This document shows, in pieces, positions 1-64,000 of a stretch of DNA of 64,000 nucleotides (within the stretch, counting starts at the first letter, position 1; the number at the start of each line of letters is the position of its first letter). The notes beneath the pieces were generated by a model that saw nothing but the letters and a program-made list of their open reading frames with translations, ran no database searches and was not told the origin of the DNA. The translations under genes were made by a program, and so were the position numbers. Source of the stretch: a virus (taxonomy: Duplodnaviria; Heunggongvirae; Uroviricota; Caudoviricetes); IMG/VR virus record IMGVR_UViG_3300044618_002782, positions 64,001-128,000 of that record; one strand, given 5' to 3'.

Positions 1-1358
1 GCCACTGCTTTACTTTTGATAATGTTGTTGTATCGAGTAAAAGGAAAGTTGTTGTAATCTTCGCCGTTGACCATGCGATTTTGTGTGTAGTATCTGGCTG
101 GAGCACGTTGTTTAATTTCTTCGATGGTTTCACGTGGTTGTGCGTTGGATACTGGCTGTGTAATTCCACAGTTGAAAGTGATGGTTTCTAAACGTCCAAA
201 GCGACTGATATAGCTAATGGGTATCAGAATGCTTTGCATTTCTTCTGGATTGATTATGTATTGTAATCCGTTAGATGAACGCACGTAGCTGCGGAACAGG
301 CCAACTGGCACTTCGGCAAACACGCCATCACCAAATGTCAGGGTAATCTGATCATTGGCACGACTGGTGATACTGTAAATCTTTCGTTGCTCTGGGGTTA
401 GTTGCTCAACTGCAGCGGCATATATGCTTTCTTCATACAACCATTCGCTTGCAATCGAACCAACGTTGTCCAGCTTGTATAGCCAGTAGTCTTCGTTGTT
501 GACGCCTTCAATGTTGATGTTGACCGTACGGTTAGGAATAGCTTCTGCCAGGTTAAAATCTTGGTTGAGCAAAATGCCTTGTTTGAAAAGAAAGAAGTAA
601 CCGGTGTTGTCGCTGCCAAATCCCAAAGAATCGTTGCGGTACAGCACATTAAAAATACCACTGGGTCTGGGAGCAGGTTCATACACATAGTCACGACCTT
701 GGCTGGTGCTACTGACTGCTTCAAATGGCATACTGACGCCATCGACTGTGCTGTTGTAAGAAACAATGGGCAGAAATCCTGGGACCAAATTCAATGAGTA
801 CTCTTCGGTACGTACACCTAAGATATTTTGTGTGTTGCCGGGACGGCCAAACTTCTGACTGTCAACCATAGCAGCATTGGTAATGTAGGTAAATTGCTCA
901 AACCAGTTGGGGTTGGTAGGATCATTCCAGTTGACAGTGACATTAGACAAGTTGATGCCGTTGAAATCTGTAATATCTTCAGTTGTGGTAACCGAAAATA
1001 CTTTTAAAAATCCCTGTGCTGCTTGATTACGCTTGGGTGTATAACTGACCAAGTTGGCTAAACGCACCACTGAATCGCGCCTTTCTGCAGTGTCTAAAAA
1101 GTTTTCACGTGCATTTAGATCATTGCGAAATGCCAAGGCCTGACCCATAAACGCCATAACGTCTAGTAAAGCAATAAATTCTGAGCTTTCGATGTAGTCG
1201 TTGAATGTTTCTGGGTAATACAAGCGCAGATAATCTACAAAACTCTTGCGTAAAGTTTCAAAATCGTAGCTTTGAAAGTCAGCTTCTCGGTAGGTCTGAT
1301 ACAGACGCTTCCAATCTTCAACTCCAAATATTGCGGTTTGCCGGGTAGTCTTGGCCAT
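1..1358 (-). CDS. gp6: Baseplate wedge subunit, T4 gp6-like (runs off the left edge; absent from the ORF track)
   Basis: Manual translation from ATG at 1358: MAKTTRQTAIFGVEDWKRLYQTYREADFQSYDFETLRKSF...ENFLDTAERRDSVVRLANLVSYTPKRN...ETIEEIKQRAPARYYTQNRMVNGEDY. These are gp6/baseplate-J motifs; the frame is open for 452 codons to the edge and lies next to gp25. Confidence 0.88.
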   Translation of the reverse strand, partial: MAKTTRQTAIFGVEDWKRLYQTYREADFQSYDFETLRKSFVDYLRLYYPETFNDYIESSEFIALLDVMAFMGQALAFRNDLNARENFLDTAERRDSVVRLANLVSYTPKRNQAAQGFLKVFSVTTTEDITDFNGINLSNVTVNWNDPTNPNWFEQFTYITNAAMVDSQKFGRPGNTQNILGVRTEEYSLNLVPGFLPIVSYNSTVDGVSMPFEAVSSTSQGRDYVYEPAPRPSGIFNVLYRNDSLGFGSDNTGYFFLFKQGILLNQDFNLAEAIPNRTVNINIEGVNNEDYWLYKLDNVGSIASEWLYEESIYAAAVEQLTPEQRKIYSITSRANDQITLTFGDGVFAEVPVGLFRSYVRSSNGLQYIINPEEMQSILIPISYISRFGRLETITFNCGITQPVSNAQPRETIEEIKQRAPARYYTQNRMVNGEDYNNFPFTRYNNIIKSKAV

Positions 1359-1405
1359 AATATCTCACTGTTGTGTTATTTATCGATAGAAATAACGTGG
1401 TAGTT

Positions 1406-1780
1406 TTAGATATAACCGGCTCGTTGAGATTGTTGGTCTAAAAACAGCACAAGCAATTGGTTAACTGAACTGGGTACTACCTGCACCAGCATTTCTATTC
1501 GTATGCCGTTGTTTTGCGGATATACTTCGGCACTGGCAAGATACAGCCGTGGATCTTGTGCTGCTACACGTTGTAATTCAGCCAGGATTGCATTTTCAGT
1601 GTCTGGACTTTGATTTTCAAACACAAAGCTCCACAATGTGGTGCCGTAGCCAGGCAAGCCCGGTACCTCACCTTGTCTGATGTTGAGAGCGTTTGCAAAG
1701 TCGCGTTTAACCAACTCAAAATCTATCAAGGTAAATTTTTTAAATTGATTGATTGTATTGAATCCAACAAAAGTAGTCAT
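1406..1780 (-). CDS. gp25: Baseplate wedge subunit, gp25-like
   Basis: LIDFELVKRDFANALNIRQGEVPGLPGYGTTLWSFVFE...DPRL is the gp25/GPW pattern. Start moved to ATG 1780, which has TAAATA 5 nt upstream. Confidence 0.85.
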   Translation of the reverse strand: MTTFVGFNTINQFKKFTLIDFELVKRDFANALNIRQGEVPGLPGYGTTLWSFVFENQSPDTENAILAELQRVAAQDPRLYLASAEVYPQNNGIRIEMLVQVVPSSVNQLLVLFLDQQSQRAGYI

Positions 1781-1796
1781 GTGCGTATTTAATCCA

Positions 1797-4196
1797 TTAT
1801 ACAATATTAATTCTGCTGAGCGCGGCAGCACCTACTTCGTTGCCAACTCTCGCAGAAATATTTTGTGCTTCAGCTTCTGATTTGCCTTCTCGTTTGGCCT
1901 GTTCGTAAGCAGCTACTCTGGCGTCCTGCTGCTCAGCTCTAATATCAAATGTTTGTGTTCGATCTTTGGGTTTAAATTCTGGAGGCGGAACCTTGGGATT
2001 GCCAATTACTGAAACTACAGCAGAGTTGATTCCGTTTCGGCTGACAGTTTGAGTAGCTCCAAAAATAGCTGCAATGATTCCACCAAAATTTCCCAGTCCT
2101 AACTTGCTGGTAACCAAGCTGACAGCCTGTTGCGCATTCTTAGACAAGCTGTTGATTTGATTTACAATCTTTTGGTTGGCATTGCCTTTAACCCACTCAG
2201 TAACTGCCCCTGGTCCAAATTTAACAGTGGACTGTATCAGCGGCGCCAACTGTAATGGTTTTTCTAGTCCTTTTAGCACCCCTGATGCTCGCAGTTGAGC
2301 AGCACCGCGACGCATGAGATCCTGTTGCATTAGACCCTGTAAATTTACATTGCCGAGTATTCCGTTGATGCCGTTGACATTGTTTTTACCAGTCCAAATA
2401 GTAGGACTTGTCAGCAATGCATTCAAACTTGACGAATTTCCAAGATACTGCGAAACTGTGCCAGGTTTGACAAATCCCAGCTGTTCCAGCTGTATTGGCG
2501 AAATCCCATACTTGCCAATTCCTTTTTCGACGCTGAATATATTGAACGGTTGATTCACACTGGCTGCTGCACTGCTCATCATGCCAGTGAGTTCCTTAGA
2601 GTTCAAGCCAGGAATATCGACAGTGGCCGGTGGTTCTTTTAGTACTTGTGCAGCGTTGACCGGCACAGTAACCGGTTCATCAGCCAACTGTGCCACAGCT
2701 TCGGTACTGGGAGGCGGTGGAGCTGCTGCGGCTGCTGCTGCTTCTGCTGGTCCGCCTTGATCCAACGCAACTTTGACTTCAACACCACGATTGTGATAAG
2801 GATACGGCTCGTGTGTAGGAGCACGGGTCACAATAGTTTTTAGTTTGCCTTCTTCTACTTTCCACCCCACATTAGTTTCAAATATGGTATCCGGCAATTC
2901 TAAATCTTCTATCACTGTTGGCTTGCTAACTGATCCTGGACTGGCGCCACCGTTGAGATCGATGGTTCCGGCTTTGAGAGCCATGCTGCCCCCGGCATCC
3001 CAGCCGCCACCTGAACTTTTCATGTTCAAAGCACCGTCGCTGAGTACGCCAAAGTTGCCTTTGCTGTAAGCTGCTAGTGTGCCTTCGGCTGCTAACTCAA
3101 GATTTTTTGTGCTGTTGATTTTTACACTTTTGCTTTTGATATTGATACTTTCACCGGCAAACATGTTGATGTTTTTGTCGGCATGTAAGTTAATATCTCC
3201 TTCGGTTCTCACGTTGACTGAGTTGGTAGAATACACATCTAAGGTGCCTTCTGTTCCTAATTCGATCCAACTTTGCCCGTTGGCATGTATGATATAAAAG
3301 CAGTCGCCGTCATCACTCATAGTGATTTGATGACCCTTGCTGGTGCGTATGCGTATTAGATTGTCAAATCCTTGCAGATCTCCGTCATCCATCACAATGC
3401 TGTGTCCGCCACGTCGACTAATAATCTTGACATCTTCCAATCGCTTGGCGCTGGAATTGGTCTTGTCGACAATGTTTTCTTTGTTTTCGTTTAGACCAGC
3501 TTGATAAACTGGTCGTCCTGGAGTACTGATACCGTAGACAGAACTGGGACTTTCTCGTTGACTATTGCTGGTGATAGGGCCACGTACAGTGTCGTCAATT
3601 AGTCCTTGCTGCAGCATGATGCCAGCCACATATGAATGCACTGGTTTCTTCTGATCGTAAAATCTGGGATTCTCATCAATTTCTTCGTTTTCTACGTTGA
3701 TTTCAGTGACTGGTAGCTGTTTGGCCTTGCTGAAATAATTTTTATCTTTGCTGTCGCCTAGATCAAAATTCTTGCTAGCGCCGATGGCCGGTATCATATG
3801 ATTAACAGCTGGATCTGGAATACATCCTATGTAGTACCCTTGGTTGGGATCACCTGCAACAAAAAAGCAAATTACTTGGGTACCAAGATCTGGTGGAGTA
3901 AACCACATGCCGTAACTTTGAGTATTGCCAACGTAATCGCCTGTACCAGTATCAGTGCCTGACTGTGCTACTGAACCATAAAAAGGCGGCACATAACTAA
4001 CTGTACGCCATAGACTTGTGTCATCTGGATCCTCGCCACCAAACTGTTCAATGTAAACTTGTAAACGACCAGATCTATTGCTGTCCACATTGTTTTTTAC
4101 TTCGCCGATAAACGGACCAAATTCTGCGGGGTTACCGCCGCGGTCAAACTTATAACCTTGACCACGGCCACGACTGCGTTGAATATTATCTGACAT
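1797..4196 (-). CDS. gp5: Baseplate hub / central spike protein, gp5/VgrG-like, with a C-terminal lysozyme-like extension
   Basis: N-terminal OB-fold motifs (GEVKNNVD..RSGRLQVYI, SYGMWFTPPDLGTQVICFFVAGDPNQGYYIG), beta-helix repeats (GHSIVMDD, GHQITMSD, SWIELG), PTHEPYPYH, then a GKYG..L..LG.VKPG domain. Confidence 0.8.
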   Translation of the reverse strand: MSDNIQRSRGRGQGYKFDRGGNPAEFGPFIGEVKNNVDSNRSGRLQVYIEQFGGEDPDDTSLWRTVSYVPPFYGSVAQSGTDTGTGDYVGNTQSYGMWFTPPDLGTQVICFFVAGDPNQGYYIGCIPDPAVNHMIPAIGASKNFDLGDSKDKNYFSKAKQLPVTEINVENEEIDENPRFYDQKKPVHSYVAGIMLQQGLIDDTVRGPITSNSQRESPSSVYGISTPGRPVYQAGLNENKENIVDKTNSSAKRLEDVKIISRRGGHSIVMDDGDLQGFDNLIRIRTSKGHQITMSDDGDCFYIIHANGQSWIELGTEGTLDVYSTNSVNVRTEGDINLHADKNINMFAGESINIKSKSVKINSTKNLELAAEGTLAAYSKGNFGVLSDGALNMKSSGGGWDAGGSMALKAGTIDLNGGASPGSVSKPTVIEDLELPDTIFETNVGWKVEEGKLKTIVTRAPTHEPYPYHNRGVEVKVALDQGGPAEAAAAAAAPPPPSTEAVAQLADEPVTVPVNAAQVLKEPPATVDIPGLNSKELTGMMSSAAASVNQPFNIFSVEKGIGKYGISPIQLEQLGFVKPGTVSQYLGNSSSLNALLTSPTIWTGKNNVNGINGILGNVNLQGLMQQDLMRRGAAQLRASGVLKGLEKPLQLAPLIQSTVKFGPGAVTEWVKGNANQKIVNQINSLSKNAQQAVSLVTSKLGLGNFGGIIAAIFGATQTVSRNGINSAVVSVIGNPKVPPPEFKPKDRTQTFDIRAEQQDARVAAYEQAKREGKSEAEAQNISARVGNEVGAAALSRINIV

Positions 4197-6907
4197 TAAG
4201 GTTCCCTGCTGCTAATTTGTGGTGTTCGAGGTATAGCAGCACCCGGCTGCGTCCCGCGACTAATTGGGACTCCCGGAAAGCTAATTGCTCCAGCTGCTTG
4301 AATCTGCGGTAAAAATTTTTCTACTGCAAGATCTTGACTCAGTCGACGGGCTGTGGTTAAAGCTTGCTGATCTATAAGTTCTCGCTCACGAGGTGTTACT
4401 GTACCGTTATTGTTTCTTTGAGCCTGTGCTGTTAACCTTGCGACCTCGGTGGCAAAAATTTCGTTTTCTTTTTGTTTTTGAAAATCGCTGTAGGCTTTGG
4501 CACCTGCAGGATCCTTTTGTCTAAAAGTTGTCTCACTAAATGTATATCCTCTTGACAAGTCGCCAGGCGGTTGAGTAGTTCCGCCTGGGCCTACTGGTTG
4601 TCCGCCACTGGTAGGTGGCGTTGGCGGTGCTGCAGGAGCTGGTGTAGAAGGATTTGCTGGAGCAGGTGGTGTGGTTGGCGACGAAGGTTGACCTGGATTA
4701 GTGGTACCCGCACCGGTTTCTGTGTTTTGCGAGTCAACAGCAGGATCACCAGTATTGTCTTTGATAGCACTGGGAGGAAATGTTATCAATACACCTTCAA
4801 GATCCTGAGTAAATCTACCGTTGGCAAATGTACTGACAACACTGACTGCTCGATAAATGAAGCTGTAGGTGGCCAACCCATTGCCAATGGCACCATTGAC
4901 ATACCGGTTAGCTCCGAGATCAGTGCTGCCAACTTCCATTCGACCTGATTGTAAATCGTAGTCTACTGGACTATTAAATCCAATTTCAAACAAAGGTTCC
5001 TGCACTTCGGTGTTGATACTACCGTCAGGGAAAAATGGTTCTTGAATTCCTGTGCCTTCAGTTGAACCAAACCAAAATTCACCTTGGTGTATCCATGCAG
5101 GATCTCCCAAGATTGATAGTTTGGTCTTGGCCAGATCGCTCGGGCTGTATAACTGTTGGGCTGCGTTTGCCCCGCCTTCGTTGGTTTTTCCTGCCAATCC
5201 CTGATCACTTTCGTTGCTGCGAGGCTGGTAAACGTACTTGGCTTCTTCCCGAAAGTTCAAAGTGGTACTCGGTGTTGATTGTCCAATGTTGATTACAACA
5301 TTATAGAGATAATTAAAATCTTGTTCAAAACTAAGTATCTCTGTATTAAGACCAGTAAACCAGTATAGATATTTTTTATGTGTTCCTTTGAACTTGGTTG
5401 AAGGAAAATAAGGACCTTTGATTTCGTTCACACGATACGGGCCCACAACATAGGTTATCTTGTAAGCATAATCTCTACGCTTGGCATCATACTGAATAGG
5501 TTCGACTTTAACGCCTATCCGAAACCAATCCACACCTTGCCCATTATCAGTATTTCGTTCTTCTTCTTCTCCATCAATAGTGATAATTTTCAACTGTTGA
5601 TTATAGATATAGTCGCTGTTGCGTATGGTTTGATCTAAAAATTGAATTATGCTGGTACCGGCTGTGGCGCTGGTAGTTTTAGAGTTGGCAGCACCGGTTT
5701 GTACAGCGCCATTGACTTGTTGGTTGGCGTTTTGTGGCTGCACAGTTGCACCTTGTGGTTTAGGTGCAGGACCAGGTGGCAGCACCGACGCATTTTCTAA
5801 AGCAGGATCAGTAAAAACAATATCATACACATCGGCAACTTCGAATACACCCGGACCGGCTGCATCTTCAGAAGTGCCAGTTAGAAGTTCCTGATATTGA
5901 TTCAGTGCTTCGATCAGCCCAGATACAATAGTAGGCTTAGGTGCAGCGGTGGCTTTTGGTGGCGGTTTTGGGGTTGCACCAGCAGTGGGTGTAGGTGCAG
6001 GGGCTGGAGGTGCCACTGTAGTACTATAGCTGGCGTTGCCACTTAGAATTTCTTTCAAAGTTGGTGCATTAATTTCTACGTTGTAAGGAATTGTACCACG
6101 CATTTGACCAGTTGCTATAGTGTTAGAGACGCAGGCTGCGGAACAATCGTATTCTGTTAATTTGTTAGCAATGCGAAACTTGATTGAACTAAATTGAAAA
6201 GGGATCCATTTTTCAATTACTGCAGTTGCGCCAGAGCCAGTTTTGAGACCTTGTGCTTGAACCATTTTGCCTGTGTCGTCGTATCCGTAGAATTTGATCA
6301 CCATGCAATAATTTTGTGAACCATAACTTTGGTCTTTACCTATGTAGGCTTGCGTGGCTGCAAGTAAGTTAGGTATCAGACTGATGCCATTGGGTTCGAT
6401 GATTTTAAAATTAAGAGATGAGTTGGAGTGCGGGCTCCTAGTTCCTTTCCCAGGTTGTTGCGTAGTCAATTTCACATCGTTGATGTAAAAATCCAAAGGA
6501 AAAAATTGATTGCGCCCGGCTGTGGCATCAGCTTGAGCAGTTGTAGATACGCCAGTTACTCCAGTGTTGCCACCGGGTGTACCTGTACCTGCTGTGGACG
6601 AGTTGGGTGCTCCACCGCTGCTCATCAACAGTTGCGCACCGGGAATTTTAAATCGTTTGGTGCGGACTATTTCATTATAGTCCTTGGGCGACAATATGTA
6701 AATGCTGATATTGTAGGTATAAGAGGCATATTGACTGAGAATATTGTCTTGAGGAATAATTCTTTCTGAATTGCTGTCTCGTACGGCACGAGCTGCCTGA
6801 GATGGTACTGTGTTGTCGTCTCTGGCAACGTTGGTGTTATTTCTAATAGGGGCATTGGTGCCTGTGTTGGCATTGGGAGTAAATGGAACAGGTTGCGATG
6901 TAGCCAT
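4196..6907 (-). CDS. Baseplate hub protein (gp27/late-control-D-like) with Pro/Thr-rich linkers
   Basis: 903 aa ORF between the gp53-like and gp5 genes; motifs NILSQYASYTYNISIY, ILGDPAWI, YRAVSVVSTFANGRFTQDLEG. Function inferred from position. Confidence 0.55.
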   Translation of the reverse strand: MATSQPVPFTPNANTGTNAPIRNNTNVARDDNTVPSQAARAVRDSNSERIIPQDNILSQYASYTYNISIYILSPKDYNEIVRTKRFKIPGAQLLMSSGGAPNSSTAGTGTPGGNTGVTGVSTTAQADATAGRNQFFPLDFYINDVKLTTQQPGKGTRSPHSNSSLNFKIIEPNGISLIPNLLAATQAYIGKDQSYGSQNYCMVIKFYGYDDTGKMVQAQGLKTGSGATAVIEKWIPFQFSSIKFRIANKLTEYDCSAACVSNTIATGQMRGTIPYNVEINAPTLKEILSGNASYSTTVAPPAPAPTPTAGATPKPPPKATAAPKPTIVSGLIEALNQYQELLTGTSEDAAGPGVFEVADVYDIVFTDPALENASVLPPGPAPKPQGATVQPQNANQQVNGAVQTGAANSKTTSATAGTSIIQFLDQTIRNSDYIYNQQLKIITIDGEEEERNTDNGQGVDWFRIGVKVEPIQYDAKRRDYAYKITYVVGPYRVNEIKGPYFPSTKFKGTHKKYLYWFTGLNTEILSFEQDFNYLYNVVINIGQSTPSTTLNFREEAKYVYQPRSNESDQGLAGKTNEGGANAAQQLYSPSDLAKTKLSILGDPAWIHQGEFWFGSTEGTGIQEPFFPDGSINTEVQEPLFEIGFNSPVDYDLQSGRMEVGSTDLGANRYVNGAIGNGLATYSFIYRAVSVVSTFANGRFTQDLEGVLITFPPSAIKDNTGDPAVDSQNTETGAGTTNPGQPSSPTTPPAPANPSTPAPAAPPTPPTSGGQPVGPGGTTQPPGDLSRGYTFSETTFRQKDPAGAKAYSDFQKQKENEIFATEVARLTAQAQRNNNGTVTPRERELIDQQALTTARRLSQDLAVEKFLPQIQAAGAISFPGVPISRGTQPGAAIPRTPQISSREP

Positions 6908-6911
6908 GTTA

Positions 6912-7211
6912 CTAGAATCCTAGAACAGTTTGTAAAGTGTTTATTTTGGGAAGATAAATTGTGGTTCCTGCGGCAAAATCCCACGGTGGTGCAGTCAAGG
7001 TATTGGGATTGCGTTGATAAAATACCCACCATAGGCCGGGCTGTTGATACAGGTCGTAGGCCAGTAGGTCGGGACGATACTGATAGGTTTGATTTATTTC
7101 AAACACTGTATCGTCTACCTCTTTGGGGAAGTTACGGTCAGTCATGACATCCAGATAAAACTGCACATAATTTGTCAGGAAGTAGGGGCTTGTGGGGTTA
7201 TAGGTGGCCAT
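6912..7211 (-). CDS. gp53: Baseplate wedge protein, gp53-like (LysM-like)
   Basis: YQYRPDLLAYDLYQQPGLWWVF..RNP..L..P..DF..GT.IYLP matches gp53/tail X. ATG at 7211 overlaps the upstream TAA. Confidence 0.75.
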   Translation of the reverse strand: MATYNPTSPYFLTNYVQFYLDVMTDRNFPKEVDDTVFEINQTYQYRPDLLAYDLYQQPGLWWVFYQRNPNTLTAPPWDFAAGTTIYLPKINTLQTVLGF

Positions 7212-9226
7212 TACCAAAATCCTCGTTGAACCAATGAACCATTGGCAAATCTTTCCAAGCTGAACTCTCGACTCACTTGCGAACGTGTCTGCATGGGCAA
7301 CAGTACCAGCGTAATCTCCATTTTGGTTGGTACATAGGTTGGTTGCGCACGACCTAATGTCACAGGCGGTGGTGTGGGTCTCATTCCACCAGAGTTTAAT
7401 CCAGACGCAATCATACGCCCATTCGATGGATTACTGCCACCGACTGTAGTGGTCTGACGATCTCGGCGTTTCAACAGGCTGGTACCATCAATGTTGGGTG
7501 CGCCAGCACGAATATAGTCAACATCAGCCGGCAGATTGTAGTTAAATGTCTGCACCACGCAAGGGTTTAGATTAAATTGAAAATCGCCATAACCCTGCAA
7601 GAATACCAAGGGCGGAGGACTGCCTCTAAAAGCATCTTGTTGTCCGTAAAACATTTTGGTCACACTGCGGAAAAATTGTATCACTGCCAACAGATAAGCA
7701 GCTTCATTTGAATCCTGTGCTGTAAATGTAGCGGTTATATTCAGCTCGCCCACATGACTGCCTTGATAAAAGTATCCACGATAATTGCTATGTGTTAAAT
7801 CATAACTGTTGTACTGAGCTGTGTAGGTGGTAGTGATTGAGGGAGTGTAGGGGAATATTACTCCGTCTGTGACTTGCAAAGGTTGTAAAATGCCAGGCTC
7901 GGCAGCGTTGTAAAGATAATCGCTGCCGGGTGCTAGTCGTAATTTTAGTCGCCAATCGCCAGCGGCTGCTTGTGCTCGCTGTGCTTGTAACTGTGCTTGA
8001 GCACGAGCATTGTCTCTTGCGTTTTGTTGCTCTGCAGCTAGTGCTATTTCTGCTGCAGTTTTTGCAGTGGTTGTTACTGTGGCTGGTCTTGCCGGCGGTG
8101 GCGGTGGCGGTGGCGGCACCTGCGGATTGGTAGCTGGAGAAACTGGGTTGGGTAAAGCAGCGCCTGGGGGTGTGGGCACAAATGCAGTTTCGTCACCGGT
8201 GATGCTGGGAGGATCTGCTGGTGTTACCTGTGGATTGGCAGCAGGTGCCACAGGTGGCGGCGCTGCTGTACGAGCGCGGGCTATTGCAGCATTACGAAAA
8301 CGGTCGTAGCTTGCTTCCTCTCTGATCAGGCGCTCCCGTAGTTCATTTACTCGCGCAATGACTGCAGGGTTTCTTGGACTGATAAGCTCAGTCCTGAACA
8401 GATTGTCCCGCGTCACAAAGACGTCATTACCCAGACGTGCCAAGGTATCTAGATCTGTTTGATTAGTAATGACCACGCCGCCAAGGAGAACCTGCAGCGG
8501 AGAGTCGCTGATGACGGCGTCGGCAGGTACTTGCGGATTGGTAGCAGGATTTACTGTAGGTGCCGCTGCCACCTGCGTCTGCGCAGGTGTAGTTGCAGCA
8601 GGTACTTGTGGATTGGCTGTCGGGCTAACTGCACTATTAGTAGCTGATGCATTTATAACAAAAACTGGAGTACCGTTATCAAGAAATTGAGTTAGTACAG
8701 CCCCGTCTTCTCTAACATCACCAATCTGGCGATTAAAGCTACCACCGTCATCCCTTAGTGGTAGTAGAGGGCGGCCAGGCGGCGGTGTCGGAGCAGCAGC
8801 AGGTGCCTGCGGATTGGCAGCAGGATTAACTGGGGCAGTATTGGATGATATTGGCGGAATAGGTTGTGTTGCTAACGGGGTTGGTGCTGGGCTGTTCGTT
8901 AGTTGACCTGCACCTGCATTGGCAATTTGCACAGCAAATTTTTGGTTTGCAGCAAGTGTAGCGTTATCTCTTGCTGCAAAGACAATCTGATTAAACTGGG
9001 CCTGAGTTACATTATCTGGTCCGCCAGCTGCTACAGCAGCTTCGTTAAAATATTTGTTAGCTAATGCATTTCGTCCTTGTGCTATATCTCCTTCGTATTC
9101 TCTAAATGCTGCAGCATTGTTTTTTCTGAATTCATCGCGATCAACCGGACCGATAATATCTCGCACCAGAGCCGGGACCTGTGGATTGGGTGGGTTAGCA
9201 ACTGTAGTAGGTGGATTGGTGGCCAT
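7211..9226 (-). CDS. Baseplate-tube junction protein (gp48/gp54-like C-terminal domain) with a long Pro/Ala-rich N-terminal extension
   Basis: C-terminal GVIFPYTPSI, THSNY, ITATFTAQDSNEAAYLLAVIQFFRSVTKMFYG, PPPLVFLQGYG is a tube-fold initiator pattern. The N-terminal 400 aa carry six NPQ(V/A)(P/T) repeats. Confidence 0.6.
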   Translation of the reverse strand: MATNPPTTVANPPNPQVPALVRDIIGPVDRDEFRKNNAAAFREYEGDIAQGRNALANKYFNEAAVAAGGPDNVTQAQFNQIVFAARDNATLAANQKFAVQIANAGAGQLTNSPAPTPLATQPIPPISSNTAPVNPAANPQAPAAAPTPPPGRPLLPLRDDGGSFNRQIGDVREDGAVLTQFLDNGTPVFVINASATNSAVSPTANPQVPAATTPAQTQVAAAPTVNPATNPQVPADAVISDSPLQVLLGGVVITNQTDLDTLARLGNDVFVTRDNLFRTELISPRNPAVIARVNELRERLIREEASYDRFRNAAIARARTAAPPPVAPAANPQVTPADPPSITGDETAFVPTPPGAALPNPVSPATNPQVPPPPPPPPARPATVTTTAKTAAEIALAAEQQNARDNARAQAQLQAQRAQAAAGDWRLKLRLAPGSDYLYNAAEPGILQPLQVTDGVIFPYTPSITTTYTAQYNSYDLTHSNYRGYFYQGSHVGELNITATFTAQDSNEAAYLLAVIQFFRSVTKMFYGQQDAFRGSPPPLVFLQGYGDFQFNLNPCVVQTFNYNLPADVDYIRAGAPNIDGTSLLKRRDRQTTTVGGSNPSNGRMIASGLNSGGMRPTPPPVTLGRAQPTYVPTKMEITLVLLPMQTRSQVSREFSLERFANGSLVQRGFW

Positions 9227-9310
9227 AAGTATCGTTATCCTATGTGTTATTTATCGAGATCAAAAACGGCTAAGTTTATAAAAATACCTGTTGTTTTTTG
9301 GCAACATTGT

Positions 9311-9318
9311 GTTATAAT
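9311..9318 (+). promoter_or_regulatory. Sigma70-type extended -10 promoter for gp55
   Basis: TGtTATAAT (TGn + TATAAT at 9313-9318) upstream of an AGGAG Shine-Dalgarno and a TTG start at 9343. Confidence 0.55.
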
Positions 9319-9342
9319 AAGTAATCCATTAGGAGAAGCAAG

Positions 9343-10287
9343 TTGTCATCAACAACTCCCATAACAACAATCGTAATTAAAAAACCCGGCAGAGTCAATT
9401 ATCTCAACAACAGAGATTTGCTGAAACAGATTCACCTCAGCAAGAACACCTACTGCGCCTATCGTGACCCTGTAACAGATCATCAGTATGATATCATTTT
9501 GCCCAGCCTTGATCGAATCAATCAGCGCACTGTGGCTGAAGCCAGACGCAACCGTGCTGATCGTATCAAACGAGAAACAGGCGAAATTGTCAATGACAAG
9601 AAAATACCCAACACAGATCTAGTGTTTAGAATCACCTGCTGGGAACACATACCGTGGGCACCCAAAAAAGAACCCAAACCGGTGGGCAAAAAGAAACAAC
9701 TCAAAGACATGCTGGAACTAGAAGATCCGGTAGAAGATCCCTTAGCCGATATTGTAGACGAAATTGTACTAGACCCCACTCATGTGCGTGTAAACTTTCC
9801 TCCGTTTTATCATTATCGTATTACAGAAGATAAAGACCCGTATCTTGTGGGTAAAAGCCATTGGCGCGGTGATTTAGAAACAGGCGAATACTGCCGCGAC
9901 CACGGAGACATGACAGCCGAACTGGCCAGAATGTTTTTGAAACTATGTGAACGTTATGCCACACGTAGCAATTGGCGTGGCTACACTTACAACGAAGAAA
10001 TGCGTGGTCAAGCCCTGTTACAGTTAAGTCAAATTGGTCTGCAGTTTGACGAAAGCAAAAGCCAGAACCCGTTTGCCTACTATACTGCTGCTATCACCAA
10101 TTCGTTTACTCGTATCTTAAATATTGAAAAGAAAATGCAAAACATTCGTGATGATATACTAGAAATGAACGGGCTTAATCCTAGCTGGACTCGACAGAAT
10201 TCAGGAAAACCGCATCAACAGCCGGGACCGGTCACTGTGCTTGATCCAGCTGATTTCCAAGCCCAAGAAGACGCTCGACAGCAATAA
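9343..10287 (+). CDS. gp55: Late-transcription sigma factor, T4 gp55-like
   Basis: NYLNNRDLL...CERYATRSNWRGYTYNEEMRGQALLQL..IGLQFDESKSQNPFAYYTAAITNSFTRILNIEKK are diagnostic gp55 motifs. Sits directly before gp47/gp46, as in T4. Confidence 0.9.
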   Translation: MSSTTPITTIVIKKPGRVNYLNNRDLLKQIHLSKNTYCAYRDPVTDHQYDIILPSLDRINQRTVAEARRNRADRIKRETGEIVNDKKIPNTDLVFRITCWEHIPWAPKKEPKPVGKKKQLKDMLELEDPVEDPLADIVDEIVLDPTHVRVNFPPFYHYRITEDKDPYLVGKSHWRGDLETGEYCRDHGDMTAELARMFLKLCERYATRSNWRGYTYNEEMRGQALLQLSQIGLQFDESKSQNPFAYYTAAITNSFTRILNIEKKMQNIRDDILEMNGLNPSWTRQNSGKPHQQPGPVTVLDPADFQAQEDARQQ

Positions 10288-10362
10288 GCTCTAACTGCTT
10301 GACTATCAGGGTGTACAATTGTTACAATTGTACAATTCCTGGCATCCGTCATCAAGGACACA

Positions 10363-19354: not shown

Positions 19355-20172
19355 TTAGACATGTCCAAGGTAAAAATCTGGCGATACTGATGTGTACACG
19401 ACGGACACGTGATATCCAACGGCTGTATCTCGCTGGATTCCCTCAGTTTGATCACAAAATCTCGTATGCTGTTGAAAACAACACGGTCGCAATTGACAAT
19501 AAATTCTTCAATGTGTTCTTGTTCTGTAACAATGGCAGCAGGGGTTCTGATTTCGGTAATGCTTTGGCTTATGGCCTTGACAGTGACTTCCACCAAGGTT
19601 TTCATCATGGCGTTCATTTTCTCAATCTTGTCTTTTTCTGCAAGTTCGGTACTTTCGTTTACCATCTGCAGTGTCTTTTGCTGCTCAAACTGTTGCAAGC
19701 TGTTGTCAACCATTTCGCGATAATTAAGCGGCCTAAAATGAAATGTAAGATCACCTTGGGTCAACGGTTTATTATAGTCACTAGACTTCAGCCTGTCGAC
19801 AACACCGCGCAAATCTAATCCAAAATCATGTTCTTCGCCGCAGGCTGGACATGTAGAACCAATATCCATGTCGTGACCGTAACTGGCGATACGAATAGCT
19901 ATCAGCAACACATCGACATCGGGCGCAGGAACAGCCCATGCCTGTTTGATATTTGGAACACAACTTTTGATAACTCCCACCACTGCTTCCCCGTTGAACA
20001 AGGCATCTGGTGTGCGATAACTGATTTCGTCGATGGCAGTCATGGGCAACACAGGTATTTCGCCGTTAACCGGGTAATCGAGCGACCCGGGTAGCCAGTG
20101 TTGGCCTTGACTGGGCAATCGAATATAAATTGCCGGTTGGCGAAAAAATTTCGATAAGGGATTTGAATTCAT
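19333..20172 (-). CDS. gp26: Baseplate hub assembly protein, gp26-like (copy 2)
   Basis: NPLSKFFRQPAIYIRLPSQG, IPVLPMTAIDE, DVDVLLIAIRIASYG, CPAC...CPSC zinc-binding pairs. Confidence 0.72.
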   Translation of the reverse strand: MNSNPLSKFFRQPAIYIRLPSQGQHWLPGSLDYPVNGEIPVLPMTAIDEISYRTPDALFNGEAVVGVIKSCVPNIKQAWAVPAPDVDVLLIAIRIASYGHDMDIGSTCPACGEEHDFGLDLRGVVDRLKSSDYNKPLTQGDLTFHFRPLNYREMVDNSLQQFEQQKTLQMVNESTELAEKDKIEKMNAMMKTLVEVTVKAISQSITEIRTPAAIVTEQEHIEEFIVNCDRVVFNSIRDFVIKLRESSEIQPLDITCPSCTHQYRQIFTLDMSNFFVAAS

Positions 20173-20194
20173 AGCGATCCTTTGAGCAACGCAG

Positions 20195-21016
20195 TTACTC
20201 GTTGTTTGATAAATTCAGGCTGTAGGCCTGTGTATATTGGTTAGCACAATTGCTGCAGGTCACTGCAGCAGGTTTGAGTTCTGCTGGGGCACGGCGAGCA
20301 ATAATGTTGTTTTGCAGTTGCATGTAAACCGTACGATCGCAGTTGCGTAACCATTCTGCTATGTGTTCTGGATCGCGAACTTCGGCCTCAGGAGTTTGCA
20401 CCGAGTGTATGTTTTTTGTCAGCACCTGGGTGGACAACGATCTAACTTTGGTCAACAGTTCGTCGATTTTTTCTGCTTGATTGACAGGATCGGCGTTGTC
20501 TTGTAGCAGGCGTTCGGCATCTATATCGCTAAATTGATTTTGATTTATGTCAGTTATTTCGCGATAAGTGATAGGCTTAAAAAATACTTTAAGATCAGCA
20601 ATTTGTTCGGGTATATCGTAGTCAACTGACGAAATCTGGTTAATAGCATCTGATAAATTAACAGATATTTTTTCTTCGTGCTGACAAGCAAGGCATTGTG
20701 CAGCCACAGACAGTTCTGGACCGTGTGTGGCTATCTTGATTGCAGTCAACAGTTTGTCGATGTCAATGACTGGTACTGCCCAGGCATCTTTGATGTCGGG
20801 AACACAACTTTCAATCACAGATACAACAGCAGTACCGGTAGCTTGTCCAACGTCTGACATAAACACCAACTCATCCTGCCTGGTCATGGCCAACACAGGA
20901 TACTGATTATTTTCCGACGGATTGATGGCATTTTTGGAATAGAACTTTCCGCCGCTGGGCAACGACACCTGCAGCACAGAATGTCTAAAGTATTGGTTTA
21001 ACGGGTTTGGAGTCAT
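20195..21016 (-). CDS. gp26: Baseplate hub assembly protein, gp26-like (copy 1, paralog)
   Basis: NPLNQYFR...LPSGGKFY, YPVLAMTRQDE, DIDKLLTAIKIATHG, CLAC...CSNC; colinear with the next gene. Confidence 0.65.
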   Translation of the reverse strand: MTPNPLNQYFRHSVLQVSLPSGGKFYSKNAINPSENNQYPVLAMTRQDELVFMSDVGQATGTAVVSVIESCVPDIKDAWAVPVIDIDKLLTAIKIATHGPELSVAAQCLACQHEEKISVNLSDAINQISSVDYDIPEQIADLKVFFKPITYREITDINQNQFSDIDAERLLQDNADPVNQAEKIDELLTKVRSLSTQVLTKNIHSVQTPEAEVRDPEHIAEWLRNCDRTVYMQLQNNIIARRAPAELKPAAVTCSNCANQYTQAYSLNLSNNE

Positions 21017-21063
21017 GGTTTGTTTGCCAGGTAAATATATCTGTATACTTATAGGCTAAAACG

Positions 21064-24000
21064 GTGGACGAACAAAAAATCAATGACCTAATTTACGAGA
21101 TTCAAATTCTTGTCAGTACTCTCAGTAAAGGCAGCACAGCCACTAGCAGTAGCACCACCACCACCAGCAACAAAGGGATGACCGACAAGAGTGCTACTCA
21201 ATTGATTGCGGCGCTGGGAGTCTTGGCTTCTAAATTAGGCGGTGCTGCTCGTAATCGCAAAGAAGAAATTCGAGCAGCTAACGATTTTGCCAACAGTGTA
21301 ACAGTTGCTGCCAATCGCGCAGAAAAAGCAGCAGAAAAGCAAGCAAAAAAATCAGAAGATTTTGCCAACGCTGCTGCTGCAAATGCAGAGCAGCTTAGAC
21401 GTGCTAGTTTGTCTGCAAAACAAATAGCACAAGACCAAGCCAATGCTAATAAACAATCAATAGTAGAAGCAAATAGATTAAAAAACGCAACCGACAATCT
21501 CAAACGGGGCATGGACGACGCCTATAAATCCATTGCTAGTTTAGTAGCAAACACTCAAGCATCTACTCATGACTATGCATCTGCTATGTCAAGCGCAGCT
21601 ACACCAGTATTAAAATTTGCTTCTCTAATGGGTGGCCCAGTTACCAAAGGCTTGAGTTTTTTTGGCCAAGCATTAATTCAATGGGGAGTAGCAGCAGCCA
21701 AGCAAGCTGATCAACAATTTAAGGCATTTGATCGATTAGCTAAAGTTGGCGGTAGCAGTATTGGGAGTCTCCGAGAGCTATACGAGCTGACTAAATCTTT
21801 TAACTACACATCAAACGAATTAGATAAACTTGGTGATGTTTTAGTTGCAAATAGTGACAACATTGCATTGCTTGGCAAAGGATTCACTGATGGCAGCAAA
21901 GGCATTGGCAAAGTTATGTCCCAGTTTAGTGCTGGCGCAGATTCTTTTAGAGAACAATTTCGTGCGCTAGGCATGGCCTATGAATCACAAAACGAAGCTT
22001 TGATGGGATATGCTGCCAACGAAGCCAGGCTGGGCCGAGCACGTCAATTACAAGATAAAAATGCTGGTGCAACATTTGCTGAATATTTAAAAAATGTTGA
22101 AGCTATTACCAGGCTAACTGGTGCCGATCGTGCAAAACAAGAAGCTGCGCAGGCTAAAACACTAGCTAAAGAGCAGTTCAGAGTCAGATTAGAACAAGCC
22201 AAGGCCCCAGGCGGCGATCCAAAAGAACTTGCAAGATTAACTAAAATCCAAGAAGCAATTACATTGGCTAGCGCATCTGGTGCAGAAGACGTGGCAGATC
22301 AGCTTCGTGCCTTAGCCGGCGGATTTATAGGAGCCAAAGGCGGCGAAGGTATTACACAACTGCTGGGCGGCGAAGCGTCGGCAATGCTGGACAGTTTAGA
22401 CGAAAACACAGACGCTTTGGCGTTTGTTAAAAACTTGCTTGCAAAAACTACTCAAGCTCAAATTGGTGCTTTTGGAACACTAGGGCGTGTCGGCGGGCTG
22501 GAATCCCAGACTGGTATTGGTGTAGGACAAACAGCTGACGCAGCCGCACGCCTCGGCGACGAAAAGACTCTTGCAGCAATAAGAGCAAAAATTGAAGAAC
22601 AACTCAGGTCACCTGATCCCATACTCAGAACAAAAGCTGAGACAGACAAAGCTACTTTAGAAAAAGGTCAGAATCTTCAAGATTTTATTCAAGTAGCAAT
22701 TCCTGCTGCAACCACGGCTACTAATATATTTGCTCGGGCATTATCAAACGCAACTGAATTTCTTGCAACTAAAAAAGATTCAGCACTAACAAAATCGTCC
22801 GACGATGCCAACTATAAAGCCATGGGATTAATAGACAAGAGTTTTTCTCTTGTGGCACGCGGCTTAGAAAATGTTGCTGATATAGTTGGGTTAGACTATG
22901 TGGCTAGTCAAGCCCGGGGTAACCGTATTGAAAACGAAGGAAGATATTTTAAAGATTTAGTTTCAAGAAAATCTAAAGCTGCCCAAGAAGCAGGAGTTGA
23001 ATCTGGGCTAACTCAAGAGCAAATTGCAGCAGCCGCAGCTCGATCAGTAATAGAAAACGCACCAAAATACGCCACTGGCGGTATTGCTTCGGGCCCTGGT
23101 AGTGGACACTTGGCCATGCTGCACGGTACAGAAGCTGTTATACCTTTAGCCGGTGGTGGCATACCCGTAAAATTGTCCGGTGGCGGTGGTATAGAGTCAG
23201 GCCCGGTGTTCAATCCACAAACAGAAACCAATTTCTTATTGGAAAAAAACAACGAAGAACTGGTCAAGGCCAACGTGACGCTGAGTCAAATGCTGGAAGC
23301 TATAACTGGCGGCGCTACAGTAACCGGAGGCGGCGGCGGTGGTGGTGGAACCTCCGAAAAAGTTGCTCAAGAAGCATTAGCCGAACATGATCATGCACAC
23401 CCGCATGAACCTGCTGCTGCTGCAGATCCTGAACTGGCTAAACAGATTGGCAAGATTGTAATGCCACTGGAAAAGATGAATGTAACCAGCGGCTTTGGTA
23501 ATCGCACAATGGATGGCAAAGTGCAAGGACACGGTGCCATCGATCTAGCAGGCAAAATTGGTGACAAGGTCATGGCACCAATATCGGGCATAGCCAGAGT
23601 ATTGAGCGAAAAAGAATCTGGTGGCTACGGCAACATGGTTGAAGTCACTGATGAGAAAACAGGTGTCAAGCACATGCTGGCTCACCTGGACAAGAGCATG
23701 GTCAAGACTGGTGAAGTGATCAAGGCTGGCCAACAGATCGGCACCTTGGGCAACACAGGCAAAAGCACAGGGGCTCACCTGCATCACGAAATGCGGGATA
23801 AATTTGGCAAAAAAATAGATCCTACCCAGTTTTATTCAGGTCCTGGATTTGGATCAACAGCAGGCGGAGCTGCTACTGGAAACCCCAACATTGCCAGACA
23901 AGGTCGAAGAGCAGGAGCAACTCAGTACCCTGCTGCACCTGATATGATGTCAGGCGAACTTGGCAAAATGTCTGAGAAATACGAAACCGGCGGTCGCGGA

Positions 24001-25008
24001 AGTGGAACAGTAGGTTGGGACAAAGTAGGCGGCACCAGCTACGGAAAATATCAAATAGCATCCAAAGTGGGTGCCATGAAAGACTTTCTCAAGTTTGCAG
24101 AACAGTCAGGTCGCGGCGATGTTGCTAAGAAATTACGAGATGCAGGCGCAGAATCCGATACAGGCGGAACCAGTGGTAAATCAGTGGACGTTTGGAAACA
24201 AATGGCTGCCAGCGGCGAACTAGGTGATCTAGAATCTCAGTTTATTAAACAAAAAAGTTTTGATCCAGCAATGGCTGGTCTCAAAGACAATGACCTCAGA
24301 AAGAGAATTGAAGGCAACAAAGCCCTTAAAGAAATGATGTTTAGCACCAGTGTGCAGCACGGCGGTGGCGGTGCTGCTGGCATCATGAACAAAGTCTACA
24401 AAAAAGGCATGAGTGACGAAGACCTCATCAAGGCAACTTATGCAGAACGTGGCACCAGATTTGGCGGCAGCACCGCCGAAGTACAAAAAAGTGTTAAAAA
24501 TAGATTTGTAAGCGAAGAAAAAGATGTAATGGCCATGTTGGGCATGCCAGCCGGTAACGGTGTTCCGGGGGCAGCCCCAGGCGCACCAATGGTTGCAGGT
24601 GCACAATCTGGTCCTAGAACCACAGGTTCCTTGAGATCAGCCCTGGGATTACCCGAAGGTAGCGCAGGTGCAGGTGCAGGTACAGGTGGATTGATGGGCA
24701 TGTTGGGCGGCATGTTGGGTCTGGGAGGATCAACTACAGGACAAGCTGGAATCACGGCCGGTGGAGCTCCTGGCGCAATTGGATCTGATATCTCGGCTAT
24801 CACACAGGCTATGGAAGCACAAACAGCAGCAACACAAACAGCTATTACGTCAGGCATGGAAAATCTCACAACACAATTGGTAGATAAACTGGGAGGTGCC
24901 GGTGGCACCAATGATCCTGCAGTGCCAACCTTGTTGGGAGAAATATTGGCTGCACAACGCGATCAAACCACAGCTATCAACAAACTAATTCAAGTTAGTA
25001 CTGCGTAA
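21064..25008 (+). CDS. Tape-measure-like protein with M23 peptidase and VgrG3-type lysozyme-like domains
   Basis: Ala-rich helical N-terminal 700 aa; MLHGTEAVIPL; M23 motifs HGAIDL, GGYGNMV, AHL, STGAHLHHE; then LGKMSEKYETGG...GGTSYGKYQIAS. Confidence 0.75.
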   Translation: MDEQKINDLIYEIQILVSTLSKGSTATSSSTTTTSNKGMTDKSATQLIAALGVLASKLGGAARNRKEEIRAANDFANSVTVAANRAEKAAEKQAKKSEDFANAAAANAEQLRRASLSAKQIAQDQANANKQSIVEANRLKNATDNLKRGMDDAYKSIASLVANTQASTHDYASAMSSAATPVLKFASLMGGPVTKGLSFFGQALIQWGVAAAKQADQQFKAFDRLAKVGGSSIGSLRELYELTKSFNYTSNELDKLGDVLVANSDNIALLGKGFTDGSKGIGKVMSQFSAGADSFREQFRALGMAYESQNEALMGYAANEARLGRARQLQDKNAGATFAEYLKNVEAITRLTGADRAKQEAAQAKTLAKEQFRVRLEQAKAPGGDPKELARLTKIQEAITLASASGAEDVADQLRALAGGFIGAKGGEGITQLLGGEASAMLDSLDENTDALAFVKNLLAKTTQAQIGAFGTLGRVGGLESQTGIGVGQTADAAARLGDEKTLAAIRAKIEEQLRSPDPILRTKAETDKATLEKGQNLQDFIQVAIPAATTATNIFARALSNATEFLATKKDSALTKSSDDANYKAMGLIDKSFSLVARGLENVADIVGLDYVASQARGNRIENEGRYFKDLVSRKSKAAQEAGVESGLTQEQIAAAAARSVIENAPKYATGGIASGPGSGHLAMLHGTEAVIPLAGGGIPVKLSGGGGIESGPVFNPQTETNFLLEKNNEELVKANVTLSQMLEAITGGATVTGGGGGGGGTSEKVAQEALAEHDHAHPHEPAAAADPELAKQIGKIVMPLEKMNVTSGFGNRTMDGKVQGHGAIDLAGKIGDKVMAPISGIARVLSEKESGGYGNMVEVTDEKTGVKHMLAHLDKSMVKTGEVIKAGQQIGTLGNTGKSTGAHLHHEMRDKFGKKIDPTQFYSGPGFGSTAGGAATGNPNIARQGRRAGATQYPAAPDMMSGELGKMSEKYETGGRGSGTVGWDKVGGTSYGKYQIASKVGAMKDFLKFAEQSGRGDVAKKLRDAGAESDTGGTSGKSVDVWKQMAASGELGDLESQFIKQKSFDPAMAGLKDNDLRKRIEGNKALKEMMFSTSVQHGGGGAAGIMNKVYKKGMSDEDLIKATYAERGTRFGGSTAEVQKSVKNRFVSEEKDVMAMLGMPAGNGVPGAAPGAPMVAGAQSGPRTTGSLRSALGLPEGSAGAGAGTGGLMGMLGGMLGLGGSTTGQAGITAGGAPGAIGSDISAITQAMEAQTAATQTAITSGMENLTTQLVDKLGGAGGTNDPAVPTLLGEILAAQRDQTTAINKLIQVSTA

Positions 25009-25044
25009 TGAATAAGTATATAATTGTAAATTACGGATTAATAA

Positions 25045-26856
25045 ATGGCAGACTCGCAAAAAAACAGTAAAGGCGGCTGGCGCAAGTACTTCAAAGTAGC
25101 CAACGTAGGCGGAGAACTCAGTCCTCTCAGCGGCAAAGGTTCTGATGGCTTGCCTGGATACGGGCGTCAAGATGGACGTGATCCCTTGCGCGGCCATGCT
25201 GATGTGGTTTATCGCAACTATGCAAGTCGTTTGCCCGAAGTGTATTCTGGTCACCCAAATCGTATCGAACGTTATAATCAATACGAAAACATGGACAGTG
25301 ACAGTGAAATCAATGCTTGTCTGGACATTTTGGCAGAGTTTTGTACTCAAACCACCAACGGCGAAGCAGTACCGTTTCAAGTAAACTATTCTGACAAGCC
25401 CACAGCCCACGAAATTGAAATTATTAAAAAACAATTGCAGCAATGGGTCAAGTTGAATAAACTGGATCAACGCCTGTTTCGTATTTTCCGCAACACACTC
25501 AAGTACGGAGATCAAGTGTTTGTGCGTGATCCTGAAACATTTGAAATGTACTGGGTTGACATGACCAAAGTTGCTCGAGTGATCGTAAACGAAAGCGAAG
25601 GCAAACAGCCTGAGCAGTATGTGATTCGTGACATCAATCCCAACTTTCAAAATTTAAGCATTGCTGTAAAAACTACCACTGATTTTCAATCTACACCACC
25701 GTCGGGTGCGTATGTAGCACCTTTCAACTATACAGCACCCAACGCCGGTGCTGGCGGCCAAGGCAGCGGCGGCAGTAGATTTTCAGCAGCCATGAACGAA
25801 ACTGTAGTAGATGCTAAACACGTGATTCATCTAGGACTAAGCGAAGGTTTAGACTTTTACTGGCCGTTTAGTATGAGTGTGTTGGAAACAATTTACCGAG
25901 TGTTCAAGCAGAAAGAACTGCTGGAAGATGCAGTGTTGATTTATCGTGTGAGTCGTGCACCTGAACGTAGAATTTTTAAAATTGACGTAGGCAACATGCC
26001 CAGTCACATGGCTATGGCCTTTGTGGAACGTGTCAAAAACGAAATACATCAGCGCAGAATTCCCAGTCACACCGGTGGCAGCAGCGGTCAAAACATTATG
26101 GACAGCAGCTATAATCCACTCAGCATCAACGAAGACTATTACTTTCCACAAACTGCAGATGGCCGAGGTAGCAGTGTTGAAACCTTGCCAGGCGGTAGTA
26201 ATCTAGGCGAGATTGATGACTTAAAGTATTTCAACAACAAGATGTGCCGTGGTTTGCGTGTGCCCAGTAGTTATTTGCCAACTGGGCCTGACGATTCAGA
26301 TCGCCCTATGAATGACGGACGAGTAGGAACTGCATTAATTCAAGAGTATCGTTTTAATCAGTATTGCGAACGTTTACAACGACTAATCATCAACAAACTA
26401 GATGACGAATTCAAGATGTTTATGCGCTGGAGAGGCTTTAACATAGACAGCAGTCTGTTTAGCATTGCATTTAATCCACCGCAGAACTTTGCCAGCTATA
26501 GAGAAGCAGAACTGGACACCACCCGTGTTTCTACGTTCCAAGCTCTAGAGCAAATTCCTTATATGAGCAAGCGTTTCTTGCTCAAACGTTACTTAGGGTT
26601 AACCGAAGAAGAAATTCAGGAAAACGAAACGTTATGGAATGAAGAAAGAACAGATGCTGAGTTGCCACCCACTAGTGGTCAGGATCTGCGTGGTGTTGGA
26701 GTGACCCCAGCTGACTTCGAGGCTGATATTACCACCGGTGAAGAAATGAATACCATGGGTGCTCCAGGATCAGAAGCAACTGGTGGTGCTCCTGCACCAG
26801 GAAGTCAGCCAGGAGCAGCAGTGGCTCCCGGTGCAACAACTCCAGCTCCGGGCTAA
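25045..26856 (+). CDS. gp20: Portal vertex protein
   Basis: LLEDAVLIYRVSRAPERRIFKIDVGNMP, EDYYFPQTADGRGSSVETLPGG, YFNNKMCRGLRVPSSYL. Confidence 0.95.
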   Translation: MADSQKNSKGGWRKYFKVANVGGELSPLSGKGSDGLPGYGRQDGRDPLRGHADVVYRNYASRLPEVYSGHPNRIERYNQYENMDSDSEINACLDILAEFCTQTTNGEAVPFQVNYSDKPTAHEIEIIKKQLQQWVKLNKLDQRLFRIFRNTLKYGDQVFVRDPETFEMYWVDMTKVARVIVNESEGKQPEQYVIRDINPNFQNLSIAVKTTTDFQSTPPSGAYVAPFNYTAPNAGAGGQGSGGSRFSAAMNETVVDAKHVIHLGLSEGLDFYWPFSMSVLETIYRVFKQKELLEDAVLIYRVSRAPERRIFKIDVGNMPSHMAMAFVERVKNEIHQRRIPSHTGGSSGQNIMDSSYNPLSINEDYYFPQTADGRGSSVETLPGGSNLGEIDDLKYFNNKMCRGLRVPSSYLPTGPDDSDRPMNDGRVGTALIQEYRFNQYCERLQRLIINKLDDEFKMFMRWRGFNIDSSLFSIAFNPPQNFASYREAELDTTRVSTFQALEQIPYMSKRFLLKRYLGLTEEEIQENETLWNEERTDAELPPTSGQDLRGVGVTPADFEADITTGEEMNTMGAPGSEATGGAPAPGSQPGAAVAPGATTPAPG

Positions 26857-26864
26857 ATATCATT

Positions 26865-27083
26865 ATGATACTGACAGAATTATATCAACGCTCGCCTGAA
26901 GCTTACCAAGACGTAGCACAAGACAACACTCAGCCCAGTCTGGGTGCATTGCGCAAGACCAAGCTGACTCTGCGTCAAATCAACAAGCTGCGTAGAATGA
27001 ACGACGTTAGGTCGTACGAATTCAAAGAAAAATTAAAAAAAGTCAAACAGCAGTATGCGCCTCCGGCACAGCCCATGGTCTAG
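26865..27083 (+). CDS. Small basic head-associated protein (gp67/gp68-like position)
   Basis: 72 aa ORF with its own TAAATA, between the portal and prohead core genes. Confidence 0.5.
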   Translation: MILTELYQRSPEAYQDVAQDNTQPSLGALRKTKLTLRQINKLRRMNDVRSYEFKEKLKKVKQQYAPPAQPMV

Positions 27084-27113
27084 CAATTTTTTAAAATACT
27101 AAGAAACATTATA

Positions 27114-27158
27114 AAAAGGCATAAAATATACCTGTTATCTGGTATGTTTATGCCTTTT
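27114..27158. repeat. 18-bp inverted repeat just upstream of a late promoter
   Basis: aaaaggcataa-a-atatacc / ggtatgt-ttatgcctttt with an 8-nt loop; TAAATA at 27163-27168. Confidence 0.7.
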
Positions 27159-27198
27159 GGTGTAAATATACAACAGAGCCATTACATCGGAGGTCCTC

Positions 27199-27963
27199 AT
27201 GAATAAGTTTGAACAACTCATTGAATACGTAATCAATGACGACGAAGCCAAAGCACGTGAACTGTTTCACGACATCGTAGTTGAAAAAAGTCGTGCCATC
27301 TACGAAGAAATGATGCAGGAAGAAGAAGAACAAATTGAAGAAGACATGGACGAAGAACTCGACGAAGAAGTTGAGGAAGTTGAAGAAGGCATGGGCGGCG
27401 ATCAAGCCGGCGACCTGATTGACGATATCGAAGTAGAAGAAGAAGGCATTTCCATGGAAGGCGATGACGACATGGACAGCGAAGACCACCACGATGACAT
27501 GGGTGGCGACGAAGAATTAGAAGATCGTGTGGTTGATCTGGAAGACAAACTGGACGAACTCATGGCTGAATTTGAATCTCTCATGGGCGGTGATGACATG
27601 GGCGGTGACGAAGAAATGGACGTTGAAGTCAGCGATGAATTTGACACTCCCGACATGGACAGCGAAGAAGTTGTTGACGACGAACTCGAAACAGAAGGCA
27701 TGTACGAAAACGTCAGTTTGAAGGCTGTATCAAAGCCAACACACGGCGACAACGGTGCCAATACAAAAAGCCCAGTAGCTGCTAACAGCGGTGCTAAGGG
27801 CATGGCTGCCAAGCCAGTTCGCGCAGGCGGCGACGGCGGCAACGGACGTCCTGCTCCTACAGCCAAAGACATGGGCAGTACAACACAGCCCAACGTAAAA
27901 CCTGCTCCCAAGCCACACCTGGCTCAGGCCGCAGGTGTCAATACTAAATCTGTAACCAACTAA
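27199..27963 (+). CDS. Acidic prohead core protein (gp67-like)
   Basis: Very Asp/Glu-rich with many (L/V/M)-x-E sites; strong SD GGAGG; sits between portal and protease. Confidence 0.6.
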   Translation: MNKFEQLIEYVINDDEAKARELFHDIVVEKSRAIYEEMMQEEEEQIEEDMDEELDEEVEEVEEGMGGDQAGDLIDDIEVEEEGISMEGDDDMDSEDHHDDMGGDEELEDRVVDLEDKLDELMAEFESLMGGDDMGGDEEMDVEVSDEFDTPDMDSEEVVDDELETEGMYENVSLKAVSKPTHGDNGANTKSPVAANSGAKGMAAKPVRAGGDGGNGRPAPTAKDMGSTTQPNVKPAPKPHLAQAAGVNTKSVTN

Positions 27964-27975
27964 GGAACCAGGTAA

Positions 27976-28599
27976 ATGGCTCTTTACCTTAGAGAAAACT
28001 TGACTTTCGACGCTGCCCGCATGGTTGTGGAAGGCGCCGAAGGCAAGGATCTTTACATGAAAGGTATTTGCATTCAAGGTGGTGTCAAAAACGCCAATGA
28101 GCGTGTGTACCCAGTGAGCGAAATTGAGCGAGCTGTTGGTACCCTTATGGAACAGATCAAGGCTGGCAGTTCAGTTCTAGGCGAACTGGATCACCCAGAT
28201 GATTTAAAAATTAACTTGGACCGCGTTTGTATCAACATGATAGAAATGTGGATGGACGGGCCCAACGGTTTTGGCAAAATGAAAATATTGCCAACACCCA
28301 TGGGAAATCTCGTCCGCACACTGCTGGAAAGCGGTGTGAAATTGGGAGTTTCGAGCCGAGGTAGCGGTAACGTTAACGAAGCGAACGGACATGTCAGTGA
28401 CTTTGAAATAGTCACTGTGGATGTGGTTGCCCAACCATCAGCGCCTAATGCTTATCCAAAAGCCATCTACGAAGGCTTGTTGAATATGCGCCACGGGCAT
28501 CGCCTGCTAGAAATGTCACGCGAAGCTGGGTCGGACAACAAGGTACAGAGATTTTTGAAAGAGGAATTAAAACGCCTTATCAAAGATCTCAAAATCTAG
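27976..28599 (+). CDS. gp21: Prohead protease
   Basis: KNANERVYP, LGELDHP, KLGVSSRGSG, DFEIVTVDVVAQPSAPNAY. Confidence 0.93.
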   Translation: MALYLRENLTFDAARMVVEGAEGKDLYMKGICIQGGVKNANERVYPVSEIERAVGTLMEQIKAGSSVLGELDHPDDLKINLDRVCINMIEMWMDGPNGFGKMKILPTPMGNLVRTLLESGVKLGVSSRGSGNVNEANGHVSDFEIVTVDVVAQPSAPNAYPKAIYEGLLNMRHGHRLLEMSREAGSDNKVQRFLKEELKRLIKDLKI

Positions 28600-28608
28600 G
28601 AGAAATAG

Positions 28609-29697
28609 ATGTTTGATGCTATTAAACCACTGCTAGATAGCGGACTCATTAACGAGGACGTGGGACAAGAACTCAACGAAGCTTGGGAATCTAAACTCAC
28701 AGAAGCTCGCGAACAGTTACGTGCAGAACTCCGCGAAGAGTTTGCACAACGCTACGAGCATGACAAGACAGTAATGGTTGAAGCCCTAGATCGCATGGTA
28801 ACAGAAGGTCTTGCACAAGAGATCCAAGGCATTGCTGCTGAAAAGCAACAACTAGCCGAAGATCGTGTCAAGTTCCAAGCCAAAATGAAAGAAAGTTCTG
28901 TAAAGTTCAACGACTTTATGGTTTCCAAATTGGCTGAAGAAATTGGCGAACTGCGCAAAGACCGCCGTGTTCACACCGAAGGTTTCCAGAAATTGGAACG
29001 CTTTGTTGTTGAAGCACTGGCCCAAGAAATCATGGAATTCCAACAAGACAAGCGTGATGTCGTAGAGACAAAAGTGCGTCTGGTTCGTGAAGCCCGTGGT
29101 AAATTGGAAGCTCTCAAGGCTAGATTCGTTACAGAATCTGCTGCCAAAATGAGCCGCGCTGTTGCTGGGCATCTTAAAGCTGAAATGAGTCAGTTGCACG
29201 AAGACATCAAGGTTGCTCGCGAGAACAATTTTGGACGTCGTATTTTTGAAGCGTATGCTGCAGAGTTTGGTTCAACATATCTCAACGAGAATGCTGAAAT
29301 TCGAAAACTCAGCCGTGTAGTTGCTCACAAAAATCAGCAACTGGAAGAAGCAACACGAGTCGTCGAGGCAAAACAACGCCTGGTCGATTCCAAAGAGAAA
29401 GAAATTCGTATTATCAAGGAATCCACACAGCGCGAAAGCACCATGGAAGAATTGCTTGCACCTCTCAACGAAGAGAAGCAGGAAGTAATGCGCAATTTGT
29501 TAGAAAGCGTTCAAACAAGTCGTTTGAAAGGCGCTTTCGAGAAGTATCTACCAGCTGTGCTGAACGATGCAAGCAGCAAGAACCGCAAGGTCATTGCTGA
29601 AAGTGTTCGCGAAGTAACTGGTGATAAAACCGTCAAGGCCGCAAAAGAAGAAGACCGTTCCAACGTGATCGACATCAAGCGCCTGGCAGGTCTTTAA
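28609..29697 (+). CDS. gp22: Prohead core scaffolding protein
   Basis: Coiled-coil, Glu/Lys-rich, between gp21 and gp23; ends IDIKRLAGL. Confidence 0.8.
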   Translation: MFDAIKPLLDSGLINEDVGQELNEAWESKLTEAREQLRAELREEFAQRYEHDKTVMVEALDRMVTEGLAQEIQGIAAEKQQLAEDRVKFQAKMKESSVKFNDFMVSKLAEEIGELRKDRRVHTEGFQKLERFVVEALAQEIMEFQQDKRDVVETKVRLVREARGKLEALKARFVTESAAKMSRAVAGHLKAEMSQLHEDIKVARENNFGRRIFEAYAAEFGSTYLNENAEIRKLSRVVAHKNQQLEEATRVVEAKQRLVDSKEKEIRIIKESTQRESTMEELLAPLNEEKQEVMRNLLESVQTSRLKGAFEKYLPAVLNDASSKNRKVIAESVREVTGDKTVKAAKEEDRSNVIDIKRLAGL

Positions 29698-29712
29698 TTA
29701 GAGGAGACTTAA

Positions 29713-30930
29713 ATGTCACAAGAACTGTTAGAAAGCCGTTGGGACGAGACCAAAGAAGCCCTTATGGAAGGCCTCAAAGGTAGCCGTCGTAACACAATGG
29801 GCGTTATCTTAGAAAACACCCGCAAGTACCTAAAAGAAAACGCAAGTGCAGGTTCAACTGTATCAGGCAACATCGCCACACTAAACCGTGTGATTCTGCC
29901 TGTTATCCGTCGAGTCATGCCAACTGTTATCGCTAACGAGTTGGTTGGCGTTCAGCCAATGACTGGTCCTGTTGGCCAAATTCACACATTGCGTGTGCGT
30001 TATGCCAGCACAATGACAGACCAAACAGCAGCAGCAACATCAGTTGTAGCTGGTGAAGAAGCACTGTCACCTTTCAAGATCGCTGTTGCTTACTCAGCAG
30101 GCGCTCGTGGTGCTGACAACGCTGCAACAACACAAACTGCTGCACAAGGTTATTCTGGTGCACAGACAGCAACACTTGAAGGCAATGGCGGACGTCAAAT
30201 CTCTGTACAGATCCTCAAGCAAGCTGTTGAAGCTAAAACACGTAAGCTACAAGCTCGTTGGACTTTTGAAGCTGCTCAAGACGCACAAGCAATGCATGGT
30301 ATCGACGTAGAAGCCGAAATCATGGCAGCTTTGGCTCAAGAAATTACAGCTGAAATTGACCAAGAGATCCTGTTGAGCCTGCGTTCGTTGGCCACAACTG
30401 AGTTTACATACAACCAAGCTACTGTTTCTGGTACTGCTACATTCGTTGGTGACGAACATGCTGCTCTAGCTGTTCTGATCAACCGTGTTGCTAACCTGAT
30501 CGCACAACGCACACGTCGTGGTGCAGGTAACTGGGCTGTTGTGTCACCTGCTAGCTTGACTGTTCTTCAGTCAGCAACAACATCAGCATTTGCACGTACC
30601 ACAGAAGGTACATTCGAAGCACCTACAAACACCAAGTTTGTTGGTACATTGAACGGCGCAATGCGTGTGTTCGTTGACAGCTACGCTAGTGATAGCACAC
30701 CTGTGTTAGTTGGTTATAAGGGTTCGAGCGAAGCTGATGCAGCAGCGTTCTATTGCCCATATATCCCCCTAATGAGCAGCGGTGTTGTTCTGGATCCGTC
30801 AACATTCGAACCAGTCGTAAGCTTTATGACGAGATACGGATATATCGAATTGACAAACACAGCATCAAGCTTCGGCAATGCTGGAGATTATGTCGGCGAG
30901 ATAGCCGTTTCGAATTTGAGCTTCAGCTAA
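29713..30930 (+). CDS. gp23: Major capsid protein
   Basis: ANELVGVQPMTGPVGQI, KTRKLQARWTFEAAQDAQAMHGIDVEAE, EITAEIDQEIL, FYCPYIPL, FMTRYG. Confidence 0.97.
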   Translation: MSQELLESRWDETKEALMEGLKGSRRNTMGVILENTRKYLKENASAGSTVSGNIATLNRVILPVIRRVMPTVIANELVGVQPMTGPVGQIHTLRVRYASTMTDQTAAATSVVAGEEALSPFKIAVAYSAGARGADNAATTQTAAQGYSGAQTATLEGNGGRQISVQILKQAVEAKTRKLQARWTFEAAQDAQAMHGIDVEAEIMAALAQEITAEIDQEILLSLRSLATTEFTYNQATVSGTATFVGDEHAALAVLINRVANLIAQRTRRGAGNWAVVSPASLTVLQSATTSAFARTTEGTFEAPTNTKFVGTLNGAMRVFVDSYASDSTPVLVGYKGSSEADAAAFYCPYIPLMSSGVVLDPSTFEPVVSFMTRYGYIELTNTASSFGNAGDYVGEIAVSNLSFS

Positions 30931-30958
30931 TCCATTTAGTTGTTATTCAAAAAGCAAG

Positions 30959-30983
30959 AAACCCACTTCGGTGGGTTTTTTGT
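30959..30983 (+). terminator. Rho-independent terminator after gp23
   Basis: aaacccac-TTCG-gtgggttt followed by a T tract. Confidence 0.9.
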
Positions 30984-30986
30984 TGG

Positions 30987-31020
30987 TTGACAAATATATA
31001 GAACTCACTTATACTAAATA
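30987..31020 (+). promoter_or_regulatory. Sigma70 promoter overlapping a late promoter for the HNH gene
   Basis: TTGACA-17 nt-TATACT (30987-31015) with TAAATA at 31015-31020, 5 nt before the ATG. Confidence 0.75.
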
Positions 31021-31025
31021 ACAAT

Positions 31026-31766
31026 ATGAACAAATACGAAAAATGGTATAATCAAATCACTGTTCGCGGTCAAACCCGTGTCACAGATCAACGTACAGAA
31101 TCGCACCACATTATACCTAAATGCTTAGGTGGCAGTGACGATGCTAGTAATCTAACCAATATCACATTACGAGAACATTTTATATGTCATTGGTTGCTGA
31201 CAAAAATACATCAAGGTAAGCACCGTCATCAGCTACTTAAAGCATTATGGATGATGAGAGCCGAGAATCAAAATCAAAAACGATACAATACTAAAATAAC
31301 ATCAAGAGTATATGCCACTCTCAAAGAAGAATATAGCATGTTGCAAAGTCAAAGAGTAACAGGTGAAAACAATCCTATGTGGGGGAAAACACAAAGTGAA
31401 AAAGCTCGAGCACTAATTAGCCAAAAGAATACAGGGAAAAAGTTAACAGAAGAACAAATAGCAAAACAAATAGCTGCTCAGACTGGCCGTAAGAGAAAAA
31501 CATTTTCAGATGAATGGCTTGATAATATGTCAAAGAATCATAAAAGTAAACAGCCAGATTTTGATGGATCGTTAAAGGAAGAAACTAAGAAAAAAATTGG
31601 CGACAAGATTCGAGGACGCAAGCAAACAGATGAAGAAAAAGCAAGGCGCAGTGCTGCAAACTTGGGAAAAGTTAGACTTAAAAAACTGTGCCCACATTGC
31701 GATCAACAGATAGCTGTAAACACCTATCCCAGATTCCACGGAGACCTTTGCCGCCACCGTACATAA
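31026..31766 (+). mobile_element. Freestanding HNH homing endonuclease gene with NUMOD3 repeats
   Basis: ESHHIIPKCLGGSDDASNLTNITLREHFICHWLL; GENNPMWGKTQSE (NUMOD3); C-terminal CPHC..HGDLC. Confidence 0.88.
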
Positions 31767-31773
31767 ATACAGT

Positions 31774-32856
31774 ATGGCCAATTCACCCCCACCCTACAGC
31801 AACATAACCGGCATTAGTCGTGCCGCAATGAAAGACAATGCCCAGATCACCTTGGCCAACTACGACGGCAACGCCAGACCTGGCGAACTGGTGGTGGATC
31901 AGACCACCACTGTGTTGTACATAGGCAATGCAGCAGGTGAACTCACAGCAGTGGCCACACCCGGCGGCGCAACAACCTGGGCCTTGCTGGACGACAAAAC
32001 AGGTGCTGCAGGTCCCACTATCATAGCCCTGGGGCAAAATGCTGGATTTGATGGCCAGGACTCGGGAGCAGTAGCCATTGGATCAACTGCTGGACAAGGT
32101 GGCCAACAGTCAGCAGCCGTTGCAATTGGTCAAAATTCTGGTGGCAACACCACTCAAGGCTCAGGTGCTGTGGCCATTGGTATCTCAACTGGATTTGATG
32201 CTCAAGGCCAGTACGGAGTGGCCATTGGTGCTTTTACTGCAATGACTTTGCAAGGTGCTCGATCAGTGGCCATTGGACTCAGCAGCGGCCAAAGCAGCCA
32301 AGGTGCCAATTCTGTGGCCATGGGTCAATATGCCGGCAACGAAACACAAGGTGTCAGTTCTGTGGCCATTGGCAACAATGCTGGTTATACTGGTCAAGGC
32401 ATCAGTTCTGTGGCCATTGGCGACGGTGCTGGCGAGACCAATCAAGGCAATCAAAGTGTTGCCATTGGACAAAATGCCGGTGCTGCTCAGGGATCAACAG
32501 CAGTGGCCATTGGACAAAATGCTGGTGGCGGCGTTGCCTTGCAAAATGATGACGCAGTGGCCATTGGGCACGGTGCAGGCGAAAATGGTCAAGGCACACA
32601 GGCCATTGCTCATGGATTATATGCTGGACAGGTCACACAAGGTATCAACGCAGTGGCCATTGGTGCATACGCCGGGCAAACTGCGCAGGGCAACAATTCA
32701 ATCATTATGAATGCCACAGGTGCTGCCCTAAATCAAACCACAGCCAACACATTCACTGTGAAACCTGTGCGCAACGGCGGATCCAGTGGATTACCTGCAG
32801 GATTTTTTCAAATGGCATACAATCCCACAACAGGTGAGATTGTTTACTACACCTGA
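31774..32856 (+). CDS. Fibre/adhesin-like virion protein with YadA-head-like (Hep/Hag) AIG repeats
   Basis: About 16 repeats of x(A/S)VAIGxxAGxxxQ with a roughly 14-15 aa period. The N-terminal 60 aa are shared with the ORF at 63560. Confidence 0.65.
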   Translation: MANSPPPYSNITGISRAAMKDNAQITLANYDGNARPGELVVDQTTTVLYIGNAAGELTAVATPGGATTWALLDDKTGAAGPTIIALGQNAGFDGQDSGAVAIGSTAGQGGQQSAAVAIGQNSGGNTTQGSGAVAIGISTGFDAQGQYGVAIGAFTAMTLQGARSVAIGLSSGQSSQGANSVAMGQYAGNETQGVSSVAIGNNAGYTGQGISSVAIGDGAGETNQGNQSVAIGQNAGAAQGSTAVAIGQNAGGGVALQNDDAVAIGHGAGENGQGTQAIAHGLYAGQVTQGINAVAIGAYAGQTAQGNNSIIMNATGAALNQTTANTFTVKPVRNGGSSGLPAGFFQMAYNPTTGEIVYYT

Positions 32857-32876
32857 GTTAAAATAAATACCCCACA

Positions 32877-33524
32877 ATGAAAATCAATCAAATTGTCAAC
32901 GAGGAAAGTCACATAGATCCAGATATCATTGCTGCTCTCAAGAAAAAAGGTTACAAACCAAAAGGTCGTGGGGATGATGCAGTTGCATTTGTAGAACCCG
33001 GCACAGGACAAATTCTCAAAATATTTGGAACTGGCGACGGAGCAGATGTTACAAAAAAAGCTGGCCAGCAACAGACCAATTTTAATGAACATCAAAAGAT
33101 GGCAATTTACTGGGCCAAGTATTGCGCCGCAAATTCTGGTAATAAATTTCTACCAAAGTTTTCAGGGATTGAGAGCTTTCATTGGGGCAGTGCTGTGTAT
33201 CTACAGATTCGTCAAGAAAGATTATATGACTTGGAAAAAGATCAAAAAAGAACGATAGAATCCATGGCCATGCAGGCCCGGCGCAAAGTTCCGTTTGACA
33301 CCATGGATCAAAAGTACACCAATAATCATTATGCTGACACCAGAGCAGCATGGAAACAAATAAAAGACAAAATAGACAACAAAGATCTCAGATTGTTCTA
33401 TCAGACCATGATAGATATTGCCAATATCGGGGATCAAAAAAACTGGGCCTACGATCTTCACGGTGACAACATAATGATGCGTCGAGATGGCACACCAGTT
33501 ATACTTGATCCCTGGGCTCTGTAA
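32877..33524 (+). CDS. Protein-kinase-like (APH/RIO-type) protein
   Basis: Gly-rich KGRGDDAVAF, ILKIF, LQIRQERL hinge, catalytic loop DLHGDNIM, VILDP. Confidence 0.7.
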   Translation: MKINQIVNEESHIDPDIIAALKKKGYKPKGRGDDAVAFVEPGTGQILKIFGTGDGADVTKKAGQQQTNFNEHQKMAIYWAKYCAANSGNKFLPKFSGIESFHWGSAVYLQIRQERLYDLEKDQKRTIESMAMQARRKVPFDTMDQKYTNNHYADTRAAWKQIKDKIDNKDLRLFYQTMIDIANIGDQKNWAYDLHGDNIMMRRDGTPVILDPWAL

Positions 33525-33572
33525 ACAAGCAGTATCAGTGATAAATAAACAAACCGATCAAGGATCTTTCCA

Positions 33573-35336
33573 ATGACTATCAAACCTGTGCTAGTGCCCG
33601 ACCATAACGCAGCTGACCTGCGTGACCTAATGAACCGATTCAGCACAGCAGCCCAATCAGCCACGCCGGCTGCACAAGCCAACCGAATAAGACAACAGCT
33701 AACTGAAAGCGCAGAACCGGGTGTGGCGGAAGCTCGTCCAGATGTCATGCGACATCGGGGTGATAAGACTGTGAAAATAGTCAAACGTGCGGGTAAACCC
33801 ATTGGCGAGATTGGTACGGATGCAGAAGCCAGTCCCGGCAATGGTCAGTACTATGTCAAACTGTACGACGGCAGCTACGATGCTGTGGGATACGACACAG
33901 CTGAAGAAGCCTTAGCAGAATTAAAGGCAGCCATTAAACAAGGTGTGGCGGAAGGTGGGCGTCTGGACATGAGCAGCCCAGAAGAGAAAGCAGCCCGTAA
34001 AGCATACATCAAGGCACACGGACATCCCCCACCGCTGACTCCAGACAGCGTGGTGGCCAAATATAACCCTGAGAATGATAAAAAAGTCAGAGACTATTAT
34101 CTCAGAAGAAAAGGAATTCCACAAGACAAGCTGGACAAGATGAAGGAAGATGGTGTGGCTGAAGGCGAAAAGCCAGAGTATCAAAAACTATTAAAACAAA
34201 TAAAACAAAACGCTAAGAATGACCCAAATAGAATTCCTAGAGGTTATGAACTGACTGACCACGGCATGCTAGTAAAAAAACATAAGACCGAAAAGTCAAA
34301 CGATGGTGTAGGCGGATTAGGGGAAGGCATGGTGGAAGGGACATTTCAAGATGATGGCAAGATGGATTGGAATGCATGGAAACAGAAAGCAAAAAAACAC
34401 GGTGCAGTAAAGTTTACTGATACTGATAATAAGACTATTGCTTATGATAAAGATGGCAAAGTAGTCAGTTCTATAACCTGGTCGCAAAAGAAGTCAGGTA
34501 TGGCGGAAGCAACTGGTGACACATCATTTGATTCAATGATGGGAAACATAGTCAAAGGTGCTAGATACAAGGGTGCCGCAGCTGATCAACGTGCCGATGC
34601 AGCATACAGTGGCATGATGAACAATATTACTAAAAATGCTGCTGATGTTGCAAAACCATCTGCTGACTCTAAGTTTGAACAAGTGTATAGCGCAGTAGAG
34701 AGAATACTTTTATCTAATAATGTTCATTGGGATATAGATGACGACATTTCGGACGCTCTTAAAAAGTTAAAAATCAAAGCATCGGACGCTCTCATGCAAA
34801 AACTTGAGAGAGAACTTATTAATCGTGTATCGGATGCGCTACAATATTATGATGATGGTGATTTAGCAGAGTCAGGTGTGGCGGAAGGATCAGAAAACAA
34901 TCCAGTGGTCAATGCCATCACACGCAGAATTATGATGCAACGTTCAGACTTGTTGAGCAAGTACGGTCCAGAAAAGGTTGGGCAAGCTGTCGATGAAGTT
35001 GCTGACTTTGTGGGCAATGTGGAAGAAATTGGATCCAGCGATGTATCAGGTTGGGTTCGTCATGTGGAACAAATGTTGGGCAACATGGAGCAAGATGTAG
35101 CAGAAGAAGCAGCAGCGCCAACATTCAAGCCCGGAGATCGTGTGATGTATGCTGGTAAATTTGCCACTGTTGTTGCACAAGATGGTGATGCGTATGGTAT
35201 TCGTGTTGACGCACAACCAGGAACAATGAAGGTTCTGGCTAGCCAAATCAAGAAACCCAGCTACGACGAAAGTGTTGCCGAGTCAATTGACCCTATAGAA
35301 CAGCTTCGTGCAGATATTCGACGTTTTGCACTGTAA
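33573..35336 (+). CDS. Modular polyprotein-like protein with GVAE-type spacers (putative capsid cargo)
   Basis: Eight in-frame (G/D/S)-(V/M)-(A/V)-E sites separate unrelated-looking 55-125 aa blocks; see findings. Confidence 0.6.
   Translation: MTIKPVLVPDHNAADLRDLMNRFSTAAQSATPAAQANRIRQQLTESAEPGVAEARPDVMRHRGDKTVKIVKRAGKPIGEIGTDAEASPGNGQYYVKLYDGSYDAVGYDTAEEALAELKAAIKQGVAEGGRLDMSSPEEKAARKAYIKAHGHPPPLTPDSVVAKYNPENDKKVRDYYLRRKGIPQDKLDKMKEDGVAEGEKPEYQKLLKQIKQNAKNDPNRIPRGYELTDHGMLVKKHKTEKSNDGVGGLGEGMVEGTFQDDGKMDWNAWKQKAKKHGAVKFTDTDNKTIAYDKDGKVVSSITWSQKKSGMAEATGDTSFDSMMGNIVKGARYKGAAADQRADAAYSGMMNNITKNAADVAKPSADSKFEQVYSAVERILLSNNVHWDIDDDISDALKKLKIKASDALMQKLERELINRVSDALQYYDDGDLAESGVAEGSENNPVVNAITRRIMMQRSDLLSKYGPEKVGQAVDEVADFVGNVEEIGSSDVSGWVRHVEQMLGNMEQDVAEEAAAPTFKPGDRVMYAGKFATVVAQDGDAYGIRVDAQPGTMKVLASQIKKPSYDESVAESIDPIEQLRADIRRFAL
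33720..34887 (+). repeat. Dispersed 13-nt direct repeat GGTGTGGCGGAAG
   Basis: Exact copies at 33720, 33942 and 34875; one-mismatch copies at 34152 and 34497; degenerate copy at 34326; all in the same reading frame. Confidence 0.85.
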
Positions 35337-35343
35337 GAAAACG

Positions 35344-35362
35344 GCCCCGCAAGGGGCTTTTT
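35344..35362 (+). terminator. Rho-independent terminator
   Basis: gcccc-GCAA-ggggc followed by TTTTT. Confidence 0.85.
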
Positions 35363-35368
35363 GTTCTC

Positions 35369-35376
35369 TATAAATA
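35369..35376 (+). promoter_or_regulatory. T4-type late promoter
   Basis: Exact TATAAATA, 4 nt before ATG 35381. Confidence 0.8.
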
Positions 35377-35380
35377 AAGC

Positions 35381-35986
35381 ATGCCCACATTCGTCACACC
35401 CTACTCTGGTTCAGCAGAACTCACAGCCAACACTGGATTAACAGTTGTCGACGCTGGCCTCTGGCGATACAGTCAAGCCGGTTACAACGACGGTGCTACT
35501 TTTGGACTCAGCTTAGGTCATCCCAATCCTTTATCTGGTGGTCTCTTGCACTTACGAGCAATAAATTGGACAATAGCAGTGATTGGAAATCAACTCACTG
35601 CTTACACTGATCCCGACACTGGTCAAACATATCCGTCAGCTGCTTGTAGAATTACCGTGGCCGGATCTTGGTCAGTGATTCGACAGCCCAACAGCAACAG
35701 CTACAATAGTTTTGGTGTCAGCTGGGTGGGAACAACTGAAACAGATCTGGGCGGTCGAGAAATGAACCCTTACTTGTTAAGCTACAACAGTCCTGTAGCA
35801 CAGTACGTGATACAAGGGTCAGCAGTGTCAGGCGGTGCGCAAAATACATTTAGCAGTCGTGTGTTTGAATGTAGAGCCACAGAATCTGCCACCAGCGACA
35901 ACAGCAATCGTGAGTTCCAAAGCAATACCATTACAAGACCAGTTTGGATTTATAACTATTCCAAGAGTTGGCAAACAGCAGCTTAA
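35381..35986 (+). CDS. Hypothetical beta-rich late (probably virion) protein
   Basis: 201 aa ORF with a late promoter; no recognised motif. Confidence 0.45.
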   Translation: MPTFVTPYSGSAELTANTGLTVVDAGLWRYSQAGYNDGATFGLSLGHPNPLSGGLLHLRAINWTIAVIGNQLTAYTDPDTGQTYPSAACRITVAGSWSVIRQPNSNSYNSFGVSWVGTTETDLGGREMNPYLLSYNSPVAQYVIQGSAVSGGAQNTFSSRVFECRATESATSDNSNREFQSNTITRPVWIYNYSKSWQTAA

Positions 35987-36030
35987 ACTGCTGGTATATA
36001 ATAACAAGATTGCAACTAAATAAATCATAC

Positions 36031-36085
36031 AACGCAAATGGTTGCGTTTTATGCGGTACCCCACCGCGTAAGGCCTAGAACGCCT
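36031..36085 (+). promoter_or_regulatory. Three-hairpin structured 5' leader
   Basis: aacgcaa/ttgcgtt, tatgcggt/accgcgta and aggc/gcct lie back to back between TAAATA (36017-36022) and the SD. Confidence 0.5.
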
Positions 36086-36107
36086 AACTTTTAAAGGAAA
36101 AGAAAAA

Positions 36108-36710
36108 ATGGGTCGCCCACTAAAAATTAAAAAGAGTACAACCAAAGACATTGGTTTCAATGCTTGGGATCAGCTGACTAATCCAGTATATCCTGCTACA
36201 TTCAACACAGACCAGTATCTTGGTGTGGTTGGTGGTGAAGGCAACGGCGGTGGTGTTGCTACTGCAGCATATCCTGTTGTCAAGTGCAGAGTTTTCATCA
36301 CAGGACAAAGTGAAGAAGATGGTTGGATCGTTCGCCAAAAAGGCACAAGAAAGTATCTGGTTGAAGGTGCCAGTTCAGGTGCACAAGGCGTTTGCGTTTT
36401 GGCCAACGAAGCACAAGGCGTAATAACAGAAGGCAACATGAACATCAGCTTTGCCTTAGACGCAGACAGTTCCGAAGTTCTGATCAGCAAACTCACAAAC
36501 AAGTATGCATATGACTTTACCGGCGGTGAAGTTGGTGGTGCAGCCGCTGGTGGCTTTGCGCAGAACCTGGTACAGCAGAACATTCGTTATGCAGCCAACT
36601 TCTTCACAGACGAAGGCACAGAAATCAAGTCCGGTACTACAGGACAAGACAATACTGCTACACAGCAGAACCTGTTGAGCCTGGTAATTGTAGAAAACTA
36701 CACTTCGTAA
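36108..36710 (+). CDS. Hypothetical late protein, probably an abundant virion component
   Basis: MGRPLKIKK... ORF with its own promoter, SD and terminator; codon usage resembles gp23 by eye. Confidence 0.5.
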   Translation: MGRPLKIKKSTTKDIGFNAWDQLTNPVYPATFNTDQYLGVVGGEGNGGGVATAAYPVVKCRVFITGQSEEDGWIVRQKGTRKYLVEGASSGAQGVCVLANEAQGVITEGNMNISFALDADSSEVLISKLTNKYAYDFTGGEVGGAAAGGFAQNLVQQNIRYAANFFTDEGTEIKSGTTGQDNTATQQNLLSLVIVENYTS

Positions 36711-36729
36711 TTTTTATATTACCTAGGAA

Positions 36730-36760
36730 CCCCTCAGCTACATACTGAGGGGATTTTTTT
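36730..36760 (+). terminator. Rho-independent terminator
   Basis: cccctcag-ctacata-ctgagggg followed by A and T7. Confidence 0.8.
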
Positions 36761-37345
36761 ATGGCTGCTTTTGTATTAGGGAACGGTGTAAGCCGTAGTC
36801 ACATTGACGTAGATCAGTTGTTGCGTGTTGGACCTGTATACGGGTGTAATGCTCTGTATCGAACACACACGCCCACTGTTTTGGTCAGCACAGATCGGCC
36901 CATCAGTGCGGCTATTCAAGCAGCAGGCTACCCATCTAGAAATAGATTTTATACTCGTCGTCCAGAAAATGGCACCGGAGCACAACCTGTTCCGCAAAAG
37001 TATCGAGGATTCAGTAGTGGTCCCATTGCTGCTGGCATTGCAGCCGAGGATGGCAACACCATAATTTATCTGCTGGGGTTTGATTTAGGCCCCAACTCCA
37101 CTGGAAATTTCAACAATGTGTATGCCGGCACAGAATTTTATAAACCCACCACAGCTCTGCCAACTTACACAGGAAACTGGATCCGTCAGTTGATAACAGT
37201 CACAACTGACTATCCAAATCGGCAATTTATACGGGTACATGGCGACACAACTGCATCTATTGCAGAATTTTCCAAAATCAACAACCTCAGCAGTGTCACA
37301 ATTGCAGACTTTGTTGACCGCATAAATACTCCAAAGGATTTATAA
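36761..37345 (+). CDS. Maf/DUF115-like (GT29-fold) glycosyltransferase-like protein
   Basis: AFVLGNGVS, VYGCNALY, LVSTD, SSGPIA, IYLLGFD, as seen in the Maf/MptE/sialyltransferase-like fold. Confidence 0.55.
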   Translation: MAAFVLGNGVSRSHIDVDQLLRVGPVYGCNALYRTHTPTVLVSTDRPISAAIQAAGYPSRNRFYTRRPENGTGAQPVPQKYRGFSSGPIAAGIAAEDGNTIIYLLGFDLGPNSTGNFNNVYAGTEFYKPTTALPTYTGNWIRQLITVTTDYPNRQFIRVHGDTTASIAEFSKINNLSSVTIADFVDRINTPKDL

Positions 37346-37444
37346 CTCATGCCCAACTGCATATTTGAAACAGTCAACCAAGGCAATCAGCTGACGCTTT
37401 CGTGCACCGTGTTTTTATTGCTAAATAAGGAACGAGGGCAATAG

Positions 37445-37924
37445 ATGGCAACCTATAAGAGAATCAAAGGCAATTATACAATATCAACGCTGGATCCCGG
37501 CGATAAAATCATTCTGGATTCTGATGTTGAAATTACCGGCAACGTAACTGGCAATATCACAGCTGGTAATATCACAGCTGACGTTATCACTGCCACCTAC
37601 TACCTCGGCGACGGGCAATTTTTAAGCAACGTCACTGCCAATGTTGGTGCAGCCACAATATTACAAAACGGAACTTCAAACGTTTCTATTCCTCAACTCA
37701 ACGGAAATGTTCTAGTAGGAGTCAACGGACTGGGTAATACAGTGGTGTTTTCTACAACAGGAGCCAATATTACAGTGGGAACTGTATCTACCAGCAACAT
37801 TACTGGTGCATTGATTATCGATGGTGGCGCCGGAGTGGCAGGAAATATCTATGCTGATGCAATGTATGCTAACAATTTAGCAGTGTTAGATGTGGAATCT
37901 GTCATTGACGGCGGAACCTACTAG
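37445..37924 (+). CDS. Short fibre-like structural protein
   Basis: GN(I/V)TA/GN(V/I)TG repeats, GALIIDGGAGVAGNI, C-terminal IDGGTY typical of phage fibre modules. Confidence 0.5.
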   Translation: MATYKRIKGNYTISTLDPGDKIILDSDVEITGNVTGNITAGNITADVITATYYLGDGQFLSNVTANVGAATILQNGTSNVSIPQLNGNVLVGVNGLGNTVVFSTTGANITVGTVSTSNITGALIIDGGAGVAGNIYADAMYANNLAVLDVESVIDGGTY

Positions 37925-37938
37925 AGAAAAGGCAAGAT

Positions 37939-39597
37939 ATGGCAAATACGATTTTACTTAAACAAAGTGCTGTAGGTAACGCTGTTCCTGAACTTGCTGA
38001 TCTCCAGTTAGGCGAAGTAGCAATCAACACCTATGACGCTAGACTGTACGCTATACAACAACAAGGCGCATCCGAAGAAGTTGTTGACTTAACAGCAGCC
38101 ACTCCCATCACCAACACACTGTTTGTACAAACAACCGGAAACAACGACAACCTGGGCACAAGCTGGGCAGAATCGTTTGCCACTATTGAACGAGCAGTCG
38201 AAGTTGCCGAAGAAAGACGAGTAGCTGGTGCCACAATCACTTTGATCGAAGTGGGTGCCGGAGTATATGTTACAGAAGGGCATATAGATTTCCCAGACAA
38301 CACAGTTATTAGATGTGCGCATAGAAGTGTTGCTATTCGTCCTGCAGCAGGATACGAAGAACGAAATGTGTTTCGAATAGGATCGGGTTGTTTTGTTGAA
38401 GGTTTTTTGTTTGAAAACTGGAGATTAGACAGTTTAACCGATCCATCAGAGGGATTTGCTATATCATTCAGACCAGGTGCTATAATTAATCGTGTACCAT
38501 ATGCTCATAAAATTGCTGTTAGAACAAATCCCTACTGGACAACTGTTCCTCCGCCGCTGGACAGAGATGCAGAGCCAGAACCCAACCCCCTGGTTGGTAT
38601 AGGAGCCGGTGTTGCACTAGCAGACGGTAACGTGTGTTCACAATACAGTGTTTTCCCCAACATAATGACATGGGGTGCAACCCCAGTGTCGCAAAACGGC
38701 ATAGGATATTGCGCCAAAAAAGGTGGGCTGATCAACGCAGTTAACGCAGTCAGTTTATGGGCTCACAAGCATTTTCTTGCCTTAGACGGCGGACAAATTG
38801 TTCTTTCTGCTTGTAGCACACAGTTTGGTGATTACACCATGTGGGCAGAAGGATCACGACCAATTGTTGACCCAACAGAAACAACAGGTGTAACTTTAGT
38901 GATAGATCTCACAGCCGAAGCAGCAATTGAAGCAGCACAAACCACAATAATCAACAACATGTGGACGGCATTAAGCACCACAGTTGATCCGGCCACGGGC
39001 CAGGTCTATACCTTTGGATGGGATGCCGAGGACGAAGCTTACACACGTCTAGATGCTGCTAATTTTTTGCAGTGTATAAGATGGGTTCTGGAGTCAGCTG
39101 ATGAGCTGCCCATGTTGAATTTTGCTGAAGGTCTTTTCAATGTCGAAGGCAACAAAGTATATTCTCCCGATAAAGAAGATGCTTTTATATTTTCTTTCGA
39201 CAACATGCGCGATCAAATGACAGCACTGGCAGGTGTCGGCACACAGTCTGATTTGATTATCACGGCGCTGGTCACTGCCTTGGAAGAAACATTAACCAAC
39301 ACAGTTTTTCAAACTCAACCATCCACTATCACTGCAATTGGACACACCTGGACTGGTGTTTTGTCTGGTGTGGCATTGACCAAAATTCCGCCTGTCAGAA
39401 ACGAAGGCCTCATTGAAGAAAGTATTGTGGAACTTGATGATGGCGTAGTTATTGCCAGCGGGCAGGATGATCAAGGCAACGCTATATTTGTCGGCGGCAT
39501 GAAGATCAGTGCCGACACAGGCGAATTGTCTGGACCACCGTTTGAACAAGCAGTTAACCGTATTGCCACTAAAGCAGCTATTGCAAGGAGCTTTTAA
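37939..39597 (+). CDS. Tail fibre/spike with an N-terminal Mtd-like anchor and a pectin-lyase-like region
   Basis: MANTILLKQS..GNAVP..LQLGEVAINTYDARLY; LFVQTTGND..G.SWAESFATIERA; GAGVYVTEG. Confidence 0.55.
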   Translation: MANTILLKQSAVGNAVPELADLQLGEVAINTYDARLYAIQQQGASEEVVDLTAATPITNTLFVQTTGNNDNLGTSWAESFATIERAVEVAEERRVAGATITLIEVGAGVYVTEGHIDFPDNTVIRCAHRSVAIRPAAGYEERNVFRIGSGCFVEGFLFENWRLDSLTDPSEGFAISFRPGAIINRVPYAHKIAVRTNPYWTTVPPPLDRDAEPEPNPLVGIGAGVALADGNVCSQYSVFPNIMTWGATPVSQNGIGYCAKKGGLINAVNAVSLWAHKHFLALDGGQIVLSACSTQFGDYTMWAEGSRPIVDPTETTGVTLVIDLTAEAAIEAAQTTIINNMWTALSTTVDPATGQVYTFGWDAEDEAYTRLDAANFLQCIRWVLESADELPMLNFAEGLFNVEGNKVYSPDKEDAFIFSFDNMRDQMTALAGVGTQSDLIITALVTALEETLTNTVFQTQPSTITAIGHTWTGVLSGVALTKIPPVRNEGLIEESIVELDDGVVIASGQDDQGNAIFVGGMKISADTGELSGPPFEQAVNRIATKAAIARSF

Positions 39598-39599
39598 TA

Positions 39600-40088
39600 A
39601 TGCCTAGAATATATTGTCGTACACCGTCTACTGGAAAACCGTTGAATCTCATTTATCCAAATGTAACAACTTCCTATGCAACTATTCCTCTTGCAAATGC
39701 TCCGGATTATTCGGTGCCAGATCCTTCTGAAGTTTATTCCGAAAGAGATCCTGACTTTCCCAGCAGAGCAATAATACCAGGAGAAATATTTTTCCTTACT
39801 CCGCTGTCGGCAGTTAACAAAAGTGATGCAGAACAATGGGTAGAAGTAATTCTTCTTACACAGGATGGCACGACTGTTGCTGTTGGACGAGCTGTTATTC
39901 CTGCAAGAGACACTGCATATATTCCCTTGCAGGGTCGTAGCTTGCTCAAAACTGCCACTGAGGAACCTGCTGATGGCGACAGATTGCGAGTTCGTGCCAG
40001 TGCTGTTGATGTGATTGATGTATGGGTTGCAGCAGATGAATCACCTGCCAGCCAGAACATAGGTGTCTTTACACCGGTGGTGCCATAA
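39600..40088 (+). CDS. Hypothetical fibre-associated protein
   Basis: 162 aa beta-rich ORF translationally coupled between two fibre genes. Confidence 0.45.
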
Positions 40089-43000
40089 TGGCTAAACTGT
40101 TATCAAACCGAGTCCAAACAACTCCACCCGCTGATGCTGAACCAGATCGCACAGACTGGCTGGCACCGCAGGATGCAGAACCCAACTTAGGTGTTCCTGG
40201 AGCCAGCGGGCAAATTTTAGCATCGGGTGCTGATGGTTCTCGTTACTGGGTAGATCCAGGCGCAGGTGCAACTGGACCACAGGGCCCACAAGGACCGCGT
40301 GGACCACAAGGTCCCACAGGATCAACAGGTGCAACTGGACTCACTGGAGCAACAGGGTTTGAAGGGGCAACAGGATTTAGTGGGGCAACAGGATTCGAGG
40401 GGGCAACTGGAGCAACAGGATTTGAGGGGGCAACTGGATTCAGTGGTGCTACCGGACTAAATGGTTCTACTGGTGCAACCGGAACGGGTGGTGCCACCGG
40501 CGCCACCGGACTTCAAGGTGCAACTGGAATAGCTGGTTCAAATGGACTCGACGGAGCCACCGGAATTACCGGGGCAACTGGTGATATTGGCCAAACTGGA
40601 GCTACTGGGTTAGATGGAGCTACCGGAGCAGGTGCCACTGGAGCTACTGGGTTAGATGGAGCAACTGGAGCAGGCGCCACTGGCGCCACCGGTCCACAAG
40701 GCCCACAAGGCCCAGCAGGCTCAGGAGCTACTGGTTTTGATGGAGCTACAGGTGCAACTGGAGCAGGTGCCACAGGTGCCACAGGACCACAAGGACCACG
40801 CGGGCCACAAGGAGTAAATGGATTTGTTGGAACTACTGGAGCTACAGGATCAGAAGGACCACAAGGACCCACTGGACCCACAGGACCACAAGGACCCACA
40901 GGACCCACAGGACCACAAGGACCTGCTGGAACTTCTGTGACCATTATCGGATCAGTACCTGATGTTAATGTAGTACCACCTGGTAATCCTCAGACCACAC
41001 TAAATGCTGCTTTTCCTGGTGCAATAGCCGGGAATGGTGTTATTGATACAGCCACTGGTAATTTATGGGTATACGACGGAGCTCTTTGGGAAAATGTGGG
41101 TCAAATCACAGGTCCGCAAGGAGCTACTGGTGTTAACGGTCTTACAGGTGCAACTGGCCTAACTGGTACTACTGGACTAGAAGGATCAACGGGCCCACAA
41201 GGACCACGCGGTCCTCAGGGATTCTTCGGATCTACCGGACCAGATGGAGCCACTGGAGCTACTGGTTTTGATGGATCTACAGGTGCAACTGGAGCAGGTG
41301 CCACTGGTGCTACAGGACCACAAGGACCACAAGGACCAGCAGGTGCAGGTAGTACAGTACCGGGACCACAAGGACCACAAGGACCACAAGGACCCATTGG
41401 ACCGCAAGGACCCACAGGACCCATCGGACCCATTGGACCACAAGGACCACGTGGACCACAAGGACCACAAGGACCACAAGGACCACAAGGACCCATTGGA
41501 CCACAAGGACCACAAGGACCCATTGGACTAACAGGTGCAGGTGCTACCGGAGCAACCGGACCACAAGGACCACAAGGATCAGAAGGACCACAAGGACCCA
41601 CAGGACCACAAGGACCACGTGGACCACAAGGACCCATTGGGTTAACTGGACCACAAGGACCCACAGGACCGCAAGGACCCACAGGACCACAAGGACCACA
41701 AGGACCACAAGGACCACAAGGTTCTACAGGCTCAGGAGCTACTGGAGCAACAGGACCACAAGGACCACGCGGACCACAAGGTGAAGGTGCTACCGGAGCA
41801 ACTGGACCACAAGGACCACAAGGACCACAAGGACCCATTGGACTAACAGGTGCAGGTGCCACTGGAGCAACAGGACCACAAGGACCACAAGGACCACGTG
41901 GACCACAAGGTGAAGGTGCCACCGGAGCAACAGGACCACAAGGACCACAAGGACCCATTGGACCAACAGGTGCAGGAGCCACTGGAGCAACAGGACCACA
42001 AGGACCACAAGGACCACAAGGTTCTACAGGTGCAGGAGCCACTGGAGCAACAGGACCACAAGGACCACAAGGACCACAAGGACCCATTGGCCCAACAGGT
42101 GCAGGAGCTACCGGAGCAACTGGTTTAACAGGATCCACTGGACCACGTGGACCACAAGGACCACAAGGACCCATTGGACCCATTGGACCACAAGGACCAC
42201 AAGGACCAACAGGTGCAGGAGCCACTGGAGCAACAGGACCACAGGGACCGCAAGGACCACAAGGACCACAAGGTGCAGGTAGTACAGTACCAGGACCACA
42301 AGGACCACAAGGACCACAAGGACCCATTGGACCACAAGGACCACAAGGACCAACAGGTGCAGGAGCCACTGGAGCAACAGGACCACAGGGACCGCAAGGA
42401 CCGCAAGGACCCATTGGACCAACAGGTGCAGGTGCTACTGGAGCAACCGGACCACAAGGCCCACAAGGACCCATTGGACCAACAGGTGCAGGAGCCACTG
42501 GAGCAACCGGACCACAAGGACCACAAGGCCCCAATGGAGCAACAGGATTAGGATCAACGGGTGCAACTGGACTAACAGGATCAACTGGGCCATCTGGAGG
42601 ACCAGTAGGCTCAACCGGAGCAACCGGACCACAAGGACCCACAGGACCACAAGGACCACAAGGACCCACTGGACCACAAGGACCCACAGGACCACAAGGA
42701 CCACAAGGACCACTGGGATCAACGGGTGCAACTGGACTAACAGGATCAACTGGGCCATCTGGAGGACCAGTAGGCTCAACCGGTGCAACTGGACCACAAG
42801 GACCACAAGGACCCATCGGACCACAAGGACCACAAGGACCGCGTGGACCACAAGGACCACAAGGACCCATTGGAGCAACAGGATCCGGTGCAACGGGTGC
42901 AACCGGACTAACAGGATCAACTGGGCCATCTGGAGGACCAGTAGGCTCAACCGGTGCAACTGGACCACAAGGACCACAAGGACCGCGTGGACCACAAGGG

Positions 43001-44074
43001 CCTACAGGATCAACTGGGCCATCTGGAGGACCAGTAGGCTCAACCGGTGCAACTGGACCACAAGGACCACAAGGACCAGCAGGTGCAGGTGCCACTGGAG
43101 CTAGTGGTGCTACAGGACCACAAGGAGCAACTGGTGCAGGTAGTGCAGTACCTGGACCACAAGGACCCACAGGACCACGTGGACCACAAGGACCACAAGG
43201 ACCAGCAGGCTCAGGTGCCACTGGAGCTAGTGGTGCTACAGGACCACAAGGAGCAACCGGTGCAGGTAGTGCAGTACCTGGTCCACAAGGACCACAAGGA
43301 CCCATTGGACCACAAGGACCAACAGGACCACAAGGCCCACAAGGACCAGGCGGCATTGGACCACAAGGACCACAAGGACCCATTGGACCACAAGGACCAC
43401 AAGGACCAGCAGGTGCAGGTGCAACTGGTGCTGCAGGACCACAAGGACCACAGGGACCACAAGGACCCATTGGACCACAAGGACCACAAGGACCGTCGGG
43501 TGATCCAGGCAGCGACACTAATATAAATGCTGTAGATACCGAAACCAACGCAAGTTATTATCCTGTGTTCGTATCTGCTACTGGGGAAAGTGTACTTGCT
43601 CGTGCCGACAATGCTGGTCTGACCTACAATCCCTTTACCAAGACCATGACAACAACCAATTTTGCTGGTACTGCTACTACAGCACTATACGCCGACTTGG
43701 CAGAACGATACTTGGCAGATGCAGAATATTCTCCAGGTACCTTGTTGGAGTTTGGTGGTGATCAAGAAGTTACACGCACAGCTACCAGTCACAGTGTACG
43801 TATAGCTGGAGTGGTATCAACTGATCCTGCTTACCTGATGAACTCTGGTTTGGAAGGAACTTTTGTAACCAGTGTAGCATTGACAGGTCGAGTGCCGTGC
43901 AGTGTGGTTGGTACAATTAGTAAAGGTGATCGATTGGTAGCAAGTGATATTCCGGGTGTGGCCACAGTGATGGATACTGCTCGATATCAGCCAGGATCAA
44001 TTGTGGGTAAAGCTCTCGAGGATTACAATTCTGAAGATGTGGGAATTATAACAGTAGTAGTAGGAAGATTGTAA
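40088..44074 (+). CDS. Collagen-like (Gly-X-Y) fibre with a C-terminal intramolecular-chaperone-like domain
   Basis: About 1,080 aa of GPQ/GAT/GPT triplets, one 58 aa globular interruption, then [10 protein letters not shown]...[11 protein letters not shown]...VALTGRVPC...GSIVGKALE. Confidence 0.88.
40258..43510 (+). repeat. Collagen-coding tandem repeats (core GGACCACAA and higher-order blocks)
   Basis: Scores of GGACCACAA units; the [19 protein letters not shown] block occurs four times in 42541-43060. Confidence 0.95.
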
Positions 44075-44079
44075 TAGTA

Positions 44080-44110
44080 AAAATAAACGGGCAATTTGCC
44101 CGTTTATTTT
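44080..44110. terminator. Bidirectional terminator between convergent genes
   Basis: Perfect 14-bp inverted repeat aaaataaacgggca-att-tgcccgtttatttt. Confidence 0.88.
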
Positions 44111-44549
44111 ATTGTGCTGGGTGAACTACATCTTTCAATGTGGCAATTTTCTGTTTGACAACATCAAAATTTACAGTATTCCACAGCCCAGGATGCATGG
44201 GTTTTGGCAATACTGAACTGTCCATCCAAGCATACCCTAGATGTTCTTCGTTGAGTTTGGGTCGGAATTCACTGGCCACACAGCAAAAAAATGTATGATA
44301 AACAAATACATTATCAGTGCTGGTAAATTTTTCTAGCGGGACCAATCTCAAGTAATCGGGCATGAATCCCAACTCTTCAGTGCATTCTCTTGTAATGGTG
44401 TCCATGAGGGTTTCTGCAGATTCGACCTTGCCACCGGGCAATCCCCATGTGTTTGGGTTTTTAGGATCGTTACGCATGAGATATAGATATCGTTGTGTAT
44501 CAAAACTATAAAACCAAACCCCAACTGCATTTACAGAACTATGCTCCAT
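44109..44549 (-). CDS. NUDIX hydrolase
   Basis: Nudix box WGLPGGKVESAETLMDTITRECTEELG; EEHLGYAW. Confidence 0.9.
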   Translation of the reverse strand: MEHSSVNAVGVWFYSFDTQRYLYLMRNDPKNPNTWGLPGGKVESAETLMDTITRECTEELGFMPDYLRLVPLEKFTSTDNVFVYHTFFCCVASEFRPKLNEEHLGYAWMDSSVLPKPMHPGLWNTVNFDVVKQKIATLKDVVHPAQ

Positions 44550-45910
44550 TCGCCACCCGGATAAAGACCTTCGTAACTTTTAACCCATTCACTACCAGTC
44601 CAAAGATATTGTAATCCTGTGGTAATGTTTGTAGTGTATTGTATATTAGTTCCTGTGGTGCTGTCAAATGCAACTAACCAATCTTGCCCGTCGTATTCAA
44701 TAATGTCATTGGCTTGAGCCACTACAGCACCCCACGCTACAGATGGTGTTGTATTATCAGCATTACCGATACTGTTTAGAATAAGATATCGTTGCCCAAT
44801 TGCAGAAACAGGTAGTCCGGCTCCAGGACCACTTAGTAGTGGATCAATCACAGCATCTATTGCCGGCAATGTATTCTGTGGAACAGTGTCAGTGTCGACA
44901 TCAAACAACAGGAATCTCTGATCAGTTGGATCATAACTTACTGTTCCAATAATGTCGGCGGTTTCGTCCCAGGGATTGGTCAGTCGTATCTGTGTAATAC
45001 CGGGTCTAAAATTTCCATACAGGTTCATCACTGTGGGCCAGTACTCGTTGCTGGGTGGCGAATCTGGCAACACAGGAGATGAGTTGGGTTCGTCAACTAC
45101 AGCACTGAGTTTTAAAATTTGTAATTTATTACCAATTAACAAAACTTGGTACATGTATGGAGTAAATTTTTGCCTTGTGCCTAATAACAGATCACTGTTC
45201 TGAATGGCTTCTACCGCATCTCCTTGATCATCGAATGCAGAGGCAATGATTTTTTCAATCACACCCAACTTTTTGACCTTGGCTGGACTAGATATCCAAA
45301 TTGGAATTGAAAATTTCATAGTCATGATATCTATGGGATTTTCTGTTCCTTGCGGTATTGTACGACTAGACCATATAGTATCATCTAAATCCACAACGCT
45401 TAGGCTGGTCCAATCCAAATAGTTGTCGGTGCTTTGAATTTCCAGACTGGGATTGAACAACGTAGAAATTTGCTCAAATATCTGCAATTTTTGATTGGTG
45501 TTTGATGTCCAAATGTCCAAGCTCAAGGACATTTTGTAAGGCACTGGCATCAAGCGTTCGATTGTGAATGCATTACCTTGTGTGGTTTCATAACTTTCGG
45601 ATTGAGTATCATAAAATCGTTGACGCACCTGCTGGTTGCTGACAAAATAAGGATCCTGTAGTCGCTCACGTGCATAGTTCATACCGGTAATGTAAAAAGT
45701 CATCAAAGGAGTCGAAGGCAATGCACTTGATGAGTTTTCTTGCAACACTGTTTGAGCCAGTCGTGTCCAGTCACCATAGCGAACTGGCACCCGTATCAGC
45801 GCAGCTTCGTTAGAATTGGTACGTCCGTATTCAACTTGAAAGTTACTAAACATTCTAGTAAACTGCAAGAGAAAACGACGTATTTGAGCATCATAAAAAA
45901 ATTGTTGCAT
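44531..45910 (-). CDS. gp15: Tail terminator / sheath stabilizer with a C-terminal extension
   Basis: FFYDAQIRRFLLQFTRMFSNF, MPVPYKMSLSLDIWTSNTNQKLQIFEQI..LFNPS. Confidence 0.82.
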   Translation of the reverse strand: MQQFFYDAQIRRFLLQFTRMFSNFQVEYGRTNSNEAALIRVPVRYGDWTRLAQTVLQENSSSALPSTPLMTFYITGMNYARERLQDPYFVSNQQVRQRFYDTQSESYETTQGNAFTIERLMPVPYKMSLSLDIWTSNTNQKLQIFEQISTLFNPSLEIQSTDNYLDWTSLSVVDLDDTIWSSRTIPQGTENPIDIMTMKFSIPIWISSPAKVKKLGVIEKIIASAFDDQGDAVEAIQNSDLLLGTRQKFTPYMYQVLLIGNKLQILKLSAVVDEPNSSPVLPDSPPSNEYWPTVMNLYGNFRPGITQIRLTNPWDETADIIGTVSYDPTDQRFLLFDVDTDTVPQNTLPAIDAVIDPLLSGPGAGLPVSAIGQRYLILNSIGNADNTTPSVAWGAVVAQANDIIEYDGQDWLVAFDSTTGTNIQYTTNITTGLQYLWTGSEWVKSYEGLYPGGEWSIVL

Positions 45911-45913
45911 ATT

Positions 45914-47299
45914 TTAACTCGATCTTTGTCCAGGTTGTGTACCGGGATAAGGGTTAGCCGGTTTGTTGCCGCCTTGATTACCGTTGTCAGCTTGAGGTTT
46001 CAAAATCTCACTCAGACTCTGACGACTTGGTATATTACCCTGATCCGTAGTGGATGTAGTATATGTATTGTTAACAAACGTACTGCGTAAAGTATTGTTC
46101 TGTGGACCGTTAGTTAGATTAGTTCTAACATTCTCTTCAATCTTGACCCAAGTACGCCCATTGTATCGAAACAATCGATTTGGAAAGTAGTCTAGTCGCA
46201 ACGCATACTGTCCGTCTTGCGGATTGATCGGAAATGACACGCCCGGAGTAACAGGCAACCCATTGGGTGCAATACCGTCGCCAGTTAGGTAGCCCATGGT
46301 CCATCCGTCGGACCGTGGAGATACCGATGCTTCGTCGGCATTGACTCCAGTCTGACTAGCATTAATATAGGTGCTGTCAATAGTTGGTCCTTGCGGATTG
46401 CCTGGTGTGCCAGTAGGATTGGTTGAGAATATGTAAAAGCTCGTTGTGTCGTAACCCGATAATGGAAGCTCGGCTTCGGCTTGATTCAAGATAGCATCGT
46501 TAATTTCCAGATCTTTGGGTCTGGTACTGGCTTCAGTTTCGACTGTATCGCACTCTTTGCTGATCCAGAAGTTGGTGTCGGTGATGTCTGTTCCAACAGG
46601 AACACCTTGTAGAGCACGATAGTGCTGATCTCCTGCCAACACAACTGACCCCACAGGATAGTAATTGCCTGAATCCCAAATGGCATTGTTGTCCAAACAG
46701 GCATTGACAATGTCTTGGTACTCTTGACTATTGGTCATAGGAGTGGCTTTGACACGCCACAAGTGCGGCAACCAGGTTTGGCTAAATCCTTCGCTGGCAA
46801 AGCTGGCATCTTGTATTACATAAAATCTTGGCAAGGGTGGCGTAGCTGGATTCAGTGGATTCCAGTCTTTGAGATTGGGAAATTCCAAAACATCGCCACT
46901 CATTAACTTGCGTTGAAACGTATCAATCATGTCATTGTAGTGAAATGTAATAAACAAGGTATCGTTGTTTAAAAACAGTCCAAACTGTGTCAAGTCAAAA
47001 TCAATATCCTGTTGACGATAAACTCCGCGCATGCGATAAATGTCAGCATCGTATTTTCGGTCCCGTATTTCGCCCAACAACAAGTCTTCGATGAACAAGG
47101 GACTGCTCTCAGCGTAGTTGGGCTGAGTGGCATCACCATTTACTCCGGTGGTTGTAGAATTGTCAGCAGTGGGTTTTGGCCCCATGTACTTGTGAACAAA
47201 AATGTCAAGCCCGCCCACAGTGAACATTTCACTTATGGTGCGATCAAAATATCGATAATCGGCCGTTTTATTGGGCCGGTACATGCTGAGACGTGGAAT
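45914..47299 (-). CDS. gp14: Neck/head-completion protein, gp14-like (probable ATT start)
   Basis: EDLLLGEIRDRKYD, FDLTQFGLFL, GDVLEFP, EGFSQTWLPHLWRVK. TAAATA and AAGGAG lie 7 nt before ATT 47299. Confidence 0.75.
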   Translation of the reverse strand: MPRLSMYRPNKTADYRYFDRTISEMFTVGGLDIFVHKYMGPKPTADNSTTTGVNGDATQPNYAESSPLFIEDLLLGEIRDRKYDADIYRMRGVYRQQDIDFDLTQFGLFLNNDTLFITFHYNDMIDTFQRKLMSGDVLEFPNLKDWNPLNPATPPLPRFYVIQDASFASEGFSQTWLPHLWRVKATPMTNSQEYQDIVNACLDNNAIWDSGNYYPVGSVVLAGDQHYRALQGVPVGTDITDTNFWISKECDTVETEASTRPKDLEINDAILNQAEAELPLSGYDTTSFYIFSTNPTGTPGNPQGPTIDSTYINASQTGVNADEASVSPRSDGWTMGYLTGDGIAPNGLPVTPGVSFPINPQDGQYALRLDYFPNRLFRYNGRTWVKIEENVRTNLTNGPQNNTLRSTFVNNTYTTSTTDQGNIPSRQSLSEILKPQADNGNQGGNKPANPYPGTQPGQRSS

Positions 47300-47339
47300 T
47301 TTGGTTCTCCTTGCAGTATTTAGTTGTATCTTGCAACGG

Positions 47340-47368
47340 TTGACCGCTATCGGAACAGGTGCTATAAT
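47340..47368 (+). promoter_or_regulatory. Sigma70 (early) promoter
   Basis: TTGACC-17 nt-TATAAT. Confidence 0.8.
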
Positions 47369-47401
47369 GCTATATACTTGGAAATTCCCAATAGGAACAC
47401 A

Positions 47402-48547
47402 ATGAAATCCGTAGCCCAAAAACCCATTAAGTCAATGACCCCGCGCAGCTTAGATGTTGGTACAGGTCCAGAACCTGATTGGAAACAGCAGCCCGAGGAC
47501 GACTACAGAAAAAGCCGTTTGACAACCATGTTCAACTGGTATAACTATTACTACGGCAAAAAAGAAGCTAGAGATTGCATCATTGATTGGTTGAGCCGTA
47601 CCGGTCGTGCTACAGAAGCCAAGGACTTTGCTCGGGTGCCCGAAAATGCTGTGACACGAATGGGAATCGGTTGGCTATGCCGTGCCAACCTGTTGGGATT
47701 GCAGTTGTCTGAATCTGAATTGGCCACAATCAATGCTGCCATAGCCGATTATATCGAAGCACATCGTCGTGTCAAAGCAGTGGTTGAAACTGCAGAGGCA
47801 GCAGTGATACGACCCAATATTCAAGATCGTTTGCGTGAAAAACTGGTAGAAGCAGCCGGCGAACTAGAGGGCATGTACGACGAGATGATTCAGTCTGGTG
47901 CCAAGATGTCAGCCAATTACAAGCCTGTGAGCCTGTTCCGCAGCATGAATGTAGCACCGCAAATGATCAACGAAATTGCCACTCAGTGGAAAACACGACT
48001 GGATGAATTGGAAGAAGTTGCCAAAGGCAAAGACGCTGACCTAGTTGAAGGCTATAGCCAATTTGGCAAGCTGCAAATTCGTAATCTCATTAAATTTGCT
48101 GAAACAGTAATCAACGACTGCGGTGCGTACATTCAGATCAAGAAAGTTGAACGCAAGCCACGTGCCAAAAAAGCAGTACCGGTTGAAAAGATTGTGTCCA
48201 AATTCAAACATCTAAGAGCCTTAACTGATCCAAAACTGCAGGGCGAACCAGCTACCAAGCTGGTTGGAGCCAGCGAGGCTTGGCTATATGATACTGCTAA
48301 ACGCAAATTGATTTATGTGGTAGCAGACACTCATGTGGGCAGTCTCACTGTCAAGGGATCCAGTGTTATTGGTTTTGATCCTGCAACAACAGTACAAAAA
48401 ACTCTGCGTAAACCGGCAGAGCAACTCAAAAGTATTACCAGTGTGGGAAAACCAGCTGCACGTAAAGCTTTCAAAGAAATCAAAGCCACCGAAGTTAAAT
48501 GGAATGGCCGCAGCAATGAGCATTTGCTGATACTAAAGGTTTACTAA
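47402..48547 (+). CDS. Conserved-looking hypothetical early protein
   Basis: ATG 47402 follows an AGGA SD. Helical N-terminus (FNWYNYYY...DWL) and a C-terminal LVGASEAWLYDTAKRKL...VKGSSVIGFD...KTLRKP domain. Confidence 0.6.
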   Translation: MKSVAQKPIKSMTPRSLDVGTGPEPDWKQQPEDDYRKSRLTTMFNWYNYYYGKKEARDCIIDWLSRTGRATEAKDFARVPENAVTRMGIGWLCRANLLGLQLSESELATINAAIADYIEAHRRVKAVVETAEAAVIRPNIQDRLREKLVEAAGELEGMYDEMIQSGAKMSANYKPVSLFRSMNVAPQMINEIATQWKTRLDELEEVAKGKDADLVEGYSQFGKLQIRNLIKFAETVINDCGAYIQIKKVERKPRAKKAVPVEKIVSKFKHLRALTDPKLQGEPATKLVGASEAWLYDTAKRKLIYVVADTHVGSLTVKGSSVIGFDPATTVQKTLRKPAEQLKSITSVGKPAARKAFKEIKATEVKWNGRSNEHLLILKVY

Positions 48548-48569
48548 ATACTAGGGTAAGGAGCCCCAA

Positions 48570-49334
48570 ATGGCAGACCAAACCCTAGATCCACTAAAAA
48601 AACAACTGATTGATTATGTACAACTACAGTTAGGCAGTCAAATTGTAGACGTTGAATTAGATCCTGCACACTACGAAGCAGCGTATCAGCGCACAATTGG
48701 TACTTACCGTCAGCGTAGTCAAAATGCCTACGAAGAAAGCTATAGTTTTATGCAGTTGTTGGACAATGTAAACGAATACACTTTGCCACAAGAAGTCACA
48801 CAAGTACGGCAAATTTTTCGACGCACAATTGGATTGAGCACCGGTGGCAGTGCCAGCAGCTTTGATCCATTTGGCGCAGCAACATTAAACGTGTATCTGC
48901 TGAACTTTAACCAGTCGGGCGGCAGCCTGGCTACTTACGACTTTTATCAACAATATGTGGAGCTTGCTGCCAGAATGTTCGGCGGATACATCAACTACAC
49001 ATTCAATCCTGTTACCAAAAAACTACAGCTGATTCGTGACCCTAAAGGCACTGGAGAAGTTGTCCTGCTGTGGACTTATAATCTGCGTCCAGAAATTGTA
49101 TTACTGAGCGACTTTCAGATCAGTCAATGGATTCGTGACTACATGGTGGGTGCTTGTAAGTACATCATTGGTGAAGCTAGAGAAAAATTTGGTACTATTG
49201 CTGGTCCACAAGGCGGCGGAACCTTAAACGGTGCTGCTATGAAGTCGGAAGGTCAAGCTATGATGGACAAATGCATAGAAGACCTCAAGTTGTATGTAGA
49301 CGGTTCGCAACCATTGACCTTGGTAATCGGCTAA
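48570..49334 (+). CDS. gp13: Neck protein
   Basis: [52 protein letters not shown]. Confidence 0.85.
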
Positions 49335-49951
49335 TTGTTTTTGCGAGCAGCATCACGTGCTCGCTTTTTAGCGCCAATGATTGCTCGAGTTGCGGCTGTT
49401 TGGATTCTTCCTTCTTGATTACTAGTGGCACCTCTGCCAATTTGCCATCCGTTGTTTAAGAAATTATTAACTTCTGTTAAATTGACTCGCATTGAATCTG
49501 TACTATTATGGATCCATTTTTGATTTTTAGTGGTACCTTTTTTTGCATTAACTTGTGGCGAGTATGTTTTGCCTAAATTAATTTGCATTAGAGTTTTTTT
49601 AGTAGAGTTTGTGTGTTTAAATCCTGCATTTGATGCAATTCTTTTTGCAATAGTTTTAGGGCTTTGTTTGACTCCTGCTGCCCCATCGCCACCATCTGTT
49701 AAATTTCTAAGTATTCCTGTGCCTAAATCTTTTCGACCGTACCATCTTATTAGCCTACGTTCGATTGCTAATGCACCGATGTTAGTTAAGTTTGATTCTA
49801 CAATAACGATACGATGATAATCTGTTGGGACAATAACATTATGTTCTTTTTCCCACGCCCTGTATCGTTGTCCTTTACCGATATAATACGGTGTTAGATT
49901 ACCTTTGCGTAGATATACGTAAACATAGAAACCGGGCGGATAAGTAGACAG
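49331..49951 (-). mobile_element. Freestanding GIY-YIG homing endonuclease gene (probable CTG start)
   Basis: [26 protein letters not shown]; [28 protein letters not shown]; NUMOD-like tail with KWIHN. GAGGAG lies 7 nt before CTG 49951. Confidence 0.82.
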
Positions 49952-50029
49952 GCTGATGCTCCTCAAAAGCGTTAGAACGGGTGGATGTTGGTAGCATCGC
50001 GATCCGTGCTATTATTTATTCTGATTTCA

Positions 50030-50058
50030 TTGACAATTGCATAGTATTGTCTTATAAT
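50030..50058 (+). promoter_or_regulatory. Perfect-consensus sigma70 promoter giving a leaderless mRNA
   Basis: TTGACA-17 nt-TATAAT; ATG 50065 begins 7 nt after the -10 box. Confidence 0.85.
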
Positions 50059-50064
50059 AATGGT

Positions 50065-50589
50065 ATGAGCTCCCTTATGATCGATATCGAAACCATTGGA
50101 GTAGCACCTGCTGCTACTATTCTAACCATTGCTGCCCAATCTTTTGATCCATTGGGTTCCGGGTACTACAAACAACATTACTATGCTAGAATTGATTTAG
50201 ACAGCCAAGAAAATCGTACCATTGACGAAAGCACATTAAACTGGTGGGCTACTCAACCTGCAGTAGCCCGTGACGAAGCATTTGCTGAAGATAATCGAGT
50301 ACCTCTTGACCAAGCCTTAGATGAGTTAGGTAAGCTTATTTGGACTAGCAATTTTTTATGGTGTCAAGGCCCTACATTTGACTGCACTATTCTAGAACAT
50401 GCCTACAAGAGCTACAATAAACCTATACCTTGGCAATATTTCAAAGTTAGGGACAGCCGAACACTTTGTAGTGTATGGCCCAACCGCCCCAAACCACCCA
50501 CAACACACCATGCATTAGAAGATTGTCGCAAGCAGATTGATCTAGTGCAAGCAACACTTAGACATTTGAACGTTAAGGAATTATCATGA
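50065..50589 (+). CDS. DEDDh 3'-5' exonuclease (DexA/Rv2179c-like)
   Basis: LMIDIETIG (ExoI), WCQGPTFDCTILE (ExoII), RDSRT, HHALEDC (ExoIII). Confidence 0.85.
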   Translation: MSSLMIDIETIGVAPAATILTIAAQSFDPLGSGYYKQHYYARIDLDSQENRTIDESTLNWWATQPAVARDEAFAEDNRVPLDQALDELGKLIWTSNFLWCQGPTFDCTILEHAYKSYNKPIPWQYFKVRDSRTLCSVWPNRPKPPTTHHALEDCRKQIDLVQATLRHLNVKELS

Positions 50590-51224
50590 TTATTGGAATT
50601 TGCGGCCTGATTGGGTCCGGCAAAGACACTGTAGCTGACTACTTGGTAAACGTACACGGGTTTAGGCGTGAAAGCTTTGCAGGCACTTTAAAAGATGCTG
50701 TGGCTGCTGTGTTTGACTGGGATCGTACCTTGTTGGAAGGACGTACCAGAGCCTCCAGAGAGTGGCGCGAGCAACGCGATGAATGGTGGAGCCGCCGTTT
50801 AGGACAAGACATTACACCACGCTGGGTGCTGCAATACTGGGGCACAGAAGTCATGCGCCGCGGATTTCACGACGATATTTGGATTGCTAGCATTGAAAAC
50901 AAAATACGCAACAGCAGCGACAACGTGGTCTTAAGTGATTGCCGTTTCCCCAATGAAATTGCCAGTATTCGCAACGCTGGTGGGCGTATTGTGCGCACTT
51001 GTCGTGGACCAGATCCCGAATGGTTTCATGCTGCCGAAGTGGTAAATCGTGGTCCTACACTGAATTTGTCCTGGGCCAGTAATCGATCTGTACTAGACAC
51101 ATTCAAGGTGCATGCCAGCGAAACTGCCTGGGTAGGAACTGATTTTGACCATGTGCTTGACAATAATCATTCAATGGATGACTTGTATGCTCAAGTAGAT
51201 CGCATTGTCAAAAATCAGGAGTAA
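50586..51224 (+). CDS. Deoxynucleoside monophosphate kinase (T4 gene 1-like)
   Basis: IIGICGLIGSGKDT, FAGTLKDAVA, TPRWVLQYWGTE, VLSDCRFPNE, HASE. Confidence 0.9.
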   Translation: MIIGICGLIGSGKDTVADYLVNVHGFRRESFAGTLKDAVAAVFDWDRTLLEGRTRASREWREQRDEWWSRRLGQDITPRWVLQYWGTEVMRRGFHDDIWIASIENKIRNSSDNVVLSDCRFPNEIASIRNAGGRIVRTCRGPDPEWFHAAEVVNRGPTLNLSWASNRSVLDTFKVHASETAWVGTDFDHVLDNNHSMDDLYAQVDRIVKNQE

Positions 51225-51552
51225 TATCACCTGCACGCCAGGGTAGTTCCAATCTGACAATTTCAGCAATACAGTTCAAGCACACTGTTTTTAAGTTTCG
51301 TGTTTCGCAGTTATTTAGATCCCCGTCTACATGATACACAGTCAACTGAGTATGGTGTCTAGCCCGAAACCCACATCTATCACATGTGGGTTTTTTCTTG
51401 TAACCGGCTGTCAGCCATCTGGGTCTGGCTGGTTTGATCTTTTTGTCTTGCCTAATACACACGTTACAACGACTGCGATAGTACAGTTTTTCACGGTGAT
51501 AGCCATTTATAGCAGCGGGATTTTTGTTGCAAACCTTGCATAGCGGTCTCAT
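51208..51552 (-). CDS. Small zinc-binding HNH-like protein
   Basis: CKVC, CNVC, CDRCG, VYHVDGDLNN...NLKTVCLNC. Confidence 0.7.
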   Translation of the reverse strand: MRPLCKVCNKNPAAINGYHREKLYYRSRCNVCIRQDKKIKPARPRWLTAGYKKKPTCDRCGFRARHHTQLTVYHVDGDLNNCETRNLKTVCLNCIAEIVRLELPWRAGDITPDF

Positions 51553-51651
51553 ACGACTATTTATTGATTAGACCTTAATCAAGGTATACATAATCACCTG
51601 ATTTTTGGTCGATGCAATAAATATCATTAACCCATTTAAAAGGATAACATT

Positions 51652-54600
51652 ATGGCACTAGTATCCCCCGGCGTAGAAGTAACCATCATTGATGAGTCCA
51701 GCTATCTACCAGCAGGTACCAATTCGGTACCTTATATTTTGCTGGCAACAGCACAAGACAAAATTTCTGGTACAGGTGTCACTGTTGCTCCTGGCACCAC
51801 TGAAGCAAACGCTGACAAAGTGTATTTAATTACTAGTCAACGCGATCTTGCTGCAACATTTGGTAACCCTTTCTTTTACAAGACAACCAACGGTACACCA
51901 ATCAATGGATATGAACTCAATGAATACGGACTGCTTGCTGCACACAGTGTATTGGGTATCAGCAATCGTGCATATATCCAACGTGCAAACGTAGACTTGG
52001 CAGAATTAACAGCCACTTTGGTACGTCCCACAGGTGCACCTGACAATGGAACCACATGGCTAGACACAACACTTACGCTGTGGGGTATCAATCAGTGGAA
52101 TCAAACAACAGGTGAATTTACTGTAGCAACTCCGTTGGTTATTACTGATACCACACAACTAGAGTCCGGAATTCCTGCTGCCAGCTTCGGATCAATCGGG
52201 CAATATGCAGTTGTTGCAACCAACACTGCTAACCCTGTATACTACAAAAACACAGCCAACGACTGGGTACTGGTTGGATCCGACGACTGGAAACTGTCGT
52301 GGCCCACAGTGCAAGGTACAGAAAGTGTCACTGGCGCAGTATTGCCTGTTGGTGCTGTATTAATTATTAATGGGCAAACTGCAACTGTGCCTGGCGCAGC
52401 CACTTTGGCTGGACTAGTTACTGCCATTAACAACCTTAGCATTGACGGTGTCACAGCCGAAGCTGATTCCAGTAATCGCCTGATTCTTCTTGCTGATAGT
52501 TCGGCCGAAGCCGACGGTTCAACTGCCGACGGCGGTGCTGTCAACATTGAACTAGCAAGCACAGCTGGCCTGCTGACTGCTTTGGGAATCACAGCTGGCA
52601 CTTACTATGCACCAGCTCTACAACAAAGTCCTAACTATACTGTGCCACGTTGGAGAACAACTGATACATCGCCGCGTCCAACTGGTTCTGTGTGGAATAA
52701 AACCACTGACCCTAACTTGGGAGCTAAAATTGTTGTCAAAGAATACAGCACAGTGTTTGGTACTTTTACTACTAAAGCAGCTCCAATATACCAAACTGAT
52801 CGTGACGCAAATGCTGCGCTAGATCCTGCAGGAGGTGGCAAGAACATCTCAGCTGGTACATTGTACACTCAATATGATGTGAGTCCAGAAGTAGTACCAT
52901 CCGGCTACAACGACACATTTACGTTGAAGATTTTTGAACGACTGACTACTGGTCCCACAATTATCACTGGTAACACAGTTGATCCAGTGTTTATCAACGG
53001 TAACCAATTTACCATTCGGACCAGTCAAGCAAACAGTACAGTATATACACCATTTGTTACTGTCACTATAAACGGAACAACAGCAGCTGATTTTGTTGCT
53101 GCAGTTTCGGCTGCTGGCGTTCCCAACGTTAGTGCATCGGTATCGTCAACTGGTCAGATTGTGTTTACACAAAGTATAGGTGGCGTAATTTCTGTTGTGA
53201 ATACAACAGGAACACCTATAACTACAGCTGGTTTCACCACTGCTGTAACAGGAGTGCGCGATGGTACAACAACAGGAACACTGTTGTTGTCAAACTGGGT
53301 GCCGTTAGAATATACAGCCAGTGCCACTGCACCTGATCAAGATCCTGACAACGGTCGTTACTGGTATTACTCTGCTACAAACCAAGTTGACATCATGATC
53401 AACACAGGTTCAGCCTGGGTAGGTTACCAGAATGTATCAAACGATGCACGTGGCTTTAATTTAACACTGACCAATCCAACAGGTCCTATTATCAGTGCAA
53501 CAGAACCCTTGTTGCAGACAGACGGGACACCGTTGGTATACGGTGACTTGTGGATTAACACCAGCAATCTTGAGATTTATCCGGTTATCAACCGTTGGCA
53601 AATTGTGGAAGGTGTGGATCAGTGGGTTGTGGTAGACAACACTGATCAAACAACTTCCAATGGTATCTTGTTTGAAGATGCACGCTGGGCACCCAATGGT
53701 ACTACAGATCCAATTGTTGCTGCAATACCATCAATTACTAGTTTGCTGACCAGTAATTATCTTGACATTGATGCTCCTTCTGCAACAATTTATGCAGCAG
53801 GCACACTGTTGTTTAACACACGTCGCAGCGGATTTAATGTCAAAGAATTCCGCACAAATTACTTCAACGCTTTGAGCTTTGATGTTGATCCGTACAATAA
53901 CACAGTTGAGTATGTTGTGGGCAACAAGGTACTTTACAACGGTTCTATATACGTAGCGATATTGGGTGGACAAGGCAATCTTCCATCCAATGTCACTTAC
54001 TGGTCGCCGTTGGAAACCAATGCATGGGTAACTGCCAGCGGTAACCGTGCAGACGGTTCGCCTAACATGGGTCGTTTGGCAGTTCGTGCAATTATAGTAG
54101 CTGCACTTAAATCTGCTATTGACAGCCAGGAAACCTTGCGCGAAGAGCAAAATGTGTTCAACTTGATTGCTTGCCCGCAGTATCCAGAACTGATCCCCAA
54201 CATGATCGCACTCAACAACGAGCGCAGTAACACTGCATTTATTGTAGGTGACACTCCATTGCGCCTTGGACCTGATGGAAATTCCTTAGTGGCATGGGCC
54301 AACAACAACGGCGGTCTTGGTGTATTTGCTGGCGACAGCATACCTCTAGGTGACCCATATGTTGGTGTGTTCTATCCCAGCTGTCAGACAACTGACTTGT
54401 CTGGAAGCGTAGTAGTTCAGCCTCCAAGTCACATGATGTTGCGTACAATTGTTCGCAGCGACGAAATTGCGTATCCGTGGTTAGCTCCAGCAGGTACACG
54501 TCGTGGTCTAATTGACAATGCTGCGCAGATTGGTTATGTCAACGCACAAACAGGTGAATTTGTATCTATCGCCACAGGCCAGGGTGTACGTGATGTGTTG

Positions 54601-55035
54601 TACGAAAATCGTATCAATCCAATCACATTCATTCCTGGCACAGGTATTACCAACTACGGTAACAAGACTGTGGCTGCCAGCCCAAGTGCGCTGGATCGCA
54701 TCAACGTGGCACGTTTGGTAGCATTTATTCGCGCACGTTTGAACCAAATTGGCAAGAGCTTTGTGTTCGAGCCAAACGATCAGATCACACGCAACGAACT
54801 CACCAATGCTATTACCGGCTTGATGACAGACTTGGTGGCCAAACGCGGTATCTATGACTACCTGGTTGTTTGCGACTTGAGCAACAACACACCTGCACGT
54901 ATTGATCGCAATGAGCTGTATGTTGATATTGCGATTGAGCCTGTTAAGGCGGTTGAATTTATCTACATTCCGGTTCGTCTCAAGAACACTGGCGAAATTG
55001 CTGCAGGGAATGTATCAAGTTCTGCTTCTGTTTAA
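51652..55035 (+). CDS. gp18: Tail sheath protein (enlarged, 1127 aa)
   Basis: MALVSPGVEVTIIDES, YPWLAPAGTRRG, LYENRINPI, SALDRINVARL, VFEPND, GIYDYLVVCD, IEPVKAVEFIYIP. Confidence 0.95.
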   Translation: MALVSPGVEVTIIDESSYLPAGTNSVPYILLATAQDKISGTGVTVAPGTTEANADKVYLITSQRDLAATFGNPFFYKTTNGTPINGYELNEYGLLAAHSVLGISNRAYIQRANVDLAELTATLVRPTGAPDNGTTWLDTTLTLWGINQWNQTTGEFTVATPLVITDTTQLESGIPAASFGSIGQYAVVATNTANPVYYKNTANDWVLVGSDDWKLSWPTVQGTESVTGAVLPVGAVLIINGQTATVPGAATLAGLVTAINNLSIDGVTAEADSSNRLILLADSSAEADGSTADGGAVNIELASTAGLLTALGITAGTYYAPALQQSPNYTVPRWRTTDTSPRPTGSVWNKTTDPNLGAKIVVKEYSTVFGTFTTKAAPIYQTDRDANAALDPAGGGKNISAGTLYTQYDVSPEVVPSGYNDTFTLKIFERLTTGPTIITGNTVDPVFINGNQFTIRTSQANSTVYTPFVTVTINGTTAADFVAAVSAAGVPNVSASVSSTGQIVFTQSIGGVISVVNTTGTPITTAGFTTAVTGVRDGTTTGTLLLSNWVPLEYTASATAPDQDPDNGRYWYYSATNQVDIMINTGSAWVGYQNVSNDARGFNLTLTNPTGPIISATEPLLQTDGTPLVYGDLWINTSNLEIYPVINRWQIVEGVDQWVVVDNTDQTTSNGILFEDARWAPNGTTDPIVAAIPSITSLLTSNYLDIDAPSATIYAAGTLLFNTRRSGFNVKEFRTNYFNALSFDVDPYNNTVEYVVGNKVLYNGSIYVAILGGQGNLPSNVTYWSPLETNAWVTASGNRADGSPNMGRLAVRAIIVAALKSAIDSQETLREEQNVFNLIACPQYPELIPNMIALNNERSNTAFIVGDTPLRLGPDGNSLVAWANNNGGLGVFAGDSIPLGDPYVGVFYPSCQTTDLSGSVVVQPPSHMMLRTIVRSDEIAYPWLAPAGTRRGLIDNAAQIGYVNAQTGEFVSIATGQGVRDVLYENRINPITFIPGTGITNYGNKTVAASPSALDRINVARLVAFIRARLNQIGKSFVFEPNDQITRNELTNAITGLMTDLVAKRGIYDYLVVCDLSNNTPARIDRNELYVDIAIEPVKAVEFIYIPVRLKNTGEIAAGNVSSSASV

Positions 55036-55049
55036 TGTAGTAGCAACAC

Positions 55050-55079
55050 AAAAATGGGGCTTTATGCCCCATTTTTTTT
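55050..55079 (+). terminator. Rho-independent terminator after gp18
   Basis: aaaaatggggc-tttat-gccccattttt followed by a T tract; TAAATA follows at 55094-55099. Confidence 0.85.
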
Positions 55080-55121
55080 GATCATCAAGATCATAAATAA
55101 TTGCATATAGGAGATATACTC

Positions 55122-55766
55122 ATGTCCGTTTCATCACTCTCAAGAATGACGGTGCCGTTGGCAAGCGATCAATCCAGCCCAACCCAAGGCCTGCTCATGC
55201 CCAAGCTCAAGTATCGCTTTCGAGTGACACTTGAAAACTTTGGCGTAAGTACACCCAGAACAGAATTAACCAAACAAGTTATGGACTTCACAAGACCGTC
55301 GGTTTCGTTTGAAGACATCACAATCGATCTGTACAATTCCAAATTGAAATTGGCAGGCAAGAGCTCGTGGGAAGACACTACTCTCAACCTGCGTGATGAT
55401 GCCAGCGGACAAGTTCAGCGCCTAGTTGGCGAACAATTGCAAAAGCAAATGGACTTTTATGAACAGGCCTCAGCACGCTCTGGCGGTGACTACAAGTTCC
55501 TGACACGTTGCGAAATTCTCGACGGCGGCAATGGAAACTTGGTTCCCACTGTGTTAGAAACTTGGGAATTGTATGGGTGCTTCTTGCAAGCAGCTAACTA
55601 CGGCGACTTAAACTATGCCACCAGCGAGCCAGTTACTATTGCACTGACCATTAGATTTGACAATGCATTACAGACTCCGCTTGGTACTGGGGTGGGTATA
55701 TTTATTACTCGTGGTACTAACGGCACGGTAACATCGACTGGTGCTGGAATACCCGGCGACGAATAA
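55122..55766 (+). CDS. gp19: Tail tube protein
   Basis: LLMPKLKYRFRV, ILDGGNG..VLETWELYGCF...YGDLNYATSEPVTIALTIRFDNA; AGGAG SD; follows the sheath gene. Confidence 0.88.
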   Translation: MSVSSLSRMTVPLASDQSSPTQGLLMPKLKYRFRVTLENFGVSTPRTELTKQVMDFTRPSVSFEDITIDLYNSKLKLAGKSSWEDTTLNLRDDASGQVQRLVGEQLQKQMDFYEQASARSGGDYKFLTRCEILDGGNGNLVPTVLETWELYGCFLQAANYGDLNYATSEPVTIALTIRFDNALQTPLGTGVGIFITRGTNGTVTSTGAGIPGDE

Positions 55767-55775
55767 GGCTAACCT

Positions 55776-56669
55776 GTGTCATCATTCGGCCAGCAGTATA
55801 TCACCAATACTTACGGTACAGAAACTCTTAGGGACTATGCACATGCTCCTAAGTTTTTCCGTGCCAATAGTCTTGAGTATGTACCGCGGGTCAAGTTTCT
55901 ATTTCATGTTTACTTTAATCTCAACACAGATCCACAAACTGGTATTCCAGCCTTACGTAATGTATTCAGTGAGGATCAAGCTACAATTGGCCTATTGGTC
56001 AAAACTATTCAGTTACCGCAATTTACCATCGCGACAGAAGTACTGAATCAATACAATCGCAAACGAGTAATACAGAAAAAGATAGAATACAATCCTGTGC
56101 AAGTAGAAATGCACGACGACGGCGGCGATCTGATACGTACACTTTGGTATAATTATTTTTCATACTATTACAAAGACCCAAACCAACCTTACAATAATGT
56201 TTCATCTACTAACGGAGCTGCTGGAGTTGACTCATCGCAGGCCGCGGGTTTCAGTTACAACAATCGTGATATCTATGTCAATGACCGAACAGTAAACGAC
56301 TGGGGTTACATTGGCGAAAGTTTCAACGACGGAACCAATGCCGAAAACGGCAAACCAGCCTTTTTCAGAGACATCACAATTTACGGTTTCGACCAGCACA
56401 AGTGGGTGTCGTATGTGCTGGTCAATCCGTTGATCAGCACCTGGAATCACGACACGTACAATTACAGCGAAGATGGCGGCATCATGCAAAATAGCATGAC
56501 TATACAGTACGAAACAGTAAAATACTACTCGGGTACGATCGGAGCAGAACGTCCAGATACTAATGTGGTTGGATTTGCAGATCCCAATGCATATGATCAG
56601 ATTCTCAGCCCTTTGTCAACGCGAGATCAGACATCATTCGTCAACGGACAAGGAGGTAATATACCATGA
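55776..56669 (+). CDS. Tube-fold protein (gp19-like / tube initiator)
   Basis: PRVKFLFHVYF, LVKTIQLP, NQYNRKRVIQKKIEYNPV..MHDD, LVNPLISTWNHDTYNY, MTIQYETVKY. Confidence 0.65.
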   Translation: MSSFGQQYITNTYGTETLRDYAHAPKFFRANSLEYVPRVKFLFHVYFNLNTDPQTGIPALRNVFSEDQATIGLLVKTIQLPQFTIATEVLNQYNRKRVIQKKIEYNPVQVEMHDDGGDLIRTLWYNYFSYYYKDPNQPYNNVSSTNGAAGVDSSQAAGFSYNNRDIYVNDRTVNDWGYIGESFNDGTNAENGKPAFFRDITIYGFDQHKWVSYVLVNPLISTWNHDTYNYSEDGGIMQNSMTIQYETVKYYSGTIGAERPDTNVVGFADPNAYDQILSPLSTRDQTSFVNGQGGNIP

Positions 56670-56974
56670 GTAGGGGTAGTATTTCAGATCTTCAAGCAAC
56701 TGCAACTGCATCGGTACTGGGTAACGTCAAGCGAGCCGACATCAACTACAACTTGAGAATGGCCCCACCTGTGCCCACCAATACTAATCCACGGGCTACT
56801 GCAGGTCGCGTTAATAATTTACGAAATGGTCTTCCAGGCGAGAATAGAGCACAGCCCAATCAAACAGGAATTAGCGCACCGTTGATACCAACGCCACCGT
56901 TACGCAGACAATTTAATTCCACAACTGGCGTAATGGGCGGCGGTGCAGGATCTGACCTACCGATCGCACCATAA
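56666..56974 (+). CDS. Hypothetical low-complexity protein
   Basis: 102 aa with an AGGAGG SD; overlaps the upstream stop (ATGA). Confidence 0.45.
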   Translation: MSRGSISDLQATATASVLGNVKRADINYNLRMAPPVPTNTNPRATAGRVNNLRNGLPGENRAQPNQTGISAPLIPTPPLRRQFNSTTGVMGGGAGSDLPIAP

Positions 56975-56986
56975 GGACATTTTTAT

Positions 56987-57346
56987 ATGAGTACTGTAAA
57001 TGCTATAAATCCCAATGTCGATTTATCTGCTAGAGTATTTGACACATTTGATGCGCCGCAGATACAACTAGATGCCAACGAGTACGACATAGTCAGTAGT
57101 TTTTTTGAATCAATATTCACTGACCAAACTGCAGCTAGAAATCTAACACTGACATTTTTTACCATTGCAGAACAAACCAAGACACCTGTATTGACCTTGC
57201 TGGATCAAGTTGTAGACCAGGACGCCATACAGCTCACAGCCACCATGGCCTATTATCTCAATGGTCTTCGTAGCCCTAGTACATTGCTGGGCGTCAACAG
57301 CTCAGTGACGCCAAACTTCTATACCGCGCGAAACATAGCAGCATGA
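56987..57346 (+). CDS. Hypothetical tail-associated protein
   Basis: 119 aa helical ORF in the tail operon ending YYLNGLR..STLLGV...RNI. Confidence 0.5.
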   Translation: MSTVNAINPNVDLSARVFDTFDAPQIQLDANEYDIVSSFFESIFTDQTAARNLTLTFFTIAEQTKTPVLTLLDQVVDQDAIQLTATMAYYLNGLRSPSTLLGVNSSVTPNFYTARNIAA

Positions 57347-57774
57347 GTAAATTTGCTCAAGGTACCTACCAGCCAGTCAACAAACAAAAATACGCAGGAA
57401 CACGGGATCCAAGATATAGATCCAGTTGGGAATTGGCGTTTATGAACTTTTGCGACCACAACGATCATATACTGCAATGGGCAAGCGAATCAATTTCTAT
57501 TCCTTATCGACATCCGCTCACAGGAAAAATGACCATGTATGTGCCTGATTTTCTAATCACCTACATGAACAAGTCAGGACAGCAGATTGCAGAATTGATA
57601 GAAATTAAACCACGCAAACAAAGTGTGATCGAAGGCAAGATGACCGAAAAAGATCGTATGATTGTGGCAGTGAACTATGCCAAATGGGATTCTGCACAGA
57701 AGTGGGCTCGCCGTAACGGGCTAACATTCAGAGTAATCAACGAAGACAACATCTTTCACAACGGCAGAAGATAG
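57343..57774 (+). CDS. gp4: Head completion protein (TnsA-like PD-(D/E)xK nuclease)
   Basis: YRSSWELAFM..CD.N..I.QWASE...IPY...YVPDF...LIEIKP...VNYAKW. Confidence 0.85.
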   Translation: MSKFAQGTYQPVNKQKYAGTRDPRYRSSWELAFMNFCDHNDHILQWASESISIPYRHPLTGKMTMYVPDFLITYMNKSGQQIAELIEIKPRKQSVIEGKMTEKDRMIVAVNYAKWDSAQKWARRNGLTFRVINEDNIFHNGRR

Positions 57775-57788
57775 TCGGTAAATACGGT

Positions 57789-58277
57789 ATGACCCGTAAA
57801 CTCGAATCCTTGTTTGATCTCCCTTCCTCTGTGTCGGATGAGCTCACTGACCCAACTACCCAAGAACAAACCAGTCTAGAAAATTTACCTGACACCTTGG
57901 CTGCACTCGACAAAATCGAAGCAGCTCTTCCGGCAGTAAAGGGACTGGAATCATCTGATTCTGAAATGGACGAGCTGGCCGGAATGGCAGTGAAAGAATT
58001 TCACAACTTGCTGGACCTAGGCATGAATGTAGATAGCCGGTATGCTAGTGAAATTTTTGGAGTAGCTAGCCAAATGTTAGGGCATGCAATCACAGCCAAA
58101 ACTGCCAAGGTAAACAAAAAACTACGCATGATCGATCTGCAGTTAAAGAAAGCCAAGTTAGATCAAGACACCAACAAAGACGATGCATTGCCGGTTGGGC
58201 AAGGTACAGTGCTGGATCGCAACGAATTGTTGGCCAGTTTGCTAAAGCGCAATGAATCAGATACACCAAAAAAGTAA
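57789..58277 (+). CDS. Probable terminase small subunit (gp16-like)
   Basis: Helical D..F..L...GMN.....A.EIF.VA.QML..A..AK core and C-terminal GTVLDRNELL; follows the head-completion gene. Confidence 0.55.
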   Translation: MTRKLESLFDLPSSVSDELTDPTTQEQTSLENLPDTLAALDKIEAALPAVKGLESSDSEMDELAGMAVKEFHNLLDLGMNVDSRYASEIFGVASQMLGHAITAKTAKVNKKLRMIDLQLKKAKLDQDTNKDDALPVGQGTVLDRNELLASLLKRNESDTPKK

Positions 58278-58307
58278 TTGTGCTAAATATATCCATAGGA
58301 CTATGAC

Positions 58308-58919
58308 ATGAAAACATTTGCACAATACCTGACAGAAAGCGAAAAAACCTTTGATTATCGTATCAAAATCTGCGGAGATGTTGGGGCTGACCTCTTAAAG
58401 ATGTTTAAGGAAAAACTTAAAAAGTTTGATCCTGTAAAGATTTCAGATCCAAAGACCACACCTGTACAGGCCAAGCCTGTAGACTTTCCCGGACAAACTA
58501 ATCAACGAGTGACCATGATTGATGGCAGTTTTAGATACCCAGCAACGCCTCCGCAGATTCAACAGATGGCAGAGCTTTGCGGAGTACCTGCTACTGATAT
58601 TTGTATCAATGACTTGCATTGGTCAGAAGGAATGGATCAAGAGTTACTGGGCATTGAAGAAGAAAATTCTCCTTCCTTGCTGGAAAAAGATTACCCAGCT
58701 AACTCAGCAGAACAGAACAAGCTCAAGAAAGAATACGCCGACAGCAATCAGCAGATAGTAAAAAACTCAGCTGAAAAAGCCACATGGACTGTAGCTGGCG
58801 GCCGTACTCCACCAGCTGTCACAACAAACGATTTGCCACAGGGCGTCAAGAGTCCTATGTCAACAATAAAACGTCCACCACGTCCAGCCACTGGATTTAA
58901 ATCTCAAGGAAAAAAGTAA
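58308..58919 (+). CDS. Putative internal head protein with a capsid-targeting-like leader
   Basis: Starts MKTFAQYLTE (T4 IPII/IPIII leader is MKTYQEFIAE); late promoter at 58284-58289. Confidence 0.5.
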   Translation: MKTFAQYLTESEKTFDYRIKICGDVGADLLKMFKEKLKKFDPVKISDPKTTPVQAKPVDFPGQTNQRVTMIDGSFRYPATPPQIQQMAELCGVPATDICINDLHWSEGMDQELLGIEEENSPSLLEKDYPANSAEQNKLKKEYADSNQQIVKNSAEKATWTVAGGRTPPAVTTNDLPQGVKSPMSTIKRPPRPATGFKSQGKK

Positions 58920-61711
58920 TGGATATCTATCAAATCATGGCTCGACTTGACGCCATTGGCTCAAAGAAAAATCTGACAGAAAGTCAGGATATGATGCAAC
59001 CTGTTGCTGAAGGTCGCTTCAAAGAATTAGATATAATTCTGCAGGATTTTCCTGAGGATGTGGAAGAATTTAAACGCAGTGGCGATTTAGGCAGTAGATT
59101 TTATGAGGCCCTGGTTAACCATTATCTGGATTCGGGCGAAATGCCTTATGGCGTAGCTAAAGCACGCACTGGCGATCCGTATGACTGGGTTGTAAATCGG
59201 TTGGCTAGCGAGTTGGGTCTGGACGAAGCATCTGCAAGAAACCGCGGCGATGTTGCTGAAGCCAAGACTTCTAAGCCTGACTTTTTAGATCTTGACAAAG
59301 ATGGCGACAAGAAAGAGCCAATGAAAAAGGCAGTTGCTGATAAGAAAAAAGGTGCAGTTAAAGAAAGCGAACAGAATATGAGTCGCGCTGCCAAAGGTTA
59401 TGAAAAATATGGCAAACAAGGTATGCAGGCATTAGCCAAGGCTGGTAAAGAAGGTAAAAGTCTTGATCCCGTCAGAAAAAAATACGACAGGTATGACGAA
59501 TCACTTAGTCAAGATGACTTTGACCAAGCCGCAATTGCCCAGGGCAAACGTGGACGTGATGCTCGTGACAATCCTTCAAAAGCAGTAGCGGCAGCTAAAC
59601 GTAGTCCAGCAGCTCAAGATGCACGTGCCAAACTTGACAAAGTACGTCAATCTGAAATCAAAGTCAAAGAGTCAGCAAAACCAGACTTCTTGGACATGGA
59701 CCAAGATGGCAACAAGAAAGAGTCAATGAAGAAAGCTGTCCAAGACAAGAATCGTGTTAAGAAAGTCGACGAAGCCGGCAAAAATCTATTCCCAGGCACA
59801 CCTGAGTACGAATTGCGTTTTGGCAAAGACGATGCTTCTAGTGCGTTTGATAAGAAAAAGATTTCAACAGGTACAGTGTATAGCCGCAAGCATCACGAAG
59901 AGCCTGAAGCAGCCGACAACGATGATACACCAAAGAAAAAAGGCCGCCCAGTTGGCGCCAAACGACGCCTAGGAGCCAAAGGACCCAGTGTTAACAGTTT
60001 ACTGTTAAAAGGCAAAGGCGGTTTGAAAGAACACGATATCGATATTCAAGATAGAGGTGAATACGATCGCGAAGGCGATATGGCCTTGAATCAAGTGCAC
60101 CAAATTGCAGACGCTGCTCGAGAATTGCATGCTATTTTGGCATCAGACGATAATCTGCCGGAATGGGTACAAAGCAAGATCACCAAGGCCTTGGATTACA
60201 TTGACACAGCCAGAGATTATCTAGGTGCCGAAGGCGAAATGGATCGCGAAGAATTACCTGAAATTGCTCCTATCGTTGGGGCTCTTGCCGGTCGTGCATT
60301 GGCTGGAGCAGCTGGCGCAGGATCAACAGGACAAGCAATTGGGAGCCTAGCTGGAAGAGCAGTTGCAGGTGCAATGAACGGCAACGATGAAGTTGAAGAA
60401 GCTGGATATTCAGCCAAATCAGCTCGTGCAGGTAAAGACATTGGCAAGCCCGGCAAGAACTTTAACAAGATTGCCAAAGGTGCTGCTGAACGTTACGGCA
60501 GCAAGGCTGCTGGTGAACGTGTTGCCGGCGCAGTGTTAAACAAACTGCGTGCCAAGGAAGGCGTTGAAGAAGGACCCGACACCGGAATTGGATCTAAACT
60601 ACCAAAAAGCGACATCGAAACTTTTGGATTACAAAAAGGACGACCATACAAAATCAATCCTCCTCAAGATTTCAAACCAGGTGATAGAAAACGTGCTGTT
60701 CAACAACTTATTCCCACTCAAGACAAGAAAGATCACATTCGCAGTCGATTGGGTAAACATGTAGCTCCTGTATTGCCCGAACAAGATGTCGAAGAAGAAT
60801 CTACTAACAAAAAAGATGTACCGTTTGACGGACCATATCGTAAAAAAGGCGATGACAAAGACCAATTCGGCAACAAGATCAAGCATGTTGCTCGTCATGC
60901 CGCACGCCAAGGTTTAGCAGACATGACCACAGCTGAACTCAAGGCTGAACTCAAGCGCAGAAGTCAAGTAGAAGAAGAGTCTACTGATACTCAAGACCAG
61001 CATGCAGAAAAGGCCGGCAAGAAAGTCACCAAAGATCTTGAGTACGACATGAAGCACAAGGGCAAAGACGATGCCAAGGCAGAAAAGGCCGGTAAGAAAG
61101 TCACCAAAGATATCGAGTATGACGACAAGAAAGACAAAGAAAAGAAAGTCGACGAAACCACAGTGTCGGGTTCAGTAGCTACAGGTGGCGATGCTCCTAA
61201 GAAAAGCAAAGGCGGAATGCAGTTTGGTCAAGGTGTCTACGAAGGCGCTATTGCAGAAAGTTTTGACAAGAAGCTGGGCGGAATACTCACCGAAGGCATG
61301 AGTGTCAATGTCAGCACAGACGATACAGGCAAAAAGAGTATCACGGTCAATGCCACAGATGCTGATGCTGATTCCTTGGGCAACATGCTGAAGATGGCAG
61401 GTTTGTTCTCTAGCGAAGGCTACAGCAGAACATGCGAAAGTTGCCACGGCATACACGAAGCAGGTGCTTGTCAAGCAGAGCAAGTTGCTGAAGAATTGGC
61501 CAACAGCCCTGACGAAGTGTATGCTGACAAAGACTACATGACACAAACACTATCGGGTGGATTAAATGGTCCCAAGACAACAGGTCAAACAACAGGGCCT
61601 GTTGTGAATCGTCAAGATAGTCGTCAAGGTGTAATGGCTGAAGCTGAACGAGTTGTTGAGCAATCAGAATCACGCTTGTGGAATCTTTACAAGCAATACG
61701 AGAAAAAATGA
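58919..61711 (+). CDS. Large modular charged polyprotein-like internal head protein
   Basis: 930 aa with about 18 (V/L)-x-E sites bounding short blocks and two PDFLD(L/M)D(K/Q)DG EF-hand-like repeats. Confidence 0.55.
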   Translation: MDIYQIMARLDAIGSKKNLTESQDMMQPVAEGRFKELDIILQDFPEDVEEFKRSGDLGSRFYEALVNHYLDSGEMPYGVAKARTGDPYDWVVNRLASELGLDEASARNRGDVAEAKTSKPDFLDLDKDGDKKEPMKKAVADKKKGAVKESEQNMSRAAKGYEKYGKQGMQALAKAGKEGKSLDPVRKKYDRYDESLSQDDFDQAAIAQGKRGRDARDNPSKAVAAAKRSPAAQDARAKLDKVRQSEIKVKESAKPDFLDMDQDGNKKESMKKAVQDKNRVKKVDEAGKNLFPGTPEYELRFGKDDASSAFDKKKISTGTVYSRKHHEEPEAADNDDTPKKKGRPVGAKRRLGAKGPSVNSLLLKGKGGLKEHDIDIQDRGEYDREGDMALNQVHQIADAARELHAILASDDNLPEWVQSKITKALDYIDTARDYLGAEGEMDREELPEIAPIVGALAGRALAGAAGAGSTGQAIGSLAGRAVAGAMNGNDEVEEAGYSAKSARAGKDIGKPGKNFNKIAKGAAERYGSKAAGERVAGAVLNKLRAKEGVEEGPDTGIGSKLPKSDIETFGLQKGRPYKINPPQDFKPGDRKRAVQQLIPTQDKKDHIRSRLGKHVAPVLPEQDVEEESTNKKDVPFDGPYRKKGDDKDQFGNKIKHVARHAARQGLADMTTAELKAELKRRSQVEEESTDTQDQHAEKAGKKVTKDLEYDMKHKGKDDAKAEKAGKKVTKDIEYDDKKDKEKKVDETTVSGSVATGGDAPKKSKGGMQFGQGVYEGAIAESFDKKLGGILTEGMSVNVSTDDTGKKSITVNATDADADSLGNMLKMAGLFSSEGYSRTCESCHGIHEAGACQAEQVAEELANSPDEVYADKDYMTQTLSGGLNGPKTTGQTTGPVVNRQDSRQGVMAEAERVVEQSESRLWNLYKQYEKK

Positions 61712-62469
61712 AGAAACTAGCAGATTATATCGCTGAATCCGAATCCCCAGTCGCTGGGGATCGATTTGCTATCAATATTCGAGAAGAATGCCTGATTGAA
61801 TCGCATGTGGTTGATGTGGTTGAAGATGGCATTGTGATCGAAGGCGACGAACGCTTGTTGGCCCTGTTGGAAGAATACGGCTTTCAGCTGGAAACTGTTC
61901 GTCGATACGGTGCTGTGGGTTCCAGTGCAGGAATGGGATTTACCACAGCCGAATCAGATGTCAACGATGCTGGTAGCGACAACAGCGACCGAGAGTTACG
62001 CTTGATCCGCAGCCGTGCCGGACTGGCCGAAACAGCACCCGATCAGCCCGAAACTGATGCTGACCATAACGATCCCTTGGCAGCCAAGGCAGCAAACCTT
62101 GCACCAGTGGGTGCCATTGGATCAGAACTTGATGAAGATGGAGTTGATCCAGTAAACGCACAAGGACAAGATGCAGAAGATCTGCATGGCCAAGCCACAT
62201 CAAGTGTTGCCGGTGCTGTAGACGAAGCTGAATACCAAGGTCGTGAAGTCAAGTTAGGCAAGCCTTTTTTAACACCAGGCGGTCCAAAGAAACGTAGCGT
62301 TTATGTAAAAAATCCTAAAGGCAACATAGTCAAGGTCAACTTTGGCGATCCTAACATGCGTATCAAAAAGTCAAATCCGGCACGTAGGAAAAACTTCAGG
62401 GCCAGACATAACTGTGCCAATCCGGGTCCTCGCACATCGGCTCGTTATTGGTCTTGTAGAGCTTGGTAA
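61708..62469 (+). CDS. Putative internal head protein with a basic C-terminal Cys/His domain
   Basis: ATG 61708 overlaps the upstream TGA; starts MKKLADYIAE; ends KVNFGDPNM...FRARHNC...SARYWSCRAW. Confidence 0.55.
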   Translation: MKKLADYIAESESPVAGDRFAINIREECLIESHVVDVVEDGIVIEGDERLLALLEEYGFQLETVRRYGAVGSSAGMGFTTAESDVNDAGSDNSDRELRLIRSRAGLAETAPDQPETDADHNDPLAAKAANLAPVGAIGSELDEDGVDPVNAQGQDAEDLHGQATSSVAGAVDEAEYQGREVKLGKPFLTPGGPKKRSVYVKNPKGNIVKVNFGDPNMRIKKSNPARRKNFRARHNCANPGPRTSARYWSCRAW

Positions 62470-62488
62470 TAAAAAAAAGGAATCATAA

Positions 62489-62767
62489 ATGCCACAAGCA
62501 AACGTATATACATCAGTATCAGCACAAGCCTGGTTAACAGACAAATGTAAAATTGCCACAGGAAATACGGCTGTGACTTTTAACGTAGATCTCGTCTATC
62601 CAACTGCCACTGGCAATTTGTACGGTAATTCAGTTTCTATTCCTGCAAACTACACACAAACAGTATTTGTGGGTGTAGGTAATAAACTTACTGTAGCCGG
62701 TGCTAACTTTACAGCACAAGAAATTGGAACAACCAGTTCAGGCAGTTACTCAGTACGACAGGTATAA
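62489..62767 (+). CDS. Small beta-rich hypothetical virion protein
   Basis: 92 aa ORF with an AGGA SD. Confidence 0.5.
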   Translation: MPQANVYTSVSAQAWLTDKCKIATGNTAVTFNVDLVYPTATGNLYGNSVSIPANYTQTVFVGVGNKLTVAGANFTAQEIGTTSSGSYSVRQV

Positions 62768-62775
62768 GGTCGCAC

Positions 62776-63159
62776 ATGCGAGCCAGAGAATTTGTTTCTG
62801 CTAGAATAACCGAAACAGCAGATGCCAAGATTTCCCGCAGGCTGCAAGCGGCCACTCGCGGCCTAAATGTCTATAGTGATGCTGAACGCTGGAACGGTGA
62901 TTATGTATTGAGTCGTTTGGGCCAAGCAGTGGCCTCAACAGATGGTACGTTTGTACCTGATATTGATATGAAATCGTGGATAGGTAAAAACAAAAGTACT
63001 CATCCATACACTCCAGAAGAACAAGCCATGCTGAAAATGGCGTACCGGGCCATTGGTGCTGACTATACGGATCTCAACGGCGGCAACATGAACAGTGAAG
63101 AAATGTCAGAAGTCAATCGAGTTAGCCCAGTGCAGGGATTTAAAGGTTATCCCAGATGA
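62776..63159 (+). CDS. Putative internal head protein, paralog A
   Basis: MRAREF... ending SPVQGFKGYPR*. Confidence 0.55.
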   Translation: MRAREFVSARITETADAKISRRLQAATRGLNVYSDAERWNGDYVLSRLGQAVASTDGTFVPDIDMKSWIGKNKSTHPYTPEEQAMLKMAYRAIGADYTDLNGGNMNSEEMSEVNRVSPVQGFKGYPR

Positions 63160-63560
63160 GAGCCAGAGAATTTATTCGCGAACAACGAGATTTACCCCCT
63201 GAAAGCAAAGGACCCATGCGTTACACTTATGTGATCCCAGGGTTGAGTGCTTCCGACCCTTATGGAAACTATCGTATGGGTGTGGCAATGGCACGTGCCA
63301 GAAGCGATTATGCCAACGAACTCAGCAGTGAAAACGAAGGAATTGATCCCTACAAGCCTGAATGGTCTGCTGAAACTGCGTTTGGTGAACATGCTGTTGT
63401 TGTGGGATCTAGCCCGCACATTGCACAATTGATTGACCGTGCTTTGGCAATGACTGGAACACCCGGCGGCAAGCGATTAGTCAGCAGTGCTGACAGTGAC
63501 GAGCCTGCTTTTGTAGCAAACAAAAGTCCTGTTCGGGCCTTTAAAGGATACCCGAGATAA
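63156..63560 (+). CDS. Putative internal head protein, paralog B
   Basis: MRAREF... ending SPVRAFKGYPR*. Confidence 0.55.
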   Translation: MRAREFIREQRDLPPESKGPMRYTYVIPGLSASDPYGNYRMGVAMARARSDYANELSSENEGIDPYKPEWSAETAFGEHAVVVGSSPHIAQLIDRALAMTGTPGGKRLVSSADSDEPAFVANKSPVRAFKGYPR

Positions 63561-64000
63561 TGGCCAATAACCCGCCACCATACGACAATATTACTGGCAT
63601 CTCTCGTGCTGTAATGAAAGACAACGCACAAGAAACCATTGGCGCATACAATGGCGTTGCTAGACCCAGCGAATTAGTAGTCAACCAACTCACACAAGAT
63701 ATCTATGTAGGCAACGTCAATGGAAATCTAAATTTGGTCGCATACGGATCTGGTGTTACCAGCACCACAACATTCAACCCGCAGTTCACTGACGGATCAG
63801 GCACATTTGCTGGCGGTACTACCACAGCATCCTATGTGCGTATGGGTCCGCTGATGTATATACATGTGTATGTGGATTTTACAGGGGTTACCAACTTTGG
63901 CAGCACAGGATATCAGATTACACTGCCCACACCCGCAATAAACACATTTAGACTGGCCGGCGGCAGCCTGCATCAAACAGCCGGTGCTGGTTCTCCTGCC
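63560..64000 (+). CDS. Fibre-like virion protein, runs off the right edge (absent from the ORF track)
   Basis: MANNPPPYDNITGISRAVMKDNAQETIGAYNGVARPSELVVNQLTQDIYVGN...; TAATG coupling; open for 147 codons to the edge; N-terminus homologous to 31774. Confidence 0.75.
   Translation, partial: MANNPPPYDNITGISRAVMKDNAQETIGAYNGVARPSELVVNQLTQDIYVGNVNGNLNLVAYGSGVTSTTTFNPQFTDGSGTFAGGTTTASYVRMGPLMYIHVYVDFTGVTNFGSTGYQITLPTPAINTFRLAGGSLHQTAGAGSPA

Follow-up and report, generated by a model that had tools for sequence, protein, structure and literature searches.

An in-frame junction word marks module exchange in a candidate protease-processed cassette-array polyprotein of a T4-like lake phage

INTRODUCTION

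The T4 internal proteins IPI, IPII, and IPIII, together with Alt, carry a capsid-targeting sequence that is removed by the prohead protease gp21. In this system, each cargo protein has a separate gene and its own leader. The gene described here, found in a 64,000-nucleotide stretch of phage DNA (referred to here as the window), resembles these loci in several respects: it accompanies a T4-type head module that includes a gp21 homolog, it contains a motif of the hydrophobic-X-Glu cleavage type, its products would be small and partly basic, the locus is hypervariable among close relatives, and a leader found in sibling arrays, MKTTDFITE/ (slashes mark junction or presumed cleavage points), is close to the T4 targeting leader. 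Unlike in T4, however, one leader would load 2 to >10 unrelated modules with repeated internal sites between them, the joints are conserved in DNA, and the array's own leader is of another type.

In bacterial polymorphic toxins, a short motif conserved in peptide and DNA (VENN in CdiA, PxxxxDPxGL in Rhs) marks the point of cargo swapping, and the Rhs motif is also a cleavage site. These proteins have a single terminal toxin each, with self-cleavage or none; they are not multi-cassette chains of the kind proposed here, which a capsid protease would cut.

A single polyvalent protein (Iyer et al. 2017) holds two to fifteen recognizable conflict-related domains, and an embedded metallopeptidase of its own is thought to do the cutting (PMC5512222). 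As in the array, several unrelated domains share a chain of variable architecture, for which packaging, delivery with the DNA, and processing to units have been proposed. However, their domains are recognizably enzymatic, with no repeated junction word or prohead-protease sites described (PMC5512222), whereas the array modules are tiny, of unassigned family, and uniformly joined; among 59 homologs searched with Pfam, few modules matched known domains.

At the DNA level, PeSL promoter-stem-loop cassettes mediate modular shuffling in T4-type genomes (PMC2839356, PMC4122927). There, too, short conserved DNA motifs border insertions, deletions, and replacements in T4-like phages and are proposed swap points under coinfection. 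A PeSL, however, consists of an intergenic early promoter and a stem-loop and shuffles whole genes, whereas the junction word is an in-frame part of a coding sequence, the units that it shuffles are protein modules, and the peptide motif that it encodes looks functional. T-even tail-fiber adhesins recombine at conserved motifs (gp37 His boxes and gp38 glycine-rich motifs; PMC3157838), and here the likeness is in-frame exchange within or close to short conserved motifs that separate variable segments, yielding chimeric proteins. The adhesin segments, in contrast, belong to one fold in fixed order and number; the array exchanges whole autonomous domains that vary in both, and its motif, unlike theirs, looks like a protease site. 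Our literature search found no paper describing such a junction-word cassette-array polyprotein.

RESULTS AND DISCUSSION

Organization of the array gene

33573..35336, + strand: cassette-array polyprotein gene (ORF of 587 aa)
33540..33547, + strand: putative late-promoter-like motif GATAAATA, from a pattern search, 25 nt 5' of the array ATG
35343..35368, + strand: terminator-like hairpin and T run, 3' of the array gene

Eight in-frame x-[V/M]-[A/V]-E junctions divide the 587-aa product into a leader, seven modules of 57-126 aa, and a 17-aa tail. They lie at 33720 (GVAE), 33942 (GVAE), 34152 (GVAE), 34326 (GMVE), 34497 (GMAE), 34875 (GVAE), 35094 (DVAE), and 35271 (SVAE), enclosing blocks of 74, 70, 58, 57, 126, 73, and 59 codons; on rereading of the sequence, the ORF bounds and all eight junction positions and peptides agreed with the initial annotation. 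The pattern [VM][AV]E occurs 1.36 times per 100 aa in the array ORF versus 0.096 genome-wide. The T4 late-promoter consensus is TATAAATA, and the upstream motif of the array may act as a promoter of this late type; an xATAAATA motif also stands 5' of neighboring genes at 31762, 32862, 35369, and 37321.

Pfam and PHROG profile searches with the 587-aa protein matched zero families, and neither an effector domain nor a function for its modules was recognizable. No peptidase domain, whether of the zincin-like MPTase type or another, turned up in the array or in the homologs scanned. Because a tblastn search with the array protein against 50,697 deposited phage genomes gave no match, a cultured relative for comparison is lacking. 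Partial homologs numbered 596, and the identical 587-aa protein was present on 15 contigs. Two other accounts of the joints, 2A-like ribosome skipping and an intein, were rejected as the motif fits neither. Internal repeats were also discarded as an explanation, the modules being mutually dissimilar; as had been claimed, their pairwise similarity is not significant.

The junction word at the DNA level

33720..33732, + strand: junction word 1, GGTGTGGCGGAAG (GVAE/A)
33942..33954, + strand: junction word 2, GGTGTGGCGGAAG (GVAE/G)
34152..34164, + strand: junction word 3, GGTGTGGCTGAAG (GVAE/G), a single base off the canonical word
34875..34887, + strand: word at the M5/M6 junction, GGTGTGGCGGAAG (GVAE/G)

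The joints follow the peptide pattern [Q/E/K/D]-G-[V/M/I]-[A/S/T]-E/[G/A], apparently within a flexible linker, and in canonical form a joint is written as the DNA word (C/G)AA GGT GTG GCG GAA GG(C/T). As first noted, three joints are identical in DNA (GGTGTGGCGGAAG at 33720, 33942, and 34875) and two are one base off (GCT at 34152, ATG at 34497); the joint at 34326 is three bases off. The 12-mer GGTGTGGCGGAA has three copies in the array ORF and zero elsewhere in the 160,607-bp contig, where ~0.02 would be expected by chance. Of 32 independent contexts of GVAE across related phage contigs, 20 used GGTGTGGCGGAA, compared with ~0.3% expected from codon usage. The junction Ala codon was GCG in 23 of 36 cases versus a 5% background (p about 1e-21), and the Val codon was GTG in 24 of 34 versus 18%. 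Synonymous constraint on the repeat, which had been predicted, is therefore strong, as seen in this GCG and GTG excess and the GVAE contexts. Variant joints (DVAE, GVTE, GVSE), in contrast, are written in ordinary codons. A junction frozen in frame at its silent sites is a clear case of coding sequence shaped by recombination plus protein function.

The silent-site conservation might instead reflect some other role of the DNA or RNA, for example as the target of a neighboring nuclease or as a translational pause between domains, with recombination as a by-product. A homing-endonuclease gene does always separate gp23 from the array (an HNH gene in the window; a SegE-like GIY-YIG gene in the same slot in L010, L012, and L015-L017), and the codon bias of the word is extreme. 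The word, however, has no dyad symmetry or structural signal, and variant joints in ordinary codons appear to serve equally well as junctions. Moreover, breakpoints between related arrays coincide with the word, and descent through repeated crossover there explains its conservation with no extra function needed. As such, we regard a separate function as quite improbable.

Module turnover among related phages

Homologs of the array are mosaic, with breakpoints at the word. In accordance with the predicted non-colinearity, they have individual modules in common, 60-99% identical and in other sets and orders, breaking at the junction. Phages whose major capsid proteins (gp23) are 98.5-100% identical and whose flanks are syntenic nonetheless carry arrays of 387, 555, 684, and 781 aa with different modules. 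Ends of protein HSPs peak at the junction Glu (171 versus 26 at random positions), and 57% of nucleotide HSP ends fall between -6 and +12 nt of a junction, compared with 6% for random positions. Nucleotide identity between related arrays stops and resumes at words (33955, 34506, 34887). For instance, 33732 is the end of a run shared with L017; further on, the match to L015, L017, and L010 breaks off at 33955-33957 (33955 for L015); and L015 is 97.6% identical over exactly 34506-34887, with identity resuming at 35296. The upstream end KLDKMKEDGVAE of word 3 leads into a different module in each of three arrays (the window, L004, and L006), and a contig co-occurring in run X9 departs from the array upstream of 34496. 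Selection against breakpoints inside domains would, on its own, leave surviving breakpoints at linkers.

Assemblies are the source of all these data, and the modules turn up again in strains that occur together, a setting in which metagenome contigs could be chimeras joined at a short repeat. The word (13-18 nt), however, is below the usual assembly k-mer size, the exact protein recurs on its 15 contigs, and syntenic loci were consistent across independent sources (JGI, ENA, Logan, IMG/VR). In addition, 24 lake runs from 2020-2024 contained 74-99% of the sequence words of this stretch. We therefore consider an assembly artifact vanishingly unlikely.

The exact array allele was unchanged in lake metagenomes from 2020-2024. 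A check for excision or shuffling, proposed with the initial annotation, gave no rearrangement joints within this allele in the contigs (rather than reads) of four lake runs, from which rare rearrangements could escape. Given this stability and the lack of internal joints, shuffling appears to be infrequent within a lineage. Calling the system integron-like was an overstatement, as neither a dedicated recombinase nor an attC-like site turned up; there was no integrase near the array locus, where the only nucleases are homing endonucleases. Because the allele did not change over these years, turnover looks like exchange by homology or microhomology at the population level rather than programmed shuffling.

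The individual modules

33732..33953, + strand: module M1, 74 aa, with four strands and a helix; most promiscuous of the modules
33954..34163, + strand: module M2, 70 aa, pI 9.2
34164..34337, + strand: module M3, 58 aa, pI 9.0, ending in GMVE at 34326-34337
34338..34508, + strand: module M4, 57 aa, pI 9.3, ending in GMAE, with word GGTATGGCGGAAG at 34497-34509
34509..34886, + strand: module M5, 126 aa, acidic
34887..35105, + strand: module M6, 73 aa, helical bundle, ending in DVAE (35094-35105)
35106..35282, + strand: module M7, 59 aa, small SH3-like beta barrel, ending in SVAE (35271-35282)

M1 occurs in 305 cluster representatives of 56-1384 aa, at any position in the chain, with at least 64 types of upstream neighbor and 52 of downstream neighbor, and is 72-88% identical over dozens of contexts. 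Free-standing copies in L013 and L014 lack the junction motif at both ends. The other modules recur as well. M2 is found at 73-99% identity in arrays with other neighbors (P0036, P0024, P0007); a match to M3 in P0052 spans query residues 198-255 exactly at 83% identity; M4 in L006 is entered through DVAE/ and left through GVAE/ into a different module; and M5 is shared with L015 between unrelated flanks. M6 starts the chain in P0056 and P0057 and is mid-chain in others, and M7 is tandemly duplicated in L016.

Structure models (AF2) cover two subregions of the array. The core of M1 was modeled at pLDDT 84-91 and M6 at ~80, with junction residues of M6 below 50; all modeled junctions were below 50 and flanked by confident domains. 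The models thus predict that the modules are small, independently folding units. The M1 model had no Foldseek match in the PDB at E <= 0.001, and ESM Atlas look-ups returned merely unnamed phage clusters. The description of the last block as SH3/KOW-like holds up, in that the M7 model is a small beta barrel whose matches, of SH3-like, PWWP, Tudor, and KOW type, are weak. The blocks had also been said to differ in composition; this is true of total GC (0.39-0.55) and does not extend to third-position GC, which is not significantly heterogeneous (p = 0.13).

Leaders of the array and its siblings

33573..33731, + strand: conserved N-terminal leader of ~53 aa (45-53), MTIKPVLVPDH...QQLTE/SAEPGVAE/

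The array leader is retained across homologs whose interior varies, and its start, MxIKPVLVPDH, begins 51 of 243 related proteins. It is a candidate targeting propeptide, although MTIKPVLVPDH... does not belong to the T4 capsid-targeting type (~10 aa, MKTYQEFIAE, ending in a gp21 site). A leader of that type, e.g., MKTTDFITE/, starts 40 of the 243. Several sibling arrays with T4-type leaders carry M1, M2, M3, M5, or M6 in common with this gene; MKITQILSE/ and similar sequences are further leaders of module-sharing siblings.

Link to the prohead protease and proposed delivery

27976..28599, + strand: gp21-type prohead serine protease (Peptidase_S77; Pfam E = 6e-27), the presumed processing enzyme

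The protease gene, 5 kb upstream of the array, belongs to a T4-type head cluster at 25045-30930 that comprises gp20 portal, the S77 protease, a gp22-like protein, and gp23. The gp21 homolog has conserved sites of its own near the N terminus, YL[RK]E and [IV]VE/G. In the gp22 scaffold, [VM][AV]E reaches 1.10 per 100 aa, again well above the genome-wide density. T4 gp21 cleaves after L/I-X-E (PMC9026906); all eight array joints have V/M at P3 and E at P1, the T4 consensus at P3 being Leu/Ile. L/I/V-X-E is a loose motif. A predicted complex between gp21 (residues 21-207) and a 47-mer that carries a junction scored 0.02, which counts neither way.

The explanation we favor, with moderate confidence, is that the gene encodes a late polyprotein of a T4-like lake phage from which a gp21-type protease frees injected modules, the word being their exchange point. 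The gene would be expressed late within the head-gene region, its conserved leader and tail bracketing a variable string of modules. The prohead protease would most likely cut after each junction Glu inside the prohead to give about seven proteins of 6-14 kDa, which would stay associated with the DNA and pass into the next host in the manner of T4 internal proteins. The junction word is where, in related phages, modules are swapped, gained, lost, and reordered in frame. Cleavage by gp21 and packaging in the capsid are suggested by the fit to the T4 site, the enrichment of the motif in gp22, the low-confidence linkers, the late-type promoter motif, and the sibling leaders; delivery by injection and the effector or anti-defense functions of the modules are likewise predictions of this explanation, which agrees with all that was observed.

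Alternatively, the product could be an uncut, beads-on-a-string late protein, virion associated or cytoplasmic, in which GVAEG forms flexible linkers and exchange reflects recombinants that can fold. The placement of junctions in low-confidence linkers would suit such a protein. A plain linker, however, has no need for an invariant Glu and for a hydrophobic residue two places ahead of that Glu, yet every joint and decayed variant has both. The concentration of the motif in gp22, a known type of protease substrate, the T4-type cleavable targeting leaders of sibling arrays, and the free-standing M1 copies devoid of the motif also argue against it, and we judge an uncut chain unlikely.

The pieces might also be cut and yet be assembly filler (core- or scaffold-like or DNA-condensing peptides) that is not host directed and turns over largely neutrally. 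In T4, cleavage of gp22, gp67, and gp68 occurs at numerous sites, and part of the resulting peptides remain in the head (PMC5694885, PMC9026906); three of the modules here are small and basic (pI 9.0-9.3), and the array is without a recognizable effector domain. Against this stand the folded domains in the AF2 models, the enzyme-like modules in sibling arrays (a Zeta-toxin/AAA_33 kinase and a methyltransferase), and the strong conservation of individual modules, such as M1, while combinations change between near-identical phages. Because modules are conserved singly and combinations turn over, selection on each module and on the combination is suggested, making neutral filler rather unlikely in our estimation.

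A stronger form of the favored explanation is one that we put forward tentatively, as possible though somewhat doubtful. Here, the word would be a selected dual signal, serving both as an in-frame DNA crossover point at which a very abundant lake-phage clade redistributes small cargo modules among genomes and among several array genes, and as a prohead-protease site that frees each module in the capsid; one leader would load a changeable, injected takeover or anti-defense set, and the neighboring homing endonuclease might stimulate exchange.

If the pieces are indeed cut and delivered, the array would allow compact carriage and quick reassortment of many small host-directed proteins behind one targeting signal. 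The T4 internal-protein scheme, in which every protein has its own gene, would thereby be extended to a chain whose modules can be swapped. Candidate injected effectors would then include hundreds of small protein families that lack annotation; modules from 59 homologs match 23 PHROG families, nearly all without known function. The arrangement would also show, as a design found in nature, how several cargo proteins can be loaded into capsids of the T4-like type.

The C-terminal tail

35283..35333, + strand: conserved 17-aa C-terminal tail, SIDPIEQLRADIRRFAL, a predicted helix in the model

The tail is kept among arrays with differing interiors and presumably has a role of its own. T4 Alt is processed at both ends (PMC9026906), which resembles what we propose for the array leader and tail. 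There is a possible likeness, not used as evidence here, between the tail and the gp22 C terminus (...IDIKRLAGL and ...LRADIRRFAL).

Organization of the array gene

The window belongs to a 160,607-bp contig from an uncultured T4-like phage and carries the cassette-array open reading frame (ORF), here called the array, together with the following genes:

25045–26856, T4-type portal
27976–28599, Peptidase_S77 prohead protease
28609–29697, gp22-like protein
29713–30930, gp23 major capsid protein
31026–31766, HNH/NUMOD3 endonuclease
31774–32856, fibre-like protein
32877–33524, kinase-like protein
33573–35336, + strand, array ORF, 587 amino acids (aa)

The sequence GATAAATA, located 25 nt upstream of the array ATG, resembles the T4 late-promoter consensus, and a terminator-like hairpin lies 3′ of the ORF at 35343–35358. 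Neither Pfam nor PHROGs recognized a family for the array protein. Between the portal and protease genes, the position of the T4 core proteins gp67 and gp68, lies an extremely acidic 254-aa protein (27199–27963) with D/E-rich runs of [IVLM]xE motifs and no family match. A search with the prohead protease was saturated, with ≥8000 candidates at an E value of ≤1e-10, the best 120 of 8000 all being ≥83% identical; this phage clade is very abundant in public freshwater metagenomes.

All eight junctions proposed in the initial annotation were confirmed in frame (33720, 33942, 34152, 34326, 34497, 34875, 35094, and 35271). They divide the protein into a 53-aa leader, seven modules of 74, 70, 58, 57, 126, 73, and 59 aa (M1 to M7), and a 17-aa tail. 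Relatedness among the modules was undetectable, in keeping with their description as mutually dissimilar. Total GC differs between the blocks, whereas the difference in GC at third positions is not significant (P = 0.13), so the claim that the blocks differ in composition is weak. The density of [VM][AV]E in the array is 14 times the genome average.

Conservation of the junction word

Three junctions share the identical DNA word GGTGTGGCGGAAG, and two more differ from it by one base, as initially reported. With both strands of the whole contig scanned, the 12-mer core of the word is unique to the array; the one other GVAE peptide in the contig, in a giant structural protein, is written GGTGTTGCTGAA. 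The predicted synonymous constraint was borne out: GCG encodes Ala at 23/36 junction positions (P ∼ 1e-21) and GTG encodes Val at 24/34 (P ∼ 3e-11), against backgrounds of 5% and 18%, respectively, in array genes (4.7% and 25% genome-wide). Of 32 independent sequence contexts, 20 encode GVAE as GGTGTGGCGGAA, compared to ∼0.3% predicted from codon usage, and the junction logo reaches (C/G)AA GGT GTG GCG GAA GG(C/T). Because variant joints (DVAE, GVTE, GVSE, GMSE, and DIAE) keep the peptide pattern with ordinary codons, conservation has two layers, namely, a peptide pattern, [G/D]-[V/M/I]-[A/S/T]-E, at all joints and a frozen DNA word at canonical joints. A separate DNA or RNA function of the word would be a less likely alternative explanation for the freezing of its silent sites; the simplest account of the frozen word is identity by descent via repeated crossovers within it.

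Module turnover among related phages

Among 5.8 billion proteins searched, 596 matched; they measure 335 to 1018 aa, and their best local alignment spans just 11 to 30% of the query at 60 to 99% identity. Alignment ends correspond to module borders (query residues 55–128, 122–206, 198–255, 309–440, and 435–512). As anticipated, homologues differ in module set and order, with single modules mapping to other arrangements: M5 precedes M2 in homologue P0007, M6 stands at the start and M1 at the end of P0056 and P0057, and M5 is followed by M1 in P0012. Breakpoints fall at junctions, as had also been proposed; in an all-against-all comparison, 171 alignment ends lay exactly on the junction Glu versus 26 for random positions, and 57% of internal nucleotide HSP ends lay within −6 to +12 nt of a junction versus 6% for random positions. 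The same module end, KLDKMKEDGVAE|, continues as GEKPEY, TTGDPRFD, or AGPGDINR, and, conversely, one module start can be entered from different module ends. M1 has at least 64 distinct upstream and at least 52 distinct downstream neighbor types and occurs at any position in 305 cluster representatives of 56 to 1384 aa, free-standing small proteins included. Two free-standing M1 core genes of 66 and 73 aa (L013, 5971–6171; L014, 5051–5272) lack junction motifs at either end and lie in unrelated genomic contexts.

The most direct test of turnover is the syntenic locus in five related contigs (L015, L016, L017, L010, and L012). Their gene order is gp21, gp22, gp23, homing endonuclease, zero to two variable genes, array, and conserved genes of 201, 200, and 194 aa. 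Relative to the window, gp23 is 98.5 to 100% identical, and the 201-aa gene downstream of the array is 76 to 92% identical in L015 to L017. The relatives' arrays (781, 555, 684, and 387 aa) have the same leader and tail but differ in the modules that these enclose. At nucleotide level, L015 matches the window along the kinase-like gene, the leader, and M1 as far as 33955; identity then returns just for M5 (34506–34887, 97.6%) and resumes at 35296; these breaks coincide with the words at 33942–33954, 34497–34509, and 34875–34887.

In the window and all five relatives, the interval from gp23 to the array contains a homing-endonuclease gene, although its kind varies (HNH/NUMOD3 in the window, SegE-like GIY-YIG in the relatives). 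The zero to two further variable genes are, in the window, the fibre-like and kinase-like genes. The interval is a hyperplastic region beside 98.5 to 100% identical capsid genes, and the upstream endonuclease could raise local recombination.

The exact allele was present in lake-water metagenomes dated 2020 to 2024 (24 runs, 74 to 99% of sampled words), and no joints within it were found in the contigs of four runs. Co-occurring relatives part from the allele at words: a contig of run X9 follows M5 from 34496 onward and has, upstream of that point, the context of two related loci (L001 and L002), and one in run X24 passes from the M6 end through a junction word into unrelated sequence. Because the allele is unbroken in run contigs while co-occurring relatives diverge at words, exchange appears to be a population-level process rather than programmed switching.

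Proposed cleavage and packaging

T4 gp21 cleaves after the Glu of L/I-X-E, cuts gp22 at many sites, removes a 10-aa targeting leader from internal proteins, and trims both ends of Alt (PMC9026906, PMC5694885). In this phage, gp22 is rich in the junction pattern, with four sites (1.10 per 100 aa); the pattern also appears near the gp21 N terminus in the form [IV]VE|G, which is conserved across 120 homologues, and recurs in a second polyprotein of 930 aa. T4-like leaders (e.g., MKTTDFITE|) open 40/243 related proteins, including arrays with M1, M2, M3, M5, or M6 at 73 to 99% identity to the array; the array's own leader type, MxIKPVLVPDH, opens another 51/243. T4-like leaders also occur on other window genes (MKTFAQYLTE, MKKLADYIAE). 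Small late genes at 58308–58919, 61678–62469, and 62776–63560 open with such capsid-targeting-like leaders (these two and MRAREF...TE), and the proteins of the ORFs at 62776 and 63156 both terminate in FKGYPR.

AlphaFold predicted four strands and a helix for M1, a helical bundle for M6, a helix for the tail, and a small SH3-like barrel for M7, agreeing with the initial reading of the last block. The M7 counterpart is tandemly duplicated in L016 (7001–8668), without a canonical junction between copies. All modelled junctions lie in segments whose pLDDT is below 50, which would suit an accessible protease site.

Because the gp22/gp21 motif, T4-like leaders, and low-pLDDT junctions fit the T4 mechanism, the array gene most likely encodes a head-cargo polyprotein. 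Loading would be the task of the conserved leader and tail; once released by the prohead protease, the modules would accompany the DNA. Among described systems, the nearest are T4 internal proteins, which have a targeting leader and are processed by gp21; polyvalent proteins (Iyer et al., PMC5512222); gene shuffling mediated by PeSLs (PMC2839356, PMC4122927); and T-even adhesins recombining at conserved motifs (PMC3157838). In none of the four does a multimodule chain occur together with a uniform internal site of the prohead-protease type and an in-frame junction whose silent sites are frozen. A literature search found no account of such a system. While head cargo itself is known, the new aspect would be T4-like head-cargo proteins organized and evolving in an undescribed way.

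Module content and predicted role

Three modules are basic (pI 9.0 to 9.3) and three acidic. Modules of sibling arrays match 23 PHROG families, nearly all without known function, and include Zeta-toxin/AAA_33 kinase-like, methyltransferase-like, DUF6321, and weak SutA-like matches. Strong conservation of the individual modules, together with fast turnover of their combinations between near-identical phages, would argue for host-interaction cargo over assembly filler.

Modules are common to the array and other array-like genes, including the 930-aa ORF of the window (58919–61711). This ORF is polyprotein-like, and its numerous V-x-E joints (PVAE|G, DVAE|A, and GVEE|G among them) use ordinary codons. 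Because pieces of it (e.g., aa 546–626 and aa 151–198, both 73%) recur inside the word-bearing arrays of L008, L011, and L004, modules move between different array genes. One module in the arrays of L015 (7001–9346) and L017 (7001–9055) has Ala/Gly-rich, hydrophobic stretches (GWKxKxAGAALAGAAALG...) resembling membrane-spanning or signal-like segments, which are unexpected for capsid cargo.
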